A DNA stretch of 32,989 nucleotides from NCBI GenBank assembly GCA_031413675.1, contig JANOFP010000527.1, positions 1-32,989 of the forward strand, given 5' to 3'. How positions within the stretch are numbered: position 1 is the stretch's first letter; every line of letters starts with the position of its first letter. The notes beneath the pieces were generated by a model that saw nothing but the letters and a program-made list of their open reading frames with translations, did not search any database and was not told the DNA's origin. Shown here one piece after another: positions 1-32,989 of the stretch. A program made the position numbers and the translations under genes. The DNA is from Bacteroidota bacterium. Lineage in GTDB: Bacteria; Bacteroidota; Bacteroidia; Chitinophagales; Chitinophagaceae.

Positions 1-778
1 TTGTTATGTGGCATTTTTTTTATTTAAAAAAACAGCATTGCCAAAAGGAAAGGAATGGATCCCGATATTGGTATTAAGTTTTTTAAATTTTATGATCAGT
101 AATGGACTCAGCACTCTTGCATTGCAATATGGAATTTCTGCCGGGCTTGGCTCTATCATTGGTGCAATATTTCCTTTATGGTTAGTTGTGATCGGGCTTT
201 TTATTTCTAAGGAAAAAATGCCGGTGAAAGCAATCATTGGGTTATTACTTGGCTTTGGCGGTGTCTGTATTATTTTTTACGATCACCTGCATGATTTTTT
301 AGATCCCCGGTTCAGATGGGGAATTTTATTATCAGTAATTGCAACCTGGACATGGGCAATTGCAACTTTATATACAAAGAAACAGGCATTGAATTTTAAT
401 CCCTACTTCAGTTTGGGTTTGCAAATGATTATAAGTGGAATTGCATTGTATAGTTTTTCATCTGCCACTGGCAGGGCCGTAGCAATACATGCGATACCCT
501 GGCAATCCTGGGCAGCCATTGCCTATTTAGTTATTTTCGGTTCACTCATTGCCTTTATTTGTTATTTATATGCCTTGCAAAATTTACCAACAGAACAGGC
601 TTCTATTTATGCTTATATAAATCCGATTGTAGCTGTAATATTGGGTTCACTTATTTTTAATGAACGGCTCACTGTATATCTTGCCATGGGCGGGTTAGTA
701 ACGCTGCTTGGGGTTTATTTGGTAAATAAAGCTTATAAAATAAATAACGCAGAGCAACCTGAATCGGAAGGTGTCTAA
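1..778 (+). CDS. EamA/DMT-family transporter, 5' end cut by window edge
   Basis: The frame stays open to position 2 with no upstream stop. The product is multi-helix and hydrophobic with two EamA-like halves. About 40 N-terminal residues appear to be missing compared with typical ~300-aa members. Confidence 0.8.
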   Translation, partial: CYVAFFLFKKTALPKGKEWIPILVLSFLNFMISNGLSTLALQYGISAGLGSIIGAIFPLWLVVIGLFISKEKMPVKAIIGLLLGFGGVCIIFYDHLHDFLDPRFRWGILLSVIATWTWAIATLYTKKQALNFNPYFSLGLQMIISGIALYSFSSATGRAVAIHAIPWQSWAAIAYLVIFGSLIAFICYLYALQNLPTEQASIYAYINPIVAVILGSLIFNERLTVYLAMGGLVTLLGVYLVNKAYKINNAEQPESEGV

Positions 779-796
779 GCCCCTATCACATGCATG

Positions 797-813
797 TCCC
801 GATTGTTTCGGGA
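797..813 (+). terminator. Short hairpin TCCCGA-TTGTT-TCGGGA 19 nt after the EamA stop (weak terminator or REP-like element)
   Basis: A 6-bp perfect stem is seen directly. No U-tract follows immediately, so terminator function is uncertain. Confidence 0.3.
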
Positions 814-915
814 AGAGGGAATACCAGTTTGTGTTTTGTTATTTTCTTGTTTGTTTTTAAGTTTAATAAAGTTCAAAAGAATAATTTCGGCTAATTTTAA
901 TTTCAATTTCATTGC

Positions 916-3834
916 ATGAAAAAAATACTGGCTACATTTTTATTTACCGTTATTATTATCACATCTGTTTTTTCTCAATACAAAAGCAACCTTACGGCCA
1001 GCGAATGGACGGATAGTGTTTTTAACTCATTAGATAATGATCAGAAAATTGCACAACTGATGGTGATTCGTGCACATTCCAATTTGGGTGCCGACCATAT
1101 TGCAAAAGTGATTAGCGAAATAAAAAAATACAATGTTGGTTCTTTATGCTTTTTCCAGGGTGGCCCGGTGCGCCAGGCAAATCTTACTAACTATTATCAA
1201 AGCATTGCAAAAACTCCGTTACTTATAACAATTGATGGCGAATGGGGATTGGGTATGCGGTTAGATAGTGTTACAAAATTTCCTTACCAACTTACGCTGG
1301 GTGCTATGAATAATGAAGCCCTGGTGTATGAAATGGGGATTGCAGTTGGCGAACAACATAAGCGGATGGGTGTGCATGTAAATTTTGCCCCGGTTGTAGA
1401 TATAAATAATAATCCCAATAATCCGGTTATCGGTTACCGGTCTTTTGGCGAAGACAAATATAAAGTGGCAAAGTTTGGTGTGGCATATATGAAAGGGATG
1501 CAGGATGCCGGTATAATGGCTTGCGCAAAACATTTTCCGGGTCATGGTGATGTAGATGTGGATTCGCATTTGGATTTGCCAGTAATAAATAAAACCCGTG
1601 AGCAGCTCGATTCAATGGAGTTGTATCCTTTCCGTGAACTATTTAATGCGGGTGTAGGCAGTGTTATGATTGCACATCTTTCTATTCCATCTATTGACAA
1701 TACCGAACATGTGGCAACCTCTATTTCAAAAAATAATGTTACCAATCTATTACGTGCTGATTTAAAATTTGCCGGACTTACTTTCACCGATGCACTGGAG
1801 ATGAAAGGAGTGGCTAAATATTTTCCCGGAGGCACAATTGCAGTAGAAGCAATCATTGCAGGTAACGATATGCTTTGCCTGCCAGAAGATGTAGGTATGG
1901 CAATATCAGAAATTAAAAAAGCAATCAACGAAAATAAATTAAGCTGGAATGCTATTTATGAGAAAGTAAAAAAAGTATTGCTTGCCAAATATCAGTTAGG
2001 TTTAAATAAAACTCAGCAAATCAGTTTAAACAATCTTGTTGAAGAATTAAATGCGAAAACAGATGCAATAAAAGCTAAAGTGGCAAAAGAAACCATTACC
2101 GTTCTTTCTCAAGGCGGCATGAGTGCTTCCAGAACTGATTATGCAGAAATTCCGTTGAAACAAAAAATGAAAATTGCTTATGTTGGAATCGGAACATCTC
2201 AGCTGAATGCATTTGGTAAAAGAATGAAAACGGATTTGAATGCTGATGTGTTTTTGTACTCCTGGAAAGATGGTGATGATAAAACTGAAGAAATATTTGA
2301 GGCCGTTGAAAAAAATAAATACGATGCAGTAGTAGTAGGTATTCATGATTTTAGTTTGCGTCCCGCAAATAATTATGGCATTACAAGAGCCTCATTTGCT
2401 TTGTGGCGCAAATTGAATTTCATAAAAACAATTACGGTAGTTTTTGGAAATGTACTGGCAGCCAATCAATATTGCGGAGCTTATACATTAGTAGCCGCTC
2501 ATCAGGATGATATTATTTTTCAGGAAACGGCTGCCGATTTAATTGAAGGAAAAATAGGTGCTTCAGGAAAATTACCGGTTCGTGTTTGTAAGTACCCAGC
2601 CGGATATGGAATTGATATTTCCGGGCCGGAAAAAAAAACTTCAATAATTAACAACCGCTATAATTTATTTTCGGTTGATTCTATTGCAAATGATGCTATC
2701 AGTCAAAAAGTCTTTCCCGGCTGTGTGGTTCTTGCTGTAAAAGATGGTGAAATTATTTTTCATAAGGCTTATGGGAACTTCATATACAATGCTGCAACTC
2801 CAGTAACACTCGAAAGCATTTATGATTTAGCATCGGTAACAAAAATTTCTGCCACTACTGTTTCAGTAATGAAACTATATGAACAAGGAAAGATAAATCT
2901 TAAGAAAACGCTTGGCGATTATTTGCCCTGGGTAAAAGGAACCGACAAAGAAAATTTGCATATAGATGATATCTTATTACACCAGGCAGGTCTTGTTCCT
3001 TTCATTCCTTTTTATAAAGAAACGATTGATACAACTACAGGCAATCCCAACCCCGCTATTTACTCGCCACTCGCCACTTCCTTTTTCAAAATTCCGGTGG
3101 CAAAAAATCTTTATTTAAGAAAAGATTGGAACGATACCATGTTCAGCCGCATTTTAAAAAGTCCGTTGGGTGTAAATGGAAGATACGTTTACAGTGATAA
3201 TGATTTTATTTTTCTAGGAAAAATTGTTGAACAGGTAAGCGGCATGCCATTGAATGAATATGTTCAAAAAAATTTTTATAGTAAAATAGCCATGCGAACA
3301 ACTGGCTTTAATCCAAGAAATCGTTTTTGGAATGAAGGGTTTCTTGTTCCTACTGAAAATGAAACTCATTTTCGCCAGCAACTGATACAGGGTTATGTAC
3401 ATGATGAAGGTGCAAGTATGTTTGGTGGTGTGGCTGGTCATGCAGGTTTATTTTCTTCTGCATACGATTTAGCAATGCTCTATCAGATGCTTTTAAATGG
3501 CGGTGAAATAAACGGAACGAAATATTTAAAACCCGAAACGATAAAATTATTTACTGCCTACCATGCAACTGGCACCAGCCGCCGCGGATATGGATTTGAT
3601 AAACCGGAAAAAGATAATGCAACAAGAAAAGATCCTTATCCTTCATCACTCGTTTCATCAGAAGCGTATGGACATACCGGTTTTACCGGCACATGTGTGT
3701 GGGTAGATCCGAAAGTAAATCTTGTCTATGTTTTTTTGAGCAACCGGGTATATCCAACAAGAAACAACCCCAAACTTTTACAAATGAATATCCGGGGAAA
3801 AATACAGGATGCGATTTATGCAGCTTTAAAATAA
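916..3834 (+). CDS. Glycoside hydrolase family 3 (NagZ-like) fused to a serine beta-lactamase/PBP-fold hydrolase, secreted
   Basis: There is a signal peptide. The N-terminal half carries the GH3 motif KHFPGHGDVDVDSHLDLP. The C-terminal ~380 aa carries SxxK (ASVTK), a YxN-like motif (YSDND) and an HxG motif (GHTGFTG). Confidence 0.9.
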   Translation: MKKILATFLFTVIIITSVFSQYKSNLTASEWTDSVFNSLDNDQKIAQLMVIRAHSNLGADHIAKVISEIKKYNVGSLCFFQGGPVRQANLTNYYQSIAKTPLLITIDGEWGLGMRLDSVTKFPYQLTLGAMNNEALVYEMGIAVGEQHKRMGVHVNFAPVVDINNNPNNPVIGYRSFGEDKYKVAKFGVAYMKGMQDAGIMACAKHFPGHGDVDVDSHLDLPVINKTREQLDSMELYPFRELFNAGVGSVMIAHLSIPSIDNTEHVATSISKNNVTNLLRADLKFAGLTFTDALEMKGVAKYFPGGTIAVEAIIAGNDMLCLPEDVGMAISEIKKAINENKLSWNAIYEKVKKVLLAKYQLGLNKTQQISLNNLVEELNAKTDAIKAKVAKETITVLSQGGMSASRTDYAEIPLKQKMKIAYVGIGTSQLNAFGKRMKTDLNADVFLYSWKDGDDKTEEIFEAVEKNKYDAVVVGIHDFSLRPANNYGITRASFALWRKLNFIKTITVVFGNVLAANQYCGAYTLVAAHQDDIIFQETAADLIEGKIGASGKLPVRVCKYPAGYGIDISGPEKKTSIINNRYNLFSVDSIANDAISQKVFPGCVVLAVKDGEIIFHKAYGNFIYNAATPVTLESIYDLASVTKISATTVSVMKLYEQGKINLKKTLGDYLPWVKGTDKENLHIDDILLHQAGLVPFIPFYKETIDTTTGNPNPAIYSPLATSFFKIPVAKNLYLRKDWNDTMFSRILKSPLGVNGRYVYSDNDFIFLGKIVEQVSGMPLNEYVQKNFYSKIAMRTTGFNPRNRFWNEGFLVPTENETHFRQQLIQGYVHDEGASMFGGVAGHAGLFSSAYDLAMLYQMLLNGGEINGTKYLKPETIKLFTAYHATGTSRRGYGFDKPEKDNATRKDPYPSSLVSSEAYGHTGFTGTCVWVDPKVNLVYVFLSNRVYPTRNNPKLLQMNIRGKIQDAIYAALK
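3061..3081 (+). repeat. Three tandem heptamers TACTCGC-CACTCGC-CACTTCC (21 nt) inside the GH3 fusion gene
   Basis: Seen directly. The 21 nt equal 7 codons (YSPLATS), and the unit is related to the CCACTCA units in holB and mutL. Confidence 0.5.
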
Positions 3835-3850
3835 AATAATTTATTTCCTC

Positions 3851-3920
3851 CCGGCGGTTGATTAGGATTTGGAGGTCGTTGATTTCTTTGATTGGGATTT
3901 TGTCGGTCTCTTTGTTGAAG
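3851..3920 (-). pseudogene. Orphan copy of the ricT (PSP1) 3' end
   Basis: 3871-3917 matches 5180-5226 at 42/47 bases without gaps. In the ricT frame it reads LQQRDRQNPNQRNQRPPNPNQPPGGN. It has no start codon and is out of frame with the adjacent ATPase stop. Confidence 0.6.
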
Positions 3921-3921
3921 T

Positions 3922-5049
3922 TTATTGCAACCACCTCATTAAAAATTTATCATAAACTGCATAGTAAGGTTCTGCAATGCCACCGTTGTAATACACCATT
4001 TCTTTTGCCAATAATGCCTCCAGGCCTCTCTTTACTAATGAAGAGTTTCCTAAATGGTTTTTACTTATAAATTCATTAGAATGGGGTTTTATTAATTTCT
4101 CTTCTTTTGCAATTGCTGTAAGCAATACCCATTGTGCATGTGTAAGCAGGTTCCTGTATTGGTAAAATATATCCTCTTTTTGTTTCAATAGTTCACTACT
4201 AACTTTAATCGTTTCTTCAATACCAATATTTTTTATGCCACTTGCAAAAATGCAATTACATAACTCTTGTACATAAAAGGTATGTGTATGGGTGAAATTT
4301 AATATATACTCAATAGCCTCAACGCTAATTTTTCGTTTATACGTTGAAAAATTATTTTTAATAAATTGCCCGTATTCTGTATTATTTATAAACCCAATTG
4401 ACAAGTTATTACAACTGGCATAGAATGGCCTTTTTGCACTGTTGAACATTTCCGTCATTATACGATGGTTGCTGCCACAAAAAATAAACCGGCAATTTTT
4501 TAACTGCTGCATATAAGTCCTCAACAATGCTTCTGTATTTTTTTCCGGGTAAGTGGTTATTTGCTGAAATTCATCAATAGCAATAACAACAGCGATGTTT
4601 TGCTTATCTAAAAAATTAAATAATTGCTGTATGGTTCTTTCAGATTCACGGTGCTGCCCCAAATCTAATGTTACCTCCGGGTTACCTGTCATTGCATCAT
4701 AACTTATTACCGGCCTCAATAGCTTAAGTACAGACAAAAATTTCTGCCCTATCCCTTTCTTCTCAGGAAACCGGTTATAGATTGCGGTAGCCAGGTTGTT
4801 TGTAAACTCCTTAAGGTTAACGGTAGAAAAAATATCTAAATAGATGCAAGCAATTTTTTTTGACCCTGATAGTTGATGAAATACATGGTGTACCAATCCC
4901 GTTTTACCCAATCTGCGTAATGCAAAAAGGGTAATGTTATTTTCATTTTTAATCAGCGAAAGTAAACGCCGGGTTTCTTCTTTTCTATCGCAAAAGTAAA
5001 CTGGACTGTGGTAGCCCGACGTAATAAATGGGTTGGCTGGGCGGTTCAT
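3922..5049 (-). CDS. ATP-binding protein, AAA/STAND-like (archaeal-ATPase PF01637 / DUF234-type architecture)
   Basis: It has a Walker A-like RRLGKTGL, a Walker B VVIAIDEFQQI, a sensor-like FCGSNH and a C-terminal winged-helix-like region. The family assignment is from memory, not searched. Confidence 0.85.
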   Translation of the reverse strand: MNRPANPFITSGYHSPVYFCDRKEETRRLLSLIKNENNITLFALRRLGKTGLVHHVFHQLSGSKKIACIYLDIFSTVNLKEFTNNLATAIYNRFPEKKGIGQKFLSVLKLLRPVISYDAMTGNPEVTLDLGQHRESERTIQQLFNFLDKQNIAVVIAIDEFQQITTYPEKNTEALLRTYMQQLKNCRFIFCGSNHRIMTEMFNSAKRPFYASCNNLSIGFINNTEYGQFIKNNFSTYKRKISVEAIEYILNFTHTHTFYVQELCNCIFASGIKNIGIEETIKVSSELLKQKEDIFYQYRNLLTHAQWVLLTAIAKEEKLIKPHSNEFISKNHLGNSSLVKRGLEALLAKEMVYYNGGIAEPYYAVYDKFLMRWLQ

Positions 5050-5069
5050 GCAGCCAAGTTATAAAAAAT

Positions 5070-5098
5070 TATACAAAATGTATAATACATTTTGTATA
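5070..5098. promoter_or_regulatory. Perfect 29-bp palindrome TATACAAAATGTA-TAA-TACATTTTGTATA between the ricT stop and the ATPase start
   Basis: 13-bp arms with a 3-nt spacer, seen directly. On the minus strand it is followed by ATTTTTTAT. It could be an AU-rich terminator for ricT, an operator for the ATPase gene, or both. Confidence 0.55.
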
Positions 5099-5109
5099 GA
5101 AATTATCTC

Positions 5110-6462
5110 TTACGCATTTCCCTCATTTGTATTGCCTGCCTGCCGGTCAGGCGGACCCGGACGTTGCTGGTTCGAATTCGGTGGTCGCTGATTTCTTTGA
5201 TTGGGGTTTTGCCTGTCTCTTTGTTGGTTGGGGTTTTGTCCGCCTCTTTGCTGATTCGGATTATTGCGTGGTGGTCCTTGTGGTCCCTGTGATCTTTGTC
5301 CACCGGATCCTGCGGATTGATTTCCCTGTTGTCTTTGCTGCTGACGTGGTTGCTGCTGTTGCTTTCGTTTACGGTCAGCTCTTTCTAATTGCTGCAAACT
5401 TATCTGTCCTACTACATCCACAAACTCGGGTTCTACTTCTTTGGGTTTAGTACTTGTTATTTCCACTGCTTCCAGTTCGTCGGGTATTACACCCTGTACA
5501 TTCAGCGTTTTTATTTTCTGCACCCGTTCAATCGTAAGTGGATAATGCTTGGTGCTGTCCGGCATAGTGTACCACATCAGGTTTTTAAAAATATCTTTTT
5601 TAATCAGAAAGGCATTGCCTTTTGTAATTTTCAATACATCGCAGTCTTCGGGGAAATGTTGCAATGCATCCAGATAAGTATCGAGTTCATAATTCAAACA
5701 ACATTTTAATCTTCCGCACTGTCCGCTAAGCTTTGTTTGATTGATTGATAAATTCTGATAACGGGCCGCTGTTGTATTTACACTTTTAAATTCGGTGAGC
5801 CATGTACTACAACACAATTCACGACCACAACTTCCGATGCCCCCGACTTTAGCACTCTCCTGCCTTGCTCCAATCTGACGCATTTCCACTTTTACTTTAA
5901 ACTCACCGGCATATACTTTTATCAATTCACGAAAATCCACACGGCCTTCGGCTATATAAAAAAAGGTTGCCTTACGTCCGTCGGCTTGCATCTCCACTTC
6001 ACTTATTTTCATGTTTAGTTTCAGCTGCTTTGCAATTGCACGGCTACGTATCACGGCTTCTTTCTCTCTTGCTTTATTACTGCGCCAGGTATCTACATCT
6101 CTGTCATTTGAGCGGCGAAGAATTTTTTTCATCTCTTTGTCATCTTCTTTTACACCATGCCTTTTCATTTGTAACCGAACAATCTCACCTGTCAAAGAAA
6201 TTTCACCCAAATCAAAACCACTTACACCTTCTACCGAAACCATATCGCCTTTTTCGTATTCATGCAATGTAGTATTTCTAAAAAAATCTTTGCGGCTACC
6301 GTTATTAAAACTTATCTCCACCACTTTACATTCATCACCAGCGTCGGCAACAGGAAGGTTGCGCAGCCAGTCATGCGTATTCATGCGGTTGCATCCGCCA
6401 GAACTACATCCGCCGTTGCTTTTACATCCACCTGGTTTTGTACCACAACTACCGCAAGCCAT
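5110..6462 (-). CDS. ricT: PSP1 domain protein (YaaT/RicT family) with a Cys-rich N-terminus and a Q/N/R/P-rich C-terminal tail
   Basis: The N-terminus is CGSCGTKPGGCKSNGGCSSGGC. PSP1-type Cys motifs CGRELCC and CGRLKCCLNYE are present. It lies downstream of holB, as in many bacteria. Confidence 0.9.
   Translation of the reverse strand: MACGSCGTKPGGCKSNGGCSSGGCNRMNTHDWLRNLPVADAGDECKVVEISFNNGSRKDFFRNTTLHEYEKGDMVSVEGVSGFDLGEISLTGEIVRLQMKRHGVKEDDKEMKKILRRSNDRDVDTWRSNKAREKEAVIRSRAIAKQLKLNMKISEVEMQADGRKATFFYIAEGRVDFRELIKVYAGEFKVKVEMRQIGARQESAKVGGIGSCGRELCCSTWLTEFKSVNTTAARYQNLSINQTKLSGQCGRLKCCLNYELDTYLDALQHFPEDCDVLKITKGNAFLIKKDIFKNLMWYTMPDSTKHYPLTIERVQKIKTLNVQGVIPDELEAVEITSTKPKEVEPEFVDVVGQISLQQLERADRKRKQQQQPRQQQRQQGNQSAGSGGQRSQGPQGPPRNNPNQQRGGQNPNQQRDRQNPNQRNQRPPNSNQQRPGPPDRQAGNTNEGNA
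5135..5155. repeat. 21-nt GC hairpin element, copy inside the ricT CDS (encodes PDRQAG)
   Basis: CCTGCCTG-CCGGT-CAGGCGGA matches the radA copy at 19/21 positions. Confidence 0.75.
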
Positions 6463-6548
6463 TCGTTATTTAATATTTATTAATTGAAAATTTTAAATTG
6501 AAAAGAACCCTGATATTTTTCAACCAGTTTTCGCTTACAATTTTTTTT

Positions 6549-6792
6549 GAGGGGGAGCCAGCGCAGTTACTACTATCATCGCCTGTTGTCTTCGAATCTT
6601 CCGGTGGAAGATTATCTCACTTGTTGCGTTCAGAAAAGGACTGAACAATTTTGAGACTCTTGTATTTTGCTGAATAGACTTGATTCAGTACAAGAGTGCG
6701 ACGCAACGGAAGCTTAATATATAGACGAACGATGACTCAATAATTACAACCTGAACTATGTGGAAACACCATCTAGTGCAGGCCTCCAACTC
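6549..6792. ncRNA. Candidate structured RNA or non-coding element of unknown class between holB and ricT
   Basis: The block is ~45% GC (hand count) inside an otherwise AT-rich spacer and contains no ORF. A closing helix pairs 6549-6559 with 6781-6792. Nested hairpins lie at 6595-6613, 6628-6646, 6656-6697 and 6756-6776. No known RNA family was recognised. Confidence 0.3.
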
Positions 6793-6801
6793 ACATCTCA
6801 C

Positions 6802-6825
6802 AACCTGTCTGCCGACAGGCAGGTT
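6802..6825. repeat. GC hairpin element, intergenic copy 16 nt downstream of the holB stop, flanked by CAACTCA/CATCTCA and CCACTCA heptamers
   Basis: AACCTGTCTG-CCGA-CAGGCAGGTT forms 10 bp, with one T:G position. Confidence 0.7.
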
Positions 6826-6840
6826 CACCACTCACATCCC

Positions 6841-8070
6841 TCAATCTGCCAAAAGTACTATTTTGTTTTTAATGATATGATATAGTTTAATGGTAAGGGC
6901 ATGGAAGAGCATTTTGGCGTTGGCATTGCGTTCTATATAATAAACCGCCCTGTCAAGCTCCTCTACTATAGCCTGTTGCTGGCTGATGTCGGCTATTTTA
7001 TTAATTCGGTTTGCAAAATCATTTTCAGAGCTGTCAGTGGCTTCAATACCTATGGGGCTGGTGATGCGCAAATGAATACTTTGTTCTAACAGGTGATTAA
7101 AATAGCGGAGAAACTGTTTTTGTTTTTCCCTGCCAAGCCTGCTTATCTCTTCCACCCATTTAGTTTGAGCAGCTGGCCCCGTTTTTAAAATTGCATTCAG
7201 CCAGTCCCGTAATAAACTTTGCCAATCTTCATCGGCATGTTGTAATTGCTGTAAAGCATCCCGGTAATTTCCATCGCTTGTTGCCGCTACCTGCCTTGCT
7301 TTATTCGCATCGGTATTGTTTCTGTTTATCAGTGCATCTGCTATATCCTTTGTTTCAAGCAATGGAATTTTCACCAATTGACATCTCGATACGATTGTTG
7401 GTAGAATTAAGGATTCATTTTCTGCAACCAAGATAAATAAAGTATTGGGTGGCGGCTCTTCAATAATCTTCAACAATTTGTTTCCTTCTTTTTCCAGGTA
7501 CTCGGGCATCCAGAGAATTAATATTTTATAGGGGCTTTCAAAACTTTTCAGACTTAGTTTCTTAATAATGTCATTGCATTCAAGTGCCGTTATATTTCCT
7601 TGCTTGTTTTCTGCTCCTATAAACTGAAGCCAGTCATATATATTTCCATAAGGGTAGCCTTTTATAAATTCTCGCCACTCGGTTATATAATCTGTACTGA
7701 TAGGTGGTTTGCCCGATTTGTTTGTTACAACAGGATAGGAAAAATGAATATCAGGATGAACGAGTTCATTTGCTTTTTTACAACCGGAGCAAATGCCGCA
7801 GGAATCTGAAGGTGAGTGGTGAGTGGTGAGTGATGAGTGTGAAGGCTCATCTCCAAACAAAGAAGGTTCTGAGTGCTGATTGCCGACTGCTGACTGTTTG
7901 TCGCCAGTTTTTTCGCAAACAACATACTGGGCAAATGCAAGAGCAAGCTGTAATGCACCACTTCCTTCTTTACCTAAAAACAATAATGCATGAGCCAGCC
8001 TGTTTGTTTGCATCATATCAGCTAATTGATGCTTTACGTTTTGTTGTGCTATGATAGAAGAAAATTGCAT
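6841..8070 (-). CDS. holB: DNA polymerase III subunit delta' (clamp-loader AAA+), carrying a 28-aa repeat-derived insert
   Basis: The N-terminus has AHALLFLGKEGSG. A zinc-module CGICSGC is followed by HPDIHF, and the SRC motif TIVSRCQ is present. The gene is adjacent to ricT. Confidence 0.85.
   Translation of the reverse strand: MQFSSIIAQQNVKHQLADMMQTNRLAHALLFLGKEGSGALQLALAFAQYVVCEKTGDKQSAVGNQHSEPSLFGDEPSHSSLTTHHSPSDSCGICSGCKKANELVHPDIHFSYPVVTNKSGKPPISTDYITEWREFIKGYPYGNIYDWLQFIGAENKQGNITALECNDIIKKLSLKSFESPYKILILWMPEYLEKEGNKLLKIIEEPPPNTLFILVAENESLILPTIVSRCQLVKIPLLETKDIADALINRNNTDANKARQVAATSDGNYRDALQQLQHADEDWQSLLRDWLNAILKTGPAAQTKWVEEISRLGREKQKQFLRYFNHLLEQSIHLRITSPIGIEATDSSENDFANRINKIADISQQQAIVEELDRAVYYIERNANAKMLFHALTIKLYHIIKNKIVLLAD
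7813..7896 (-). repeat. Two-part heptamer-array module in frame in holB (4 x CAGTCAG-type, a 28-nt spacer, 4 x CCACTCA-type)
   Basis: On the plus strand the units are TGAGTGG x2, TGAGTGA and TGAGTGT (7813-7840), and CTGAGTG, CTGATTG, CCGACTG and CTGACTG (7869-7896). The 84 nt equal 12 x 7 and correspond to codons 59-86 exactly. Confidence 0.8.
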
Positions 8071-8094
8071 GAACTGCGAATATAAATCTTCTTA

Positions 8095-8127
8095 CAAATA
8101 AAAAAGCGTTGAAAAAATTTCAACGCT
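8095..8127 (-). terminator. Intrinsic terminator after the glutathione peroxidase gene
   Basis: A 10-bp stem AGCGTTGAAA/TTTCAACGCT is followed on the minus strand by TTTTTTATTTG. Confidence 0.75.
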
Positions 8128-8149
8128 TACACTTTTATAAATTAATAGT

Positions 8150-8668
8150 TTAATTAAGCCATTTCAGTATTTCCTCGCTCATTGGTTTTGTTTTTGGAGA
8201 GAACACAGCGATCAGCTCACCTTTTTCATTCACCAAAAATTTTCCAAAATTCCAGTTTACGGGATCTGTAAATCCTTTTGCTGCAGCTTGCTCTTTCAGG
8301 TAAACATATAAAGGATGTGTATCTTTTCCTTTTACAGAAATTTTTTCAGCCATTGGAAATGTAACTCCAAAATTCTTTTTACAAAATTCTTTTATCACCT
8401 CATTTGATTCGGGTTCCTGTCCACCAAAATTATTTGCGGGAAAACCGATTATAACCAGTTTGTCCTTGTATTTTTCATATAGTTTTTGCAATTCGTCGTA
8501 TTGGGGAGTATTGCCGCATTTAGAAGCTGTATTTACAATCATTATTTTTTTCCCTTTATATGAAGAAAAATCAATTTGATTGCCATCCAATCCAGGTACT
8601 TTGAAATCGTAAAGTGAAGTGCCGGTTAATGTGACTGCGAGCAGCATTGTAATAAAAAATGATTTCAT
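8150..8668 (-). CDS. Glutathione peroxidase family protein, Cys-type, with signal peptide
   Basis: Motifs NTASKCGNTPQY, FPANNFGGQEP and WNFGKFL are present. Confidence 0.9.
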   Translation of the reverse strand: MKSFFITMLLAVTLTGTSLYDFKVPGLDGNQIDFSSYKGKKIMIVNTASKCGNTPQYDELQKLYEKYKDKLVIIGFPANNFGGQEPESNEVIKEFCKKNFGVTFPMAEKISVKGKDTHPLYVYLKEQAAAKGFTDPVNWNFGKFLVNEKGELIAVFSPKTKPMSEEILKWLN

Positions 8669-8733
8669 GATTTATATTTTTAATTAAGAGGATAACAAAG
8701 TTAAGCTTGTGTTGTTCAGTTTTAGTAAAATTT

Positions 8734-10134
8734 TTATTGTTTTTCAAAACAACCCAAATCAGGTCTTATTCCCACACTACGAGGTTTTCCATCTAAATCA
8801 AGTGCTATTGCAGTTACTACTCCTGCATCCTTTGCGGGTGAAGTTGATTTTAGCCTGAAATCATAATATTTTTCAGAAACATTAATACTATCGAACTGTG
8901 GAGTTTGATTATTGATAATTCCGGTTGCAATAACATTGGCAGGTGAAGTAGTTACCTTCCATAAATTGTTTTGAAAATTTACATTAAAAGCAGCAGCGTT
9001 ATTTTTAACTGTTACTACTTCATCATCCACAATTCCGTTTTCGCCCCAGATAATACAATTACGGAATATTGCATTCAGGTCGGCCGGTGCAGGTACGTTG
9101 TTTATGGTAATGAAATTTGCAAGTGTTACAGAAGGGTTTCGATGCAATTGATAACTGTTGGAATAGGTTACCATGGTACAATGTTGAAAAGAATACGAAC
9201 CGCCTTTATAAATAGCAACATTCTTACCGCAATTACTGATTAAACAGTTTCGTGCAGTTATGCTGCTATTGATTGAAATAATTCCTGCATCATAAGCATT
9301 GTCAATTACACATTCATTCAATGTTAATTTAGGATTTGCATTTGGAGATGGATCCTGAACGCCCAATGCCTGATAAGCATTTTTAATAACTGCATAGTTG
9401 AGTACATTGTCTTTACTGGTTGCCCTGAAAAAAATTCCGGGCCAACTTGCCGGAAAATCTTTGTAAGGTTCATCTAATCTATCGCCACGAAAATAAACAC
9501 GGTTACTGGTATCTTTCAATCCATTTATTTGCAAAGTGCCATCAACAACGATTGGCGCATCGGCATGAACATAAATACGGCAACTATTATTTATGGTCAG
9601 GGTTTTATTTACATCCACAAATAAAGAACCGAGAATAACATACGGCAAATCATTATTCCAGATTTCATTTGTTGTTATTGCTCTGTTGCGGAAGAAATGT
9701 GCATTTTGCCCCCAGGCCTCCAACTGAACTAATTTATTATTCCCATTATAATTTATATTAATACTGTCACGAATAACAAATGGAAGATTATTTGCATTCT
9801 GATTTACATTTACCTGTACAAAAACATAGATGCTGTCTTTGGCATCTATTTCAATATTCTGAATTTCGGGGCCAACAATTCCGTCTACATTTATTTTAAA
9901 TAAAGAAGAATTGCCGCCCAACAATTTTACTGATGAAACTTTTAATTTCTGATTATTATCATTTTTAATAATAAAATATTGGGTTGTGGAGCCGGATGTT
10001 ACAAATACTGTATCAAACTTTAAGGTGTCGGCAGTAATGGTAACTCTTGCATCGGATGTTGTAATGAACGTATCTTTTTTACAGGAATTTAAAATCAGTA
10101 AAATGATTATGGATAGAATACTGGTTGTCTTCAT
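8734..10134 (-). CDS. Right-handed parallel beta-helix lipoprotein (choice-of-anchor-Q-like C-terminus)
   Basis: I moved the start to Met34 of the listed ORF, giving MKTTSILSIIILLILNSC with a lipobox Cys. The upstream 33 codons are translated from a REP-like hairpin. The C-terminus DLDGKPR...PDLGCFE is typical of beta-helix repeat proteins. Confidence 0.75.
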   Translation of the reverse strand: MKTTSILSIIILLILNSCKKDTFITTSDARVTITADTLKFDTVFVTSGSTTQYFIIKNDNNQKLKVSSVKLLGGNSSLFKINVDGIVGPEIQNIEIDAKDSIYVFVQVNVNQNANNLPFVIRDSININYNGNNKLVQLEAWGQNAHFFRNRAITTNEIWNNDLPYVILGSLFVDVNKTLTINNSCRIYVHADAPIVVDGTLQINGLKDTSNRVYFRGDRLDEPYKDFPASWPGIFFRATSKDNVLNYAVIKNAYQALGVQDPSPNANPKLTLNECVIDNAYDAGIISINSSITARNCLISNCGKNVAIYKGGSYSFQHCTMVTYSNSYQLHRNPSVTLANFITINNVPAPADLNAIFRNCIIWGENGIVDDEVVTVKNNAAAFNVNFQNNLWKVTTSPANVIATGIINNQTPQFDSINVSEKYYDFRLKSTSPAKDAGVVTAIALDLDGKPRSVGIRPDLGCFEKQ

Positions 10135-10175
10135 GGAGTTCAAAAATAGTTGAAGTATTTTGATTTTCCTTCCTC

Positions 10176-10199
10176 CCCTTCTCCATTTATGGAGAAGGG
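10176..10199. repeat. REP-like hairpin CCCTTCTCCAT-TT-ATGGAGAAGGG between comF and the lipoprotein gene
   Basis: The stem is 9-11 bp, seen directly. It resembles GC-rich hairpin repeats common in Bacteroidota spacers (from memory). Confidence 0.5.
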
Positions 10200-10211
10200 T
10201 AAGGGATGAGG

Positions 10212-10913
10212 CTATATGCGGGAAGCAAAGCAAAGTGTTGCAATACTCAATTTCACATTTTCAGCTTTCAGGAGCTCAGTACCACAAGCATCCAAAGTAG
10301 CACCAGTGGTTACTACATCATCTACTAACAATAAATGTTTGCCAGAAATCTTTTCAGGCTTAATTATAAAAAATTTACCATCCATATTTTTCCATCTTTC
10401 CACTCTTCCTTTTTTGGTTTGAGTTTCTGTATGTTCTGGCCTTATTATTATATCGCTTAAAACGGGGACATTAATTATTTCTGCCATACCCTCGCATAAT
10501 AATGTTGCCTGATTATACCCTCTTCTTTTTTCTTTACCTGGGAACAGGGGTAATGGAATCAAAGCATCTACTATAAAACGACCCGATTGTTTAAAATTTT
10601 GAGCCATCATTCTTCCCATTTGCAAACACAAGTCTTTATTGTTTTTGTACTTAAACTGATGCATTAGATGCTGTACCATTGATTCTTTTGTAAAATAATA
10701 AGTAGCGGCGGCGCCTTCCAATTTCAACCTGCCCCAGAATATTTTTTCAACCGGGTTGCCGGCATGTTTTTCAAAACTTGTTTCGGGCAATGCATGAATG
10801 CAACGCATACATAAGGAAGATTCGATATTTAATAAATCACTTCCGCATCCGCTGCATACATGCGGAAATACCATTTGTAGAATTGATTCCTTTATTTCTT
10901 TTAAATGAATCAT
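10212..10913 (-). CDS. comF: ComF family protein (phosphoribosyltransferase domain)
   Basis: The N-terminus has CxxC...CxxC (CSGCG, CMRC), and the PRTase loop LLLVDDVVTTGATL is present. It lies 6 nt downstream of radA. Confidence 0.85.
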   Translation of the reverse strand: MIHLKEIKESILQMVFPHVCSGCGSDLLNIESSLCMRCIHALPETSFEKHAGNPVEKIFWGRLKLEGAAATYYFTKESMVQHLMHQFKYKNNKDLCLQMGRMMAQNFKQSGRFIVDALIPLPLFPGKEKRRGYNQATLLCEGMAEIINVPVLSDIIIRPEHTETQTKKGRVERWKNMDGKFFIIKPEKISGKHLLLVDDVVTTGATLDACGTELLKAENVKLSIATLCFASRI

Positions 10914-10919
10914 AAAAAA

Positions 10920-12314
10920 TTAAAACAATAATTTATATACTTCTTCTACCGTTCCCATTGTAATTACTTCAATGCCTGCCTGCCGGTCAGGCAGGTTGAA
11001 TTTTTGTTTCCCAATTCCTTTCTGGTTGTATTTAGAAATAATAATTTTTTCAAATCCCAATTTTTCTGCTTCAGCAATTCTTTGTTCTATCCTGTTTACT
11101 GCTCTGATTTCTCCGCTCAATCCAACTTCGCCAGCAAAACAAATTTGCTGAGTTAGCGGCGTATCATCATAGGAAGATAGCAATGCACAAATAATAGCAA
11201 GGTCAGTTGAAGGGTCTTCTACTTTTAATCCACCGGCAATATTTAAAAAAACATCTTTTACACCAAAATGAAATCCCCCTCTTTTTTCCAGTACAGCAAG
11301 CAATAGCTGCAGTCTTCTTAAATCGAAACCACTTACTGTTCTTTGCGGTGTACCATAAACTGATTGTGTAACCAATGCCTGCACTTCTATTAATAAGGGT
11401 CGCATTCCTTCCATCATTGCTGCTATAGCAATACCACTTAAATTTTCTTCTTTTTGTGTAATTAAAATTTCACTGGGGTTTAAAACTCCCCGCATTCCTG
11501 CATCTGTCATCTCATAAATACCTAATTCCGAAGTGCTGCCAAAACGGTTTTTAAGTGTTCTTAAAATCCGGTATGCGTGATGACGATCGCCTTCAAATTG
11601 TAAAACCGTATCCACCATATGCTCAAGAATTTTTGGACCAGCTATACTGCCATCTTTAGTTATGTGGCCAATTAAAAAAACAGGAGTATTCGTTTCTTTT
11701 GCAAACCGTTGAAATTCGGATGTACATTCTCTGATTTGCGATACACTGCCAGGCGATGATTCAATATAAGGCGTCTGTAATGTTTGTATAGAATCAATGA
11801 TTACTAACTGCGGTTTTAATTTTTTTATTTCCTGAAAAATAACCTGTGTGGATGTTTCTGTAAGCAGATAAAATTTTTCATTCTTTAATTGCAATCTGTC
11901 TGCACGCATTTTAATCTGCAACTCACTTTCTTCGCCACTTATATAAAGAACAGTTGTGTCCTTCATCCATAACCCGTTTTGTAAAAACAAAGTTGATTTG
12001 CCAATGCCCGGTTCGCCAGCAACTAAAACAATACTACCCGGAACAATGCCTCCACCTAACACACGATTTAATTCAACATCCGCTGTTAGCAATCTTTTTT
12101 CTCCAGTTGTTATTATTTCATTTAATTGAATTGTTCTTTCAGTTCGGGGTTCAGCATTATAATCCTTCCATCCATTATTATTTTTAGTTGTATCCTTCTG
12201 AATTATTTCTTCTACAAATGTATTCCACTGACTACAAGAAGGACATTGACCTGCCCATTTAACTGTCTCATATCCGCAGTTCTGACAAAAAAAACTTGTT
12301 TTCACTTTACTCAT
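10920..12314 (-). CDS. radA: DNA repair protein RadA/Sms
   Basis: It has the zinc finger CQNCGYETVKWAGQCPSC, Walker A GEPGIGKST, a KNRFG motif and a Lon-like C-terminal domain. Confidence 0.95.
   Translation of the reverse strand: MSKVKTSFFCQNCGYETVKWAGQCPSCSQWNTFVEEIIQKDTTKNNNGWKDYNAEPRTERTIQLNEIITTGEKRLLTADVELNRVLGGGIVPGSIVLVAGEPGIGKSTLFLQNGLWMKDTTVLYISGEESELQIKMRADRLQLKNEKFYLLTETSTQVIFQEIKKLKPQLVIIDSIQTLQTPYIESSPGSVSQIRECTSEFQRFAKETNTPVFLIGHITKDGSIAGPKILEHMVDTVLQFEGDRHHAYRILRTLKNRFGSTSELGIYEMTDAGMRGVLNPSEILITQKEENLSGIAIAAMMEGMRPLLIEVQALVTQSVYGTPQRTVSGFDLRRLQLLLAVLEKRGGFHFGVKDVFLNIAGGLKVEDPSTDLAIICALLSSYDDTPLTQQICFAGEVGLSGEIRAVNRIEQRIAEAEKLGFEKIIISKYNQKGIGKQKFNLPDRQAGIEVITMGTVEEVYKLLF
10975..10995. 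repeat. 21-nt GC hairpin element, perfect copy inside the radA CDS (encodes LPDRQAG)
   Basis: CCTGCCTG-CCGGT-CAGGCAGG has 8-bp perfect arms. It has the same orientation and reading frame as the ricT copy. Confidence 0.8.
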
Positions 12315-12444
12315 AAAAATAAAGTTAGCAATTACACTTTCTTAATGATGCAATTAATTTAAAAGATGAAAAATAAATTGATTGAAAAAAATAAACAGGA
12401 GCAACAGTAGAAAGAAACTTAACAGAGAATACCTTTAGCATATT

Positions 12445-12477
12445 ACAAGATAAAAGGGCCAATCTTTCGATTAACCC
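12445..12477 (-). terminator. Orphan terminator-like hairpin upstream of radA
   Basis: On the minus strand it reads GGGUUAAUC-GAAA-GAUUGGCCC (9 bp including 2 G-U pairs) followed by UUUUAUCUUGU. On the plus strand the same positions are C-A mismatches. Confidence 0.4.
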
Positions 12478-12800
12478 TCTTACTTACTAACCCATTAAAT
12501 TCTGGCACTAAGTTACAATTCTGATCCACACTACAAAATAAATTTTTATGTCTGTGAATAACTTTTCATTAGTAACATTAACGTAATATAGTTACCTCGT
12601 ACTATAAAGAAAAAAATTTTAGATGGATGATAAACAGCTACTTGGCTATATTAATCTGCCCCATAATTTAAGGTAAGCCAGACTTCTTATTATATCAGCC
12701 AAATAATGAATCAGATGACAAAAAGGCTGTATTTTTCAGTTTAAACCTGATTGGTAAAAGATTTGCAATCAGCTATCTCTAACAAAAATTAATTAAAAAA

Positions 12801-13487
12801 ATGAATCAGGAAATTTTTATTGTTTCAATCGCTTTCATAGGCATTAGTATGCTTGTTTCAATGGTTCTTAAAAACAAATTTGCGGCATTTAGCAAAATTG
12901 GATTGACAAACAAAATGACTGGAAAGGAGATAGCAGAAAAAATGCTTCGGGACAATGGCATCTATGATGTAAAAGTTGTTTCAGTTGAAGGTTTTTTATC
13001 CGACCATTATAATCCGGCAAACAAAACAGTGAATTTAAGCCCAGAAGTCTATCAGGGATCTAGTATAGCCTCGGCTGCGGTTGCCGCACATGAATGTGGA
13101 CATGCTGTACAACATGCAACTGAATATACATGGCTTAATCTTAGAAGCAAATTAGTGCCAGCTGTTCAGTTCAGCAGCAATATTGTACACTGGATATTAT
13201 TAATAGGAGTTGTATTGATAAATAGATTCCCTCAATTATTGCTGATAGGTATCATCTTATTTACAGTTACTGCCCTTTTTTCAGTTATAACACTACCAGT
13301 TGAGTTTGACGCAAGCCGCAGGGCATTAATTTGGTTGCAAAACACAAATATTGCTAATCAACAGGAATTTCCAAAAGCAAAGAGTGCTTTAAAGTGGGCA
13401 GCAACCACCTATGTAGTAGCTGCATTAGCTGCAGTTGTAACTTTAGCTCAATATATTATGCTATACCTGAGTAGGCAAAGGAATTAG
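12801..13487 (+). CDS. Zinc metallopeptidase, YugP-like membrane protein
   Basis: It has an HECGHAVQH zinc motif with flanking transmembrane helices. Confidence 0.85.
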   Translation: MNQEIFIVSIAFIGISMLVSMVLKNKFAAFSKIGLTNKMTGKEIAEKMLRDNGIYDVKVVSVEGFLSDHYNPANKTVNLSPEVYQGSSIASAAVAAHECGHAVQHATEYTWLNLRSKLVPAVQFSSNIVHWILLIGVVLINRFPQLLLIGIILFTVTALFSVITLPVEFDASRRALIWLQNTNIANQQEFPKAKSALKWAATTYVVAALAAVVTLAQYIMLYLSRQRN

Positions 13488-13608
13488 TTTTTTTAGAAAA
13501 TTATATTGATTTATTAAAAACAATGCAGCAATTTGTATGGTTTTTTTTGTCTATTAAATGTTTCTATTCTATATATTTGACTTCCTTAATTTCAAAAAAA
13601 ACTACGAC

Positions 13609-16600
13609 ATGAGAAAACTTAAACTGCTTATGCTGATTGGATCTCTGTTTTCTATTCAGCTATTATTTGCACAAACCAAAACGGTAAGTGGAAAAATAAC
13701 AGATGCAAAAGATGGTTCACCGCTTGCAGGCGTTTCTGTAAAACCAAAGGGTAATGTAACTGCAGGTACTACAACCGGATTAGATGGTTCATTTAATCTT
13801 TCGGTAGACGCAAAAACTAAAGTGCTGGTGTTCTCCAGCATTGGATATTCCGAAAAGGAAGTAACTATTTCTGATAAAGAAATTGTTATTTCAATGGTAC
13901 AATCGGACAACTCGTTAAGCGAGGTTGTTGTAGTGGGATACGGAACTAAAATTAAGAGAGATATTACAGGTTCAGTTTCAAGGGTAGGCGCAAAAGAACT
14001 TGCAAACACTCCTGTAACAAGTTTTGAAAACGCTTTACAAGGAAGGGCTGCTGGCGTTTTTATTGAACAGCAAAATGGTAAAGTGGGTCAGGGAATTAAA
14101 GTAAGAGTAAGAGGTTCTGCATCTGTTTCTGCAGGAAGTGAGCCTTTATATGTTTTAGATGGTATTCCATTAATAACTACAAATCTTTCCAGTAATGGTG
14201 CTACAACTAATCCGTTAGCAGATATTAATCCAAATGATATTGAATCAATAGAAATATTAAAAGATGCTTCTTCAGCAGCTATCTATGGTTCCCGTGGTTC
14301 AAACGGAGTGGTATTAATTTCCACTAAAAAAGGTAAAGCTGGCAAATCGAAAATTGAGTTTGGTTATTTTACAGGTACACAGAAACCAACTCGTAAGATG
14401 GAATTTATGAATTCTGAGGAGTATGTTCAGCTTTTCAGATTAGCTGCAATTGGCGCAGGCAGACAGGATTTTCTCCGGGGTTTATATCCTACACTTCAGG
14501 CTGCTATTGATGCAAATGTTTTATTCGTTGAGTCAAGAATGACAAGATATTCTGCTGGTAACACCGACTGGCAAACTTATAAAGTAAATACTGACTGGCA
14601 GGCACTCGCATTTCAGGATGCTCCGATATCTCAATACGATCTAAATTTTTCTGGTGGTAACGATAAAACAATTTTTTTCATGGCAGGACAATACCTTGAT
14701 CAAAAAGGCATCATGGTAAGAAATGGATTTAAAAGGTATTCAGGCAGATTAAATCTTGAAAATAAAGTAAGAGATTGGTTAAGTGTTGGAATGAATATGA
14801 ATTTTGCCCGTTCTCTCAACAGTAGAATTTCAAATGACAACGCTTTTTCTACCCCATTACAAATAACTGCTTTATCACCTATCACTCCTGCAATAGACCC
14901 CCGAACTGGACAAACCAGTGGCGCATTGGATAATGCAACCGGATTGCCAAATACTAACTACCCGGTTTATTATAATCCTATTTTGAGTTTAGAAAATGCT
15001 TCTTACGGGACTGCTGTAAACAGAACGATTGGAAATGTTTTTGCAAATGTTACATTGATGAAAGGATTGACATTCAGATCCGAATTTGGTATTGATCAAT
15101 TAAACCAAAATGAAGAAAGCTATAATGGACGAAAAACAAGACGCAATAATGGCGGTGCAACTTTTGGAACAGGATTTTTTACTGCAGACCAGATAATAAA
15201 CGTTAATACCAATAATTTTTTTAGATATGTAACCAGCTTCAAAGGGGCTCATGATTTAGAGGCAGTGGCAGGTACAAGTTATCAGAATTATAAATCATAT
15301 AACTCAACAGGTACCGCCCGGGATTTTCCAAGTGATGCGTTTACAAAATTGGTAAGTGCTTCAACAAAAACTGATGCATCATCTTCAGAAACACAATTTA
15401 CTTTCCTGTCTTATTTTGCAAGAGCAAACTATAAATTTAATAATAAATATCTTTTTTCTATCAGTGGCAGATATGATGGCTCTTCGAGATTTGGAAAAAA
15501 TAACCGGTATGGTTTCTTTCCAGCTGCTTCAGCCGGTTGGATTTTATCGGAAGAGAAATTTTTGTCAAATGTTAAATGGCTAAACTTCCTGAAACTGAAA
15601 GCAAGCTATGGTCAAACGGGTAATGCAGAAATTGGAAATTTTGCTTCCCGGGGTTTATACTCCGGTGATGCGGCGTATGGCGGTCAACCAGGCACAAGAC
15701 CCACACAAATTCCAAACCCAGATTTAACATGGGAAAATACCACCAGCTCAGATATTGGTGTTGAGTTCAGTATTCTTAATAGCAGAATAACTGTAGAAGT
15801 TGACTATTATCAAAGAAAGACAAAAGATCTTTTGTTAAGTGTCGAAGTTCCGGGTACTAGCGGATTTGCAACTCAGCTACGCAATATTGGCAAACTGGAT
15901 AATAAAGGATTTGAATTCACTATCAATTCTGAAAATTTTGTTGGCAAAAATTTCAGATGGTCATCAAGTATTAATTTTGCAGCAAACAAAAACAAGATTA
16001 AAGATCTGAAAGGACAAGTATTGGGCGGTGGTGTAAATAAAGCAAAAGAAGGTTATGCATTGGGCACTTTCTTTGCCCGTGAATTTGCAGGTGCCGACCC
16101 GGCAAATGGAGATGCCTTATATATTAAAAATACGTTGTTGCCAGATGGTAAAAGAGACAGATCAACAACGAATAACTATAACCTGGCAGAAGATGTTGAA
16201 ATCGGAAACCCGAATCCAGATTTTATTTATGGCTTCAGAAATAATTTTTCATACAAAGGAATTGACCTTGATGTATTATTACAAGGTGTTGCTGGTAATG
16301 ATATTTACCTGGCAGGCGGACAATATTTTGCTGCAAGTGGAAGCAATGGCTTTGACAATCAAACCCGGGATCAATTGAAAGCATGGCAAAAACCCGGTGA
16401 TATAACAAATATTCCAGAAGCAAGAACTTTTTACGCAAATGGAGTGAATGCTTCAACCCGGTATATTACCAAAGGATCCTACCTAAGAGTAAAATCTGCC
16501 ACTTTAAGCTATTCACTTCCAAAATCAATTTTAAATAAAATAAAAGTAGATCGGGTGAAAATTTATGTAAGAGGACAAAACCTTTTCACTTTCACAGATT

Positions 16601-16722
16601 ATATTGGTTGGGACCCCGAAGTAAATGCAGATTTCAGTGCAAGTAATATATCACAGGGTAATGATTTTTATTCTGCACCACAAATCAAGGCGCTTATTTT
16701 CGGAATCAACATCGGTTTATAA
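13609..16722 (+). CDS. SusC/RagA-family TonB-dependent outer membrane transporter
   Basis: I moved the start to MRKLKLLMLIGSLFSIQLLFAQ (signal peptide). It has a carboxypeptidase-regulatory-like N-domain, a plug region (VVVGYGT) and a long beta-barrel, and it is paired with a SusD gene. Confidence 0.9.
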   Translation: MRKLKLLMLIGSLFSIQLLFAQTKTVSGKITDAKDGSPLAGVSVKPKGNVTAGTTTGLDGSFNLSVDAKTKVLVFSSIGYSEKEVTISDKEIVISMVQSDNSLSEVVVVGYGTKIKRDITGSVSRVGAKELANTPVTSFENALQGRAAGVFIEQQNGKVGQGIKVRVRGSASVSAGSEPLYVLDGIPLITTNLSSNGATTNPLADINPNDIESIEILKDASSAAIYGSRGSNGVVLISTKKGKAGKSKIEFGYFTGTQKPTRKMEFMNSEEYVQLFRLAAIGAGRQDFLRGLYPTLQAAIDANVLFVESRMTRYSAGNTDWQTYKVNTDWQALAFQDAPISQYDLNFSGGNDKTIFFMAGQYLDQKGIMVRNGFKRYSGRLNLENKVRDWLSVGMNMNFARSLNSRISNDNAFSTPLQITALSPITPAIDPRTGQTSGALDNATGLPNTNYPVYYNPILSLENASYGTAVNRTIGNVFANVTLMKGLTFRSEFGIDQLNQNEESYNGRKTRRNNGGATFGTGFFTADQIINVNTNNFFRYVTSFKGAHDLEAVAGTSYQNYKSYNSTGTARDFPSDAFTKLVSASTKTDASSSETQFTFLSYFARANYKFNNKYLFSISGRYDGSSRFGKNNRYGFFPAASAGWILSEEKFLSNVKWLNFLKLKASYGQTGNAEIGNFASRGLYSGDAAYGGQPGTRPTQIPNPDLTWENTTSSDIGVEFSILNSRITVEVDYYQRKTKDLLLSVEVPGTSGFATQLRNIGKLDNKGFEFTINSENFVGKNFRWSSSINFAANKNKIKDLKGQVLGGGVNKAKEGYALGTFFAREFAGADPANGDALYIKNTLLPDGKRDRSTTNNYNLAEDVEIGNPNPDFIYGFRNNFSYKGIDLDVLLQGVAGNDIYLAGGQYFAASGSNGFDNQTRDQLKAWQKPGDITNIPEARTFYANGVNASTRYITKGSYLRVKSATLSYSLPKSILNKIKVDRVKIYVRGQNLFTFTDYIGWDPEVNADFSASNISQGNDFYSAPQIKALIFGINIGL

Positions 16723-16740
16723 TTTTAAAATATTAAAAAC

Positions 16741-18084
16741 ATGAAAAATAATTTTTTATATATGGCAATTATTGGAGGGCTAGTAATTGCTGCAGGCTGT
16801 GATAAAAAGCTTGACACAGTTCCCAAACAAAGTATTGATGAGCTAAATGCATTAAAAACAGCATCCGATGTTCAGGTTGCTTTAATCGGAACTTATGCTG
16901 ATTTTGGAGGAGTTGACTCCTATGGTGGCAGAATTTTTTTAAACCAGGATTTGCTCGGTGATAATAATGAGCTCACCTGGACCGGCACCTTTGCAGGTAT
17001 GACGCAAATAAAAAACAAAGCAATTCCAAAAGATAATGGTTTTGTCGCAAATACATGGCTTGTTTCTTACAGAGCAATTAATGATCTCAATAATGTTCTA
17101 AGTGCTTTGGATGTTCTACCTACTCAAGCTGTAAAAGACAGGACTGAAGGTGAAGCAAAATTTATCCGTGGCAGTTTATTTTTTGATCTGGTAAGATCTT
17201 TTGCAAAAGCATACAATGACGGAACACCTGCATCTAACCCGGGGGTACCAATTGTTACAACACCTACCCGAGGTATTACAGAAGCTGATCAAAGACCACG
17301 TAACACGGTTGCCGAAGTTTATACGCAAGTAATCCAGGATCTAACAGATGCAGAAGCAAAACTTCCTACAACAAATGGATTTTTTGCAACAAAAAATGCC
17401 GCCGCCGCTATGTTAGCGAGGGTTTCTCTACAAAAAGGAGATTATGCAAATGCCAGAGATGCAGCTAACCGGGTTATTGCTTCAGCTATATATTCGCTTA
17501 GGCCAACTTATGCACAGGTATTTCCGGCTTCAGCAGCACAAGTAGTTAATCATTCTGAAGATATTTTTGCAATACAGGTTACTACAGCACAGGGTGCCAA
17601 TGGATTTCATCAATTTTATTCACCTCAAAGCCGGGGCGATATTTCAATTAAGGCAGCCCATTTAGCATTATATGAAGCGGGTGATGCCAGAAGAAATTTA
17701 TTCTTTGTTTCCGGTGGTTCTACTTTTACAGGTAAATATGAAAGTCGTTATGGCAATGTTCATATTCTCCGGTTAGCAGAAATGTATTTAATCCGTGCTG
17801 AAGCAAATCAAAGATTAGGAACATCCATCGGAGCTACACCCGAGCAGGATCTTACCAGAATTCGTCAGAGAGTTGGATTACCCGCTATAATTGGCCCAAC
17901 GCTGAATGATATTTTGAAAGAACGTAAATTGGAATTAATGTTTGAAGGACATACTCTTCATGATATAAAACGTTTACAGGGAACAGTCGGATTATTACCC
18001 TGGAATGATAAAACACTTATTTATCCTATTCCTCAAAGAGAAAGAAATGTAAACAGCAATCTTACTCAGAATGAAGGTTATTAA
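16741..18084 (+). CDS. RagB/SusD-family nutrient-binding outer membrane lipoprotein
   Basis: It has the lipobox LVIAAGC, the C-terminal signature PIPQRERNVNSNLTQNEGY, and starts 18 nt after SusC. Confidence 0.9.
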   Translation: MKNNFLYMAIIGGLVIAAGCDKKLDTVPKQSIDELNALKTASDVQVALIGTYADFGGVDSYGGRIFLNQDLLGDNNELTWTGTFAGMTQIKNKAIPKDNGFVANTWLVSYRAINDLNNVLSALDVLPTQAVKDRTEGEAKFIRGSLFFDLVRSFAKAYNDGTPASNPGVPIVTTPTRGITEADQRPRNTVAEVYTQVIQDLTDAEAKLPTTNGFFATKNAAAAMLARVSLQKGDYANARDAANRVIASAIYSLRPTYAQVFPASAAQVVNHSEDIFAIQVTTAQGANGFHQFYSPQSRGDISIKAAHLALYEAGDARRNLFFVSGGSTFTGKYESRYGNVHILRLAEMYLIRAEANQRLGTSIGATPEQDLTRIRQRVGLPAIIGPTLNDILKERKLELMFEGHTLHDIKRLQGTVGLLPWNDKTLIYPIPQRERNVNSNLTQNEGY

Positions 18085-18101
18085 AAAATAACTGCTGAAA
18101 T

Positions 18102-18131
18102 AAAAAACCCGGTTGATCAACCGGGTTTTTT
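18102..18131. terminator. Bidirectional intrinsic terminator between SusD (+) and RNase G (-)
   Basis: The perfect palindrome AACCCGGTTGA/TCAACCGGGTT is flanked by A6 upstream and T6 downstream. Confidence 0.85.
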
Positions 18132-18150
18132 GTTTTCTTCTTGAAAACTA

Positions 18151-19704
18151 TTATAATTTAATTTCCTCTTCGTGTTTATTAAAAAAACGAAATTCTGTAA
18201 GATGATAATTTGTATTCTGCTGCAGATAGGTTTTCTGTTTGAATTTTTTATTCCATTTTGCAAGCCGTGTAGACCATGGCCAACCTTTAGTAAGGTAAGC
18301 ATACATAATTGGATGAACAATTAATCTAAGGTTGGCGTGTTTATGTGTAATCAGATAACTCAGATTTTTTTCAATCTCATCTTCCAGTAATAATGCAGAA
18401 GAAATTTTTCCGGTACCGCTGCAACTTGGGCATACCTCCTGTGTATTAATATTCATTTCGGGTTTCATCCGCTGGCGGGTAACCTGCATCAAACCAAATT
18501 TTGAAATTGGCAGCACTGCATGCTTGGCCCTGTCCGGAGCCATAAACTCTTCCATTTTTTCAATAAGCTTCCGTTTATTATCAGGAAGTTTCATGTCAAT
18601 AAAATCAACTACAATGATACCCCCCAAATCACGAAGGCGAAACTGTCTTGCAATTTCTTCGGCTGCTTCAAGGTTTGTTTCCAGTGCATTTAATTCCTGG
18701 TTATTACTTACGCTTTTATATCCACTGTTTACATCCACTACATGCAATGCTTCGGTATGTTCAATTATAATATAAGCTCCGCTGTTTAAGTTTACTGTTT
18801 TACCAAATGATGATTTTACCTGTTTGGTAATTCCAAAAGAATCAAAAATGGTAGAGCCGTTATTGTAATAACTCACGATGTCCATTTTATCTGGAGCAAT
18901 CCGCTGAATATAATTCCGGGTATCGTTATAAATGTTTTTATCATTTACCACAATCTTATTAAAGTCTTCATTTAGCAAATCCCGGAGAATGCTTGTAGCC
19001 TTAGTTTGCTCACTTAAAATTTTTGCCGGTGGTACGGCACCCTTTAAATTATTTTGAATCGTTTTCCAGGTTTCAACTAATGAAGCAAGATCTTCATGGA
19101 GTTCAGCTGTATTTTTTCCTTCAGCAGCTGTACGTACAATGACACCAAAGTTTTTCGGCTTTATTGATTCGACGATTCGTTGCAATCTTTTGCGTTCATC
19201 AGATGAATGAATTTTCCTGGAAACGGCAACAATATTATTAAAAGGAGTGATAACAATGAACCTGCCCGGTAAAGATATTTCACAACTTAATCTTGGTCCT
19301 TTTGCAGCAATAGGTTCTTTTAAAATTTGAACAAGAATATTTGGCTTACCCCCCAATACATCATTTATTTTACCCGTCTTTACTATCTCGGGTTCCACTT
19401 CAAATTTACCAAAGTCCATGATGCTTTCCGTTTTGTCGGCTATCGATAAATTGGTAAACTTCAACAAAGATTTTGCGTAAGGGCTTAAATCCGTATAGTG
19501 AAGAAATGCATCTTTCTCAAACCCTACATCTACAAATGCGGCATTCAATCCTGGGATGAGTTTTTTTACTTTACCCAGATATAAATCGCCTACTGCAAAA
19601 CGTCCATCGCTTTTTTCGCTATGCAGTTCCACCAGCTTTTTATCTTCCAGTAAGGCAATTTCCACACCCTGAGGTGCAGCATTAATAATAAGTTCTTTGT
19701 TCAT
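18151..19704 (-). CDS. rng: Ribonuclease G (Rne/Rng family)
   Basis: It has an N-terminal S1 domain (GDLYLGKVKKLIPGLNAAFVDVG), a catalytic core (VVDFIDM) and the Zn-link CPSCSGTG. Confidence 0.9.
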   Translation of the reverse strand: MNKELIINAAPQGVEIALLEDKKLVELHSEKSDGRFAVGDLYLGKVKKLIPGLNAAFVDVGFEKDAFLHYTDLSPYAKSLLKFTNLSIADKTESIMDFGKFEVEPEIVKTGKINDVLGGKPNILVQILKEPIAAKGPRLSCEISLPGRFIVITPFNNIVAVSRKIHSSDERKRLQRIVESIKPKNFGVIVRTAAEGKNTAELHEDLASLVETWKTIQNNLKGAVPPAKILSEQTKATSILRDLLNEDFNKIVVNDKNIYNDTRNYIQRIAPDKMDIVSYYNNGSTIFDSFGITKQVKSSFGKTVNLNSGAYIIIEHTEALHVVDVNSGYKSVSNNQELNALETNLEAAEEIARQFRLRDLGGIIVVDFIDMKLPDNKRKLIEKMEEFMAPDRAKHAVLPISKFGLMQVTRQRMKPEMNINTQEVCPSCSGTGKISSALLLEDEIEKNLSYLITHKHANLRLIVHPIMYAYLTKGWPWSTRLAKWNKKFKQKTYLQQNTNYHLTEFRFFNKHEEEIKL

Positions 19705-19890
19705 TTAATAACTCAAGATGGCTTCATCTCCTGAAACCGGTAGTCAGAAATGCTGTATGTGATTGCATGGTTAGAACCTGATATAAGTGTGCAGCAAATT
19801 GGTGGGAGCAAACTAATACAGCAAACAACCGGTCTTTTAAAATTGCCGGAAATAAAAATCTCCGGAAATTTTATTCAGAAAAAGAAATGA

Positions 19891-19986
19891 TTATTTATTT
19901 CTTTTCTTGTGTCTGTTCTTTCTCAATCTTTTTTTACGCTTATGCGTCGCAATTTTATGACGCTTTCTTTTCTTACCACAAGGCAT
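19891..19986 (-). CDS. 31-aa highly basic protein, bS22-like (AURKAIP1/COX24-domain family)
   Basis: It is not in the ORF track. The sequence from ATG to TAA is MPCGKKRKRHKIATHKRKKRLRKNRHKKRNK, with 18 of 31 residues K or R. It closely resembles the ~30-aa Bacteroidota proteins of this family, recalled from memory. Confidence 0.65.
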   Translation of the reverse strand: MPCGKKRKRHKIATHKRKKRLRKNRHKKRNK

Positions 19987-20054
19987 ACTAATACTTTTTT
20001 TTAAAAATTAATAAATTAAATAAGGTTCAATTATTTCAACATGCCGCTGCACAT

Positions 20055-20906
20055 TTATTTCAATTCGCTTATTCTTTTCTCCACTTCCTGTTTCCAGTCT
20101 GGTCTTTTTATAAGAATCAGACTTTTATTATACCAGTCAATAGCTTCTTTTTTTTTCCCTGTCATCGCATAAACATCTGCGAGTTTTAGAATTGCATCAA
20201 GATTTGACGGTTCTAAACTGTTCACTTTTTTCAACCGGTCAAATGCTTTTTCATATTGTCCGGAAAAAATAGATGCATCCGCCAGGGTCATCAGAGCATA
20301 AATGTTTGTACTGTCTTTAGTTAGCACTCCCATTATTTTTTGAATTCCTTCCATCGGTGTTTCTGAAATTCCGCCATAAATATGGCTAATTCCCAGTTCC
20401 ACTTTTGATGAATCATTGGAAGGATTTATGCTCAAAGATCTTTCGTACAGCTCTTTTGCCTGAAGAGCTTTCCATTTTCTTTTTTTTGGGTCAGTTTCCT
20501 GTCTTAAACCCTCTAAAAATAAACGGGCAGCAAAAATGAGGTTTTTTTCTGAACTTTCCAATCTTGCTGCTTGTGCCTCGTACCAGGAATATGGTTCAAA
20601 AGCCTGAGCTGAATCACTCCAAAAATGTGAAAGTTGATGATAAATTTTTAATTGTTGATCTTTTATAGCCCCCCGACTGATAGAATTTTCCAATTGTTCC
20701 AAACGCAAACCCTGTTCAGCAGTGATTCTTAATTTTGCTTCTGCAAGCATACTGTCTTCATTATAAAAGGAAGCTGCTTTAATTGCTGACAAATTCCCAG
20801 TTTGTGTTGCAGAAGATTTTTTAGTTTTTTCGGTTTTACCAAAAAAGTATAATAAGGCAACTAAACAGATGCCAGCAAAGGCTGTAATAAATTGAGGTCT
20901 TTTCAC
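20055..20906 (-). CDS. Tetratricopeptide-repeat protein with an N-terminal membrane anchor
   Basis: The start is GTG. It has one N-terminal hydrophobic helix and TPR-like helical repeats. It sits between hup and rng. Confidence 0.75.
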   Translation of the reverse strand: MKRPQFITAFAGICLVALLYFFGKTEKTKKSSATQTGNLSAIKAASFYNEDSMLAEAKLRITAEQGLRLEQLENSISRGAIKDQQLKIYHQLSHFWSDSAQAFEPYSWYEAQAARLESSEKNLIFAARLFLEGLRQETDPKKRKWKALQAKELYERSLSINPSNDSSKVELGISHIYGGISETPMEGIQKIMGVLTKDSTNIYALMTLADASIFSGQYEKAFDRLKKVNSLEPSNLDAILKLADVYAMTGKKKEAIDWYNKSLILIKRPDWKQEVEKRISELK

Positions 20907-20942
20907 AAATAAAAATCTTCAAAGGATTACGACACTTTGAAG
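20907..20942 (-). terminator. Terminator or attenuator hairpin after hup, abutting the TPR gene start
   Basis: An 8-bp stem CTTCAAAG/CTTTGAAG with a 10-nt loop is followed on the minus strand by ATTTTTATTT, which runs directly into the GTG start at 20906. Confidence 0.55.
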
Positions 20943-20998
20943 TCGGCAAATGTACTTTAAAGCAAGTGAACAAAGGGAGAAACTATTAGGTTAGATTA

Positions 20999-21325
20999 CT
21001 ACTGTCCTTCAACTTCATCTCCTGGACCAGCATCTGGTTTTACCGTTACAAGTTTTTTAACTTCTGCGACAAACTCTTTTGCCGGTTTAAAAGCTGGGAT
21101 ATAATGTGCTGGAATATGAACAGCAATATTTTTTTTAATATTTCGCCCAATTTTTGCGGCCCTTTTTTTGGTAATAAAACTGCCAAAGCCCCGGATATAA
21201 ATATTTTCTCCGGCCGCTAATGTGTCTTTTACTTCTTTAAACATGGTTTCTAAAGTAACCAGCACATCAACCTTTGGAATGCCGGTTTTTTCGGAAATCT
21301 GATTGACCAGATCGGCTTTTCTCAT
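20999..21325 (-). CDS. hup: HU-family DNA-binding protein
   Basis: It has the HU fold signature RGFGSF and a DNA-binding arm, plus a short acidic C-terminal extension. Confidence 0.9.
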   Translation of the reverse strand: MRKADLVNQISEKTGIPKVDVLVTLETMFKEVKDTLAAGENIYIRGFGSFITKKRAAKIGRNIKKNIAVHIPAHYIPAFKPAKEFVAEVKKLVTVKPDAGPGDEVEGQ

Positions 21326-21460
21326 TGCTTTTAAGTTTTTAGAGAGTTGATAGTTCCCCGAATTTAGTACAAAAATTAATGATTTTCAAAGGGATAGGCA
21401 GATTTTTTTTGACAATTTGTTACGATGTGTTGAAATTGCATCAAAACATATGGGCTTTTT

Positions 21461-22522
21461 ATGGCATTAAGTATTCAAAAAAACAAGTTTACTGAGCAAC
21501 TTATAAAATGGAATAGCGAAAAGAATAAGCGGGTAATGCCATGGAAAGGAGAAAAAGATCCTTATAAAATATGGTTGAGCGAAATAATACTACAACAAAC
21601 AAGAGTAGTGCAGGGATTAGAGTACTATAACCATTTTGTAAAAAAATTTCCAGACATTCATAAACTTGCAAGCACAACAGATAAAAAGATTTTTAAAATG
21701 TGGGAAGGTCTTGGTTATTATACCCGTTGCCGAAACCTAATAGCAACTGCTCGTTTTATTTCTAAAGAAAAGGGCGGAAAATTTCCTGATAGTTATGAAG
21801 GAATCAAATCATTGAAAGGAATTGGGCCCTATACTGCCGCTGCTATCTCCTCCTTTGCATTTAATCTGCCACATGCTGTTGTAGATGGAAATGTTTACAG
21901 AGTGCTATCGAGAATATTTGGAATAAAAAAGCCAACAGACACTATTGAAGGAAAAAAATACTTTAATAAACTGGCAACAGAACTACTGGATAAAAAAAAA
22001 CCGGGCATTTACAATCAGGCAATTATGGATTTTGGGGCTATTGTTTGTAAACCTGCTGCACCACTTTGTACAGAATGTATTTTTAAAAAATATTGTTTCG
22101 TTTTTTTGAATAATAAGATAACTGAGCTCCCTTTAAAAGAAAAAAAGATTGTAAAAAAGAGTCGCTGGTTTATATATCTGGTCCTTGTATGTGATGATGA
22201 AATCTTTATTCACCAAAGAACCGGAAAAGATATTTGGCATCATTTATATGAGTTTCTTCTTTTTGAAGAAGAAAAAAGAGTATCGAAGCAATCTATTTTA
22301 AATCTTTTAGCAAAAAATAATATTGACAGTAGTGATTTAAAATTTTCGGACTTGTACAAACAACAATTATCTCATCAGGAAATCAATACTTTTTTCATCT
22401 ATAAAAAGATGAGGCAAAAACCCCGGGAAATTGAAAATGGAATCTGGATTAAAAAAAATAAGTTAAGCCATTATACTTTTCCCGGCATGATAAGAGAATA
22501 TTTGAAAAATAATAGGCTTTAA
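21461..22522 (+). CDS. mutY: A/G-specific adenine glycosylase
   Basis: It has the HhH-GPD element LKGIGPYTAAAI, the 4Fe-4S loop C-x6-C-x2-C-x5-C (CKPAAPLCTECIFKKYC) and a NUDIX-like C-terminal domain. Confidence 0.9.
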   Translation: MALSIQKNKFTEQLIKWNSEKNKRVMPWKGEKDPYKIWLSEIILQQTRVVQGLEYYNHFVKKFPDIHKLASTTDKKIFKMWEGLGYYTRCRNLIATARFISKEKGGKFPDSYEGIKSLKGIGPYTAAAISSFAFNLPHAVVDGNVYRVLSRIFGIKKPTDTIEGKKYFNKLATELLDKKKPGIYNQAIMDFGAIVCKPAAPLCTECIFKKYCFVFLNNKITELPLKEKKIVKKSRWFIYLVLVCDDEIFIHQRTGKDIWHHLYEFLLFEEEKRVSKQSILNLLAKNNIDSSDLKFSDLYKQQLSHQEINTFFIYKKMRQKPREIENGIWIKKNKLSHYTFPGMIREYLKNNRL

Positions 22523-22675
22523 CACGCCTTCTGATCAAATTAAGCTACTTCCTTTCTAGTTTCCACATATAATATCATGTTGCAGAAAATTTTTTGTTTT
22601 ATGAGCTTAAAACGTTTTAATTTTAAATGGCATTCGATAACAACAAACCATTCTTAAATCTTAAACTTTAAAATT

Positions 22676-23098
22676 ATGCGTGGCGTTAACCGGGTAATGC
22701 TGATTGGCAATTTGGGTAAAGACCCTGATATGCAAACTTTGGAAGGCAATATTGGAGTTGCTAAATTTCCATTAGCTACTACAGAAACTTTTAAAGACCG
22801 TGGTGGCAAATTAATAAGTCAGACCGAATGGCACACTGTGGTTCTTTGGCGAGGATTGGCAGATCTTGCATCAAAATATTTACATAAAGGAAGTCTCGTA
22901 TACATCGAAGGCCGTCTTCGTACCCGTAGTTGGGAGGACAAAGATGGAAGACACAAATATGCAACCGAAGTAGTAGGTGATAATTTAATAATGCTGGATA
23001 AAAGAACAGATACCCCAGGCAGCACACATCAGGAACCGGTAGCTGAAGAAACGGAAATTCCGCCAGCCACTGATGCAGAAGGAGATCTTAGTTTTTAA
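22676..23098 (+). CDS. ssb: Single-stranded DNA-binding protein
   Basis: It has an OB-fold N-terminus (MRGVNRVMLIGNLGKDPD) and an acidic tail ending in DLSF. Confidence 0.95.
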   Translation: MRGVNRVMLIGNLGKDPDMQTLEGNIGVAKFPLATTETFKDRGGKLISQTEWHTVVLWRGLADLASKYLHKGSLVYIEGRLRTRSWEDKDGRHKYATEVVGDNLIMLDKRTDTPGSTHQEPVAEETEIPPATDAEGDLSF

Positions 23099-23137
23099 TT
23101 TTCATAGAAGTAAAACCATATTTTTGTACTACAATCG

Positions 23138-23170
23138 AAAGCAGGTCGCATCCTGCTTTTGTAATTTTAT
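23138..23170 (+). terminator. Intrinsic terminator after ssb
   Basis: The stem AAAGCAGG/CCTGCTTT with loop TCGCAT is followed by TGTAATTTTATTT. Confidence 0.7.
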
Positions 23171-23191
23171 TTAAACCAAAATTGTTTTTAA

Positions 23192-24529
23192 TTGGATAGC
23201 TTTTCGCTGATTAATTGGATTCATCCACAACCACTTTATATATTACTGGCTGGCAATGCCAATGCTTTAATATTGCCGGTAATACTTCTTGCTGTTTTAT
23301 TATTAATGTCTTTTGCTGTGTCGGGTGCCGAAGTTGCTTTTTTCTCCCTCAACAGTAAAGACATAAATATGCTGAAAACGAAGCAGCATGACGCTGCCAA
23401 ACGAATCATCAATTTATTAGATGAACCAAAAGAAGTTTATGCCACCCTTCTTATCGCTGGCACTTTTATCAACATTAGCATCATTGTACTTTTAAATTTT
23501 TTGCTTAATAAAATAATTCAGGAAAATAGTGACTTGCCATTTCTCAAATTCACGATCAAGGTTATTTCGATAGCTTTTGTTCTTATATTTTTCGGAAAAA
23601 TTTTACCCAAAGTAATGGCAACGCAAAATAATCTTCGGTTTGCTTACGACTCTTCTTTTTTCATTGATTCACTTCATTTATTGATGCGTCGAATAAGCAG
23701 ATGGGTGGTTTCGCTGGCGGATGGCATTGGAAAAAGATTGGGTGCTGATAAAAGTGAAGCGGTAAGCATACGTGAATTAGATGCAGCAATTGATATTAAA
23801 ACGGATGATGAAGCATCGCTGGAAGAAAAAAACATAATGAAAGGTATTGTCAAATTTGGAAACATTTCTGTTAAACAGATTATGCAAAGCCGGTTAGATA
23901 TTAATGGCGTTGATCACAATTCATCTTTTAAACAATTGTTGCAAAAAGTGGAAGAACTTCATTATTCAAGACTCCCGGTTTATAAAAATAATATTGATGA
24001 AGTGGCAGGCATCATCTACTCAAAAGATTTAATTCCCCATCTTGATGAATCGGAAGAGTTTAGCTGGCATGTATTGATGCGTCAACCTTATTTTGTACCT
24101 GAAACAAAATTGATTGTTGATTTATTGAAAGAATTTCAGCAAAAGCGAATTCATTTTGCCGTGGTAGTCGACGAGTTTGGTGGAACAAGTGGTATTGTAA
24201 CATTAGAAGATATTATGGAAGAAGTGATCGGCGAAATAAAAGATGAGTTTGATACCGAAGAAAGCAGATATAAAAAGATAGATGAAAACAATTATGTGTT
24301 TGAAGGAAAAACAATGATTAATGAAATATGTCGAACTATGAAATTGCCACAAGATACTTTTGACCAGGTAAAAGGTGAAAGTGAATCCTTAGCCGGGTTG
24401 GTTCTTGAACTGAATGGAGAAATTCCAGCCGAGAATGAAGTAGTGCCTTGCGGCGATTTTCAGTTTACGATTATTGAGAAAAAACAAAACCGGATACAAT
24501 TAGTTCAAATTACTACCGTTCCTAAATAA
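23192..24529 (+). CDS. gldE: Gliding motility-associated protein GldE (CNNM/DUF21 + CBS pair + CorC_HlyC)
   Basis: The domain order matches, and the mutY-ssb-gldE-gldD synteny is known from Flavobacterium johnsoniae. The start is TTG, giving MDSFS... Confidence 0.85.
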   Translation: MDSFSLINWIHPQPLYILLAGNANALILPVILLAVLLLMSFAVSGAEVAFFSLNSKDINMLKTKQHDAAKRIINLLDEPKEVYATLLIAGTFINISIIVLLNFLLNKIIQENSDLPFLKFTIKVISIAFVLIFFGKILPKVMATQNNLRFAYDSSFFIDSLHLLMRRISRWVVSLADGIGKRLGADKSEAVSIRELDAAIDIKTDDEASLEEKNIMKGIVKFGNISVKQIMQSRLDINGVDHNSSFKQLLQKVEELHYSRLPVYKNNIDEVAGIIYSKDLIPHLDESEEFSWHVLMRQPYFVPETKLIVDLLKEFQQKRIHFAVVVDEFGGTSGIVTLEDIMEEVIGEIKDEFDTEESRYKKIDENNYVFEGKTMINEICRTMKLPQDTFDQVKGESESLAGLVLELNGEIPAENEVVPCGDFQFTIIEKKQNRIQLVQITTVPK

Positions 24530-24543
24530 TAAGTTATTCGTCT

Positions 24544-25155
24544 ATGAAAAACATAGTTACTTTTTGCTCTTTGCTTTTTGTAATTTTCTTTTTTTCCTGC
24601 AACAGCAACTATACATATAAAAAACGTGGCTATTTTAAAATAGATTTTCCAAAAAAAGAATACAAACGCTTTGATGCACCGGGTTATCCTTATTCATTTG
24701 AGTATCCCGTGTATGCAACTATTACAAAAGATTCAACCTTTTTCGGAGATGTAACTGAAAACCCCTGGTGGATTAATATTGATGTACCTCAACTTTCCGG
24801 CAGAGTGTATGTCAGTTATAAAGAAATCAATAACAGAAATAAATTTGATTCATTACTCAACGATGCTTTTAAACTTACCTATATGCGGCATAGTACAATT
24901 GCAAGTGGCCGTGATGATAGTTTAATGAAAACTGAAAACGGTGCCGAAGGATATTTTTTTAAATTGTATGGAAATACAGCAACTGCCAATCAATTTTTTC
25001 TTACGGATTCTTCAAAACATTTCCTCCGCGGAGCTTTATATTTTGATGCAGCACCCAACGAAGATTCTTTAAGCATCGTAAATGATTTTTTAAAACAGGA
25101 TTTATATCATTTAATCAACACATTGAAATGGAAGAACCCAGAAGATTCAAACTAA
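24544..25155 (+). CDS. gldD: Gliding motility lipoprotein GldD
   Basis: It has the lipobox FFFSC and the N-terminal KKRGYFKIDFPKKEYK typical of GldD. It lies directly downstream of gldE. Confidence 0.75.
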   Translation: MKNIVTFCSLLFVIFFFSCNSNYTYKKRGYFKIDFPKKEYKRFDAPGYPYSFEYPVYATITKDSTFFGDVTENPWWINIDVPQLSGRVYVSYKEINNRNKFDSLLNDAFKLTYMRHSTIASGRDDSLMKTENGAEGYFFKLYGNTATANQFFLTDSSKHFLRGALYFDAAPNEDSLSIVNDFLKQDLYHLINTLKWKNPEDSN

Positions 25156-25247
25156 ATTAGCTAACCAGTTTTCTTCAATCTATTTAGTTACGGTTCTTTA
25201 CTACAGAATTAAATTTTCTTAAACCTACATTTGCAAAAAGTAATAAC

Positions 25248-25844
25248 GTGATTGTAATCGACAATGTGATAATCAGCGATGATTTAGTTGAAAAACAATT
25301 TGTTTGTGATCTTGCCAAATGCAAAGGCGGTTGCTGCGAAGATGGTGATGCGGGTGCGCCTTTGGAAAAAGCTGAACTCGAAATTCTTAATGAAGTTTTT
25401 GAAAAAGTAAAACCCTATCTCACCGAAGCTTCTTTAAAAGAAATAGAAAGTAAAGGTAAATATGTATATAACACCGAATTTGGTTTTGTAACCCCTACAC
25501 TTGGCAATGATTCTGAAATTTGTGTTTATGGTATCAGAGAAAAAAATGGAATCATTAAATGTGCATTTGAACAAGCCTATTATGATGGTATTATTGAATG
25601 GAAAAAACCCATTAGCTGTCATTTGTATCCGGTCATAACTAAAAAAGGGAAGCATGGTGGTTATGAAAGAATGAATTATGAACCAAGAGAAAAATTATGC
25701 AGCCCTGCATGTGCGTTGGGTGAAAAATTAAAAATTCCTGCTTACGAATTTCTAAAAGAATCCATCATACGGAAATTTGGAGAAGATTTTTACAATGCGT
25801 TAGATAAAGCAGCAAAAGAGCATTTTTTGAAAGAAAAAAAATGA
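25248..25844 (+). CDS. DUF3109 family protein
   Basis: The start is GTG. The N-terminus contains FVCDLAKCKGGCCEDGD, typical of this family (from memory). Confidence 0.8.
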   Translation: MIVIDNVIISDDLVEKQFVCDLAKCKGGCCEDGDAGAPLEKAELEILNEVFEKVKPYLTEASLKEIESKGKYVYNTEFGFVTPTLGNDSEICVYGIREKNGIIKCAFEQAYYDGIIEWKKPISCHLYPVITKKGKHGGYERMNYEPREKLCSPACALGEKLKIPAYEFLKESIIRKFGEDFYNALDKAAKEHFLKEKK

Positions 25845-25890
25845 TAGCATACAAAAAAGTAAAACCCACCCGCAACAATATTCACTAACA

Positions 25891-26460
25891 ATGTCAGTAG
25901 TATTCAAACAAATTCAAAAAGAATTAGAAGCATCTTCAACACCCGAAGCAAAAGCTGCTGCTTTAAAATTTGTGCCCGGTGCTGTAAAGATTTATGGTAT
26001 TCGTATGCCAATTCTGAATTTGATGGCCAAAAAATATAAAGGTACAGGCTTTGTTTTGATAAAGGAATTATGGATATCCGGTGCTTTTGAAGAAAAAATA
26101 CTTGCAGCTAAAATGTTAAAAGAAATTTGTAAAACTGATCCTGAACTATCCGTAAAGCTCGTAAGTAGTTTTTCAAAAGATATAAGTGATTGGGCCGTAT
26201 GCGACACATTAGGGATGCAAAGCCTGAAACCTATAGCAAAGAAAATGCAGAAAGAAATTTTTGAATTATCTGAAAAACTCCTCAAGTCAAAAAATTTTTG
26301 GGAAAGAAGGTTGTCTTTAGTACTTATCGAAGTATTTACAAAAGAAAAAACACTGCGGCCTGAAATAATGAAACGGGTAAAATCATTAGAAAAGGATGAA
26401 GCGTATTATGTCCGGAAAGCTGTTGAATGGATTAAAAAAAATTTTACAAAAGGGCGATAA
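25891..26460 (+). CDS. DNA alkylation repair protein (AlkD-like HEAT repeats), short form
   Basis: It contains DWAVCD, FWERRLSLV and YVRKAVEW, which resemble PF08713 signatures. Confidence 0.7.
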   Translation: MSVVFKQIQKELEASSTPEAKAAALKFVPGAVKIYGIRMPILNLMAKKYKGTGFVLIKELWISGAFEEKILAAKMLKEICKTDPELSVKLVSSFSKDISDWAVCDTLGMQSLKPIAKKMQKEIFELSEKLLKSKNFWERRLSLVLIEVFTKEKTLRPEIMKRVKSLEKDEAYYVRKAVEWIKKNFTKGR

Positions 26461-26479
26461 CTAAAATTATATTTGCAAG

Positions 26480-27859
26480 ATGTCTGAACATTCACAATCT
26501 TTCATTACTAAAAGCACACTTAAAGCAGGTGATAAAGAACATCGCCGCAAAATCAATTTTAATATTGGTAAGTACAATGCCGTAGTACCGCTGGGCAAAC
26601 AGCAATTCAGCGATATAAACCTTGCCAGGGAGAAAGCAAAGAACCAGAAATGGAAAGCAATTGAAAAACTGGATACTTATTTAGAGAATTTTGAAGCTGC
26701 TATTACCAAAAGAGGCGTAAAAGTGATTTGGGCAGAAGACGCACAACAGGCTTTAGATGCAATTGGAAAAATTTGTGCTGAAAAAAATTGCAAGACATTG
26801 GTGAAAAGCAAAAGCATGGTTACAGAAGAGATTCACCTGAATGCTTATTTAGAAAAAAATGGAATTGAAAGTGTGGAAACAGATTTAGGAGAATATATTC
26901 AGCAACTGGATGGCGAACCACCGTATCATATTGTAACACCTGCAATGCATAAAAGCAAAGAAGATGTTGCAAAATTATTTGCAGAAAAATTAGGAACCGA
27001 CCCCAATCTGAATCCAGAACAGTTAACATTAGTAGCTAGAGAAAAGCTTAGAGAAAAATATGCAAGTGCTGAAGTGGGAGTTACCGGTGCCAATTTTATA
27101 ATTGCAGATATTGGGGCAATAGCTGTAACCGAAAACGAAGGCAATGCAAGACTAAGTTGCTCCATGCCCAAAACACATATCGTTATTACAGGAATTGAAA
27201 AAATGATTCCTACCCTAAATGACCTTGCACTGTTCTGGCCATTGCTTGCAACTTTTGGTACAGGTCAAAGAATAACGGTTTATAATACTATTGTTACAGG
27301 TCCACGTCAGCCAGGTGAAGTAGATGGTCCCGAAGAAATGTATGTGATATTACTGGATAATGGCAGAACAAATATTCTGGCAGATGCAAAACAGCGGGAA
27401 AGTTTGTATTGCATCCGTTGTGGTGCTTGCTTAAATGCATGTCCCGTTTATAAAAATATTGGTGGCCATGCTTACGAAACAGCATATAGCGGTCCCATAG
27501 GTTCTGTCATTACTCCGCATTTAAAACCCTTGGGCGAATGGAAGCACCTGAGTTATGCTTCATCGCTTTGCGGCAATTGTACCGAAGTTTGTGCGGTAAA
27601 AATAAATTTGCACGAACTACTTTTAGAAAACAGGCACGAAGCTGTGGAAGAAGGTCATAGTGTATTTGCAGAAAGAGTAGCATGGAAAATGTGGAAACAG
27701 GCAATGTTGAAGAGGAGTTTGATGAATGTAGCAAACGGAAATCTAAAAAGCTGGGTACTCAATAAAATTGGAAAAGCATGGACTCAGCACCGCAGCAATC
27801 TTGATTTTCCTAAAAAATCGTTCAACGAGCAGTGGAAAGAGAAATACGGAGACAGATAA
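26480..27859 (+). CDS. lutB: LutB/LldF-family iron-sulfur protein (lactate utilisation protein B-like)
   Basis: It has a LUD-type domain plus two ferredoxin-type motifs, CIRCGACLNACP and CGNCTEVCAV. Confidence 0.85.
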   Translation: MSEHSQSFITKSTLKAGDKEHRRKINFNIGKYNAVVPLGKQQFSDINLAREKAKNQKWKAIEKLDTYLENFEAAITKRGVKVIWAEDAQQALDAIGKICAEKNCKTLVKSKSMVTEEIHLNAYLEKNGIESVETDLGEYIQQLDGEPPYHIVTPAMHKSKEDVAKLFAEKLGTDPNLNPEQLTLVAREKLREKYASAEVGVTGANFIIADIGAIAVTENEGNARLSCSMPKTHIVITGIEKMIPTLNDLALFWPLLATFGTGQRITVYNTIVTGPRQPGEVDGPEEMYVILLDNGRTNILADAKQRESLYCIRCGACLNACPVYKNIGGHAYETAYSGPIGSVITPHLKPLGEWKHLSYASSLCGNCTEVCAVKINLHELLLENRHEAVEEGHSVFAERVAWKMWKQAMLKRSLMNVANGNLKSWVLNKIGKAWTQHRSNLDFPKKSFNEQWKEKYGDR

Positions 27860-27872
27860 TTATCTTCACTTT

Positions 27873-29174
27873 GTGATTGTTTACACCAAAAAAATTACAC
27901 CACGACTACAATACATTACTGATTTTCTTGGTAAGGAAATCTGCGGAAAAGCTTTTGAGCTAACAGATGATAAAGCATATTTTGAAAATCATACTGATCC
28001 GAAAATTAATTACAGCCGGGAAGCAATTTCAAAATGTAAATTTCAAATTTCAGATTGTGGATTACTGTCCGAAACTGAAATTACAAGTCAAACAATATCG
28101 TGTTTTAATGTAAAAGACTTTAAAGCCTTCTTCAAAACAGATGGTGATTATCCATTTGATATTTTTGCTGCCTCTTTTTATTTACTCAGCCGGTACGAAG
28201 AATACTTACCACATAAAAAAGATATGTATGGTAGATATGCTCATGAAAACTCAATTGCATTTAAAGAAGGATTTTTGAATCTTCCATTGGTTAATGTCTG
28301 GATTGATGATTTTAAAAAAGTATTGAAGGAAAAATATCCAACAGTCAATATTCAACAATCCAAATTCAAGTTTGAACCGACCTATGATATTGATGAAGCT
28401 TTCTCATATCAGCATAAAAGATTTTTAAGAACCGCAGGAGGTTTTGTAAAATCTTTGCTGACTGGTAAATGGTCATTGTTAAAAGAAAGAATGAATGTGT
28501 TGAAGAAAAAATCAAAAGATCCTTTTGATTCTTTTGACTGGATGAATGAGTTGCATTCAAAACATAACCTTGAGCCGAAATATTTTTTTCTTGTTTCTGA
28601 GAAAAACGGGAAATACGATAAAAATATTCTTCCTTCTAGTCTGGCTATGCAGCAGTTGATACAACAACATGCAGAAAAATATCCGATCGGCATACACCCA
28701 TCCTGGCAGAGCGGCGATGCTGATGCAATCCTGAAAAAAGAAAAAGAATTATTAGAGAATATTTCGGGCAAAAAAATTTCATCTTCCCGTCAGCATTATA
28801 TCCGTTTTAATTTACCAATTGGCTACCGCAGATTGATTGATGCAGGCATCACCGATGATTATTCCATGGGCTATGGAAGTATTAATGGTTTCCGTGCTTC
28901 GGTTGCTTCTTCGTTTTACTGGTATGATTTGGAAAAAGAAGAAACAACAAATCTGCTGCTGCATCCTTTCTGTTATATGGAAGCAAATTCTTTTTTTGAA
29001 CAAAAATTTACTCCCGAACAGGCTTTTGATGAAATGATGCATTATTACAAAGTCGTAAAATCTGTAAACGGAACTTTGATTACGCTTTGGCATAATACTT
29101 TTTTGGGTGCAGATAAATTTTATAAAGGTTGGCTGGATGCTTATGAAAAGTTTATTCTGAATTGTAAACCTTAG
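27873..29174 (+). CDS. Polysaccharide deacetylase-like (CE4-fold) protein
   Basis: I moved the start to GTG 27873, giving (M)IVYTKKITPRLQYI, which matches the family's N-terminus. It has TYDID and IGIHPS motifs. The listed ATG at 27768 would overlap lutB by 92 nt. Confidence 0.6.
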   Translation: MIVYTKKITPRLQYITDFLGKEICGKAFELTDDKAYFENHTDPKINYSREAISKCKFQISDCGLLSETEITSQTISCFNVKDFKAFFKTDGDYPFDIFAASFYLLSRYEEYLPHKKDMYGRYAHENSIAFKEGFLNLPLVNVWIDDFKKVLKEKYPTVNIQQSKFKFEPTYDIDEAFSYQHKRFLRTAGGFVKSLLTGKWSLLKERMNVLKKKSKDPFDSFDWMNELHSKHNLEPKYFFLVSEKNGKYDKNILPSSLAMQQLIQQHAEKYPIGIHPSWQSGDADAILKKEKELLENISGKKISSSRQHYIRFNLPIGYRRLIDAGITDDYSMGYGSINGFRASVASSFYWYDLEKEETTNLLLHPFCYMEANSFFEQKFTPEQAFDEMMHYYKVVKSVNGTLITLWHNTFLGADKFYKGWLDAYEKFILNCKP

Positions 29175-29486
29175 GTTTTCACGTAGCGATCGCAAAATAG
29201 AAGCAATTCAGCCGGGCACATAAAAAAACCGGCAAAAAACTTACCGGCTGGTGATTTTAATTATTGTGGACCTGAAAAGGGAGCATTGCACAGGTTTGGA
29301 TTCTTTCAAGGGTAATTCAAAAATAATTCCGGACATAAAAACGGGACATTTCAATACAATAATAGATGGCATAAACCGCTGAAGGTTGTGTTGACAAAAA
29401 TTTTTTAACAAATTCATTTCTGTTACCTTGCGCCACTGTTTTTAAAAAGCATTTGATGATTGATTAACTTTGAAAAAAAATTGATA

Positions 29487-31352
29487 GTGCAGGATAAAAT
29501 TCTTTTATTGCCCGATAATATAGCCAACCAAATAGCTGCCGGTGAAGTAATTCAACGGCCAGCAAGTGCTGTAAAAGAATTATTGGAAAATGCGGTAGAT
29601 GCGGGAGCTACTGAAATAAAATTGATTGTGGCTGATGCAGGAAAAGCGTTGATTCAGGTGATAGATAATGGCGGAGGCATGAGTGAAACCGATGCAAGAA
29701 TGTGTTTTGAACGTCACGCCACATCGAAGATTGAAACCATTGAAGATTTATTTCATATTAAAACAATGGGCTTTCGGGGAGAAGCATTGGCTTCTATTGC
29801 AGCCGTAGCGCAGGTAGAATTGAAAACAAAAAGAGCAGATGATGAAACCGGAACTTATATTGAAATTGAAAACAGTTTTGTAAAAAAACAAGAACCTATT
29901 GCAGCACCTACCGGCACCAGCATTGCCATGAAGAATTTATTTTTTAATGTGCCTGCCCGTCGAAATTTTTTGAAAAGTAATGCTGCCGAGATGCGGCATA
30001 TCGTAGATGAGTTTATACGGGTGGCACTTGCATTTCCAGAACTTTTTTTTTCGCTTACGGCAAACAATCAGCAACTGATGCATTTAGATGCCGGTAGTAT
30101 GAAGCAACGCATAATTCAGGTGCTGGGAAATAATTACAATGCAAAACTGGTAGCTGTAAAAGAAGAGACGGACTATATGAATATTTCAGGCTTCGTTGGT
30201 AAACCTGAAACAGCAAAGAAGACAAGAGGTGATCAGTATTTTTTTGTAAACAACCGGTTTATTAAAAGTGCTTATCTCAATCATGCCGTAATGAGTGCAT
30301 ACCAGGAAATGATTGCAAAAGATAGTTTTCCGATGTATTGTTTGTTTATTGATCTTGACCCGGCAGTAGTGGATGTAAATGTGCATCCGACAAAACAGGA
30401 AATAAAATTTGAAGATGAAAAAATTATTTATGCGTTTGTTCAGGCTGCAGTAAAGCATGCATTGGCACAGTTCAGCATTTCTCCTACATTGGATTTTTCA
30501 TTGAATGCCGATATACAACAATTGCCTTCCGTACAGCAACCATTTACAAAAGAAAAAGAATCATCAGCAGCCTCAACTTCCTTGTTTAAAGAATTTACAC
30601 AAAAAAACCAGGCACATTTTATAGAGAAAAATGAATTGAAGCATTGGAAAGATTTGTATGAAAGCAATCAGCAATCAGGAGTCAGTGGCCAGCAGTCAGC
30701 AATCAGCAGCCAGGGAAATGATCAACGTTCAATTGAAGAAAATCCTTCTGGATTTAAGAGTCTGCTTGCCACTCACGACTCACCACTCACCACTCACAAC
30801 ACTCAACTACATAATCAATTTATTATTGCACCTACTCCGTCTGGTTTCATTCTCATCGATCAGCAGGCGGCACATGAAAGAATTATTTATGAACGATTGC
30901 TGAATGCCTCAAAAGATAAACCCGTAACAACACAGCGAAGCATTTTTCCAATAACGATTGAATTAACTCCTGCTGATGCCGTTCTTATTGATGAGTTGAA
31001 AACCGAATTGCAATTACTTGGATTTTTGATTGAACCTTTTGGGAAAAATACTTTTGTAGTACAGGGTACACCTGCCGATGTACCGCAGGGAAATGAAAAA
31101 CAGGCAATCGATTCTTTATTGGAACAGTTCAAGCATTTCAGCAGCGACATAAAATTTTCGAAACGAGAAAAGCTGATTCGTTCACTTGCATGGCATCAAT
31201 CTATAAAGGCAGGCACTTCATTAACAGAAAAAGAAATGAAAGGTTTGATCGATGATTTGTTTCAATGTGCTACTCCCAATGCAACTCCCGGTGGCAGTCC
31301 TACTTATTTAGAGTTTAAGAAAGATCAGTTGGAGAAAATGTTTGGCAAGTAA
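29487..31352 (+). CDS. mutL: DNA mismatch repair protein MutL, with a repeat-derived linker insert
   Basis: It has the GHKL N-terminus LLPDNIANQIAAGEVIQRPASAVKELLENAVDAGA, DNGGGM and a C-terminal dimerisation domain. The start is uncertain: GTG 29487 places LLP at residues 7-9 as in other MutL proteins, and the alternatives are TTG 29460 and TTG 29481. Confidence 0.9.
   Translation: MQDKILLLPDNIANQIAAGEVIQRPASAVKELLENAVDAGATEIKLIVADAGKALIQVIDNGGGMSETDARMCFERHATSKIETIEDLFHIKTMGFRGEALASIAAVAQVELKTKRADDETGTYIEIENSFVKKQEPIAAPTGTSIAMKNLFFNVPARRNFLKSNAAEMRHIVDEFIRVALAFPELFFSLTANNQQLMHLDAGSMKQRIIQVLGNNYNAKLVAVKEETDYMNISGFVGKPETAKKTRGDQYFFVNNRFIKSAYLNHAVMSAYQEMIAKDSFPMYCLFIDLDPAVVDVNVHPTKQEIKFEDEKIIYAFVQAAVKHALAQFSISPTLDFSLNADIQQLPSVQQPFTKEKESSAASTSLFKEFTQKNQAHFIEKNELKHWKDLYESNQQSGVSGQQSAISSQGNDQRSIEENPSGFKSLLATHDSPLTTHNTQLHNQFIIAPTPSGFILIDQQAAHERIIYERLLNASKDKPVTTQRSIFPITIELTPADAVLIDELKTELQLLGFLIEPFGKNTFVVQGTPADVPQGNEKQAIDSLLEQFKHFSSDIKFSKREKLIRSLAWHQSIKAGTSLTEKEMKGLIDDLFQCATPNATPGGSPTYLEFKKDQLEKMFGK
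30662..30717 (+). repeat. Eight tandem heptamers (AAGCAAT CAGCAAT CAGGAGT CAGTGGC CAGCAGT CAGCAAT CAGCAGC CAGGGAA) in the mutL linker
   Basis: The 7-nt periodicity is seen directly. The array encodes QQSGVSGQQSAISSQG. Confidence 0.8.
30769..30810 (+). repeat. Tandem heptamers CCACTCA CGACTCA CCACTCA CCACTCA (then degenerate CAACACT CAACTAC) in the mutL linker
   Basis: Seen directly. It encodes THDSPLTTHNTQL and uses the same unit as the holB array and the holB 3' flank. Confidence 0.8.
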
Positions 31353-31358
31353 GGCTAC

Positions 31359-31447
31359 ACGCAAAGACGCTAAGATTAAAACAAAAGAAGCAAAGAGAGT
31401 TTTTTACTTTGCGTTATTCTTTGCGTCCCTGCCTGCCGTCTGGCAGG
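31359..31447. terminator. Compound hairpins in the convergent mutL/dacB spacer, including a GC hairpin copy at 31428-31447
   Basis: ACGCAAAGA (31359-31367) pairs with TCTTTGCGT (31418-31426) around an inner GCAAAG/CTTTGC hairpin that has a T-rich tail on the minus strand. Next comes CCTGCC-TGCCGTCT-GGCAGG followed by TTTGCG on the plus strand. Confidence 0.45.
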
Positions 31448-31462
31448 TTTGCGTGAAATATT

Positions 31463-32797
31463 TTAATACTTATTGCGGATTGACTGGATAAATTTTTCGA
31501 CAGCACGCCGCACTGCGATAGCAGAAGCTTGATGATTATTTATCAAAACAGAAAAAAGCAATTGCTTTCCTTTTTTGGTAGTAAGAAAACCGCTGAGTGC
31601 AACAACACCGCTTAGTGTTCCGGTTTTTGCATAAATAAATCCGCTGTCGGTTTTATAATAACTGCTGATTGTGCCCTCACCACCTGTAGGAAAAATTTCT
31701 TTGATGCGGTTCATACCAAATTCATTTTTCATCTTATTTAAAATGGCAACAAAATCCTGTGGAGTAAATAAATTATAGCGGCTCAGACCGGAACCATCCA
31801 CCCATCTTGGTTTTTGTGGCAGGTCTTTAAAATCTGTTTTTAATAATGTGTCAATGATCTTTTCATCATTCATTACACCGAGCAGTTCATTGCTTACCAT
31901 TAATAAACTTTGCTCTGCAAAAAAATTATCACTGCGGTGCATCATGGGTTTGAGGAGGGAGTCGGTGGGTTGGGAATGGATGACTTTAAAATTATTTCTG
32001 TTAGAATAAATACCTGTTCGAACTTTTTTATGAATTGTGTCACCAAGTATTTCGATATAGACTAATCCACTAGTGGGTCTAAAAGGGGCTCGTATTGTTT
32101 TACTACCATTCCCTGGTCCATAACACCCAATTAAATATTTATTCTCAAATACATCAAATTTTTTTATTGATTTAAAAACCCTACATTGAATATCAGTCAC
32201 GATATTATTTTCGAAAATTCTCGGTATAGAAGATACTTTCCCTGTATCATTAACTGAAAAAGTCACAAGATTGCCATAAACAGGAAACTCAGACCTGGGG
32301 ACTAAGTATGTTTCACTCACATCATTAATTTGCCATCCATTTCCATAAGGAAATCTATAATTCGTTTCATATGGTGCCAAAACAGCTACATTCAATCCAG
32401 TAGTGTTTAAGAAATTATAAACTGGATGAACTTTAAAATCAGGATGCAAAAAAGTAGGGTCGCCGTTAGGTTTAAAGGATATACTCGAGTCATTATCGTT
32501 TAAATACCTCAACCCCACCAAACTATCTCCCAAATATTTCATCGCTACATAGCAGGCAGGGATTTTTGTATTACTCGCAGGCACAAAATATTTTTCACCA
32601 TTATAATTATACCAGTATTTGTTTTCTCCGGGTTCGTAAATGCTGATGCCAACATGTGCTGTGAGCAATGAAGAATCTTGTAAAACAATTTCTTTTGCTG
32701 ATCTGGAGATTTGTTTTGTGATATTGCATGAAGCGAGCAGCAAGAGACAAGTAGCGAGTGGGAGAAAGCAGCGGGCTTTTAATTGAATAGTGAGCAT
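31463..32797 (-). CDS. dacB: D-alanyl-D-alanine carboxypeptidase/endopeptidase (PBP4, peptidase S13), lipoprotein
   Basis: It has SxxK (ASNTK), an SxN-type motif (HRSDN), KTG (AKTGT) and the lipobox LLLLASC. Confidence 0.85.
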   Translation of the reverse strand: MLTIQLKARCFLPLATCLLLLASCNITKQISRSAKEIVLQDSSLLTAHVGISIYEPGENKYWYNYNGEKYFVPASNTKIPACYVAMKYLGDSLVGLRYLNDNDSSISFKPNGDPTFLHPDFKVHPVYNFLNTTGLNVAVLAPYETNYRFPYGNGWQINDVSETYLVPRSEFPVYGNLVTFSVNDTGKVSSIPRIFENNIVTDIQCRVFKSIKKFDVFENKYLIGCYGPGNGSKTIRAPFRPTSGLVYIEILGDTIHKKVRTGIYSNRNNFKVIHSQPTDSLLKPMMHRSDNFFAEQSLLMVSNELLGVMNDEKIIDTLLKTDFKDLPQKPRWVDGSGLSRYNLFTPQDFVAILNKMKNEFGMNRIKEIFPTGGEGTISSYYKTDSGFIYAKTGTLSGVVALSGFLTTKKGKQLLFSVLINNHQASAIAVRRAVEKFIQSIRNKY

Positions 32798-32816
32798 TGA
32801 ATATTGAGTATTGAAT
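32782..32816. repeat. Five tandem heptamers ATTGAAT AGTGAGC ATTGAAT ATTGAGT ATTGAAT spanning the dacB start codon
   Basis: Seen directly. The start codon (CAT on the plus strand, 32795-32797) straddles units 2 and 3. Confidence 0.7.
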
Positions 32817-32827
32817 ATTTCTTATTT

Positions 32828-32859
32828 AGCAAATTTGCACATCAGCATATTAGCACATT
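32828..32859. repeat. Four tandem octamers AGCAAATT TGCACATC AGCATATT AGCACATT
   Basis: Seen directly. The last unit overlaps the stop codon of the gene fragment at the window end. Confidence 0.65.
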
Positions 32860-32989
32860 AACTCCTCTCCTGAGCCCTCAGCCACCGCTCCGGTATTTCA
32901 TTACTACTGGCTAGTAAATAATCCTTATAACTGCAGGCAATAAATCGTTTATCGGGTAGTTGCATCCACCATCTTCCTGTTTTTTTGCT
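32858..32989 (-). CDS. C-terminal fragment of an unidentified protein, cut by the window edge
   Basis: The frame is open from the window edge to TAA 32858-32860 and reads ...SKKTGRWWMQLPDKRFIACSYKDYLLASSNEIPERWLRAQERS. I recognised no family. Confidence 0.3.
   Translation of the reverse strand, partial: SKKTGRWWMQLPDKRFIACSYKDYLLASSNEIPERWLRAQERS

Follow-up and report, generated by a model that had tools for sequence, protein, structure and literature searches.

Genes and features of the locus

The window, i.e., the whole stretch of 32,989 nucleotides analysed here, carries a gene for an AAA+ ATPase between ricT and a convergent GH3/beta-lactamase-fold fusion gene (Table 1). The ricT product scores 241.5 bits against the NCBIfam model (cut-off 70) and is a member of RicT/YaaT. 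Its tail is of low complexity, dominated by Q, N, R, P and G, and the DNA contains internal units of 27 nt at 5197-5250. The gene order holB-ricT-GH3 is kept in most of 80 related loci (designated by L numbers), with the GH3 fusion gene as a conserved neighbour to the right of ricT. Scans of the window against Rfam and for tRNA and tmRNA genes gave no match; thus, no RNA gene is present as an attachment site. As stated in the initial annotation, the window has no recombinase (0 among 24 large ORFs), and neither an integrase nor a transposase is found in the called genes of about ten related loci.

Table 1. Features of the ricT/ATPase/GH3 locus, in order along the window.
Feature	Position	Strand	Basis or remark
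GH3 + beta-lactamase-fold fusion gene	916..3834	+	Pfam PF00933, PF00144; convergent with ricT
Stranded original ricT 3' end (orphan)	3837..3920	-	ricT-frame translation LQQRDRQNPNQRNQRPPNPNQPPGGNK; C-terminus of the closest ricT relatives
Direct repeat, downstream copy	3859..3917	-	50/59 identical to 5168-5226
AAA+ ATPase gene, 375 aa, C-terminal winged helix, allele clade A	3922..5049	-	Pfam PF01637
Divergent block, ~65% identical to L001	3997..5109	-	pairwise nucleotide alignment
Probable Bacteroidota -7 promoter box TAACTTGG of the ATPase gene	5054..5061	-	read from sequence; putative function
Perfect palindrome, 29 bp (14+1+14 nt), dyad boxes TATACAAAATGTAT + ATACATTTTGTATA	5070..5098	.	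repeat analysis
Replacement ricT end, SNQQRPGPPDRQAGNTNEGNA and stop	5110..5167	-	not in the closest ricT relatives
ricT (RicT/YaaT, PSP1 domain)	5110..6462	-	NCBIfam NF041131, Pfam PF04468
Direct repeat, upstream copy	5168..5226	-	in frame inside working ricT

The ricT gene has two 3' ends

An ungapped match of 42/47 bases between 3871-3917 and 5180-5226, pointed out initially, was reproduced. The repeat reaches beyond this core to 59 nt, 50 of which are identical. It had been cautioned that part of the similarity may be low complexity, and that an orphan matching all ricT repeat units equally well would speak against an insertion. Neither is the case: when the orphan is slid over the entire ricT tail, 50/59 is attained in a single register, at most 32/59 elsewhere, and the repeat scores 36.5 against 10.5 for the best of 30 shuffles. 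At other positions of the window, on both strands, no orphan match reaches 36/59.

The ricT proteins which are 88-94% identical to that of the window end in ...NQRNQRPPNPNQPPGENK or ...QNPNQRNQRPPNPNQPPGENK before the stop, i.e., they end as the orphan reads and not as the present ricT of the window does. Hence, the orphan is the native 3' end of ricT, now displaced. Two nucleotides separate it from the GH3 stop, a spacing which matches that of ATPase-free sites. In agreement with the initial description, the orphan lacks a start codon, is in frame +1 with respect to the ATPase stop (3922-3924) and reads over the GH3 stop (3832-3834). Its former stop codon (3837-3839) is TTA in the window and TAA in the close relative L001. 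The idea that the orphan is translated from the ATPase gene via frameshift or readthrough was rejected because the frame relation varies between lineages.

Between the two copies, an insert size of 1.3 kb, the initial annotation listed only the ricT stop, the palindrome and the ATPase gene. All three are there, together with 58 nt of additional ricT coding sequence (5110-5167), the replacement end. A small GC hairpin is located in the latter (about 5134-5154); its sequence, CCTGACCGGCAGGCAGG, recurs in the ricT tails of L180 and L057. A donor having the exact replacement tail of the window was not identified.

Orphan and working copy have 17 codons in common. Six base differences are distributed over five codons (AGG/CGA, AAC/AAT, CAG/CAA, CCA/CCT and CCG/CCA) and all six are synonymous, which substantiates the earlier assertion of purely silent differences (simulated P ~6e-5 for the window copies). 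Silent-only or silent-biased divergence is present independently in L088 (P ~1e-4) and L178 (P ~3e-4). Consequently, each copy evolved as coding sequence, as is expected for the ends of a donor and a recipient gene and as had been proposed. The later history of the orphan is of another kind. The orphans of the window and L001 are 84-87% identical, a divergence about that of third codon positions, and the L001 orphan contains a stop codon and an indel; therefore, the orphan has been non-coding since the window and L001 separated.

These data also bear on a purely local origin, i.e., a staggered-cut target duplication which decays in place, or a pre-existing repeat of the tail which was split by the insertion. 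The repetitive tail and an insert directly bracketed by the repeat would suit such an event, yet neutral decay would not yield six silent changes out of six. Further, close relatives possess a single QNPNQRNQRPPN unit followed by an orphan-type end, which argues that the repeat did not pre-exist. A duplication of at least 59 nt far exceeds the known target duplications of transposons, and at the insert neither a transposase, nor terminal inverted repeats at its ends, nor a short identical target duplication was found. A local origin is hardly credible.

Empty and occupied sites in related genomes

The initial annotation suggested that related genomes be searched for an empty site with a single ricT end. 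Such sites exist: in 16 related Chitinophagaceae loci the ATPase is missing and the ricT stop is located -22 to +15 nt from the convergent GH3 stop. In L182, with a ricT 94% identical to that of the window, there is likewise no ATPase downstream. These sites show that the ATPase gene is an insertion; together with it came a replacement ricT end.

The ATPase is linked to ricT in nine lineages. In six of these the insert is flanked by the duplication and the orphan starts 1-20 nt past the ATPase stop. The length of the duplication ranges from 17 to 59 nt, and start points and junctions differ by lineage. In the other three (L057, L176 and L180) there is no repeat at the ricT site. Among the repeat-less lineages is a 92% relative in which the ATPase is positioned cleanly between ricT and GH3. 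The L180 module, between ricT and GH3 without duplication, has AATT after the ATPase stop as does L001, and then diverges. The putative illegitimate junction is found about 4 nt past the ATPase stop (ACTT/AATT, then CAACAA); no clearly shared bases could be assigned there as microhomology. A mirror image exists in L090, where 45 nt of the 5' end of cas1 are duplicated. In L019 the boxes, the promoter and the final ATPase codons are kept and the gene is gone, i.e., this locus is a deletion remnant.

The proposal that the ATPase arrived as a recombinase-driven cassette with an attachment site in the ricT 3' end, with the recombinase encoded elsewhere and the repeats as attL and attR, has to be weighed at this point. 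The repeats around the insert in six of nine lineages, the regular position of the orphan behind the ATPase stop and the analogous cas1 duplication in L090 are in its favor, as are double-sided palindromic boxes in L093, L094, L113, L141 and L159/L169, which recall recombination sites. Indeed, two hallmarks of an integrase-type element are present, direct repeats around the insert and an unoccupied single-end site in relatives; an adjacent tyrosine or serine recombinase and an identical core with a constant junction were not found. On the other side, no recombinase lies in the window or among the called genes of related loci, repeat length and junction are lineage-dependent, the same site is filled without any repeat in L057, L176 and L180, and no identical core is common to the repeat copies. 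It had been predicted that ATPase genes elsewhere would be flanked by duplicated ends of their neighbour genes; this was so in none of 66 distant relatives with usable flanks. Finally, the ricT-linked genes constitute one clade and do not reflect repeated targeting from diverse sources. In this form the proposal is not upheld; we regard a site-specific cassette as distinctly unlikely.

Exchange of ATPase alleles

When the window is aligned with L001 a mosaic emerges. The two are at least 95% identical as far as the ricT stop, and identity returns to this level about 75 nt ahead of the ATPase stop. The divergent block in between, which begins just past the ricT stop, is about 65% identical. A block of 65% between flanks of 95% indicates that the alleles were swapped by recombination. 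The ricT-linked ATPases fall into three allele clades, A, B and C, which are mutually 66-71% identical, in hosts with ricT genes at least 92% identical. The window has allele A and L001 has allele B; the sister lineages L086 and L088 again carry A and B. Judged from these alignments, three deep ATPase alleles have been exchanged among close relatives.

The ricT-linked ATPases are monophyletic and their hosts are scattered among lineages which lack the gene (neighbour-joining trees only). Since they form one clade, a homologous anchor carried along with the gene accounts for their fidelity to the site. Monophyly would equally be expected from a single ancient insertion in an ancestor of many Chitinophagaceae with vertical descent and repeated precise loss via the repeats, the similarity of the copies being maintained by gene conversion or by recombination with ATPase-free alleles of the population. 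The deletion remnant of L019 in a now gene-less lineage points in the same direction, as does the orphan ending ...AATAAATAA common to L085, L088, the window and L001. Such a history conflicts with the allele clades, which do not follow host relationships (window/L001 and L086/L088), and with the close relative L180, in which the junction is different and the repeat is missing. Furthermore, if the orphan were non-coding and of the same age as the ATPase clade, its differences from the working copy should not be confined to silent changes. Descent from one ancient insertion is unlikely.

Palindrome, dyad boxes and promoter

The palindrome upstream of the ATPase gene consists of two dyad boxes. 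A TTTG within the proximal box is located about 20 nt upstream of the probable -7 box, i.e., at the -33 position, and relatives have TAnnTTTG-like boxes in the equivalent position. A scan for consensus promoters and terminators was uninformative; it uses the sigma-70 consensus, which is unsuited to Bacteroidota. Tandem dyad boxes are found 5' of the ATPase in 66 of 85 family loci as compared to 26 of 425 control windows. They precede the ATPase whatever the genomic context, and the box sequence co-varies with the protein. The palindrome belongs to the ATPase gene as a family-wide cis element, and the dyad boxes are probably its operator. Most likely, the winged helix of the ATPase would bind the boxes across its own -33 region, a putative autoregulation.

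As RNA, the palindrome is predicted to form a hairpin (-16.7 kcal/mol, z = -4.3); a U-run follows, and the structure could also function as a terminator for ricT. A motif search of the window located the boxes at this single site. A dif/Xer site was considered and dismissed since XerC/D arms are not recognizable. The boxes on both sides of the gene in the loci enumerated above are up to 100% identical. As a separate observation, one of the 66 distant relatives has a 166-nt repeat of unexplained nature, and some of them have boxes on both sides.

The ATPase and its other locations

The ATPase matches Pfam PF01637 with 45 bits (cut-off 33.2, E = 1.5e-11, residues 19-253). Of the family label initially given, PF01637/DUF234, the first half stands; for DUF234 (PF03008) there was no match at E <= 0.01. 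The Walker A and B residues (R45, R46, G48, K49, T50 and D159, E160, F161, Q162) are invariant in an alignment of 20 sequences. No Pfam family matches the C-terminal 120 residues, which are modelled as a winged helix. With the AlphaFold model (pLDDT 78.6) Foldseek retrieved 2QEN (E = 2e-11) and 2FNA (E = 8e-11) as best matches, plus Orc1/Cdc6, and a profile search of PDB sequences found 2FNA at 5e-6. According to the model, the ATPase has an Orc1/Cdc6-like AAA+ fold with a winged helix. The likeness to ORC1 is one of fold only: the score with the NCBIfam ORC1 equivalog model is 17.6 bits (cut-off 311).

The family comprises more than 3,800 proteins from Bacteroidota and is uncharacterized; searches of the literature on PF01637/DUF234-type ATPases and on ATPases of type II-C loci yielded nothing on it. 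PADLOC returned no family at E <= 0.1. A tblastn search of plasmid and phage collections produced only relatives of at most 40% identity, annotated as 'ATP-binding protein' or not at all, and among IMG/VR viral contigs there were 17 distant matches and no close one. A role of the ATPase in conflict or defence is a guess.

ATPases of sister clades are situated between cas9 and cas1 in four related lineages (L090, L092, L094 and L175). This location and the double-sided boxes invite the idea of a hitherto unrecognised single-gene module of Bacteroidota, self-propagating or defence-linked, in which the boxes, besides being an operator, would double as recombination or end sites and which would home to a few favoured junctions, the ricT 3' end and the type II-C cas9-cas1 gap. 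If so, it may in the cas loci be an accessory of adaptation or interference. The window has no cas genes, and a cas9-cas1 placement was encountered neither in the ricT-linked clade nor in 80 distant relatives. We consider such a module quite improbable. Of the candidates tried for the repeat, a Cas1-Cas2 target duplication was discarded, its sole basis being that Bacteroidota repeats reach 48 nt (PMC3737331).

A proposed route of acquisition

We propose, with a probability of roughly 0.6, that the ATPase module, i.e., operator, promoter and ORF, is self-contained and horizontally exchanged and entered the gap between ricT and GH3 by homology-anchored recombination without a dedicated integrase. 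The absence of a recombinase, the repeat-less 92% relative and a single clade with exchanged alleles are better accommodated in this way than by a site-specific cassette. The incoming DNA would have originated from a related bacterium in which ricT 3' end, boxes and ATPase were already contiguous. On one side recombination would have taken place inside ricT. On the other side an illegitimate join would have connected the DNA, about 4 nt past the ATPase stop, to the recipient's ricT tail, some 80 nt short of the ricT stop. The same product would result from a circularised fragment with a single crossover in the ricT tail. In either case the donor's ricT end would have become the working end and that of the recipient would have been left stranded beside GH3. 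Later, ordinary homologous recombination exchanged the alleles of the module once more, as the comparison of the window with L001 shows, and some lineages, e.g., L019, lost the module by deletion.

With an orphan 1-20 nt past the ATPase stop in six of nine lineages, the junctions show more regularity than would be expected of rare illegitimate events. Either a site-specific process or a single old event could be behind it; in the latter case recombination with ATPase-free alleles would have preserved the similarity.

Across the related loci the stages are preserved side by side: empty, filled with a stranded end, filled without duplication, allele swap and deletion remnant. For the large ATPase family a first handle is obtained, namely a proposed fold, a co-varying candidate operator and the recurrence of the gene between cas9 and cas1.

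Comparison with known systems

The predicted architecture of AAA+ base, lid and C-terminal winged helix is that of the archaeal PF01637 ATPases (2FNA, 2QEN) and of Orc1/Cdc6 (2QBY, 2V1U). Dyad-symmetric DNA boxes adjoin the gene, reminiscent of the dyad ORB elements bound by Orc1/Cdc6 (2QBY, 2V1U). Unlike these proteins, to which it is 12-16% identical, the ATPase is the product of a bacterial accessory gene which occurs in diverse contexts, and an origin function is not implied.

Like integron cassettes and pdif (Xer) modules, the locus has a single gene associated with a palindrome, and in some relatives two copies of the palindrome bracket the gene. Here, however, the palindrome is positioned 5' of the gene at its own promoter-like box and not 3', it occurs once in the window, and neither an integrase (IntI) with attI nor a XerC/D-type site was recognized. 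With islands and phages which integrate at gene 3' ends by means of an integrase the locus shares a duplicated target end, a gene which stays functional and a stranded native end; it differs by the missing integrase, the small 1.3-kb insert, the lack of an identical core and the lineage-variable junctions.

Integration of a circularised fragment by a RecA-dependent single crossover (Campbell-type) has been described (PMC3240628). It likewise generates direct repeats around the insert, each copy a hybrid of donor and recipient, and an integrase is unnecessary. In contrast to that case, the homology available here is only about 60-115 nt, and a circular form was not observed.

A close parallel to the proposed route is known from Rhs, CDI and T6SS effector loci, where C-terminal displacement leaves orphaned 3' ends; the process is ascribed to homology-facilitated illegitimate recombination (PMC5361080, which cites Jackson 2009, de Vries & Wackernagel 2002 and Prudhomme 2002). 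Two of its traits are evident in the window: the native allele is retained directly 3' of the incoming DNA, and the two ends accumulated their differences as coding sequence, in separate lineages. As in those systems, the anchor would lie in the conserved upstream gene, a new 3' end together with a downstream gene is gained, the old end is orphaned, and subsequent allele swaps would proceed by ordinary homologous recombination. Unlike in those systems, the gene with the displaced end, ricT, is a housekeeping gene and does not encode a polymorphic toxin, the replacement end and the orphan specify almost identical peptides, and the cargo is a single AAA+ gene without toxin-immunity logic, with one orphan instead of an array. 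The 3' end of a housekeeping gene may thus give way to that of a relative when foreign DNA anchors in the gene, a pattern mainly described at toxin loci. The locus is a well-documented instance of a known route of gene gain and not a new kind of mobile element.

The duplicated ricT end

The duplicated ricT 3' end described in the initial annotation is real. The 47-nt core of the repeat is identical at 42/47 positions and extends to 59 nt with 50/59 identities. The stranded copy, here termed the orphan, aligns in one unique register: the second-best register in the repetitive ricT tail reaches 32/59, and nowhere else in the window is a match of at least 36/59 found. The repeat scores 36.5, shuffled controls at most 10.5. 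Translation of the orphan in the frame of ricT gives LQQRDRQNPNQRNQRPPNPNQPPGGNK. Across the 17 codons common to both copies, six bases in five codons differ, all synonymously; in 100,000 simulations with six random substitutions each, the peptide remained unchanged in a fraction of ~6e-5. Thus, the observation stands, and low complexity of the tail, initially raised as a caveat, does not explain it.

Features of the window around the ATPase gene
Feature	Coordinates	Strand	Remark
GH3/beta-lactamase fusion gene	916-3834	+	convergent with ricT
Short non-coding stretch			between GH3 fusion gene and ATPase gene
Orphan	3837-3920	-	repeat copy 3859-3917
ATPase gene	3922-5049	-	375 aa
Perfect palindrome	5070-5098		29 bp
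ricT	5110-6462	-	repeat copy 5168-5226
holB	6841-8070	-	

The ricT tail is a fast-evolving low-complexity region of Q, N, R, P and G and contains repeat units of 27 nt (5197-5250). One such unit (5211-5237) and an 18-nt segment are present in the window and absent from the related locus L001. Across the ricT family the tails are very divergent, in contrast to a core conserved at 65-95%. A small hairpin rich in GC (CCTGACCGGCAGGCAGG and its variants) sits at varying places, within coding ricT tails (translated PDRQAG) and in ricT/GH3 intergenic gaps: at ~5134-5154 in the window, ~6710-6730 in L180, ~3975-3995 in L057 and in the L063 and L017 gaps. It looks like a tiny element of the REP-like or terminator type, able to sit in frame in a low-complexity tail.

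The original end and sites without the ATPase

A protein search showed that the six closest ricT relatives (P0122, P0123, P0125, P0126, P0127, P0131; 88-94% identical) end in ...QQRGRQNPNQRNQRPPNPNQPPGENK*, i.e., like the orphan reading; none of them has the present end of the window, SNQQRPGPPDRQAGNTNEGNA*. On the contig of P0123 (L182) a convergent gene follows at 30 nt from ricT and the ATPase is absent. In L001, which has the complete architecture in common with the window, a TAA closes the orphan at 3 nt from the GH3 stop; the same spot in the window reads TTA. The orphan is thus the native ricT end at its native position. The proposal that the insertion brought a replacement ricT end and stranded the original is well supported. 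That an insertion merely split a pre-existing internal tail repeat is excluded since the six relatives carry a single copy of the repeated unit.

In a genome scan of 80 Chitinophagaceae ricT loci, holB-ricT-GH3 synteny was common. Only two of the 80, L001 and L057, carry the ATPase. The empty sites called for at the outset were found: 16 loci have their ricT stop at -22 to +15 nt from the convergent GH3 stop and nothing else in between.

Allele exchange and loss

Flanks of the window and L001 are ~95% identical, with 84-87% identity at third codon positions. The two orphans have diverged to about this third-position level, and that of L001 additionally contains a TGA in frame and an indel of 3 nt; the orphan has thus drifted neutrally since the split. 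One block, from just past the ricT stop via the palindrome to ~75 nt before the ATPase stop, is only ~65% identical; beyond it, identity returns abruptly to ~95%. The encoded ATPases are 68% identical. The block is an allele replacement by homologous recombination. Over all loci found, the ricT-linked ATPases divide into deep allele clades, A (window, L081, L085) and B (L001, L057, L088), with a third allele in L180; the three are 66-71% identical to one another. These alleles conflict with host relationships: the window has A and L001 has B, and of two sister hosts L086 has A and L088 has B. Even so, in a neighbour-joining tree every ricT-linked ATPase falls in one clade.

L019, a lineage without the ATPase, retains at 3583-3718 the upstream boxes (TATACAAAATGTGTTATACATTTTGTATA), a promoter remnant and 'ATGTGTTGGTTACAGTAA', a start codon joined to the last codons (WLQ*). 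This is a deletion scar of the ATPase gene.

The ATPase and its dyad boxes

The ATPase matches PF01637. It has no match to DUF234, and the initial DUF234-type label has to be dropped; PADLOC models gave no match. An AlphaFold model (pLDDT 78.6) has a AAA+ base, a lid and a C-terminal winged helix. Best Foldseek matches were the archaeal PF01637 structures 2QEN and 2FNA, followed by Orc1/Cdc6 proteins aligned over full length. At E <= 1e-10 the family comprises 3,856 proteins, almost all of them 375-378 aa long; viral contigs and plasmids rarely carry a member. G+C in the gene interior (4001-4600) drops to 0.30-0.31 compared to 0.36-0.42 in flanking core genes, which fits a gene of foreign or accessory origin.

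In every context examined, whether ricT-linked, cas-linked or among 80 metagenomic relatives (37-55% identity), the ATPase start codon is preceded at a distance of 20-70 nt by two or three tandem dyad boxes of ~15 nt, which lie next to a Bacteroidota-type -7 box. An adjacent 12-mer repeat occurs in 66/85 non-redundant upstream regions vs 26/425 control windows. The box sequence varies with the protein: TATACAAAATGTATA in allele A, (T/C)ACACAAAATGTGT in allele B, and TTGCGCATTTTGCGCAA, TTACGAAC...TTCGTAA or GTTAACAACCTTTAGTTAA in more distant members. The palindrome formed by the window's boxes belongs to the ATPase gene. Here, the TTTG at the -33 position lies under the proximal box. By analogy with Orc1, which binds dyad ORB elements, the boxes are probably bound by the winged helix and the gene is probably autoregulated. 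As RNA the palindrome would form a hairpin (-16.7 kcal/mol) followed by a U-run and could additionally terminate ricT transcription.

In some loci a second box pair lies at or just past the ATPase stop: L093 (4940-4988 and 6132-6180, 44/49), L094 (4944-4972 and 6132-6160, 28/29) and, 100% identical, L113, L141 and L159/L169. Some palindromes of these bracketed genes are flanked by A-runs and T-runs, resembling bidirectional terminators. In the distant relative L097 a 166-nt direct repeat (141/166; ~30-200 vs ~1405-1570) brackets the ATPase and includes a second box set downstream, possibly the product of a further insertion or of a tandem paralogue.

In four separate lineages, L090 (1060-7758), L092, L094 and L175, the nearest outgroups of the ricT-linked clade (55-65% identical) occupy the interval separating cas9 from cas1 in type II CRISPR loci. 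Each comes with dyad boxes of its own, and the cas1 start usually follows after only 8-60 nt. We found no published description of an ATPase at this position. The placement may stem from a functional link, or the interval may just be a common landing site of accessory genes. L094 (4290-4916, full length) and L092 (4636-4884, fragment) have ORFs between cas9 and the ATPase which by sequence motifs only are IS200/RayT-type (Y1) transposase-like. The ATPase-plus-boxes module and its cas-locus placement merit follow-up.

Junctions and route of entry

A direct repeat of the local ricT tail, 17-59 nt long with varying starting point, is present 1-20 nt past the ATPase stop in six of nine ricT-linked lineages (window, L001, L081, L085, L088, L178). 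In L088 and L178 the copies differ almost only silently (P ~1e-4 and ~3e-4), and the silent bias of the window recurs independently. This bolsters the initial view that the copies diverged as coding sequence. The flanking repeat is absent in the other three lineages, including L180, whose ricT is 92% identical to that of the window: a native-type ricT end is followed by a 183-nt spacer with boxes, and the ATPase stop is 5 nt from the GH3 stop. L180 (6788-8104; also L181) has the third allele between ricT and GH3 with no duplicated ricT end. L180 and L001 share AATT directly past the ATPase stop and then differ, which places the junction ~4 nt past the stop. L090 presents the mirror image of the ricT orphan at another host gene: 45 nt of the cas1 5' end (38/45; 4962-5006 vs 6466-6510) are duplicated and stranded upstream of the boxes, and the true cas1 start lies downstream. 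In L057 no orphan is detectable downstream of the ATPase; an unrelated, by translation only IS630-like transposase gene (5380-6225) directly follows, at the position of orphan and GH3 in other lineages.

The vehicle envisaged in the initial annotation, an integrative cassette dependent on a recombinase, finds no support. Apart from the genes tabulated above, the window has 20 large ORFs, which encode ordinary housekeeping functions (EamA, glutathione peroxidase, RadA, SusC/D, RNase G, HU, MutY, SSB, GldD, MutL and others) with no recombinase or transposase among them; scans of the window for tRNA, tmRNA and Rfam families gave no match, and no recombinase adjoins the module in any related locus examined. 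Recombination anchored in ricT is the better explanation, and the overall pattern fits homology-anchored recombination. Donor DNA from a relative already carrying ricT end, boxes and ATPase would pair within ricT on one side and be joined illegitimately inside the recipient's ricT tail on the other; alternatively, a circularised fragment would enter by a single crossover in the ricT tail. The silent-only divergence would follow from the copies being donor and recipient alleles, site fidelity would be maintained without an integrase because the anchor moves along with the gene, and variable junctions would be accounted for. Anchoring does not fully account for the regular start of the orphan right after the ATPase stop, and a site-specific process therefore keeps some probability.

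Both recombination routes are experimentally documented (PMC3240628), and the anchored plus illegitimate route is the one put forward for 3' ends orphaned at T6SS and Rhs loci (PMC5361080). The locus is a new, unusually well-resolved example of an already known process.

Follow-up and report, generated by a model that had tools for sequence, protein, structure and literature searches.

The window analyzed here is a stretch of 32,989 nucleotides (positions 1 to 32,989 of contig JANOFP010000527.1, assembly GCA_031413675.1) from a Bacteroidota bacterium of the family Chitinophagaceae, in which holB and ricT lie in tandem on the minus strand (Table 1). Both gene identities, proposed in an earlier note from the letters and open reading frames (ORFs) of this DNA, were confirmed by Pfam, and the closest relatives of holB are found in metagenome-assembled genomes (MAGs) of Bacteroidota/Chitinophagaceae. 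The two genes are separated by a 378-nt spacer (6463-6840) of uneven composition, with 45.5% G+C over 6551-6840 and 19.8% over 6463-6548, against 36.3% for the whole window, so that the length and the G+C contrast given by the earlier note hold. The spacer contains no long ORF, as was also claimed, although the longest one reaches 48 codons instead of about 40. The statement that most spacers measure 6-90 nt fared less well: by crude ORF calling, 11 of the 23 spacers of the window are at most 90 nt long, but eight, i.e., that of holB-ricT and seven others, measure at least 248 nt. Among 75 holB-ricT spacers (that of the window and those of 74 relatives), the median length is 279 nt; the length of 378 nt is unexceptional, and a long spacer is the rule in relatives. 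At one end of the spacer, the A+T-rich stretch presumably corresponds, judging by its position, to the 5′ leader or promoter region of ricT. At the other end, the G+C-rich hairpin, which lies outside the repeat described below, probably belongs to the 3′ end of holB. The sequence at the position of this hairpin differs at locus L002, and a consensus scan makes no call of an intrinsic terminator of holB there, the hairpin having no T-run on the minus strand.

Table 1. Coordinates of the genes and sequence features of the holB-ricT region.
Feature	Position	Strand	Remarks
ricT / PSP1-domain protein	5110-6462	-	Pfam PSP1, E 3e-27
A+T-rich stretch	6463-6540	-	Adjoins ricT start
Degenerate second unit, "variant" subfamily	about 6541-6640	-	Oriented towards ricT
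Inserted 25-nt hairpin AATCTTCC/GGAAGATT	6591-6615		Arms 6595-6602/6606-6613; exact center of the core of the second unit
Head and mid-doublet hairpins 6628-6646, 6656-6664/6689-6697 and 6665-6675/6683-6693	6628-6697		Lineage-specific
Intact repeat unit: head TTTTGCTGAATAG, core, tail GGAAGCTTAATATATAGACGAACGATGACTCAATAATTAC	6659-6750	+	Oriented towards the 3′ end of holB
20-nt core GTACAAGAGTGCGACGCAAC	6688-6707	+	Dominant haplotype among 279 copies
G+C-rich hairpin without T-run	6802-6825	-	15 nt past the holB stop; outside the repeat
holB (DNA polymerase III delta′)	6841-8070	-	Pfam DNA_pol3_delta2, E 2e-38

The block between these two ends is almost certainly made of two back-to-back copies of a dispersed repeat of ~90 bases, arranged head to head and diverging. 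The copy that points to holB is intact and represents the sole match in the window to an nhmmer profile derived from 120 copies (53 bits, E 2.8e-14); it is 97% conserved at locus L001 and 88% at L002. Its core includes a possible mini stem-loop, TGC[GAC]GCA, and the 12-mer GTGCGACGCAAC, which occurs only once in the window for an expectation of 0.02. The second copy reads, in its own orientation, as a head remnant CTGAACGCA, the first half of the core ACAAGTGAG, a 25-nt insert, the second half of the core GACAAC and a tail AGGCGATGATAGTAGTAACTGCGCTGGCTCCCCCTCAAAAAAAA that stops at 6541, pointing to ricT. This copy was delineated by direct reading and by comparison with variant copies GTACAAGTGAGTGACACAAC+AGGCGATG (L015/L045, solo copies), and is missed by the profile because the inserted hairpin splits its core. 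The copy facing ricT would have decayed after this insertion, the copy facing holB remaining intact. The hairpins of the head and middle of the doublet occur in the window, L001 and L002 alone, and are missing from the consensus fold of the doublets.

The earlier note had interpreted the same block as a single closed multi-helix RNA junction of ~245 nt on the plus strand. Its hairpins are all present at the places given (6595-6602/6606-6613, 6623-6629/6701-6707, 6628-6633/6641-6646, 6656-6664/6689-6697, 6665-6675/6683-6693, and 6802-6811/6816-6825, the last with one T:G position on the plus strand), and direct reading agrees that two of them have G-U wobbles on the plus strand only. The proposed outer helix (6549-6559/6781-6792) does pair, imperfectly, but does not rank among the 25 longest inverted repeats. 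Folding is moderately better than that of shuffled sequences (z = -2.46 for the plus strand and -3.07 for the minus strand). The junction itself finds no support in Rfam or in covariation, and its sequence is multi-copy. Rfam 15 has 0 matches in the window at the gathering threshold and only chance-level matches at E<=10 over 6350-6950, and a scan of repeat copies at 16 other loci retrieved nothing. The consensus fold of the single unit amounts to -0.4 kcal/mol with 0 covarying pairs (120 sequences), and that of the eight holB-ricT doublets retains only 12 core-core pairs (-2.64 kcal/mol, 1 compensatory pair), which barely vary and are therefore uninformative on RNA structure; the other helices are specific to the lineage of the window. 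The long-range pairings (6623-6628/6702-6707 and, taken from minimum-free-energy folds, 6576-6581/6730-6735) arise because one repeat copy pairs with the inverted other, and the many helices of the note are by-products of two inverted repeat copies and of local hairpins, not RNA architecture. The rod-like fold of the doublet prompted consideration of a 6S-like RNA or a leader RNA, which was rejected given the presence of the core at hundreds of unrelated loci and the lack of covariation. In the comparison with the spacers of the 74 relatives, only ~200 nt (roughly 6554-6749) can be aligned beyond the closest ones, and the 32-mer 6688-6719 shows 90-97% identity even where holB itself is conserved to only ~70%. 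This conserved piece stands in either orientation relative to holB and ricT depending on the genome, which argues against a cis-acting leader of ricT.

The repeat forms a family that extends far beyond this spacer. In an exact-match scan of one genome per species, the 16-mer AAGWGTGCGACGCAAC was found in at least 120 genome stretches; among the matches listed, all belong to Chitinophagaceae/Chitinophagales, a single stretch containing several copies and a single genome many such stretches. The nhmmer profile detects 279 copies in 1.55 Mb of collected loci. The unit measures 60-95 nt, or ~90 nt as defined by the alignment of 120 copies, and consists of a weakly conserved head (..TGCTGAATAG..), the core GTACAAG[A/T]GTGCGACGCAAC, and a tail GAAAGCTTAATAG..CTGCAGCCGGG..CAAAAAA that ends in an A-run. 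The 20-nt core is asymmetric and non-palindromic, and is almost invariant even in copies that were not chosen by exact match. Subfamilies can be told apart by their haplotypes, i.e., a canonical and a variant core, the latter (GTACAAGTGAGTGACACAAC) accounting for about 10% of copies, and two types of tail. Outside the core, identity averages 50% (maximum 84%) within a genome and 47% between genomes; divergence within genomes thus equals that between genomes, and nothing points to recent bursts. The density of copies varies by a factor of more than 50 among genomes: holB loci have about 1 per 100 kb (six copies over 652 kb, the spacer not counted), and some MAGs about 1 per 1.5-2 kb. In assembled contigs of metagenomes containing the organism of the window, depth climbs 10-60 fold, from about 9 to 87-565, over 6665-6726, where contigs also end. 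Such a depth jump with contig ends at the core is the signature of a repeat, and the same jump and breaks occur at a locus dense in copies. Strand "joints" observed in metagenome contigs (Logan) are cross-matches between copies. The fallback of the earlier note, a MITE-like insertion, is closer to these observations than its main RNA claim: the block is indeed multi-copy, which is the right direction, but the repeat cited in its favor (6549-6559/6781-6792) is irrelevant, the copies are not near-identical, and no target-site duplication is seen. No description of Chitinophagaceae repeats or of the core 12-mer was found in the relevant literature and, as far as searched, this family of repeats of Chitinophagaceae and their phages is previously undescribed.

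The copies are almost exclusively extragenic, 221 of 226 lying outside ORFs of at least 100 codons and five inside genes, and a unit often makes up the entire stop-to-ATG interval between two co-oriented genes. The A-run tail abuts a gene end, either start or stop, with a median gap of 32-43 nt, for ~130 nt on the head side. The neighboring genes are diverse and of the housekeeping type (atpD, guaB, leuA/leuD, trpA/trpB, hisF, clpB, ABC permeases). Orientation relative to genes is free: where the flanking genes are in tandem, hosts have 75 sense and 61 antisense copies, and phages 14 and 16, respectively. A promoter was rejected as the function of the unit, the Bacteroidetes -7 motif TAnnTTTG showing no positional enrichment and a co-oriented gene lying downstream of only about half of the copies, and so was a small ORF, whose frame is broken by indels (by eye). 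The holB-ricT spacer is a long-lived site of the repeat: the unit is recognizable, with its core intact, in 36 of the 75 spacers (window included), from many genera. The unit faces ricT as a single copy in 24 of these 36 and as two copies in one; seven contain doublets, and four, the window included, have a copy facing holB only. That the core is intact in so many spacers is unpredicted by simple selfish decay and suggests that selection or conversion acts on it.

About 15% of the copies belong to head-to-head doublets and about 85% are solo; the solos do not appear to be decayed doublets, a weak upstream partner being detected in only 5 of 164. Neighboring solo copies alternate in orientation, with 60 opposite and 12 same-orientation pairs (p = 8e-9). 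This alternation depends on distance: opposite and same pairs number 27 and 1 below 1.5 kb, 19 and 2 at 1.5-2.5 kb, 11 and 5 at 2.5-4 kb, and 3 and 4 above 4 kb. It persists within arrays of same-strand genes (L152) as well as across changes of gene strand (L179, L184). Loci L004 and L045 have colinear outer tails, with the two cores and the segment between them reverse-complemented, an inversion between inverted cores.

The repeat is also found in viruses. The 16-mer occurs in 43 viral stretches of IMG/VR, which jointly contain 58 matches to the nhmmer profile; GenBank phage records gave no match to the unit. The viral contigs with the repeat whose genes were checked are tailed phages; on L230, the scan for structural genes revealed a major head-protease and head decoration, tail sheath, tape measure and tail proteins. 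Phage units lie between structural genes in both orientations, often alternating. In related phages, filled and empty versions of the same stop/start junction can be compared, the unit being gained or lost as one discrete block: TAA[90-nt unit]ATG in L242/L212/L202 corresponds to TAAC ATG in L219, and a unit of roughly 60 nt in L238 and L243 is replaced by TAAAAATAAATG in L204. These two clean sites display neither terminal inverted repeats nor a target-site duplication. A host pair (L091/L192) provides a similar, less clean case of gain or loss; presence/absence polymorphism is thus seen in phages and in one host pair, near-identical copies not being seen (at most 84% identity outside the core). 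The phage ORFs that were scanned code for structural proteins, a PAPS reductase, a RecT-like annealing protein (in one phage) and a methyltransferase, and no transposase was found among them.

The hallmarks of known mobile elements were likewise sought among the copies at large. No transposase, RAYT or recombinase is recurrent beside them, either among 311 neighboring ORFs or among ORFs bracketed by inverted pairs, and the ORFs and Pfam matches of the window include no recombinase beside the doublet. The two ends of the unit, its head and its tail, have unrelated sequences, with no terminal inverted repeats of at least 10 bp, and share no mutual information of the kind that a head-tail target-site duplication leaves; at the ends of the window doublet, direct reading finds 6541-6560 and 6731-6750 not complementary. 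Within the core, positions 3 and 7 covary from C:G to T:A (mutual information 0.375, for a null maximum of 0.07), and longer hairpins of unrelated sequence are found exactly at the core center in at least five copies (window, L047, L103, L095 and L144). The center of the core thus seems, from its pattern of variation, to behave like a small stem-loop, even though the canonical stem is only 3 bp long.

On balance, the block is probably best regarded as a doublet of a REP/MITE-like, non-autonomous DNA element that is recognized through its core. The multiplicity of copies, their intergenic location, the subfamilies, the gain and loss of whole units and their occurrence in both hosts and phages all indicate a small REP/MITE-type element that is non-autonomous; the invariance of the core implies a reader acting in trans, and an orientation that ignores transcription argues for recognition at the level of DNA. 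For the mechanism taken separately, that of a DNA-level mobile element read through its core, the chances appear evenly balanced. A putative trans-acting factor would act on the core at the DNA level, probably by reading a mini hairpin formed in single-stranded DNA, a mode of recognition supported by the C:G to T:A covariation and by the longer hairpins tolerated at the core center. Closely spaced direct copies may be lost by deletion, through short-homology or site-specific recombination, and inverted copies may invert the DNA between them; alternation could otherwise stem from local copying in inverted orientation. Deletion between direct pairs combined with inversion would explain both the dependence of alternation on distance and the inverted core-middle-core segment of L004 and L045.

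A different possibility is that the unit is a site domesticated by the host, the 20-nt core being bound by a conserved lineage-specific protein and selected locus by locus, for instance in nucleoid organization, as a topological or transcriptional insulator, or for a global regulator, while phages copy it so as to exploit the same protein. This explanation is unlikely, yet it is a serious rival because the long persistence of an intact core between holB and ricT is more readily explained by a site of benefit to the host or by ongoing conversion than by a relic that is purely selfish. It would also account for an invariant core within flanks that drift to about 50% identity, for the long retention of the unit in the holB-ricT spacer, for an orientation independent of transcription and for the lack of a transposase nearby. 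Against it stand the more than 50-fold differences in copy density between genomes, the subfamily haplotypes and the clean gain and loss between related phages; moreover, alternation is not predicted, and an asymmetric 20-mer that does not degenerate would be unusual for a protein site.

Two further explanations are both improbable. According to the first, the cores are asymmetric sites of a site-specific recombinase, the doublet being an invertible switch (inverton) and direct pairs leading to the deletion of genes. The strong, distance-dependent alternation, the composition of doublets as inverted pairs of unlike copies, the inverted inter-core segment of L004 and L045 between colinear flanks, and the existence of both orientation states of the holB-ricT element among relatives are all as expected. 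However, no recombinase is found beside the window doublet or recurrently near copies, only about 60-110 bp separate the cores of a doublet, a short distance for synapsis, and about 85% of copies are solo. In addition, the housekeeping genes in tandem that inverted copies bracket at L152 all remain on one strand, and assembled metagenome contigs show no strand-changing joints. According to the second explanation, of about the same low probability, the unit acts in RNA: a sense copy would pair with the next antisense copy or with its doublet partner, and the resulting duplex, 20 bp or longer, would govern how the transcript is processed or how stable it is, for instance through RNase III. In its favor, the space between co-oriented genes is often occupied entirely by a unit, and neighbors are usually inverted and hence complementary within one transcript; the pairing of a variant with a canonical core has a G-U on one strand. 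In four soil/sediment metatranscriptomes, assorted copies lie within longer contigs that read through them into both flanks, although the depth of these contigs is low (2-10) and may include DNA, which makes them not decisive. Against this role, alternation continues across changes of gene strand (L179, L184), and pairwise pairing does not require a core that is invariant genome-wide, since pairs could covary; such covariation is absent. Finally, the single-locus structured ncRNA or cis-regulatory leader of the earlier note is very improbable, for despite hairpins that exist and fold better than shuffles, G-U wobbles on the plus strand only in two of them and a long spacer conserved in relatives, no Rfam family matches, the helices beyond the core-core pairing are missing in relatives, what is conserved is a repeat with many copies, present in phages and at hundreds of unrelated loci, and its orientation relative to ricT differs between relatives.

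Under the preferred reading, a doublet of a dispersed DNA element, the local feature is ordinary, and it is the family that deserves attention, with its invariant asymmetric core, its alternation, and a transposition-like gain and loss without the known hallmarks. Tentatively, the core may be the site of an undescribed trans-acting system common to Chitinophagaceae and their phages, i.e., either a new class of small mobile element or asymmetric sites, for recombination or architecture, distributed chromosome-wide. In the first case, the element would insert at stop/start junctions without terminal inverted repeats or target duplication; in the second, pairwise interactions between sites would enforce alternation around single genes. 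The factor that reads the core, if found, could reveal a new mechanism of mobilization or recombination. In practical terms, annotation of the holB-ricT spacer as an RNA gene candidate should be avoided, inverted copies of the repeat will continue to be reported as "structured" by structure-based scans of Chitinophagaceae, and assemblies break at the repeat, which could serve as a marker of host-phage linkage, as MITEs have.

The family resembles several known systems without coinciding with any of them. The pdif modules of Acinetobacter plasmids and the sfx sites of shufflons are asymmetric, alternating recombination sites that bracket one to a few genes; they depend on XerC/D and Rci, respectively, and are confined to plasmids or to one locus. 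By contrast, the Chitinophagaceae sites are chromosome-wide and also in phages, beside housekeeping genes, and no recombinase recurs next to them. Members of the IS200/IS605 family and the non-autonomous PATEs have asymmetric ends, without terminal inverted repeats and without target duplication; IS200/IS605 elements carry a small imperfect hairpin near each end, which is recognized in single-stranded DNA together with flanking bases, and insert 3′ of a fixed tetra- or pentanucleotide. The Chitinophagaceae unit likewise has asymmetric ends, shows no terminal inverted repeats or target duplication and would also be read as a small hairpin in single-stranded DNA, but it has a single central mini hairpin, its target is defined only as stop/start, A/T-rich junctions, and no TnpA was found. 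The Correia/NEMIS elements of Neisseria are small intergenic multi-copy elements and fall under the comparison with MITEs.

Prokaryotic MITEs are common to hosts and their viruses, are often co-transcribed with neighboring genes, and are defined by terminal inverted repeats (10-15 bp or more) together with target-site duplications (2-10 bp) (PMC11602168). Like them, the Chitinophagaceae repeat is small, non-coding, intergenic, multi-copy, present in host and phage, and polymorphic for presence or absence in phages and in one host pair; unlike them, it shows no terminal inverted repeats and no target-site duplication, and its copies are not near-identical. The REP/REPIN/BIME sequences of Proteobacteria are short, extragenic, high-copy and inherited within lineages over long periods, and REPs are defined by a palindromic stem of 5-13 bp with a GTAG or CGTC tag (PMC3733652, PMC2817692, PMC3116915). 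They occur as singlets and as head-to-head dimers, often of unlike partners, with head-to-tail arrangements under-represented, alternate in clusters, and consist of a master sequence surrounded by mutational neighbors, the CGTC type having no dedicated transposase nearby (PMC3733652, PMC2817692, PMC3116915). The Chitinophagaceae core has only the 3-bp stem of TGC[GAC]GCA; CGTC does occur on its reverse strand, but no stem of 8-9 bp follows, and the longer stems are insertions limited to a few copies. The unit further differs from REPs in its ~90-nt length with an A-run tail, in being mostly solo and also found in phages, and in that no RAYT, the Y1 transposase whose single-copy gene is flanked by REPs, was seen among the neighboring or bracketed ORFs. 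It shares with REPs, on the other hand, an extragenic location, a high copy number, head-to-head dimers of unlike partners, few head-to-tail pairs, alternating orientation, a master sequence with its neighbors and, with the CGTC type, the lack of a dedicated transposase among the nearby ORFs examined.

In some genomes, the repeat occupies almost all intergenic regions, at about one unit per 1.5 kb (positions 1-8000 of L152, from MAG JBBRDW01, and the genome stretches L178, L179 and L184), and the orientation of the units in these dense genomes strictly alternates along a same-strand array of genes that includes hisF, trpA and trpB. Units also lie between the structural genes of myovirus-like phages, with two to three copies per contig, and the same stop|start junctions carry a unit in some of these related phages and lack it in others (IMG/VR contigs L204, L212, L219, L220, L230 and L242).

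The repeat core was not found in any of the five other long spacers of the window (350-735 nt, as delimited by crude ORF calling; see table). The holB-ricT spacer of the closest relative (L001, 97% identity in holB) bears an additional insertion of ~100 nt, located ~308-405 nt past the holB stop and immediately following the A-run of the ricT-facing unit; this insertion is absent from the window and from L002, another relative. Many relatives exhibit CACTCAC-rich stretches after holB, similar to those of the window.

Features of the window outside the repeat units
Feature	Positions	Remark
Long spacer	12315-12800	
Long spacer	19705-20054	
Long spacer	25156-25890	
Long spacer	27860-28223	
Long spacer	29175-29678	
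GTGAGTG/CACTCAC heptamer run	6826-6840	immediately past holB stop
GTGAGTG/CACTCAC heptamer run	7811-7844	within holB, coding an H/S/P/T-rich linker
GTGAGTG/CACTCAC heptamer run	30765-30800	inverted copy, 23 kb from the holB run
AAA-ATPase gene	3922-5049	Pfam ATPase_2
Direct repeat, 59 nt	3859-3917	just downstream of the ATPase gene
Direct repeat, 59 nt	5168-5226	ricT 3' coding end

The two copies of the direct repeat share 85% identity. Based on this arrangement, the AAA-ATPase gene looks like an insertion beside ricT, with the duplicated 3' end of ricT on both sides.

Follow-up and report, generated by a model that had tools for sequence, protein, structure and literature searches.

Heptanucleotide arrays flanking a conserved core in the zinc-module loop of DNA polymerase III delta' in Chitinophagaceae

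The gene for the delta' subunit of DNA polymerase III (holB), in a 32,989-nt stretch of Chitinophagaceae DNA (hereafter the window), contains two in-frame arrays of 7-nt repeats on either side of a short conserved peptide. These arrays are probably STRR-like heptamer repeats that fill unconstrained linker DNA in coding regions. The loop that carries them is an old, clade-wide trait of the Chitinophagaceae delta', with the 84-nt block of arrays and spacer as its variable middle. Comparisons with orthologous sequences indicate that the holB arrays are not frozen and do not form a mobile cassette. The conserved peptide, PSLFG, is a tentative candidate for a clade-specific contact with the beta clamp or a different partner in the replisome.

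The delta' zinc module and its loop

The gene and the loop lie at the following positions.

6841..8070, minus strand: holB (DNA polymerase III delta'), an open reading frame of 409 aa that matches Pfam PF13177 (E=2e-38).
7807..7905, minus strand: clade-specific loop, predicted to be disordered, residues 56-88, GDKQSAVGNQHSEPSLFGDEPSHSSLTTHHSPS, between Cys52 and DSC91GxC94xxC97.

The assignment of the gene to holB, first made from the letters alone, is borne out by the PF13177 match. Among the 8000 homologs scored, all of those with a name at source are annotated as delta', and structure comparison matches the product to E. coli gamma and delta'. The translation shows an SRC motif (IVSRCQ) and a zinc module formed by C52, C91, C94 and C97, while its P-loop is degenerate, with GKEGSGAL in place of GxxGxGK[ST]. 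holB is an essential gene with a single function, and switching it off would be lethal.

Compared with E. coli gamma, the loop has about 30 extra residues; query residues 55 to 89 correspond there to chain residues 73 to 78. Most Bacteroidota delta' proteins at 35-48% identity likewise have a short CENKxxxDSCG and lack the ~30-aa loop. The initial annotation was right that such delta' proteins have only a short loop, although relative to such proteins the extra segment covers residues ~56-88 (7807-7905) and not codons 59-86. Its description of the block as an inserted module fails, because the loop is carried by 80 of 80 Chitinophagaceae-like holB orthologs examined. It had named a homologous ancestral loop without 7-nt periodicity as evidence against itself. 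Such a loop is present in the orthologs and half of them are aperiodic, which refutes a recent insertion; yet the periodicity is highly significant, and it is found again in 32 of 65 species. Structure prediction had been proposed as a way to see whether the segment loops out of the zinc module. In the AlphaFold2 model the loop is predicted to be disordered, with pLDDT below 50 for residues 58-71 and 73-85 and no secondary structure.

Heptamer arrays and the PSLFG core

Three elements make up the middle of the loop.

7869..7896, minus strand: upstream heptamer array, or upstream linker arm, CAGTCAG CAGTCGG CAATCAG CACTCAG, encoding QSAVGNQHS.
7843..7866, minus strand: conserved core PSLFGDEP, at the centre of the 28-nt segment (7841-7868) first described as a spacer.
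7811..7840, minus strand: downstream heptamer array, or downstream linker arm, ACACTCA TCACTCA CCACTCA CCACTCA CC, encoding HSSLTTHHS.

Read along the coding (minus) strand from 7896 to 7813, the four upstream heptamers are followed by AACCTTCTTTGTTTGGAGATGAGCCTTC and then by the four downstream heptamers, and this block encodes holB residues 59-86. Tandem Repeats Finder (TRF) calls both arrays, at 7869-7896 with period 7, 4.0 copies and 80% match, and at 7811-7839 with 4.1 copies and 95% match. At lag 7 the block has an autocorrelation of 47/77. Codon-order shuffles give 19.8±3.9 and synonymous redraws of the same peptide 24.6±3.7, and the observed value is reached in 0 of 20,000 trials of either kind. 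Since synonymous redraws never reach it, the peptide does not explain the period of 7. Across the whole window there are five lag-7 regions, as against none for lags 4, 5, 8, 10, 11 and 13.

The presence of in-frame heptamer arrays within holB, as first annotated, is thus upheld by the TRF calls and by codon-preserving controls of the kind then proposed. The comparison to STRR repeats also holds, in that the flanks are heptamer arrays at the DNA level. The module of 12 x 7 = 84 nt survives only in those flanks: its boundaries are not natural ones, the spacer is not heptameric, and, measured between their CACTCA cores, the two arrays lie 36 nt apart, off the 7-nt phase. Only two adjacent units had been counted as identical, whereas in phase CACTCAC there are three, forming a 22-nt perfect tract. 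The block folds no better than shuffled sequences (z=+1.0 and +0.5), and no further copy of the array-core-array element was found elsewhere in the window.

The supposed spacer is in fact the conserved element, and the arrays are the variable part. Across 65 species the core retains P in 41, S in 60, L in 63, F in all 65, G in 58 and D or E in 60. All four TCN serine codons, all six leucine codons, both phenylalanine codons and all four glycine codons occur in it. Such full randomisation of synonymous codons across PSLFG[DE] points to selection at the protein level, and on this sequence evidence the core is the part of the loop under selection. The motif persists in orthologs that lack the zinc cysteines (L074, L078, P0024, P0122, P0124 and P0128).

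In established structures the N-terminal face of delta' is directed towards the clamp. Opening of the E. coli clamp by an L-F pair is the role of delta and not of delta'. The consensus of the beta-clamp-binding motif is QL(S/D)LF (PMC9690074), and S-L-F of the holB core corresponds to its last three positions. These three residues are kept in 60-65 of 65 species, while positions 1 and 2 are x-P where the clamp motif has Q-L. PSLFG is, moreover, internal and not terminal. A further likeness, judging by the model, is that the core would be flexibly tethered to a subunit of the clamp loader.

Repeats after the holB stop codon

Heptamers continue beyond the gene.

6783..6840, minus strand: GTGAGNN heptamer array, the reverse complement of the CACTCAC type, immediately 3' of the holB stop and split by a palindrome.
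6804..6823, no strand assigned: 20-nt perfect palindrome CCTGCCTGTCGGCAGACAGG, which the post-stop alignment with close relatives shows as a clean insertion.

In L081, L082 and L086 the same array is unbroken, with TGAGGGATGTGAGTGGTGAA running directly into TTGTGAGATGTGAGTTGG, and similar arrays follow the holB stop in L017, L018, L035 and L049. A hairpin flanked by heptamers had been noted at 6787-6834. The flanking heptamers are there, and the hairpin itself reduces to the palindrome at 6804-6823, a clean indel within the GTGAGNN array. A near-identical palindrome occurs in frame in holB of L083 and mutL of L048 and between genes in L042; palindromes of 20 or 21 nt show clean presence or absence between relatives. 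In a terminator scan the post-stop palindrome, which has no T run, did not qualify as a canonical intrinsic terminator. Rfam returned no family match across the whole window, palindrome included, and the post-stop region folds no better than shuffles (z=+0.2).

Turnover of the arms among relatives

The linker arms have median lengths of 14 and 14 aa in 65 species. At least one arm is periodic at lag 7 (p<0.01) in the 32 species mentioned above, whereas lags 5, 6 and 8 give 0-3 of 65. The upstream arm is periodic at this threshold in 16 species and the downstream arm in 26, the latter with at least seven different unit types. Units seen in the arms include CAGTCRR, CCTCAAA, CGACTCA, CCGAAAT, ACTACCA, GACAACR, CAGCAAC and GGGATCC. 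Upstream arrays of the CAGTCRR type occupy the same site in L001, L018, L025, L029, L031, L032, L035, L049 and L081-L085. In holB of L027 there is a perfect tract of 4.1 copies (100% match).

Unit families have been exchanged even among close relatives, so the frozen state that the initial annotation offered as one option does not hold. The downstream CACTCAC array is shared with L081, L082 and L086, and is replaced by CTCTGAA in L083 and L084 and by CCAACAT in L085, within a subclade of ~90% nucleotide identity. A neighbour-joining tree of these relatives places the CACTCAC array as ancestral (outgroup L086, the window, L081 and L082) and replaced twice. Inside protein clusters at 90% identity or more, arms can be wholly different. 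Conversely, the codons CCA CTC ACC ACT CAC CAC TCA are exact in L082, L086 and the window despite ~21% nucleotide divergence. From these sequences, the periodicity of the arms is maintained at the DNA level. An SPLTTHHSP arm has a wide and patchy spread among distant relatives, a distribution that could reflect selection on the SPLTTHHSP sequence.

Across the seven loop sequences of the cluster to which the window's holB belongs (identity 90% or more), no gain or loss of a unit was seen: they come from 409-aa proteins, are equal in length and in frame, and differ by substitutions only. Length differences between relatives amount to 3-9 nt and are not multiples of 21, so that simple gain or loss of three units does not explain the replacements. 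No frameshifted holB allele was seen among close relatives, all of which are in frame. Members of 55 aa in one protein cluster were considered as truncated holB alleles and proved to be an unrelated protein, a clustering artefact.

Linker arrays in mutL

A second gene of the window, mutL, carries comparable arrays.

30663..30713, plus strand: upstream heptamer array of the mutL linker, called by TRF, with AGCAATC, AGCAGTC and AGGAGTC types.
30769..30806, plus strand: downstream heptamer array of the mutL linker, CCACTCA CGACTCA CCACTCA CCACTCA CAACACTCA.

The upstream array follows ELKHWKDLYE and belongs to the variable portion of the interdomain linker, and mutL orthologs have GAGTCNG or GAAGTCN arrays at the same site. 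TRF calls the downstream array at 30769-30797 (4.1 copies, 90% match). At that site L050 has (ACTCACC)3.9 at 100% match, and other species have CACACCT, CGGACTT or TCAGACC units. Arrays in the variable part of the mutL linker are found in many species. The sharing of unit types between holB and mutL, already noticed in the window, is confirmed by TRF. Within genomes such sharing is weakly elevated (p=0.04), and the 19 6-mers shared in this genome are the highest count among 21 genomes. The holB and mutL spacers are not demonstrably homologous: on inspection they share CCTTCT and a few scattered positions, and mutL orthologs do not conserve the mutL spacer. The mutL region is weakly structured (z=-1.4 against shuffles).

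Period 7 across family DNA

Array counts cover 1.31 Mb of family DNA, in which TRF finds 136 arrays of period 7, as against 3.3 in shuffled sequence. For period 8 the counts are 35 and 8, for period 10 they are 18 and 19.7, and periods 10 and 11 are at chance level. Among arrays of period 7, 14 or 21, 80 of 184 (43%) lie outside long open reading frames, compared with 11% of random segments, a roughly 4-fold excess; the other 104 lie inside, as do the holB arrays, and these coding calls are approximate because they are based on open reading frames.

Orientation and frame had been taken as informative where holB and mutL agree. Both are forced. The reverse complements TGAGTGG and CTGACTG contain TGA, so arrays within genes must run in the sense direction, as do all 55 of the 55 (CCACTCA)>=3 arrays inside metagenome open reading frames. 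Moreover, an array of 7-mers is read in all three frames, which makes a common frame inevitable. Intergenic arrays have stops on both strands in 39 of 61 cases and often form inverted pairs. An AATTNTT array is orthologous upstream of a PSP1 gene in at least 13 loci. A metagenome scan for (CCACTCA)3 gave at least 120 matches on contigs of 38-72% GC, a range which shows that the unit is not taxon-specific.

Exact-unit counting finds 134 pairs of identical units across genes and species where 15 are expected, with CACTCAC, CAGTCRG and GGAGCCN among the recurrent units. Such recurrence may point to a common repertoire from which units are copied, or to selection for particular units, and not to purely local slippage. 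Clustering of units that allowed at most one mismatch, in any rotation and on either strand, was uninformative and was set aside, as random controls collapse too. CCTGCCTGYCGGCAGRCAGG and CCCGATAGCTATCGGG are identical in different genes, frames and species. Heptamer units and palindromes of 16-21 nt may be copying between loci, as micro-elements that write coding sequence into tolerant loops.

A proposed route to heptamer linkers

The preferred explanation is a genome-wide mutational regime in this family that would produce tandem heptanucleotide repeats and homogenise them. Arrays would then pile up wherever sequence is free to vary, mostly between genes and also in DNA encoding disordered linkers. 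Tolerant coding sites would include the arms of the holB loop and the linker between the MutL domains. Three filters presumably act on what is kept there: changes in arm length would be restricted to multiples of 3 nt; the coding strand would have to be free of stops in three frames, giving the C/A-rich orientation; and the encoded 7-aa cyclic peptide would have to be polar and flexible. Units would likely be swapped by slippage-driven concerted evolution, by ectopic conversion from arrays in the same genome, or by both. Both this mechanism of mutation and the role of the arms as linkers are our inference; the arm sequences would be essentially unconstrained and would serve to tether the PSLFG core.

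Alternative explanations

Movement of an 84-nt array-spacer-array cassette into holB, with a sister copy in mutL, would fit the extra length of the loop relative to most Bacteroidota delta', the common order of unit types and high 6-mer sharing of the two genes, and the behaviour of small palindromes as discrete insertions in holB and mutL loops. It is nevertheless very unlikely. The loop occurs in every family ortholog, with its centre conserved as protein and its arrays varying; the mutL spacer is unconserved and has no recognisable homology to the holB core; the block boundaries are arbitrary, the arrays are out of phase, and their orientation and frame are forced. Between orthologs only the arms vary, and no presence/absence polymorphism of the whole holB unit was found. 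Even less credible is a contingency locus, in which one-unit slippage would frameshift holB or, more plausibly, mutL, making the latter a switchable mutator. Heptanucleotide repeats mediate phase variation in Haemophilus (PMC2651432). A unit of 7 nt does not divide by three, the mutL linker is a conceivable switch point, and perfect tracts exist in relatives, namely those in mutL of L050 and holB of L027. However, tracts are of 3-4 units, the seven loops of the window's cluster share one length and frame, frameshifted alleles are unseen in close relatives, and an off-state of holB would be lethal.

Selection could instead act on the nucleic acid, through sites for a heptamer-binding protein, pausing elements, or mRNA or DNA structure, and roles of this kind have been proposed elsewhere for TAACTGA repeats and G-rich heptamers. 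The persistence of periodicity across ~21% nucleotide divergence, the recurrence of a restricted set of units, the mutL arrays of L017, L044 and L015, which are reverse complementary and could pair, the inverted intergenic pairs and the array upstream of PSP1 all agree with it. We regard it as unlikely, given that units at the orthologous holB site differ completely, half of the species have no array, the holB block has no predicted structure (z=+1.0), the mutL region has only a weak one (z=-1.4) and an Rfam match is absent. The last alternative makes the periodicity a by-product of selection for a low-complexity peptide, such as PLTTHHS. SPLTTHHSP-like arms do recur in distant relatives and arms are uniformly polar, but synonymous redraws of the peptide never reproduce the periodicity and a 7-aa peptide repeat would occur only ~1.3 times. 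Heptamer-derived codons are, in addition, exact in relatives, whereas the protein-selected core shows full synonymous scatter. This alternative is very improbable.

Relation to known repeat systems

STRR heptamers of heterocystous cyanobacteria were reportedly described by Mazel and colleagues in 1990, with units CCCCAGT, TTGGTCA and CAACAGT. They resemble the arrays described here in their head-to-tail 7-nt units and in the presence of several families per genome with many copies. STRR heptamers lie mostly between genes, a location in which the family arrays are enriched although 104 of 184 are inside long open reading frames. They differ in belonging to another phylum and in sequence, the window's CACTCAC and CAGTCRG not being among the STRR1-3 units. 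Also unlike STRR, the arrays here are in frame in essential genes and their units turn over at orthologous sites. Separately, (GTCAACA)n in holB of L032 and L049 is a rotation of the STRR unit CAACAGT, which is a lead only. A literature search for STRR unit sequences and for a function of the delta' zinc module found nothing usable. To our knowledge, heptamer arrays have not been described in Chitinophagaceae.

Rickettsia palindromic elements (RPEs) are said, after Ogata and colleagues in 2000, to lie in frame in protein genes, with lengths of 100-150 bp and a defined consensus. The likeness is that essential proteins tolerate in-frame repetitive DNA in their surface loops, which makes new peptide segments, and the 16-21-nt palindromes in holB and mutL of relatives are likewise discrete in-frame insertions. 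In the window's holB block, however, there is no palindrome, nor is the block a discrete insertion.

As summarised in PMC4679880 and PMC4692102, heptanucleotides are the most abundant class of long simple sequence repeats in most genomes studied, polymerase slippage with a preference for 7 nt has been put forward to explain this, and units that are multiples of three are likeliest in coding regions (Mrazek, Guo & Shah 2007). The family DNA agrees with that survey in having period 7 as its commonest (136 against 3.3 expected), but differs in that units which are not multiples of 3 recur in two housekeeping genes. TAACTGA direct repeats occur in Beggiatoaceae, Cyanobacteria and five Bacteroidetes, and stop codons in one orientation limit their placement relative to genes (PMC4679880). 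Those repeats have a single unit, lie mostly just upstream of start codons and have been proposed to be regulatory (PMC4679880), whereas the holB and mutL arrays have many units, are intragenic and show no positional link to start codons.

Significance

Essential genes would be expected to lose repeats with a unit length indivisible by three. Throughout this bacterial family, such repeats are instead recurrent, renewable linker material in two core replication and repair genes. The arrays offer a natural system for three questions: how repeats can generate and replace linker sequence while the reading frame stays intact, how much variation in sequence is tolerated by a tethered short linear motif, and what causes the preference of bacterial repeats for 7 nt. 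For annotation, they caution that inserts of this low-complexity kind in Chitinophagaceae proteins are real sequence, not products of misassembly. The conserved PSLFG loop in the delta' zinc module had previously gone unremarked. A linked reading, in which the arms are not decaying local microsatellites but are continually rewritten from a limited, family-wide repertoire of heptamers and palindromes, and the core they hold is a clamp-binding-like motif, is tentative and rather doubtful. If true, delta' of Chitinophagaceae would be able to grip the beta clamp, or some other replisome component, directly through PSLFG.

Heptamer arrays in the holB zinc module

The heptamer arrays of holB lie inside the zinc module of its product, which combines a degenerate P-loop, an SRC motif and the ligand set C52, then C91-G-I-C94-S-G-C97.

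6841-8070, minus strand: holB, DNA polymerase III delta', 409-aa ORF (PF13177, E=2e-38)
7813-7896, minus strand: 84-nt block, holB codons 59-86 (array, spacer, array)

On the coding strand, from 7896 to 7813, the block reads CAGTCAG CAGTCGG CAATCAG CACTCAG / AACCTTCTTTGTTTGGAGATGAGCCTTC / ACACTCA TCACTCA CCACTCA CCACTCA, exactly as in the initial annotation, and both arrays are called by Tandem Repeats Finder (TRF). The observation of heptamer arrays is thereby confirmed, while its interpretation is partly supported. Three adjacent units, rather than two, are identical in the phase CACTCAC, forming a 22-nt perfect tract. Nor is '12 x 7' a natural unit, as the spacer is non-heptameric and 36 nt separate the CACTCA core of one array from that of the other.

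The lag-7 autocorrelation of the block is 47/77 and exceeds chance. Codon-order shuffling gave a score of 19.8±3.9, synonymous redraws that kept the peptide gave 24.6±3.7, and 47 was reached in 0/20,000 trials of either control. The periodicity thus resides in the DNA itself and does not simply reflect the encoded peptide. The whole window contains five lag-7 periodic regions and none at lags 4, 5, 8, 10, 11 or 13.

An old loop with a conserved core

The block was originally proposed to be an insert. Against E. coli gamma, holB residues 55 to 89 align to chain residues 73 to 78, and among representatives clustered at 50% identity, searched exhaustively, most Bacteroidota delta' proteins at 35-48% identity have 370-385 aa and a short CENKxxx-DSCG loop. 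About 30 residues (56-88; 7807-7905) are therefore extra and clade-specific, but the loop is old, being present in 37/37 of the closest database homologs aligned (70-95% identity) and in 80/80 loci from GTDB species representatives, almost all of which carry the label Chitinophagaceae or Chitinophagales.

Across 65 species, the loop centre reads P(41)-S(60)-L(63)-F(65)-G(58)-[D/E](60). The core uses 4/4 TCN Ser, 6/6 Leu, 2/2 Phe and 4/4 Gly codons; fixed residues with saturated synonymous sites are a signature of purifying selection on the protein. Judged by this conservation, the supposed 28-nt spacer is the functional core of the loop and the arrays are its flanks. Several delta' orthologs (loci L074 and L078; database proteins P0024, P0122, P0124 and P0128) have lost every zinc-ligand cysteine of the module and retain the (S)LF(G) motif, whose role thus seems independent of zinc binding. 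The core has S-L-F in common with the clamp-binding consensus QL(S/D)LF (PMC9690074), whereas Q-L is missing; this likeness is a candidate lead for the core's role, not a result. AlphaFold2 with the family alignment places residues 58-71 and 73-85 at pLDDT <50 without secondary structure, predicting that the 58-85 region is a disordered, looped-out segment.

Turnover of the loop arms

Each of the two arms flanking the core measures 14 aa at the median (11-18 in one arm and 11-22 in the other across 65 species). In the ortholog DNA, CAGTCRR-type arrays frequently make up the upstream arm (L001, L018, L025, L032, L049 and others), and the downstream arm carries diverse units.

Downstream-arm units in holB loops of relatives (numbered loci)
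CCTCAAA: L001, L019, L039, L042, L049, L059
CGACTCA: L002, L014
CCGAAAT: L012, L018, L025, L032, L056
ACTACCA: L015
GACAACR: L016, L079
CAGCAAC: L028, L050, L055, L063
GGGATCC: L054

A per-arm codon-shuffle test (p<0.01) found lag-7 periodicity in at least one arm of 32/65 species, against 3, 2 and 0 at lags 5, 6 and 8; the loops of some species have no periodicity.

Replacement of units is visible when the DNA of six close relatives is aligned with the window. The downstream arms of the window, L081, L082 and L086 are of equal length, with four CACTCAC-type units. L084 instead carries CTCTGAA x3 and L085 CCAACAT x4; L083 matches L084 with an added 21-nt palindrome, CCTGCCTGCCGGCAGGCAAGG, encoding the in-frame peptide NLPAGRQG. 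In a neighbour-joining tree built on holB outside the loop, L086 is the outgroup and L082-L085 group together as a subclade with about 90% nucleotide identity; this makes the CACTCAC array the ancestral state, with two or more replacements inside the subclade. Arms may differ wholly inside protein clusters at ≥90% identity, as in cluster 9 (RRQSSAGNQQ, KDKSETSNA, NPKSQISNSS, TDHGRQTTSTS). Unit gain or loss was not caught in the window's own cluster, where 7/7 loop sequences are of equal length with substitutions only. Exact heptamer-derived codons are retained in L082, L086 and the window across about 21% nucleotide divergence, and thus the periodicity is maintained at the DNA level. Given unit replacement and DNA-level maintenance, the arrays are neither frozen relics, an option raised in the initial annotation, nor peptide-selected repeats.

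A second variable holB loop (window 7030-7065, residues ~336-347; pLDDT <50 at 339-346) holds heptamer arrays or inserts resembling palindromes, up to ~30 aa long, in relatives (L063 11044-11067, L079 1633-1661, P0043, P0048, P0059, P0117). In L063 and L079, the unit AACAACG is common to this loop and the zinc-module loop.

The mutL linker and array orientation

Paired heptamer arrays also occur in mutL, a gene that in about 25 of the loci is separated from holB by 7-10 kb.

29460-31352: mutL, with the expected three Pfam domains
30663-30713 and 30769-30797: mutL linker arrays (TRF)

The N-terminal part of the interdomain linker, including SxS[IL][FY]KGF, is conserved; the part after ELKHWKDFYE is variable and contains paired arrays in many species, such as GGAGGTC-type then (ACTCACC)3.9 in L050, GAGTCAG-type then CACACCT in L025, and GAAGTCC-type then its reverse complement CGGACTT in L017 and L044. 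The orthologs compared have no conserved core between the arrays, so a shared cassette cannot be argued from the likeness between the mutL spacer of the window and the holB core. The number of 6-mers common to holB and mutL is only weakly higher within than between genomes (81 vs 57.9±12, p=0.04), with the window giving the highest value. The longer MutL motif SxS[IL][FY]KGFTQK.QAHFIE, upstream of the heptamer region (window ~30530-30590, residues ~358-377), is family-conserved, and its S-L-F resembles the holB core.

Both array types are indeed present in holB and mutL, but their common orientation and frame, remarked on earlier, are forced. A 7-mer array passes through all three frames every 21 nt, so the coding strand must be stop-free in each; TGAGTGG and CTGACTG contain TGA, which leaves CCACTCA / CAGTCAG as the sole orientation compatible with coding. 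(CCACTCA)≥3 arrays inside metagenome-contig ORFs are sense in 55/55 cases; among intergenic period-7 arrays, 39/61 contain stops whichever strand is read. The 'same frame' follows automatically, since any starting frame yields the same 7-aa string, cyclically permuted.

Heptamer arrays across the family

TRF was applied to the 80 loci together with the window, 1.31 Mb in total, with block-shuffled sequence as control.

Arrays observed, with block-shuffled mean
Period 7: 136 (3.3)
Period 8: 35 (8)
Period 9: 58 (12)
Period 10: 18 (20)
Period 11: 32 (28)

Further arrays had period 14 (n=33) or 21 (n=15). Outside ORFs of ≥120 aa lie 80/184 arrays of period 7, 14 or 21 against 11% of random 30-mers, an enrichment between genes of about 4-fold. 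Inverted pairs are frequent among intergenic arrays. Identical-unit pairs number 134 against 15 expected, orthology accounting for part.

Other repeats occur near the following genes.

5110-6462, minus strand: PSP1-domain gene
31463-32797, minus strand: S13 D-Ala-D-Ala carboxypeptidase gene
32782-32819 and 32826-32860: arrays near the carboxypeptidase start

An AT-rich AATTNTT array of 4-5 units (6482-6504), between holB and the downstream PSP1-domain gene, recurs at the orthologous position in at least 13 species (L012 9651, L014 9711, L017 7105, L025 11506, L031 11419, L032 11545, L054 11439, L059 11447 and others); it may represent a conserved part of a leader or promoter region. The Q/N/P/G-rich C-terminal tail of the PSP1-domain protein (5197-5299) has period-27 and period-9 repeats; apparently corresponding ORFs have period-21 repeats (L008 12963, L012 10842, L026 12594, L050 12568). 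An ATTCAAT / ACTCAAT array of 5.4 copies straddles the predicted carboxypeptidase start, with a period-8 TTAGCACA array upstream.

Palindromic insertions

Close relatives have an uninterrupted GTGAGNN array, the reverse complement of the CACTCAC type, right after the holB stop. Aligned with them, the window shows a clean 20-nt insertion, CCTGCCTGTCGGCAGACAGG, between GTGAA and TTGTG, and near-identical palindromes recur elsewhere.

20/21-nt perfect palindrome CCTGCCTGYCGGCAGRCA(A)GG: window 6804-6823; L083 ~2031-2051 (holB, in frame); L048 ~20622-20642 (mutL, in frame); L042 ~11469-11488 (intergenic)
16-nt perfect palindrome CCCGATAGCTATCGGG: L001 ~11595 and L002 ~12678 (mutL); L032 ~11552, L049 ~2139 and L059 ~11410 (intergenic)
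GC-rich hairpin CCCTCTCC-N3-6-GGAGAGGG: L009 ~4196-4215; L022 ~1048-1067; L033 ~17987-18005; L024 holB loop

The 20/21-nt palindrome is a clean presence/absence polymorphism among close relatives and resembles a very small element that either moves or arises repeatedly, with a preference for heptamer arrays. The 16-nt palindrome recurs without change at four independent sites among five species and is read in two different frames in mutL (LPIAIG and PDSYRE). A terminator-like T-run variant of it, CCCGATAGCCATCGGG, occurs three times in L078. The palindromes, in contrast to the arrays, behave as discrete insertions.

The GC-rich hairpins are another small repeat class tolerated in the holB loop, in frame in L009 (PLPSERGSGGE), L024 (SLPQERGPGGE) and L022 (PSPGGEG). 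The L033 copy is just beyond the end of the mutL match. A GGGGTGAGG-like tract lies near the hairpin in L009, L024 and L033.

Origin of the loop arms

The arrays are STRR-like heptamer repeats in a coding-linker context. Published work (Mrazek 2007, as summarised in PMC4679880, PMC4692102) describes heptanucleotide repeats as generally over-represented in bacteria and proposes that the polymerase slips preferentially at 7 nt, and TAACTGA heptamer arrays are known in some Bacteroidetes (PMC4679880). The combination of recurrent in-frame linker use in essential genes, unit turnover at orthologous sites and a conserved delta' loop appears undescribed. The best-supported reading is that an ancestral disordered holB loop carries a tethered PSLFG[DE] motif, and that both its arms, being unconstrained, would be filled and refreshed by the heptanucleotide-repeat dynamics of the family, and only outcomes that keep the reading frame, avoid stops and are polar would persist.

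Follow-up and report, generated by a model that had tools for sequence, protein, structure and literature searches.

Among the described systems with which a small dispersed hairpin can be compared, the elements SDR1-8 of Nostocaceae are reportedly 21-27 nt long and in part hairpin-forming (SDR4-6), with SDR5 targeting HIP1 (Elhai et al. 2008, Genome Res 18:1484, PMC2527708). They are also reported to lie in tandem heptamer arrays, in their own copies and in a palindrome, to encode no protein, and to have been proposed as the smallest mobile elements (PMC2527708). Their occurrence has been reported to be confined to one cyanobacterial subgroup, the heterocystous cyanobacteria (PMC5861425). REPs are palindromic dispersed repeats of 20-40 bp that form GTAG- and CGTC-tagged superfamilies (Di Nocera et al. 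2013, PMC3733652). Some REPs are intragenic, often within replication and repair genes, and some are inserted in small palindromes. REPs and REPINs are thought to be mobilised in trans via single-stranded hairpins, with RAYT transposases (PMC3733652).

The RPEs (Ogata et al. 2000, 2002; cited in PMC3733652) are palindromic elements residing in frame in functional conserved proteins, where they are tolerated as surface peptides. RPEs are roughly 100-150 bp long and are not known outside Rickettsia. NTS/Ssn-related motifs are multi-copy hairpins that are recognised as single-stranded DNA by the trans-acting GIY-YIG nuclease Ssn (Chenal et al. 2025, PMC11893778); an NTS is about 30 bp long, carries a CGTC tag and an ATTCCC...GGGAAT palindrome, and flanks ssnA (GIY-YIG cd10448). 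MITEs such as Correia/NEMIS, RUP, ERIC and Nezha measure 70-300 bp and have IS-derived terminal inverted repeats and target-site duplications.

A GC-rich hairpin in the window, i.e. the whole stretch of Chitinophagaceae DNA that was analysed (32,989 nt, here called the 33-kb window), is found inside conserved genes and in spacers.

Form of the element and copies in the window

In radA, the hairpin CCTGCCTG-CCGGT-CAGGCAGG has perfect arms of 8 bp and adds the peptide LPDRQAG in frame between the residues ...KQKFN and IEV... of the host protein. The copy in ricT lies in the region encoding the disordered C-terminal tail of RicT/PSP1; its left arm is mutated and its hairpin weakened. The copy in the holB/ricT spacer sits within a run of GTGAG-type heptamers, and its variant sequence is found identically in another contig (L129) and in a viral contig (L063). 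The core of the element is CCTGCCTG-CCGG-CAGGCAGG, and the 21-nt forms consist of this core plus one loop base. The coordinates are given in Table 1.

Table 1. Host genes, element copies and insertion sites in the window
Feature	Position	Strand	Remarks
ricT (PSP1 family, 450 aa), host gene	5110-6462	-	Carries the second coding copy
19/21 copy in ricT	5135-5155	-	Orientation and frame as in the radA copy; read as PPDRQAG
20-nt variant CCTGTCTGCCGACAGGCAGG, holB/ricT spacer	6804-6823	.	AA/TT flanks; begins 17 nt past the holB stop
radA (464 aa), host gene	10920-12314	-	Pfam RadA/Lon_C architecture
Intact 21-nt element CCTGCCTGCCGGTCAGGCAGG in radA (site 1)	10975-10995	-	Coding strand CCTGCCTG-ACCGG-CAGGCAGG; read as LPDRQAG
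Second radA insertion site (TAC AA^C CAG)	11020-11030	-	Empty in the window, filled in other Chitinophagaceae
20-nt variant CCTGCCTGCCGTCTGGCAGG	31428-31447	.	Between the convergent genes mutL and dacB

An earlier sequence-only reading of this DNA had reported four copies of an element given as 21 nt, with the radA copy 25 codons before the stop codon. All four copies were found at the places it had named. The length did not hold for the two spacer copies, which have 20 nt each, and the distance in radA has to be corrected, as the stop codon lies 24 codons past the start of the insert. Its further claim that five of the six frames are open was confirmed, the sole stop-containing frame being PA*, and so was its claim that the copies are unlikely to have arisen by chance: none of 100 dinucleotide-preserving shuffles of the window gave a match at up to three mismatches. 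In DNA folding, the radA copy (-11.4 kcal/mol, z = -4.8) and the holB-spacer copy (z = -4.4) were much more stable than their shuffled versions, which was not the case for the mutated ricT copy (z = -0.8).

Three of the four window copies lie in or beside genome-maintenance genes.

Insertions at two sites of radA

The radA insert is located in the loop preceding the last strand of the Lon-like domain and falls in a gapped loop of the alignment with S. pneumoniae RadA (5LKM). A plain 10-residue loop with neither of the two known inserts is found in 162 of 203 classified Chitinophagaceae RadA sequences, and the closest RadA relatives (94-96% identical) are free of inserts. At the DNA level, the empty allele TTCAA^TATTGAA (L121 and L122; codons TTC AAT ATA/ATT GAA) is opposed to TTCAA[21 nt]CATTGAA in the window, and the filled allele TTCAA[CCTGCCTGACCGGCAGGCAGG]T/C ATTGAA is shared by the window and three further contigs (L124, L145, L175). 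The comparison of filled and empty alleles revealed no target-site duplication at radA. The target at this site, TTCAATATTGAA, is a 12-nt palindrome.

The interpretation as an in-frame insertion had already been put forward in the sequence-only reading, together with the statement that the RadA loop is about seven residues shorter in other Bacteroidota. Both held: RadA orthologues generally lack the seven residues, most relatives having 457 aa compared with 464 aa here, and in close relatives the site is cleanly empty at the DNA level. The finding that would have refuted this interpretation, namely orthologues encoding LPDRQAG with non-palindromic codons, was not made.

Ten codons upstream of site 1, a second site is filled elsewhere in the Chitinophagaceae with LPAGRQG, LAYRQAG or decayed forms; two distinct element forms occupy it. 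Intact site-1 copies have one position and one orientation in all carriers. On the RadA tree, carriers are scattered across well-supported insert-free clades; site 1 requires about 15 changes (15-16) and site 2 requires 13, and a single clade of intact radA carriers was rejected by the AU test (delta lnL 384, p = 0.0005). The synonymous sites flanking the insert track each carrier's own clade, and no haplotype block is shared. Decayed coding copies, among them LADRQAG, ISERHPG and KPGPASG, occur in frame in many independently assembled genomes. The same two positions in the C-terminal loop region of RadA have been struck repeatedly within the Chitinophagaceae. In the radA neighbourhoods of 80 related genomes, the element is infrequent, with 16 matches in 1.4 Mb.

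Filled and empty sites at other loci

Discrete gain or loss is also seen outside radA. Exactly 20 nt at position 6804 in the holB/ricT spacer are missing from a contig of run X5 with about 96% identity, and ricT of L227 and L228 contains a 21-nt insert where the window is empty. A relative of 92% identity carries copies in ricT and holB, both of which sites are empty in the window. In holB of L227, an LPAGRQG copy resides in frame, and the RicT tails of relatives contain LPDRQAG, PDRQAG or PPAGQAG at other tail positions. At a viral locus (L102), a tRNA D-arm fragment is split by a 20-nt copy, GCTCAGTTGGTA^GAGC. Filled/empty pairs at the holB/ricT spacer and in ricT showed no target-site duplication. 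For the mutL/dacB copy, no comparable empty site is available: the X5 strain, the only close strain found, has this spacer replaced, and the spacers of L122 are too diverged for alignment. The element is inserted into DNA in one piece, no target-site duplication arises, and closely related strains differ by its gain or loss.

Junctions and insertion context

Most good copies in the Chitinophagaceae are flanked, on one side or both, by AA^ or ^TT. A universal AA^ target had to be rejected, as it fits the Chitinophagaceae copies but was not seen in the cross-phylum metagenome set. The junctions in that set are non-random: C or T follows the 21-mer in 112 of 124 copies, and T precedes it in only 2 of 125. 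Copies on many high-GC viral contigs are flanked by GA...TC.

Heptamer arrays were considered as a general context and rejected. They are enriched around the element (4.3% of metagenome copies versus 0.4% of control positions) but do not constitute a rule, with period-7 flanks at 4 of 176 viral and 5 of 117 metagenome copies. Insertion into palindromes, which is true of radA site 1, was likewise rejected as a general rule because the difference was not significant (8.5% versus 4.5% in the metagenome set, arms of at least 5). Nested and tandem copies are present (L267, L252, L344), the nested arrangement being found in L267. A comparison on viral contigs of 20-nt forms outside genes with 21-nt forms inside genes suffered from too small a sample.

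Occurrence in other bacteria and in phages

The identical element sequence occurs in other phyla. The exact 21-mer was found in at least 120 metagenome contigs with GC contents of 33-75%, and resides in frame in genes for Mur ligase, RecG, AlaRS, DnaK, UPF0182 and histidine kinases. In one DnaJ of the Patescibacteria, an exact in-frame 21-mer encodes seven residues that are missing from its relatives. Metagenome host genes are of all kinds and are not limited to repair genes. On contigs with less than 45% GC, 44 of 66 copies lie within ORFs of at least 120 aa; these 44 copies are read as LPDRQAG (22), LPAGQAG (13) or in other open frames (9), and none in the stop frame. The genic copies seen add seven residues, either as 20 nt plus one base or as the 21-nt form. 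They sit in tolerant places such as surface loops and disordered tails, a pattern observed without a statistical test.

A loose hairpin pattern matched at least 120 viral stretches, compared with 22 for a reversed-arm decoy, and the loops in these viral stretches are mostly CCGG and its one-base variants. Among the carriers are contigs of real phages that encode terminase, portal and capsid proteins. The hairpin core is present in phages; a full-length exact copy was found in none of 50,697 cultured-phage records. Rhizobiaceae megaplasmids gave only partial matches. Neither the element sequence nor its peptides had a match in the literature searched.

A second, unrelated palindrome, the 18-nt TCCCGATAGCTATCGGGA, behaves alike in the same genomes.

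Search for an associated enzyme, tag or signal function

Among 150 ORFs adjoining copies, transposase, nuclease and integrase families were not enriched, and neither Y1_Tnp/RAYT nor any other transposase family was present. A single small GIY-YIG neighbour (L102) was detected in about 255 neighbouring ORFs, and hairpin-dense phage contigs have structural genes only. Tags abutting the hairpin are practically absent, with GTAG on 5 and CGTC on about 9 of some 660 sides. The five GTAG cases belong to about 316 sides of the viral set and stem from one contig family, none being in the window; one of the rare CGTC cases is the window copy at 31428. In the neighbouring ORFs and flanks covered, a linkage to GIY-YIG/Ssn or RAYT thus found no support.

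A terminator role of the spacer copies was rejected as well: a T-run is absent, and the terminator scan makes no call. A coincidence of these copies with transcript 3' ends, considered in the earlier reading, is accordingly not supported by this sequence-based scan. The plus strand of the radA copy fits the stem-plus-T-run pattern of a terminator, but it is antisense within the gene, and no plus-strand gene ends there.

Comparison with described systems

Like the SDRs, the present element is a dispersed hairpin of 20-21 nt without coding capacity. As to an SDR-like embedding, the picture is mixed: one window spacer copy has a heptamer context, as has the metagenome fraction given above, nested copies occur, and the radA target is palindromic, but palindromic targets are not significantly enriched overall. 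Unlike the SDRs, it is present in Bacteroidota, Patescibacteria, phages and contigs of 33-75% GC, and it stands out by often residing in frame within essential genes. With the REPs it shares the nature of a short GC-rich palindrome able to form a stem-loop. In contrast to REPs, it lacks the tag, ORFs and not extragenic stretches hold about two thirds of the copies on low-GC contigs, and one sequence is common to several phyla, while a REP family is as a rule limited to a species or genus. In the regions covered, a high copy number as in REPs is not apparent either, with 4 copies in the 33-kb window and only 16 in the 1.4 Mb of related radA neighbourhoods.

In-frame insertion in conserved genes (radA, ricT, holB and those for DnaJ, DnaK, AlaRS and RecG) resembles the RPEs. 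The likeness to RPEs drawn in the sequence-only reading held for this effect only; membership in the RPE family fails on size and sequence. With its 20-21 bp, the element contributes no more than 7 residues, and it is not limited to one lineage. The NTS/Ssn system illustrates one way in which such a hairpin might be processed, but the present element is untagged and has just the one GIY-YIG neighbour. With the MITEs it has in common that it is non-autonomous, has an inverted-repeat structure and is sometimes intragenic; unlike MITEs, it leaves no duplication at the filled/empty pairs of radA, the spacer and ricT. It is also unlike an intrinsic terminator, given the uncalled spacer copies and the antisense position of the radA match.

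Proposed explanation

More likely than not, the 21-mer represents one copy of a mobile element that is GC-rich, palindromic, non-autonomous and, with 20-21 nt, ultra-small; it would be of the REP/SDR kind and moved in trans by an enzyme and a mechanism that are inferred and have not been identified. In this view, a trans-acting enzyme would recognise the hairpin in single-stranded DNA and move copies as in REP/RAYT or in the 'peel-and-paste' of IS200/IS605. Transposition of this type likewise produces no duplication, and its excision can be precise. Against this view stand the lack of an enzyme near the copies, the missing tag, the AA^ preference not being seen across phyla, the palindrome comparison without significance, the few matches around radA of related genomes and the absence of a full-length exact copy from the cultured-phage records. 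The preferred junction of the Chitinophagaceae copies is inferred to be AA^Y, and phages may help to ferry the element between lineages. A genic copy would be a neutral or near-neutral passenger of seven residues (LPDRQAG, LPAGQAG, LPAGRQG) that later decays.

Scattered through unrelated bacteria and phages, the sequence appears to represent a family of ultra-small mobile elements that has not been described. If the family is real, it would be near the minimum size for a mobile element, consisting of a stem and a loop. It would cross phyla, ride in phages and add seven residues to the essential RadA, DnaK, DnaJ, AlaRS, RecG and HolB without killing them. The long-open question of how REP- and SDR-like hairpins move would become directly testable, with defined alleles, both filled and empty, and many insertions at one radA site. 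Furthermore, a concrete origin would be at hand for many small lineage-specific indels of conserved proteins. Annotators and phylogeneticists should be aware that such indels can be homoplastic: lineages that are not related may carry an identical insert at one and the same codon.

A bolder and more tentative reading, which taken as a whole is possible but clearly less likely than not, regards CCTGCCTG-(N)CCGG-CAGGCAGG as one member of a pan-bacterial, phage-borne class of mobile 'bare hairpins' of about 20 nt. These would insert seamlessly into preferred junctions by an undescribed structure-directed mechanism without tag, duplication or linked gene. They would strike the same codon repeatedly in independent lineages and represent an overlooked source of lineage-specific loop insertions of 6-7 residues in essential proteins. 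The 18-nt TCCCGATAGCTATCGGGA would be another member of this class.

Alternative explanations

An enzyme-free copy-choice process is unlikely, but of the alternatives it survives best. Replication would stall at the hairpin, and a nascent strand with an end of short microhomology (AA in Chitinophagaceae, GA in high-GC contigs) would switch to another copy, copy 20-21 nt and return at T or C, without a dedicated transposase. In its favour, there is no linked or enriched enzyme gene, no tag and no target duplication, and the flanks correspond to what is typical of the respective family, with AA...TT around the Chitinophagaceae copies and GA...TC on many high-GC viral contigs. Tandem and nested copies, the tenfold higher frequency of heptamer-array copies relative to controls, and the similar behaviour of the unrelated 18-nt palindrome also agree with it. 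However, microhomologies of 1-2 nt are very weak, and neither the letter-perfect identity across phyla and from 33% to 75% GC nor the repeated use of exactly two radA positions is explained.

Also unlikely, and held with less confidence than copy-choice, is the assumption of one or a few radA insertions followed by short-patch homologous recombination of filled and empty alleles, e.g. after natural transformation, and by vertical decay. This is supported by the shared position and orientation of all intact site-1 copies, and lateral allele transfer would also break the monophyly of carriers; the highly conserved flanks (AAA TTC AA / ATT GAA) could support such exchange. Against it, the synonymous sites around the insert follow the carrier's clade without a shared haplotype block, and site 2 holds two different element forms. 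Moreover, copies at unrelated loci (ricT, holB, spacers, DnaJ, DnaK, AlaRS, phage genes) need de novo insertion in any case. It nevertheless remains possible that the repeated use of the exact radA site and orientation within a mobile-element scenario stems from short-patch allelic recombination.

A selected functional signal that arose in place and is not mobile, such as a protein-binding site, a DNA-uptake-type signal, a terminator or an RNA element, is very unlikely, and the indels already speak decisively against most of it. Such a signal would account for the letter-for-letter conservation in very different genomes, for the stem-plus-T-run on the plus strand of the radA copy, and for the location of three of four window copies in or beside genome-maintenance genes. 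Yet presence and absence differ by clean indels of 20 or 21 nt and not by point changes, inserted coding copies decay freely, spacer copies lack T-runs, the radA 'terminator' is antisense, and metagenome host genes are of every kind.

Chance similarity or an assembly artefact, for which the short motif length alone speaks, is all but excluded by the absence of matches in 100 shuffles, the exact 21-mer in at least 120 independent metagenome contigs, the decayed in-frame copies in many independent assemblies, and the decoy result (22 versus at least 120 stretches).

As a minor observation, the window derives from a soil or sediment bacterium.

The insertion in radA

The hairpin in radA is inserted DNA. 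Relatives retrieved by searching proteins with RadA are mostly 457 aa long, compared to 464 aa in the window. In their C-termini KQKFN is directly followed by IEV, while the window encodes KQKFN-LPDRQAG-IEV, and the seven residues are also missing from the closest relatives (P0003-P0007, 94-96% identical). The DNA of the empty allele reads AAA TTC AAT ATA/ATT GAA (comparison loci L121 and L122) and that of the filled allele AAA TTC AA[C CTG CCT GAC CGG CAG GCA GG]T/C ATT GAA (window, L124, L145, and L175). Comparison of the two alleles shows a palindrome of exactly 21 nt splitting the Asn codon into AA and T, without target duplication. The empty site TTCAATATTGAA is a 12-nt palindrome in its own right. 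According to an alignment to the structure of S. pneumoniae RadA (5LKM), the insert lies in a gapped loop preceding the final strand of the Lon-like domain. The in-frame inserted palindrome proposed in the sequence-only reading is supported by empty alleles in both RadA protein and DNA of relatives.

Copies in the window and their empty counterparts

The radA copy is read as LPDRQAG, 24 codons ahead of the stop. The copy in ricT was found by a window search allowing up to 3 mismatches, which gave no match to the 21-mer in 100 dinucleotide-preserving shuffles of the window, and the two spacer variants were found by a looser search. The earlier claims of copies in radA, ricT, and two spacers and of five open frames out of six held, except that the spacer copies have a length of 20 nt and not 21 nt. 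The copies in radA and in the holB spacer fold far better than shuffled sequences (z = -4.8 and -4.4), while the mutated ricT copy does not (z = -0.8). In a terminator scan of the window neither spacer copy resembled a terminator, and the suggestion that these copies coincide with transcript 3' ends was not supported.

Hairpin copies and associated features (window positions)
Feature	Position	Strand	Remarks
radA	10920-12314	minus	RadA architecture: zinc ribbon, KaiC/AAA ATPase, and ChlI/Lon_C domains
Hairpin copy in radA	10975-10995	plus	CCTGCCTGCCGGTCAGGCAGG; 8-bp perfect arms, 5-nt loop
Terminator-like stretch	10974-11005	plus (antisense to radA)	Hairpin and TGAATTTTTG fit the intrinsic-terminator pattern; no plus-strand gene ends there
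ricT (PSP1/RicT)	5110-6462		
Hairpin copy in ricT	5135-5155		19/21 copy; orientation and frame as in radA, read PPDRQAG
Hairpin variant, 20 nt	6804-6823		17 nt past holB stop
Heptamer run	6780-6850		Spacer hairpin within short GTGAG-type run: ATGTGAG TGGTGAA [hairpin] TTGTGAG ATGTGAG TTGGAGG
Hairpin variant, 20 nt	31428-31447		Between convergent mutL and dacB
ricT hairpin copy and duplication	5135-5226		Copy 12 nt from end of 59-nt, 85%-identical duplication of ricT 3' end
Second copy of ricT 3' end	3859-3917		
ATPase gene	3922-5049		Flanked on both sides by the ricT 3'-end duplication
mutL/dacB spacer	31343-31519		Whole spacer (175 nt) swapped for 184 other letters in the ~96% strain of run X5

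Besides radA, close relatives provide three further pairs of filled and empty sites. In another public metagenome run (X5), a contig with ~96% identity retains the radA copy and is missing precisely 20 nt at 6804. In a 92% relative (L227/L228), the RicT tail contains a clean 21-nt copy at a position that is empty in the window. The holB of this relative contains an in-frame copy read as LPAGRQG after an Asn codon (L227:3974-3993), located in the disordered loop in which the window's holB has heptamer arrays. The RicT tails of other relatives contain LPDRQAG, PDRQAG, or PPAGQAG at differing positions.

L227 also has the ATPase gene and lacks the duplication of the ricT end; the ricT hairpin copy may mark a recombination junction. 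The holB/ricT spacer of the window contains a 90-nt dispersed repeat with the core GTACAAGAGTGCGACGCAAC, which is an element distinct from the hairpin.

Recurrence in radA

RadA sequences from 80 named genome loci, almost exclusively Chitinophagaceae MAGs, were combined with protein hits into a set of 204, of which 203 could be classified. A plain 10-residue loop was found in 162 of these 203. Inserts were present at site 1 (after KFN, filled in the window) in 25/203 and at site 2 (after KYN, ten codons upstream) in 21/203, with both sites filled in 5 sequences. The inserts range from perfect hairpins to decayed relics (LADRQAG, ISERHPG, KPGPASG, QAFRQAN, LSFRS...). All recognisable site-1 copies have the same orientation, apart from two sister sequences (LPAGQGG/LPACQGG) with the opposite loop orientation. 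Site 2 contains at least two forms, the 20-nt palindrome plus one base (LPAGRQG) and a form derived from the 21-mer (LAYRQAG).

In a RadA tree computed without the loop columns, carriers are dispersed and nested within well-supported insert-free clades. The window and L125 fall within the clade of P0003/L121 and P0004-7, and the sister groups of L145, L163, L175, and L124/P0040 are all insert-free. Parsimony requires 15-16 changes for site 1 and 13 for site 2, and monophyly of the 16 intact site-1 carriers was rejected by an AU test (delta lnL 384, p = 0.0005). Synonymous sites beside the insert track the carrier's own clade, which speaks against a common allele block having been transferred, although very short patches are not excluded. 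As only 16 matches were found in 1.4 Mb of radA neighbourhoods of related genomes, the four copies in the 33-kb window are on the high side.

Distribution in metagenomes and phages

The exact radA 21-mer was found in at least 120 metagenome contigs with 33-75% GC. Of 66 exact copies in contigs below 45% GC, in which spurious ORFs are infrequent, 44 lie within ORFs of at least 120 aa. These are read as LPDRQAG (22), LPAGQAG (13), or in the three other open frames (9), and never in the stop frame (0/44). Host genes encode Mur ligase, RecG, alanyl-tRNA synthetase, DnaK, UPF0182, histidine kinases, and others, as well as a DnaJ whose named relatives are Patescibacteria without the seven residues.

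Junctions are non-random: the base following the 21-mer is C or T in 112/124 metagenome copies, and the preceding base is T in only 2/125. Most good copies in Chitinophagaceae are bordered by AA^ on one side or by ^TT on the other. Nested and tandem copies exist (L267, L252, and L344). Copies within heptamer arrays are ten times as frequent as at control positions, yet remain a minority.

The pattern CCTGCCTG-N3-6-CAGGCAGG occurred in at least 120 viral stretches, compared to 22 for a reversed-arm decoy of equal composition. The loops are far from random; CCGG, resulting in a perfect 20-nt palindrome, is found in 41 of about 130 copies, followed by the one-base variants TCCGG, CCGGC, ACCGG, CCGGT, and CCGGA. 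Copy-dense contigs carry genes for terminase, portal, and capsid proteins and represent real phages. Viral contig L097 has 12 copies in 11.9 kb, and L036 has 5 within 400 nt (1030-1405), four of them inside one 357-aa ORF between portal and capsid genes that probably encodes a scaffolding-type protein. From the metagenome host genes, including DnaJ, and the viral contigs it follows that the same letters are present in at least two phyla and the hairpin core also in phages.

In contig L102 (495-816), a 20-nt copy interrupts a tRNA 5' fragment precisely within its D-arm (GCTCAGTTGGTA^GAGC). An 88-aa GIY-YIG ORF follows shortly downstream of this copy; ARAGORN called no tRNA at this fragment. In one 60%-GC viral contig (L067:2648, 2897, 10690; L077:447), the hairpin belongs to a larger repeat, and inverted pairs of GTAG/CTAC directly adjoin the hairpin, a REPIN-like arrangement not seen elsewhere. 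In the plasmid collection (hits H17-H56), megaplasmids of Sinorhizobium, Rhizobium, and Ensifer make up 84/117 of the records with partial matches; these matches may represent a related GC-rich repeat or a base-composition effect.

Relation to known elements and possible mobilization

The hairpin resembles the Rickettsia RPEs in effect, as the sequence-only reading had suggested, but not in size and lineage. It is also similar in effect to intragenic REPs (PMC3733652). It lacks the tag that defines tagged REPs, makes no duplication as MITEs do, and has neither the CGTC tag nor the ssnA of NTS/SRM. Nearest in size and context are the cyanobacterial SDRs (Elhai et al. 2008, cited in PMC5861425). 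Neither the sequence nor its peptides were found in the literature searched. On balance, the evidence leans towards an ultra-small mobile element of the REP/SDR kind, with the mechanism remaining open. It is distinguished by its cross-phylum identity, its frequent in-frame location inside essential genes, and the repeated targeting of the same two radA codons.

By analogy, the hairpin would be moved by an enzyme acting on single-stranded hairpins, as RAYT with REP or IS200/IS605 TnpA. This is regarded as the likeliest mechanism, favoured by seamless junctions, possible precise loss, and non-random flanking bases, but it is inferred only and unresolved. Ssn with NTS provides a nuclease example that fits these junction features. 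Only housekeeping and phage genes were seen among 150 ORFs adjoining copies, without enrichment of any transposase, nuclease, or integrase family; a single copy (L102) adjoins a small GIY-YIG gene. Apart from the pairs in L067/L077 and rare CGTC cases, no GTAG/CGTC tag abutting the hairpin was found in the copy flanks examined.

The principal alternative mechanism is an enzyme-free copy-choice from hairpin to hairpin via 1-2 nt microhomology. This fits both the family-specific flanks (AA..TT in Chitinophagaceae, GA..TC in high-GC contigs) and the absence of a linked gene, but it fits poorly with letter-perfect cross-phylum identity and is considered unlikely. Short-patch allelic recombination may contribute to the radA pattern but is improbable as its explanation, and it cannot make copies at new loci. 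Clean indels and the unhindered decay of coding copies contradict a functional signal that arose in place, a reading that can be all but dismissed.

A second ultra-small palindrome family is represented by the 18-nt sequence TCCCGATAGCTATCGGGA, with 20 matches (2 mismatches or fewer) across the retrieved loci, including L227 (5145-5162 and 3895-3912), L126, L138, L155, L165, L166, L168, and L169. In L227 it takes the place of the window's CCTG hairpin in the holB/ricT spacer and also lies in frame within holB (KLPIAIGT).

What the first reader, a model, noticed from the sequence alone, without database searches (positions are those of the whole stretch)
30662..30810. The same two-part heptamer module forms the MutL interdomain linker
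30662-30717 is eight consecutive 7-mers, seven of them starting with CAG, and two adjacent units are identical (GCAATCA GCAATCA). A 51-nt spacer follows. Then 30769-30796 is CCACTCA CGACTCA CCACTCA CCACTCA, trailed by degenerate units. The translation is QQSGVSGQQSAISSQ...LATHDSPLTTHNTQL. Order and orientation relative to the coding strand match the holB module, and both spacers contain CCTTCT. The MutL linker tolerates variable sequence, so insertion there is plausible. In enterobacterial mutL, a short tandem repeat is known to modulate mutator state by slippage (established knowledge, recalled). By analogy, a 7-nt unit change here would switch mismatch repair off, giving a possible contingency mutator switch. 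That is inference only, and the degeneracy of the units argues against high-rate switching.
Basis: partly seen in the sequence, partly recalled or inferred. Interest (0 to 1): 0.66.

Follow-up and report, generated by a model that had tools for sequence, protein, structure and literature searches.

The report
Seven-base repeats build MutL's linker
The flexible middle of this soil bacterium's DNA-repair protein MutL is encoded by two short runs of 7-base repeats, and in related wild populations the gain or loss of one 7-base unit has knocked the gene out of frame, so the repeat is a natural weak point that can turn mismatch repair off.

Summary
mutL (29487-31352, +) carries (CAGNNNN)8 at 30662-30717, a 51-nt spacer and (CNACTCA)4+ at 30769-30802. 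holB (6841-8070, -) has the same two arrays in the same order. Period-7 arrays are about 25-fold enriched in the window; other periods are not.

This is not a recent insertion. All ~200 MutL and HolB homologues examined (Chitinophagaceae, 70-95% identical) have heptamer-built segments at the same sites, and PheS-alpha and a DUF7033 protein carry arrays too. The two arrays are the arms of an inverted heptamer-array hairpin. It is decayed here and nearly perfect in some relatives. The 5' arm has lost the stop codons that exact complementarity would create. The same hairpins lie between genes in many phyla, always as 5'-(..AGT..)n...(..ACT..)n-3' (54:0).

Five of the 120 closest MutL N-terminal matches are split by a frameshift inside the linker. 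Two contigs that are 99.8% identical differ by exactly one 7-nt unit there.

The window's allele is in frame, and its longest perfect run is 2.9 units. Adaptive, reversible switching is not shown, and the same arrays in essential holB and pheS argue against design. New variant of known kinds.

The parts
29487..31352 (+). mutL, endonuclease-type DNA mismatch repair protein. The ORF is open from the TTG at 29460; the database protein of 621 aa starts at 29487.
   Evidence: Pfam finds HATPase_c_3, DNA_mis_repair and MutL_C. PDB MutL N-terminal and C-terminal domain hits. Homologues are named MutL.
30662..30717 (+). Array 1, the 5' arm: eight 7-nt units of the CAGNNNN / ..AGT.. type, encoding SNQQSGVSGQQSAISSQG. 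The longest perfect period-7 run is 16 nt (30663-30678).
30718..30768 (+). Central spacer of 51 nt. It holds a remnant of a third heptamer family, AAYGWTC (AATGATC AACGTTC AATTGAA), which is expanded in relatives as NVQRSMLNAQYS. It is followed by the semi-conserved peptide xF(K/E)SLL.
30769..30810 (+). Array 2, the 3' arm: CCACTCA CGACTCA CCACTCA CCACTCA plus two degenerate units (..ACT.. type), encoding ATHDSPLTTHNTQL. The longest perfect run is 20 nt (30778-30797). This is the same family in which a 7-nt unit polymorphism is seen in relatives L208 and L209.
6841..8070 (-). holB, DNA polymerase III delta' subunit. It hosts the second copy of the two-array arrangement in the loop between the first Cys and the CGxCxxC of its zinc module.
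   Evidence: Pfam DNA_pol3_delta2, split into two stretches
7869..7896 (-). holB array 1: CAGTCAG CAGTCGG CAATCAG CACTCAG on the coding strand.
7841..7868 (-). holB spacer encoding EPSLFGDEPS. The core PSLFGDEP is conserved in nearly all of the 120 homologues.
7811..7840 (-). holB array 2: ACACTCA TCACTCA CCACTCA CCACTCA CC on the coding strand, with a perfect run of 22 nt.
6802..6840 (-). Intergenic example of the same repeat system, directly after the holB stop codon: GTGAGTG-type heptamer units on both sides of a small palindrome AACCTGCCTGTCGGCAGACAGGTT (6802-6825).
32798..32819 (-). Heptamer array (AATAYTC)3 that abuts the start codon of the D-Ala-D-Ala carboxypeptidase gene (31463-32797). 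It shows that such arrays are a general feature of this genome.

Best explanation
The MutL linker of this Chitinophagaceae bacterium is built largely from two short tandem arrays of 7-nt units. They are the two arms of an inverted heptamer-array hairpin: the 5' arm is of the ..AGT.. type and the 3' arm of the ..ACT.. type. Hairpins of this kind are scattered through this genome and through many bacterial phyla. I infer that such arrays arise and turn over by gain and loss of whole units through slipped-strand or hairpin-assisted misalignment. Inside genes they survive only in disordered segments. There the 5' arm has been purged of the stop codons that perfect complementarity would create, which is why the window's arms are now only weakly complementary. 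Translated, the arrays are hydrophilic filler (S/Q/G/T/H/P) with no sequence-specific role. Because 7 is not a multiple of 3, any change of one or two units puts the C-terminal endonuclease and dimerisation domain out of frame. The linker is therefore a frameshift hot spot that produces mismatch-repair-null, presumably mutator, variants, and a further unit change can in principle restore the frame. What is shown: the anatomy, the conservation across the clade, the hairpin relation, frameshifted natural alleles, and one 7-nt unit polymorphism. What is inferred: the slippage mechanism, the mutator phenotype and reversibility. Selection for switching is not implied.
For: - Enrichment is specific to period 7: 7 arrays against 0.27 expected in the window, and 198 period-7 arrays against 4 at period 8 and 1 at period 9 in 683 kb of related loci.
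- All MutL homologues have heptamer-coded linkers such as SGVGSQES / NVQRSMLNAQYS / IHHSPFTIHD. All HolB homologues have heptamer-coded flanks around PSLFGDEP. PheS-alpha and a DUF7033 protein of relatives carry arrays too.
- Hairpin relation: 17 of 80 linkers fold with z < -2. The best examples are L173 (-7.4), L164 (-5.6), L162, L154 and L197, where array 1 pairs with array 2.
- In L208 and L209, array 1 (CGTGAGT CGTCAGT CGTGAAC CGTGAGG) is the complement of array 2, (ACTCACG)n. It carries a G-to-C change exactly in the unit where TGA would be in frame.
- The same hairpins, (GGTGAGT)n-loop-(ACTCACC)n, lie between genes in Planctomycetes, Cyanobacteria, Acidobacteria, Gemmatimonadetes and others. 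Their polarity is absolute: 37:0 and 54:0. The window's arrays obey the rule.
- Frameshift hot spot: 5 of the 120 best N-terminal hits are interrupted inside the linker, and none visibly in the C-terminal domain, which is 3.6 times longer.
- L208 and L209 differ by 8 SNPs and one 7-nt unit; their linkers are 85 and 92 nt, against 99 or 102 nt in in-frame relatives.
- Simulated changes of +/-7 or -14 nt in the window's arrays give proteins of 422-478 aa without the C-terminal domain. A change of -21 nt keeps the frame.
- The arrays are dispensable: P0244 is full length with a 12-aa linker.
- No Rfam family matches.
Against: - The window's own module folds no better than shuffles: z = -1.3 on the sense strand, and -2.0 to -2.3 on the antisense strand. 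For this copy the hairpin relation is inferred from relatives and from the AGT/ACT polarity.
- The window's arrays are impure, with at most 2.9 perfect units. No read-level data from its population were available, so instability of this particular allele is not shown.
- At least one frameshifted contig (L210) probably comes from a long-read assembly. A cluster-mate, P0329, has a frameshift elsewhere in the gene, so some frameshifts may be sequencing errors.
- L208 and L209 are both out of frame. That fits a lineage that has simply lost mutL, with the array now drifting, as well as it fits ongoing switching.
- Plain slippage does not explain the absolute AGT-to-ACT polarity, or why the same heptamer recurs across phyla. 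The origin of the arrays is therefore not fully explained.
Confidence: 0.62

Rival explanations
1. Adaptive contingency locus. The heptamer arrays are kept in the mutL linker because reversible 7-nt slippage switches mismatch repair off and on. This would create mutator subpopulations that help the lineage adapt.
For: - The unit length is not a multiple of 3, and frameshifted alleles occur in about 4% of the closest homologue clusters, all within the linker.
- Two different out-of-frame lengths (2 and 3 units) occur in one population whose flanking domains are otherwise intact.
- Many in-frame alleles keep 4 or more perfect units, 26-32 nt.
- There is precedent for repeat-mediated mutL switching in Salmonella and E. 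coli (PMC2955026).
- The +2 frame across the window's linker is open, so two compensating slips would be tolerated.
Against: - The same arrays sit in essential holB and pheS, and in intergenic DNA. Their presence therefore needs no switching function.
- No ON/OFF mixture has been seen within one sample.
- No rate, reversion or phenotype data exist.
- The window's tracts are short and impure compared with classical contingency loci.
- One homologue works without arrays.
Confidence: 0.2
2. Mobile cassette. A discrete bipartite element (array 1, spacer, array 2) transposed in frame into mutL and holB, in the manner of Rickettsia palindromic elements or a MITE.
For: - The same two arrays occur in the same order in two unrelated genes, and a CCTTCT hexamer is shared.
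- The absolute polarity of the hairpins and their spread across phyla suggest a defined element.
- Tiny palindromes that clearly are mobile insert into these arrays.
Against: - There are only two copies in 33 kb, and no further partial copies.
- The spacers differ in length (51 against 28 nt) and in sequence.
- The holB spacer encodes a peptide conserved in all homologues.
- The arrays occupy the same sites in all homologues down to about 70% identity, but with different heptamer families.
- No empty site with sharp boundaries and no target duplication was seen.
Confidence: 0.08
3. Stable low-complexity linker. Selection is for a hydrophilic disordered peptide, the DNA periodicity is incidental, and the frameshifted alleles in databases are sequencing or assembly errors or dead genes.
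For: - The encoded residues (S, Q, G, T, H, P) are typical of disordered linkers.
- 84 of 84 linkers from the metagenome scan and the close relatives are in frame.
- Some long-read MAGs in the same clusters have frameshifts elsewhere in the gene (P0326 and P0329).
Against: - The same heptamers are read in different codon phases in holB and mutL, and they also occur in non-coding DNA.
- Enrichment is specific to period 7.
- L208 and L209 are short-read (k141) contigs from two samples, and they differ by exactly one unit.
- Frameshifts cluster in the linker rather than in the longer C-terminal domain.
Confidence: 0.1

Closest known systems
Short tandemly repeated repetitive (STRR) heptanucleotide sequences of heterocystous cyanobacteria, and the 'long simple sequence repeats' of 5-11 nt surveyed by Mrazek and co-workers (as summarised in PMC4679880 and PMC4692102)
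   Same: Both are tandem 7-nt units in a few to many copies, dispersed through the genome, with several heptamer families per genome. Heptamers are the most abundant class of long repeat. STRRs also occur inside a functional gene, the RNase P RNA (title of Vioque 1997, seen). From memory, they lengthen a helix there.
   Different: Here the host is Bacteroidota (Chitinophagaceae). The arrays lie inside protein-coding housekeeping genes (mutL, holB, pheS) and are translated. They come as paired inverted arrays with a fixed AGT-to-ACT polarity, which I did not find described in the papers I could read.
TAACTGA direct heptamer repeats of marine Beggiatoaceae, Cyanobacteria and five Bacteroidetes (MacGregor 2015, PMC4679880)
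   Same: Heptamer direct repeats with a patchy distribution across phyla. They often lie directly upstream of start codons, as do the window's (AATAYTC)3 before the carboxypeptidase gene. A few lie inside ORFs.
   Different: TAACTGA carries stop codons in all frames and is almost always intergenic. A regulatory binding role was proposed for it. No hairpin pairing, no translated arrays and no frameshift consequence were described.
The 6-bp (GCTGGC)3 repeat switch in mutL of Salmonella and E. coli (Chen et al. 2010, PMC2955026)
   Same: A short tandem repeat inside mutL whose copy number changes by slipped-strand mispairing and converts the gene between functional and defective alleles.
   Different: In the enterobacterial case the unit is 6 bp and stays in frame, sits in the N-terminal ATPase domain, and inactivates by adding or removing two residues. 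It is confined to close relatives of Salmonella. Here the unit is 7 nt, sits in the disordered linker, and inactivates by frameshift. It is also part of a genome-wide repeat class rather than a feature of mutL alone.
Classical contingency loci (simple-sequence-repeat phase variation in Haemophilus, Neisseria and others)
   Same: A repeat inside an ORF whose unit length is not divisible by three, with ON and OFF states set by the number of units.
   Different: Classical loci have long pure tracts and measured high rates, and they mostly affect surface structures of host-adapted bacteria. Here there are 2-4 units, no measured rate, a soil bacterium and a repair gene.
Small dispersed repeats (SDR) of Nostoc (Elhai et al. 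2008; paper not held, known here only from citations in PMC5861425 and PMC4390886 and from memory)
   Same: The tiny palindromes found in relatives, TCCCGATAGCTATCGGGA and CCTGCCTGCCGGCAGGCAGG, are about 18-22 nt long and dispersed. They insert into palindrome centres, hairpin tips and heptamer arrays, including arrays within genes. SDR5 is cited as inserting precisely into the HIP1 palindrome.
   Different: The sequences and the phylum differ, and the palindromes are also abundant in viral contigs. The claim that SDRs prefer heptamer repeats rests on my recollection and was not checked.
Rickettsia palindromic elements (in-frame insertions in conserved genes; from memory)
   Same: Repeat DNA that is tolerated and translated within surface-exposed or disordered parts of housekeeping proteins.
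   Different: Those are discrete elements of about 100-150 bp with conserved sequence and presence/absence polymorphism. Here there is no conserved element, only arrays of short units that vary unit by unit.

Membership tests
MutL (endonuclease-type mismatch repair protein) | N-terminal GHKL ATPase domain plus the DNA_mis_repair (transducer) domain | tested here: met
   Pfam HATPase_c_3 (35-153) and DNA_mis_repair (218-335, E = 1.9e-38). PDB MutL N-terminal domain hits cover residues 14-342.
MutL (endonuclease-type mismatch repair protein) | C-terminal dimerisation domain with the endonuclease motif DQHA(X)2E(X)4E | tested here: inconclusive
   MutL_C covers 448-588 (E = 2.1e-35). B. subtilis MutL C-terminal domain 3gab matches 447-629. 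The motif reads DQQAAHERIIYE, so both Glu are in place but the third residue is Q, not H. Activity was not testable.
MutL (endonuclease-type mismatch repair protein) | Unconserved flexible linker between the two domains | tested here: met
   There are no invariant columns between W387 and Q440 in 46 homologues. No solved structure covers 343-441. Linker length is 72-225 nt in 84 alleles. The AF2 model was too poor to use.
Heptanucleotide tandem repeats (STRR / long simple sequence repeats) | Tandem units of exactly 7 nt, at least 3 copies, beyond chance | tested here: met
   TRF. 7 arrays against 0.27 expected, with other periods at expectation.
Heptanucleotide tandem repeats (STRR / long simple sequence repeats) | Dispersed at many loci of the genome, in several families | tested here: met
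   Window: mutL, holB, downstream of holB and upstream of the carboxypeptidase gene. Relatives: 198 arrays in 683 kb, more than 30 families.
Heptanucleotide tandem repeats (STRR / long simple sequence repeats) | Cyanobacterial host and mainly intergenic location, as originally defined for STRR | tested here: not met
   Homologues are named Chitinophagaceae or Bacteroidota. The arrays studied here are translated parts of ORFs.
Contingency locus (repeat-mediated phase variation) | Repeat inside an ORF whose unit length is not divisible by 3, so that a unit change shifts the frame | tested here: met
   Simulated changes of +/-7 and -14 nt truncate MutL at 422-478 aa.
Contingency locus (repeat-mediated phase variation) | Length polymorphism in unit steps, giving ON and OFF alleles in natural populations | tested here: inconclusive
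   In relatives, L208 and L209 differ by one unit, both are OFF, and three more alleles are OFF. No ON/OFF mixture was seen in one sample, and there are no data for the window's own population.
Contingency locus (repeat-mediated phase variation) | Long, pure tract that gives a high switching rate | tested here: not met
   The longest perfect runs are 16 and 20 nt, that is 2.3 and 2.9 units. Relatives reach 32 nt.
Contingency locus (repeat-mediated phase variation) | Measured reversible switching with a phenotype (raised mutation rate) | not testable with these tools
   Needs cultures or read-level population data.
Enterobacterial mutL 6-bp repeat switch | Three GCTGGC units in the ATP-lid region of the N-terminal domain, with in-frame gain or loss | tested here: not met
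   The repeats here are 7 nt and lie in the linker, residues about 401-447. The paper states the 6-bp repeat is limited to close relatives of Salmonella.
In-frame mobile insertion element (RPE-like or MITE-like cassette) | Copies share a conserved element sequence with defined ends | tested here: not met
   Only the heptamer arms are shared. The spacers are 51 and 28 nt and unrelated apart from CCTTCT.
In-frame mobile insertion element (RPE-like or MITE-like cassette) | Presence or absence between orthologues (empty sites) | tested here: not met
   Heptamer-built segments are at the same site in essentially all MutL and HolB homologues. The single array-less MutL (P0244) looks like a deletion, not an empty site.

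The most novel reading that the evidence does not exclude
The mutL and holB arrays may be instances of a so far undescribed, widespread repeat system. Its elements are hairpin-forming pairs of inverted heptamer arrays with an invariant polarity, 5'-(N4AGT)n ... (ACTN4)n-3'. They are shared by Bacteroidota, Planctomycetota, Cyanobacteria, Acidobacteriota and others. A sequence-specific process, not mere slippage, would make or maintain them, and micro-palindromes of 18-22 nt home to their centres. In Chitinophagaceae the system has colonised the disordered segments of housekeeping proteins. In mutL it would work as a reversible 7-nt frameshift switch that seeds mutator subpopulations in soil communities.
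Probability: 0.22. Interest if true: 0.85.

Novelty: new variant of a known kind. Interest (0 to 1): 0.68.

Why it matters
The result bears on three questions.

1. It gives a concrete, testable route by which abundant soil Bacteroidota could produce mismatch-repair-deficient cells. One 7-nt unit change in a dispensable linker is enough. The prediction can be checked directly in existing metagenome reads, and frameshifted alleles are already visible in public assemblies.

2. It shows heptanucleotide repeats, known mostly as intergenic curiosities of cyanobacteria, building translated linkers and loops in core replication, repair and translation proteins (MutL, DNA polymerase III delta', PheS). 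This is a simple way for disordered protein segments to arise and change length quickly.

3. The strict AGT-to-ACT polarity of inverted heptamer arrays across phyla, and the small palindromes that target them, point to an unidentified sequence-specific mechanism that deserves its own study.

Tried and rejected
- **Folding the window's two modules as RNA.** Neither strand folds clearly better than shuffles: z between +0.4 and -2.0, and -2.3 at most. The hairpin reading for this copy rests on relatives, not on its own fold.
- **Rfam scan of the whole window.** No family matched.
- **AlphaFold2 of MutL with a 46-sequence alignment.** Mean pLDDT was 46.7, so the model is unusable apart from showing no secondary structure in residues 392-444. 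I relied on Pfam and PDB domain boundaries instead.
- **Papers not held.** Elhai et al. 2008 and Vioque 1997 could not be read. Statements about them are limited to what citing papers say, or are marked as recollection.
- **Mobile-cassette hypothesis.** Rejected because of clade-wide orthologous presence, heterogeneous heptamer families, unrelated spacers and no further copies.
- **Indel sizes among in-frame alleles.** I looked for multiples of 7. Because only in-frame alleles were in that sample, the differences are multiples of 3 (0, 3, 6, 18, 21 and so on). This says little about the unit process.
- **A common N4-A(G/A)T core for all heptamer families.** AGT/ACT holds for many families, but AAT/ATT families do not follow a consistent polarity, so I left this as a lead.
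- **SNP pattern between L208 and L209.** Eight SNPs are too few to reveal a mutator signature.
Full report
**1.

- The window is from a Chitinophagaceae (Bacteroidota) genome of about 36% G+C.
- The ORF 29460/29487-31352 (+) is MutL. Pfam finds HATPase_c_3, DNA_mis_repair (residues 218-335) and MutL_C (448-588). Solved MutL structures align only to residues 14-342 and 442-629.
  - 30662-30717: eight 7-mers, AAGCAAT CAGCAAT CAGGAGT CAGTGGC CAGCAGT CAGCAAT CAGCAGC CAGGGAA.
  - 30718-30768: a 51-nt spacer.
  - 30769-30796: CCACTCA CGACTCA CCACTCA CCACTCA, followed by two degenerate units.
- holB (6841-8070, minus strand; Pfam DNA_pol3_delta2) has, on its coding strand, CAGTCAG CAGTCGG CAATCAG CACTCAG, then 28 nt, then ACACTCA TCACTCA CCACTCA CCACTCA CC. 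This lies in the loop between the first Cys and the CGxCxxC of its zinc module.
- Chance does not explain this:
  - The two array patterns hit only these two places, 6 hits each against 0.05 and 0.03 expected.
  - Arrays of at least 3 units number 7 at period 7 against 0.27 expected. Periods 6 and 8-12 are at expectation.
- The two genes read the heptamers in different codon phases, so the resemblance lies in the DNA.

**2. It is not a recent insertion but a feature of the whole clade**

- The 120 closest MutL homologues (76-95% identical; soil, rhizosphere and wastewater MAGs named Chitinophagaceae) all have linkers made of peptides that back-translate to heptamer arrays. Examples are SGVGSQES (GAGTCGG/GAGTCAG), NVQRSMLNAQYS (AATGTTC) and IHHSPFTIHD (ATTCACC).
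- DNA of 84 alleles confirmed this. The linkers are 72-225 nt long, all in frame, with many heptamer families.
- The 120 closest HolB homologues all have the long loop. It has a conserved core PSLFGDEP flanked by variable heptamer-coded stretches such as RQSAVGNQQS and HSPLTTHHSP (DNA).
- In 683 kb of related loci there are 198 period-7 arrays, against 4 at period 8 and 1 at period 9.
- Other hosts are the interdomain linker of PheS-alpha, a DUF7033 protein, and the region abutting the start codon of the carboxypeptidase gene.
- One full-length MutL (P0244, 589 aa) has no arrays at all, so they are dispensable.

**3. The two parts are the arms of a hairpin**

- In many relatives array 1 and array 2 are inverted copies of one heptamer family and fold into a long stem. 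Of 80 distinct linkers, 17 have z < -2 against dinucleotide shuffles. The strongest are L173 (-7.4), L164 (-5.6), L197 (-5.9) and L162 (-4.0), and in each the pairing is arm to arm.
- An exact complement of the 3' arm would contain TGA. Accordingly the 5' arm carries stop-removing changes.
- The clearest case is L208/L209. There the 5' arm CGTGAGT CGTCAGT CGTGAAC CGTGAGG faces (ACTCACG)n, and the single G-to-C change sits in exactly the unit where TGA would be in frame.
- The window's own arms have diverged further and fold no better than shuffles: z = -1.3 on the sense strand, and -2.0 to -2.3 on the antisense strand. For this copy the hairpin relation is inferred.

**4. The same hairpins occur widely and have a fixed polarity**

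It returned loci from Chitinophagales, Flammeovirgaceae, Saprospiraceae, Cyanobacteria, Planctomycetota, Gemmatimonadota, Acidobacteriota and others.
- Many of these are intergenic (GGTGAGT)n-loop-(ACTCACC)n hairpins that lie just after stop codons, next to arrays of other heptamers.
- Of 119 such arrays with enough flank, 37 have the complementary array upstream and none downstream.
- Over all families, inverted pairs are 54:0 for 5'-(..AGT..)n ... (..ACT..)n-3'. The counts come mostly from the searched family, include some double counting, and also include unrelated families such as AGGGAGT/ACTCCCT and AACAGTG/ACTGATA.
- The window's arrays obey the rule, which explains the shared order in mutL and holB.
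- The shared orientation is forced, because both units reversed carry TGA in every frame.
- Plain slippage does not explain this polarity. It remains unexplained.

**5. Small palindromes home to these arrays**

- Relatives carry 18-22-nt palindromes inserted in frame in the arrays.
- TCCCGATAGCTATCGGGA is read as PIAIG or PDSYRD. It occurs twice in the L003 mutL, and in L130, L189 and the L205 holB, with a variant in the L207 holB.
- CCTGCCTGCCGGCAGGCAGG is read as LPAGQAG.
- The first occurs 9 times in 1.5 Mb of fetched bacterial DNA (about 0.01 expected) and 53 times in viral contigs. It typically sits at the tip of a pre-existing hairpin or between inverted heptamer arrays.
- The window has the second family at 6802-6825 (flanked by GTGAGTG units, just after holB), at 10975-10995 and at 31432-31447.
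- This resembles the small dispersed repeats of Nostoc. I could only cite those second hand.

**6.

- Any change of +/-7 or -14 nt in the window's arrays truncates MutL at 422-478 aa, before the C-terminal domain. A change of -21 nt keeps the frame.
- I searched with the N-terminal 400 residues alone, so that truncated products would rank equally with full-length ones. Five of the 120 best hits are 403-430 aa long.
- Their contigs (L208-L212) show an intact N-terminal ORF, a frame break inside the heptamer linker, and the C-terminal domain continuing in another frame.
- Two other short hits are contig-end truncations with in-frame linkers. None of the 120 shows a frameshift in the C-terminal domain, which is 3.6 times longer than the linker.
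- L208 and L209 are short-read (k141) contigs from two samples. They are 99.77% identical over 6.47 kb and differ by 8 substitutions and one gap, which is exactly one ACTCACG unit of array 2.
- Their linkers are 85 and 92 nt, both out of frame. In-frame relatives with four units have 99 or 102 nt.
- So 7-nt unit changes that inactivate mutL do occur in nature. They occur in tracts whose purity (17-24 nt perfect) brackets that of the window's array 2 (20 nt).

**7. What this does and does not show**

- It shows a frameshift hot spot. It does not show a selected, reversible switch.
- Both alleles of the L208/L209 lineage are OFF, which also fits a lineage that lost mutL and whose array now drifts.
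- At least one frameshifted contig probably comes from a long-read assembly, and cluster-mates from such data have frameshifts elsewhere in the gene.
- The same arrays in essential holB and pheS show that the arrays exist for reasons unrelated to switching.
- The known mutL repeat switch of Salmonella and E. coli is an in-frame 6-bp repeat in the ATPase domain (PMC2955026). That makes it a functional analogue, not a relative.
- Heptamer repeats as a class are known: STRR in cyanobacteria, the long simple sequence repeats of Mrazek, TAACTGA in Beggiatoaceae (PMC4679880), and GGGAATC in Xanthomonas and Nostoc (PMC4692102).
- In the papers I could search, I did not find them described as translated building blocks of housekeeping-protein linkers, as polar inverted pairs, or as a cause of mutL frameshifts.

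**8. Verdict**

The module and the 7-nt frameshift liability are real. 'Insertion' and 'contingency locus' are not established.
- I rate it a new variant of known kinds (heptanucleotide tandem repeats; repeat-mediated inactivation of mismatch-repair genes), with interest 0.68.
- The most novel reading still open is a widespread polar heptamer-hairpin system with its own mechanism, which acts in mutL as a reversible mutator switch. I give it about 0.2 probability.

Noticed in passing
window 6802-6840 (minus strand, directly 3' of the holB stop at 6841-6843): A small palindrome AACCTGCCTGTCGGCAGACAGGTT is embedded between GTGAGTG/TGTGAGA heptamer units. It is an intergenic example of the micro-palindrome-in-heptamer-array arrangement seen inside genes of relatives, and it may double as the holB terminator.
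   Followed up: partly
window 10975-10995 and 31432-31447: Two more members of the CCTGCCTGCCGG.CAGGCAGG palindrome family. One lies inside the last ~25 codons of the ORF 10920-12314 (minus strand). The other lies between the convergent mutL and carboxypeptidase genes. The family recurs in relatives inside the holB loop (L205) and the mutL linker (L124, L171).
   Followed up: partly
L003 3504 and 3547; L130 2664; L189 2689; L205 holB loop; 53 sites in viral loci L213-L258: The 18-nt perfect palindrome TCCCGATAGCTATCGGGA is a dispersed micro-element. It sits at hairpin and terminator tips, between inverted heptamer arrays, and in frame (as PIAIG or PDSYRD) within mutL and holB arrays. It is not present in the window. 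In L216 and L236 it lies within what looks like the D-loop region of a tRNA-Met-like sequence.
   Followed up: partly
loci L004-L123 (genome scan), plus the window arrays: Inverted heptamer-array pairs have an absolute polarity. The arm that contains AGT is always 5' and the arm that contains ACT is always 3' (37:0 and 54:0). A palindrome reads the same on both strands, so this cannot be a matter of transcription direction. No explanation was found.
   Followed up: partly
window 7841-7868 (holB residues EPSLFGDEPS): The peptide core PSLFGDEP, in the loop inserted into the delta' zinc module, is conserved in nearly all of the 120 homologues while its flanks vary freely. It resembles a short linear motif such as a clamp-binding (xSLF) motif. 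The MutL spacer has a semi-conserved F(K/E)SLL.
   Followed up: no
window 32798-32819: Three AATAYTC heptamers abut the ATG of the D-Ala-D-Ala carboxypeptidase (Peptidase_S13) gene. Relatives have AT-rich heptamer arrays, often as inverted pairs, at the same place. This recalls the TAACTGA repeats found just upstream of start codons in Beggiatoaceae.
   Followed up: no
window 3859-3917 and 5168-5226 (with 27-nt tandem units at 5197-5256): A 59-nt repeat, 85% identical, brackets the ATPase_2 gene (3922-5049). One copy forms the 3' end of the PSP1 gene and the other lies in the intergenic DNA beyond the ATPase gene. Relatives carry different genes at this spot (PDDEXK_3 in L206, a long gene set in L207). 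This suggests a variable insertion site with a target duplication.
   Followed up: partly
L135, L136, L158-L162, L166 (PheS-alpha genes of relatives): Phenylalanyl-tRNA synthetase alpha carries heptamer arrays (KSLTTHDSQLTT, TSNLKSQTSN, SNTEHQTSNID) between its N-terminal coiled coil and the catalytic core. It is a third essential protein with a heptamer-built linker.
   Followed up: partly
window 30880-30915 (MutL residues DQQAAHERIIYE): The endonuclease motif has Q where the canonical DQHA(X)2E(X)4E has H. Relatives read HQQAAHE. This may be a lineage-specific variant of the metal site.
   Followed up: no
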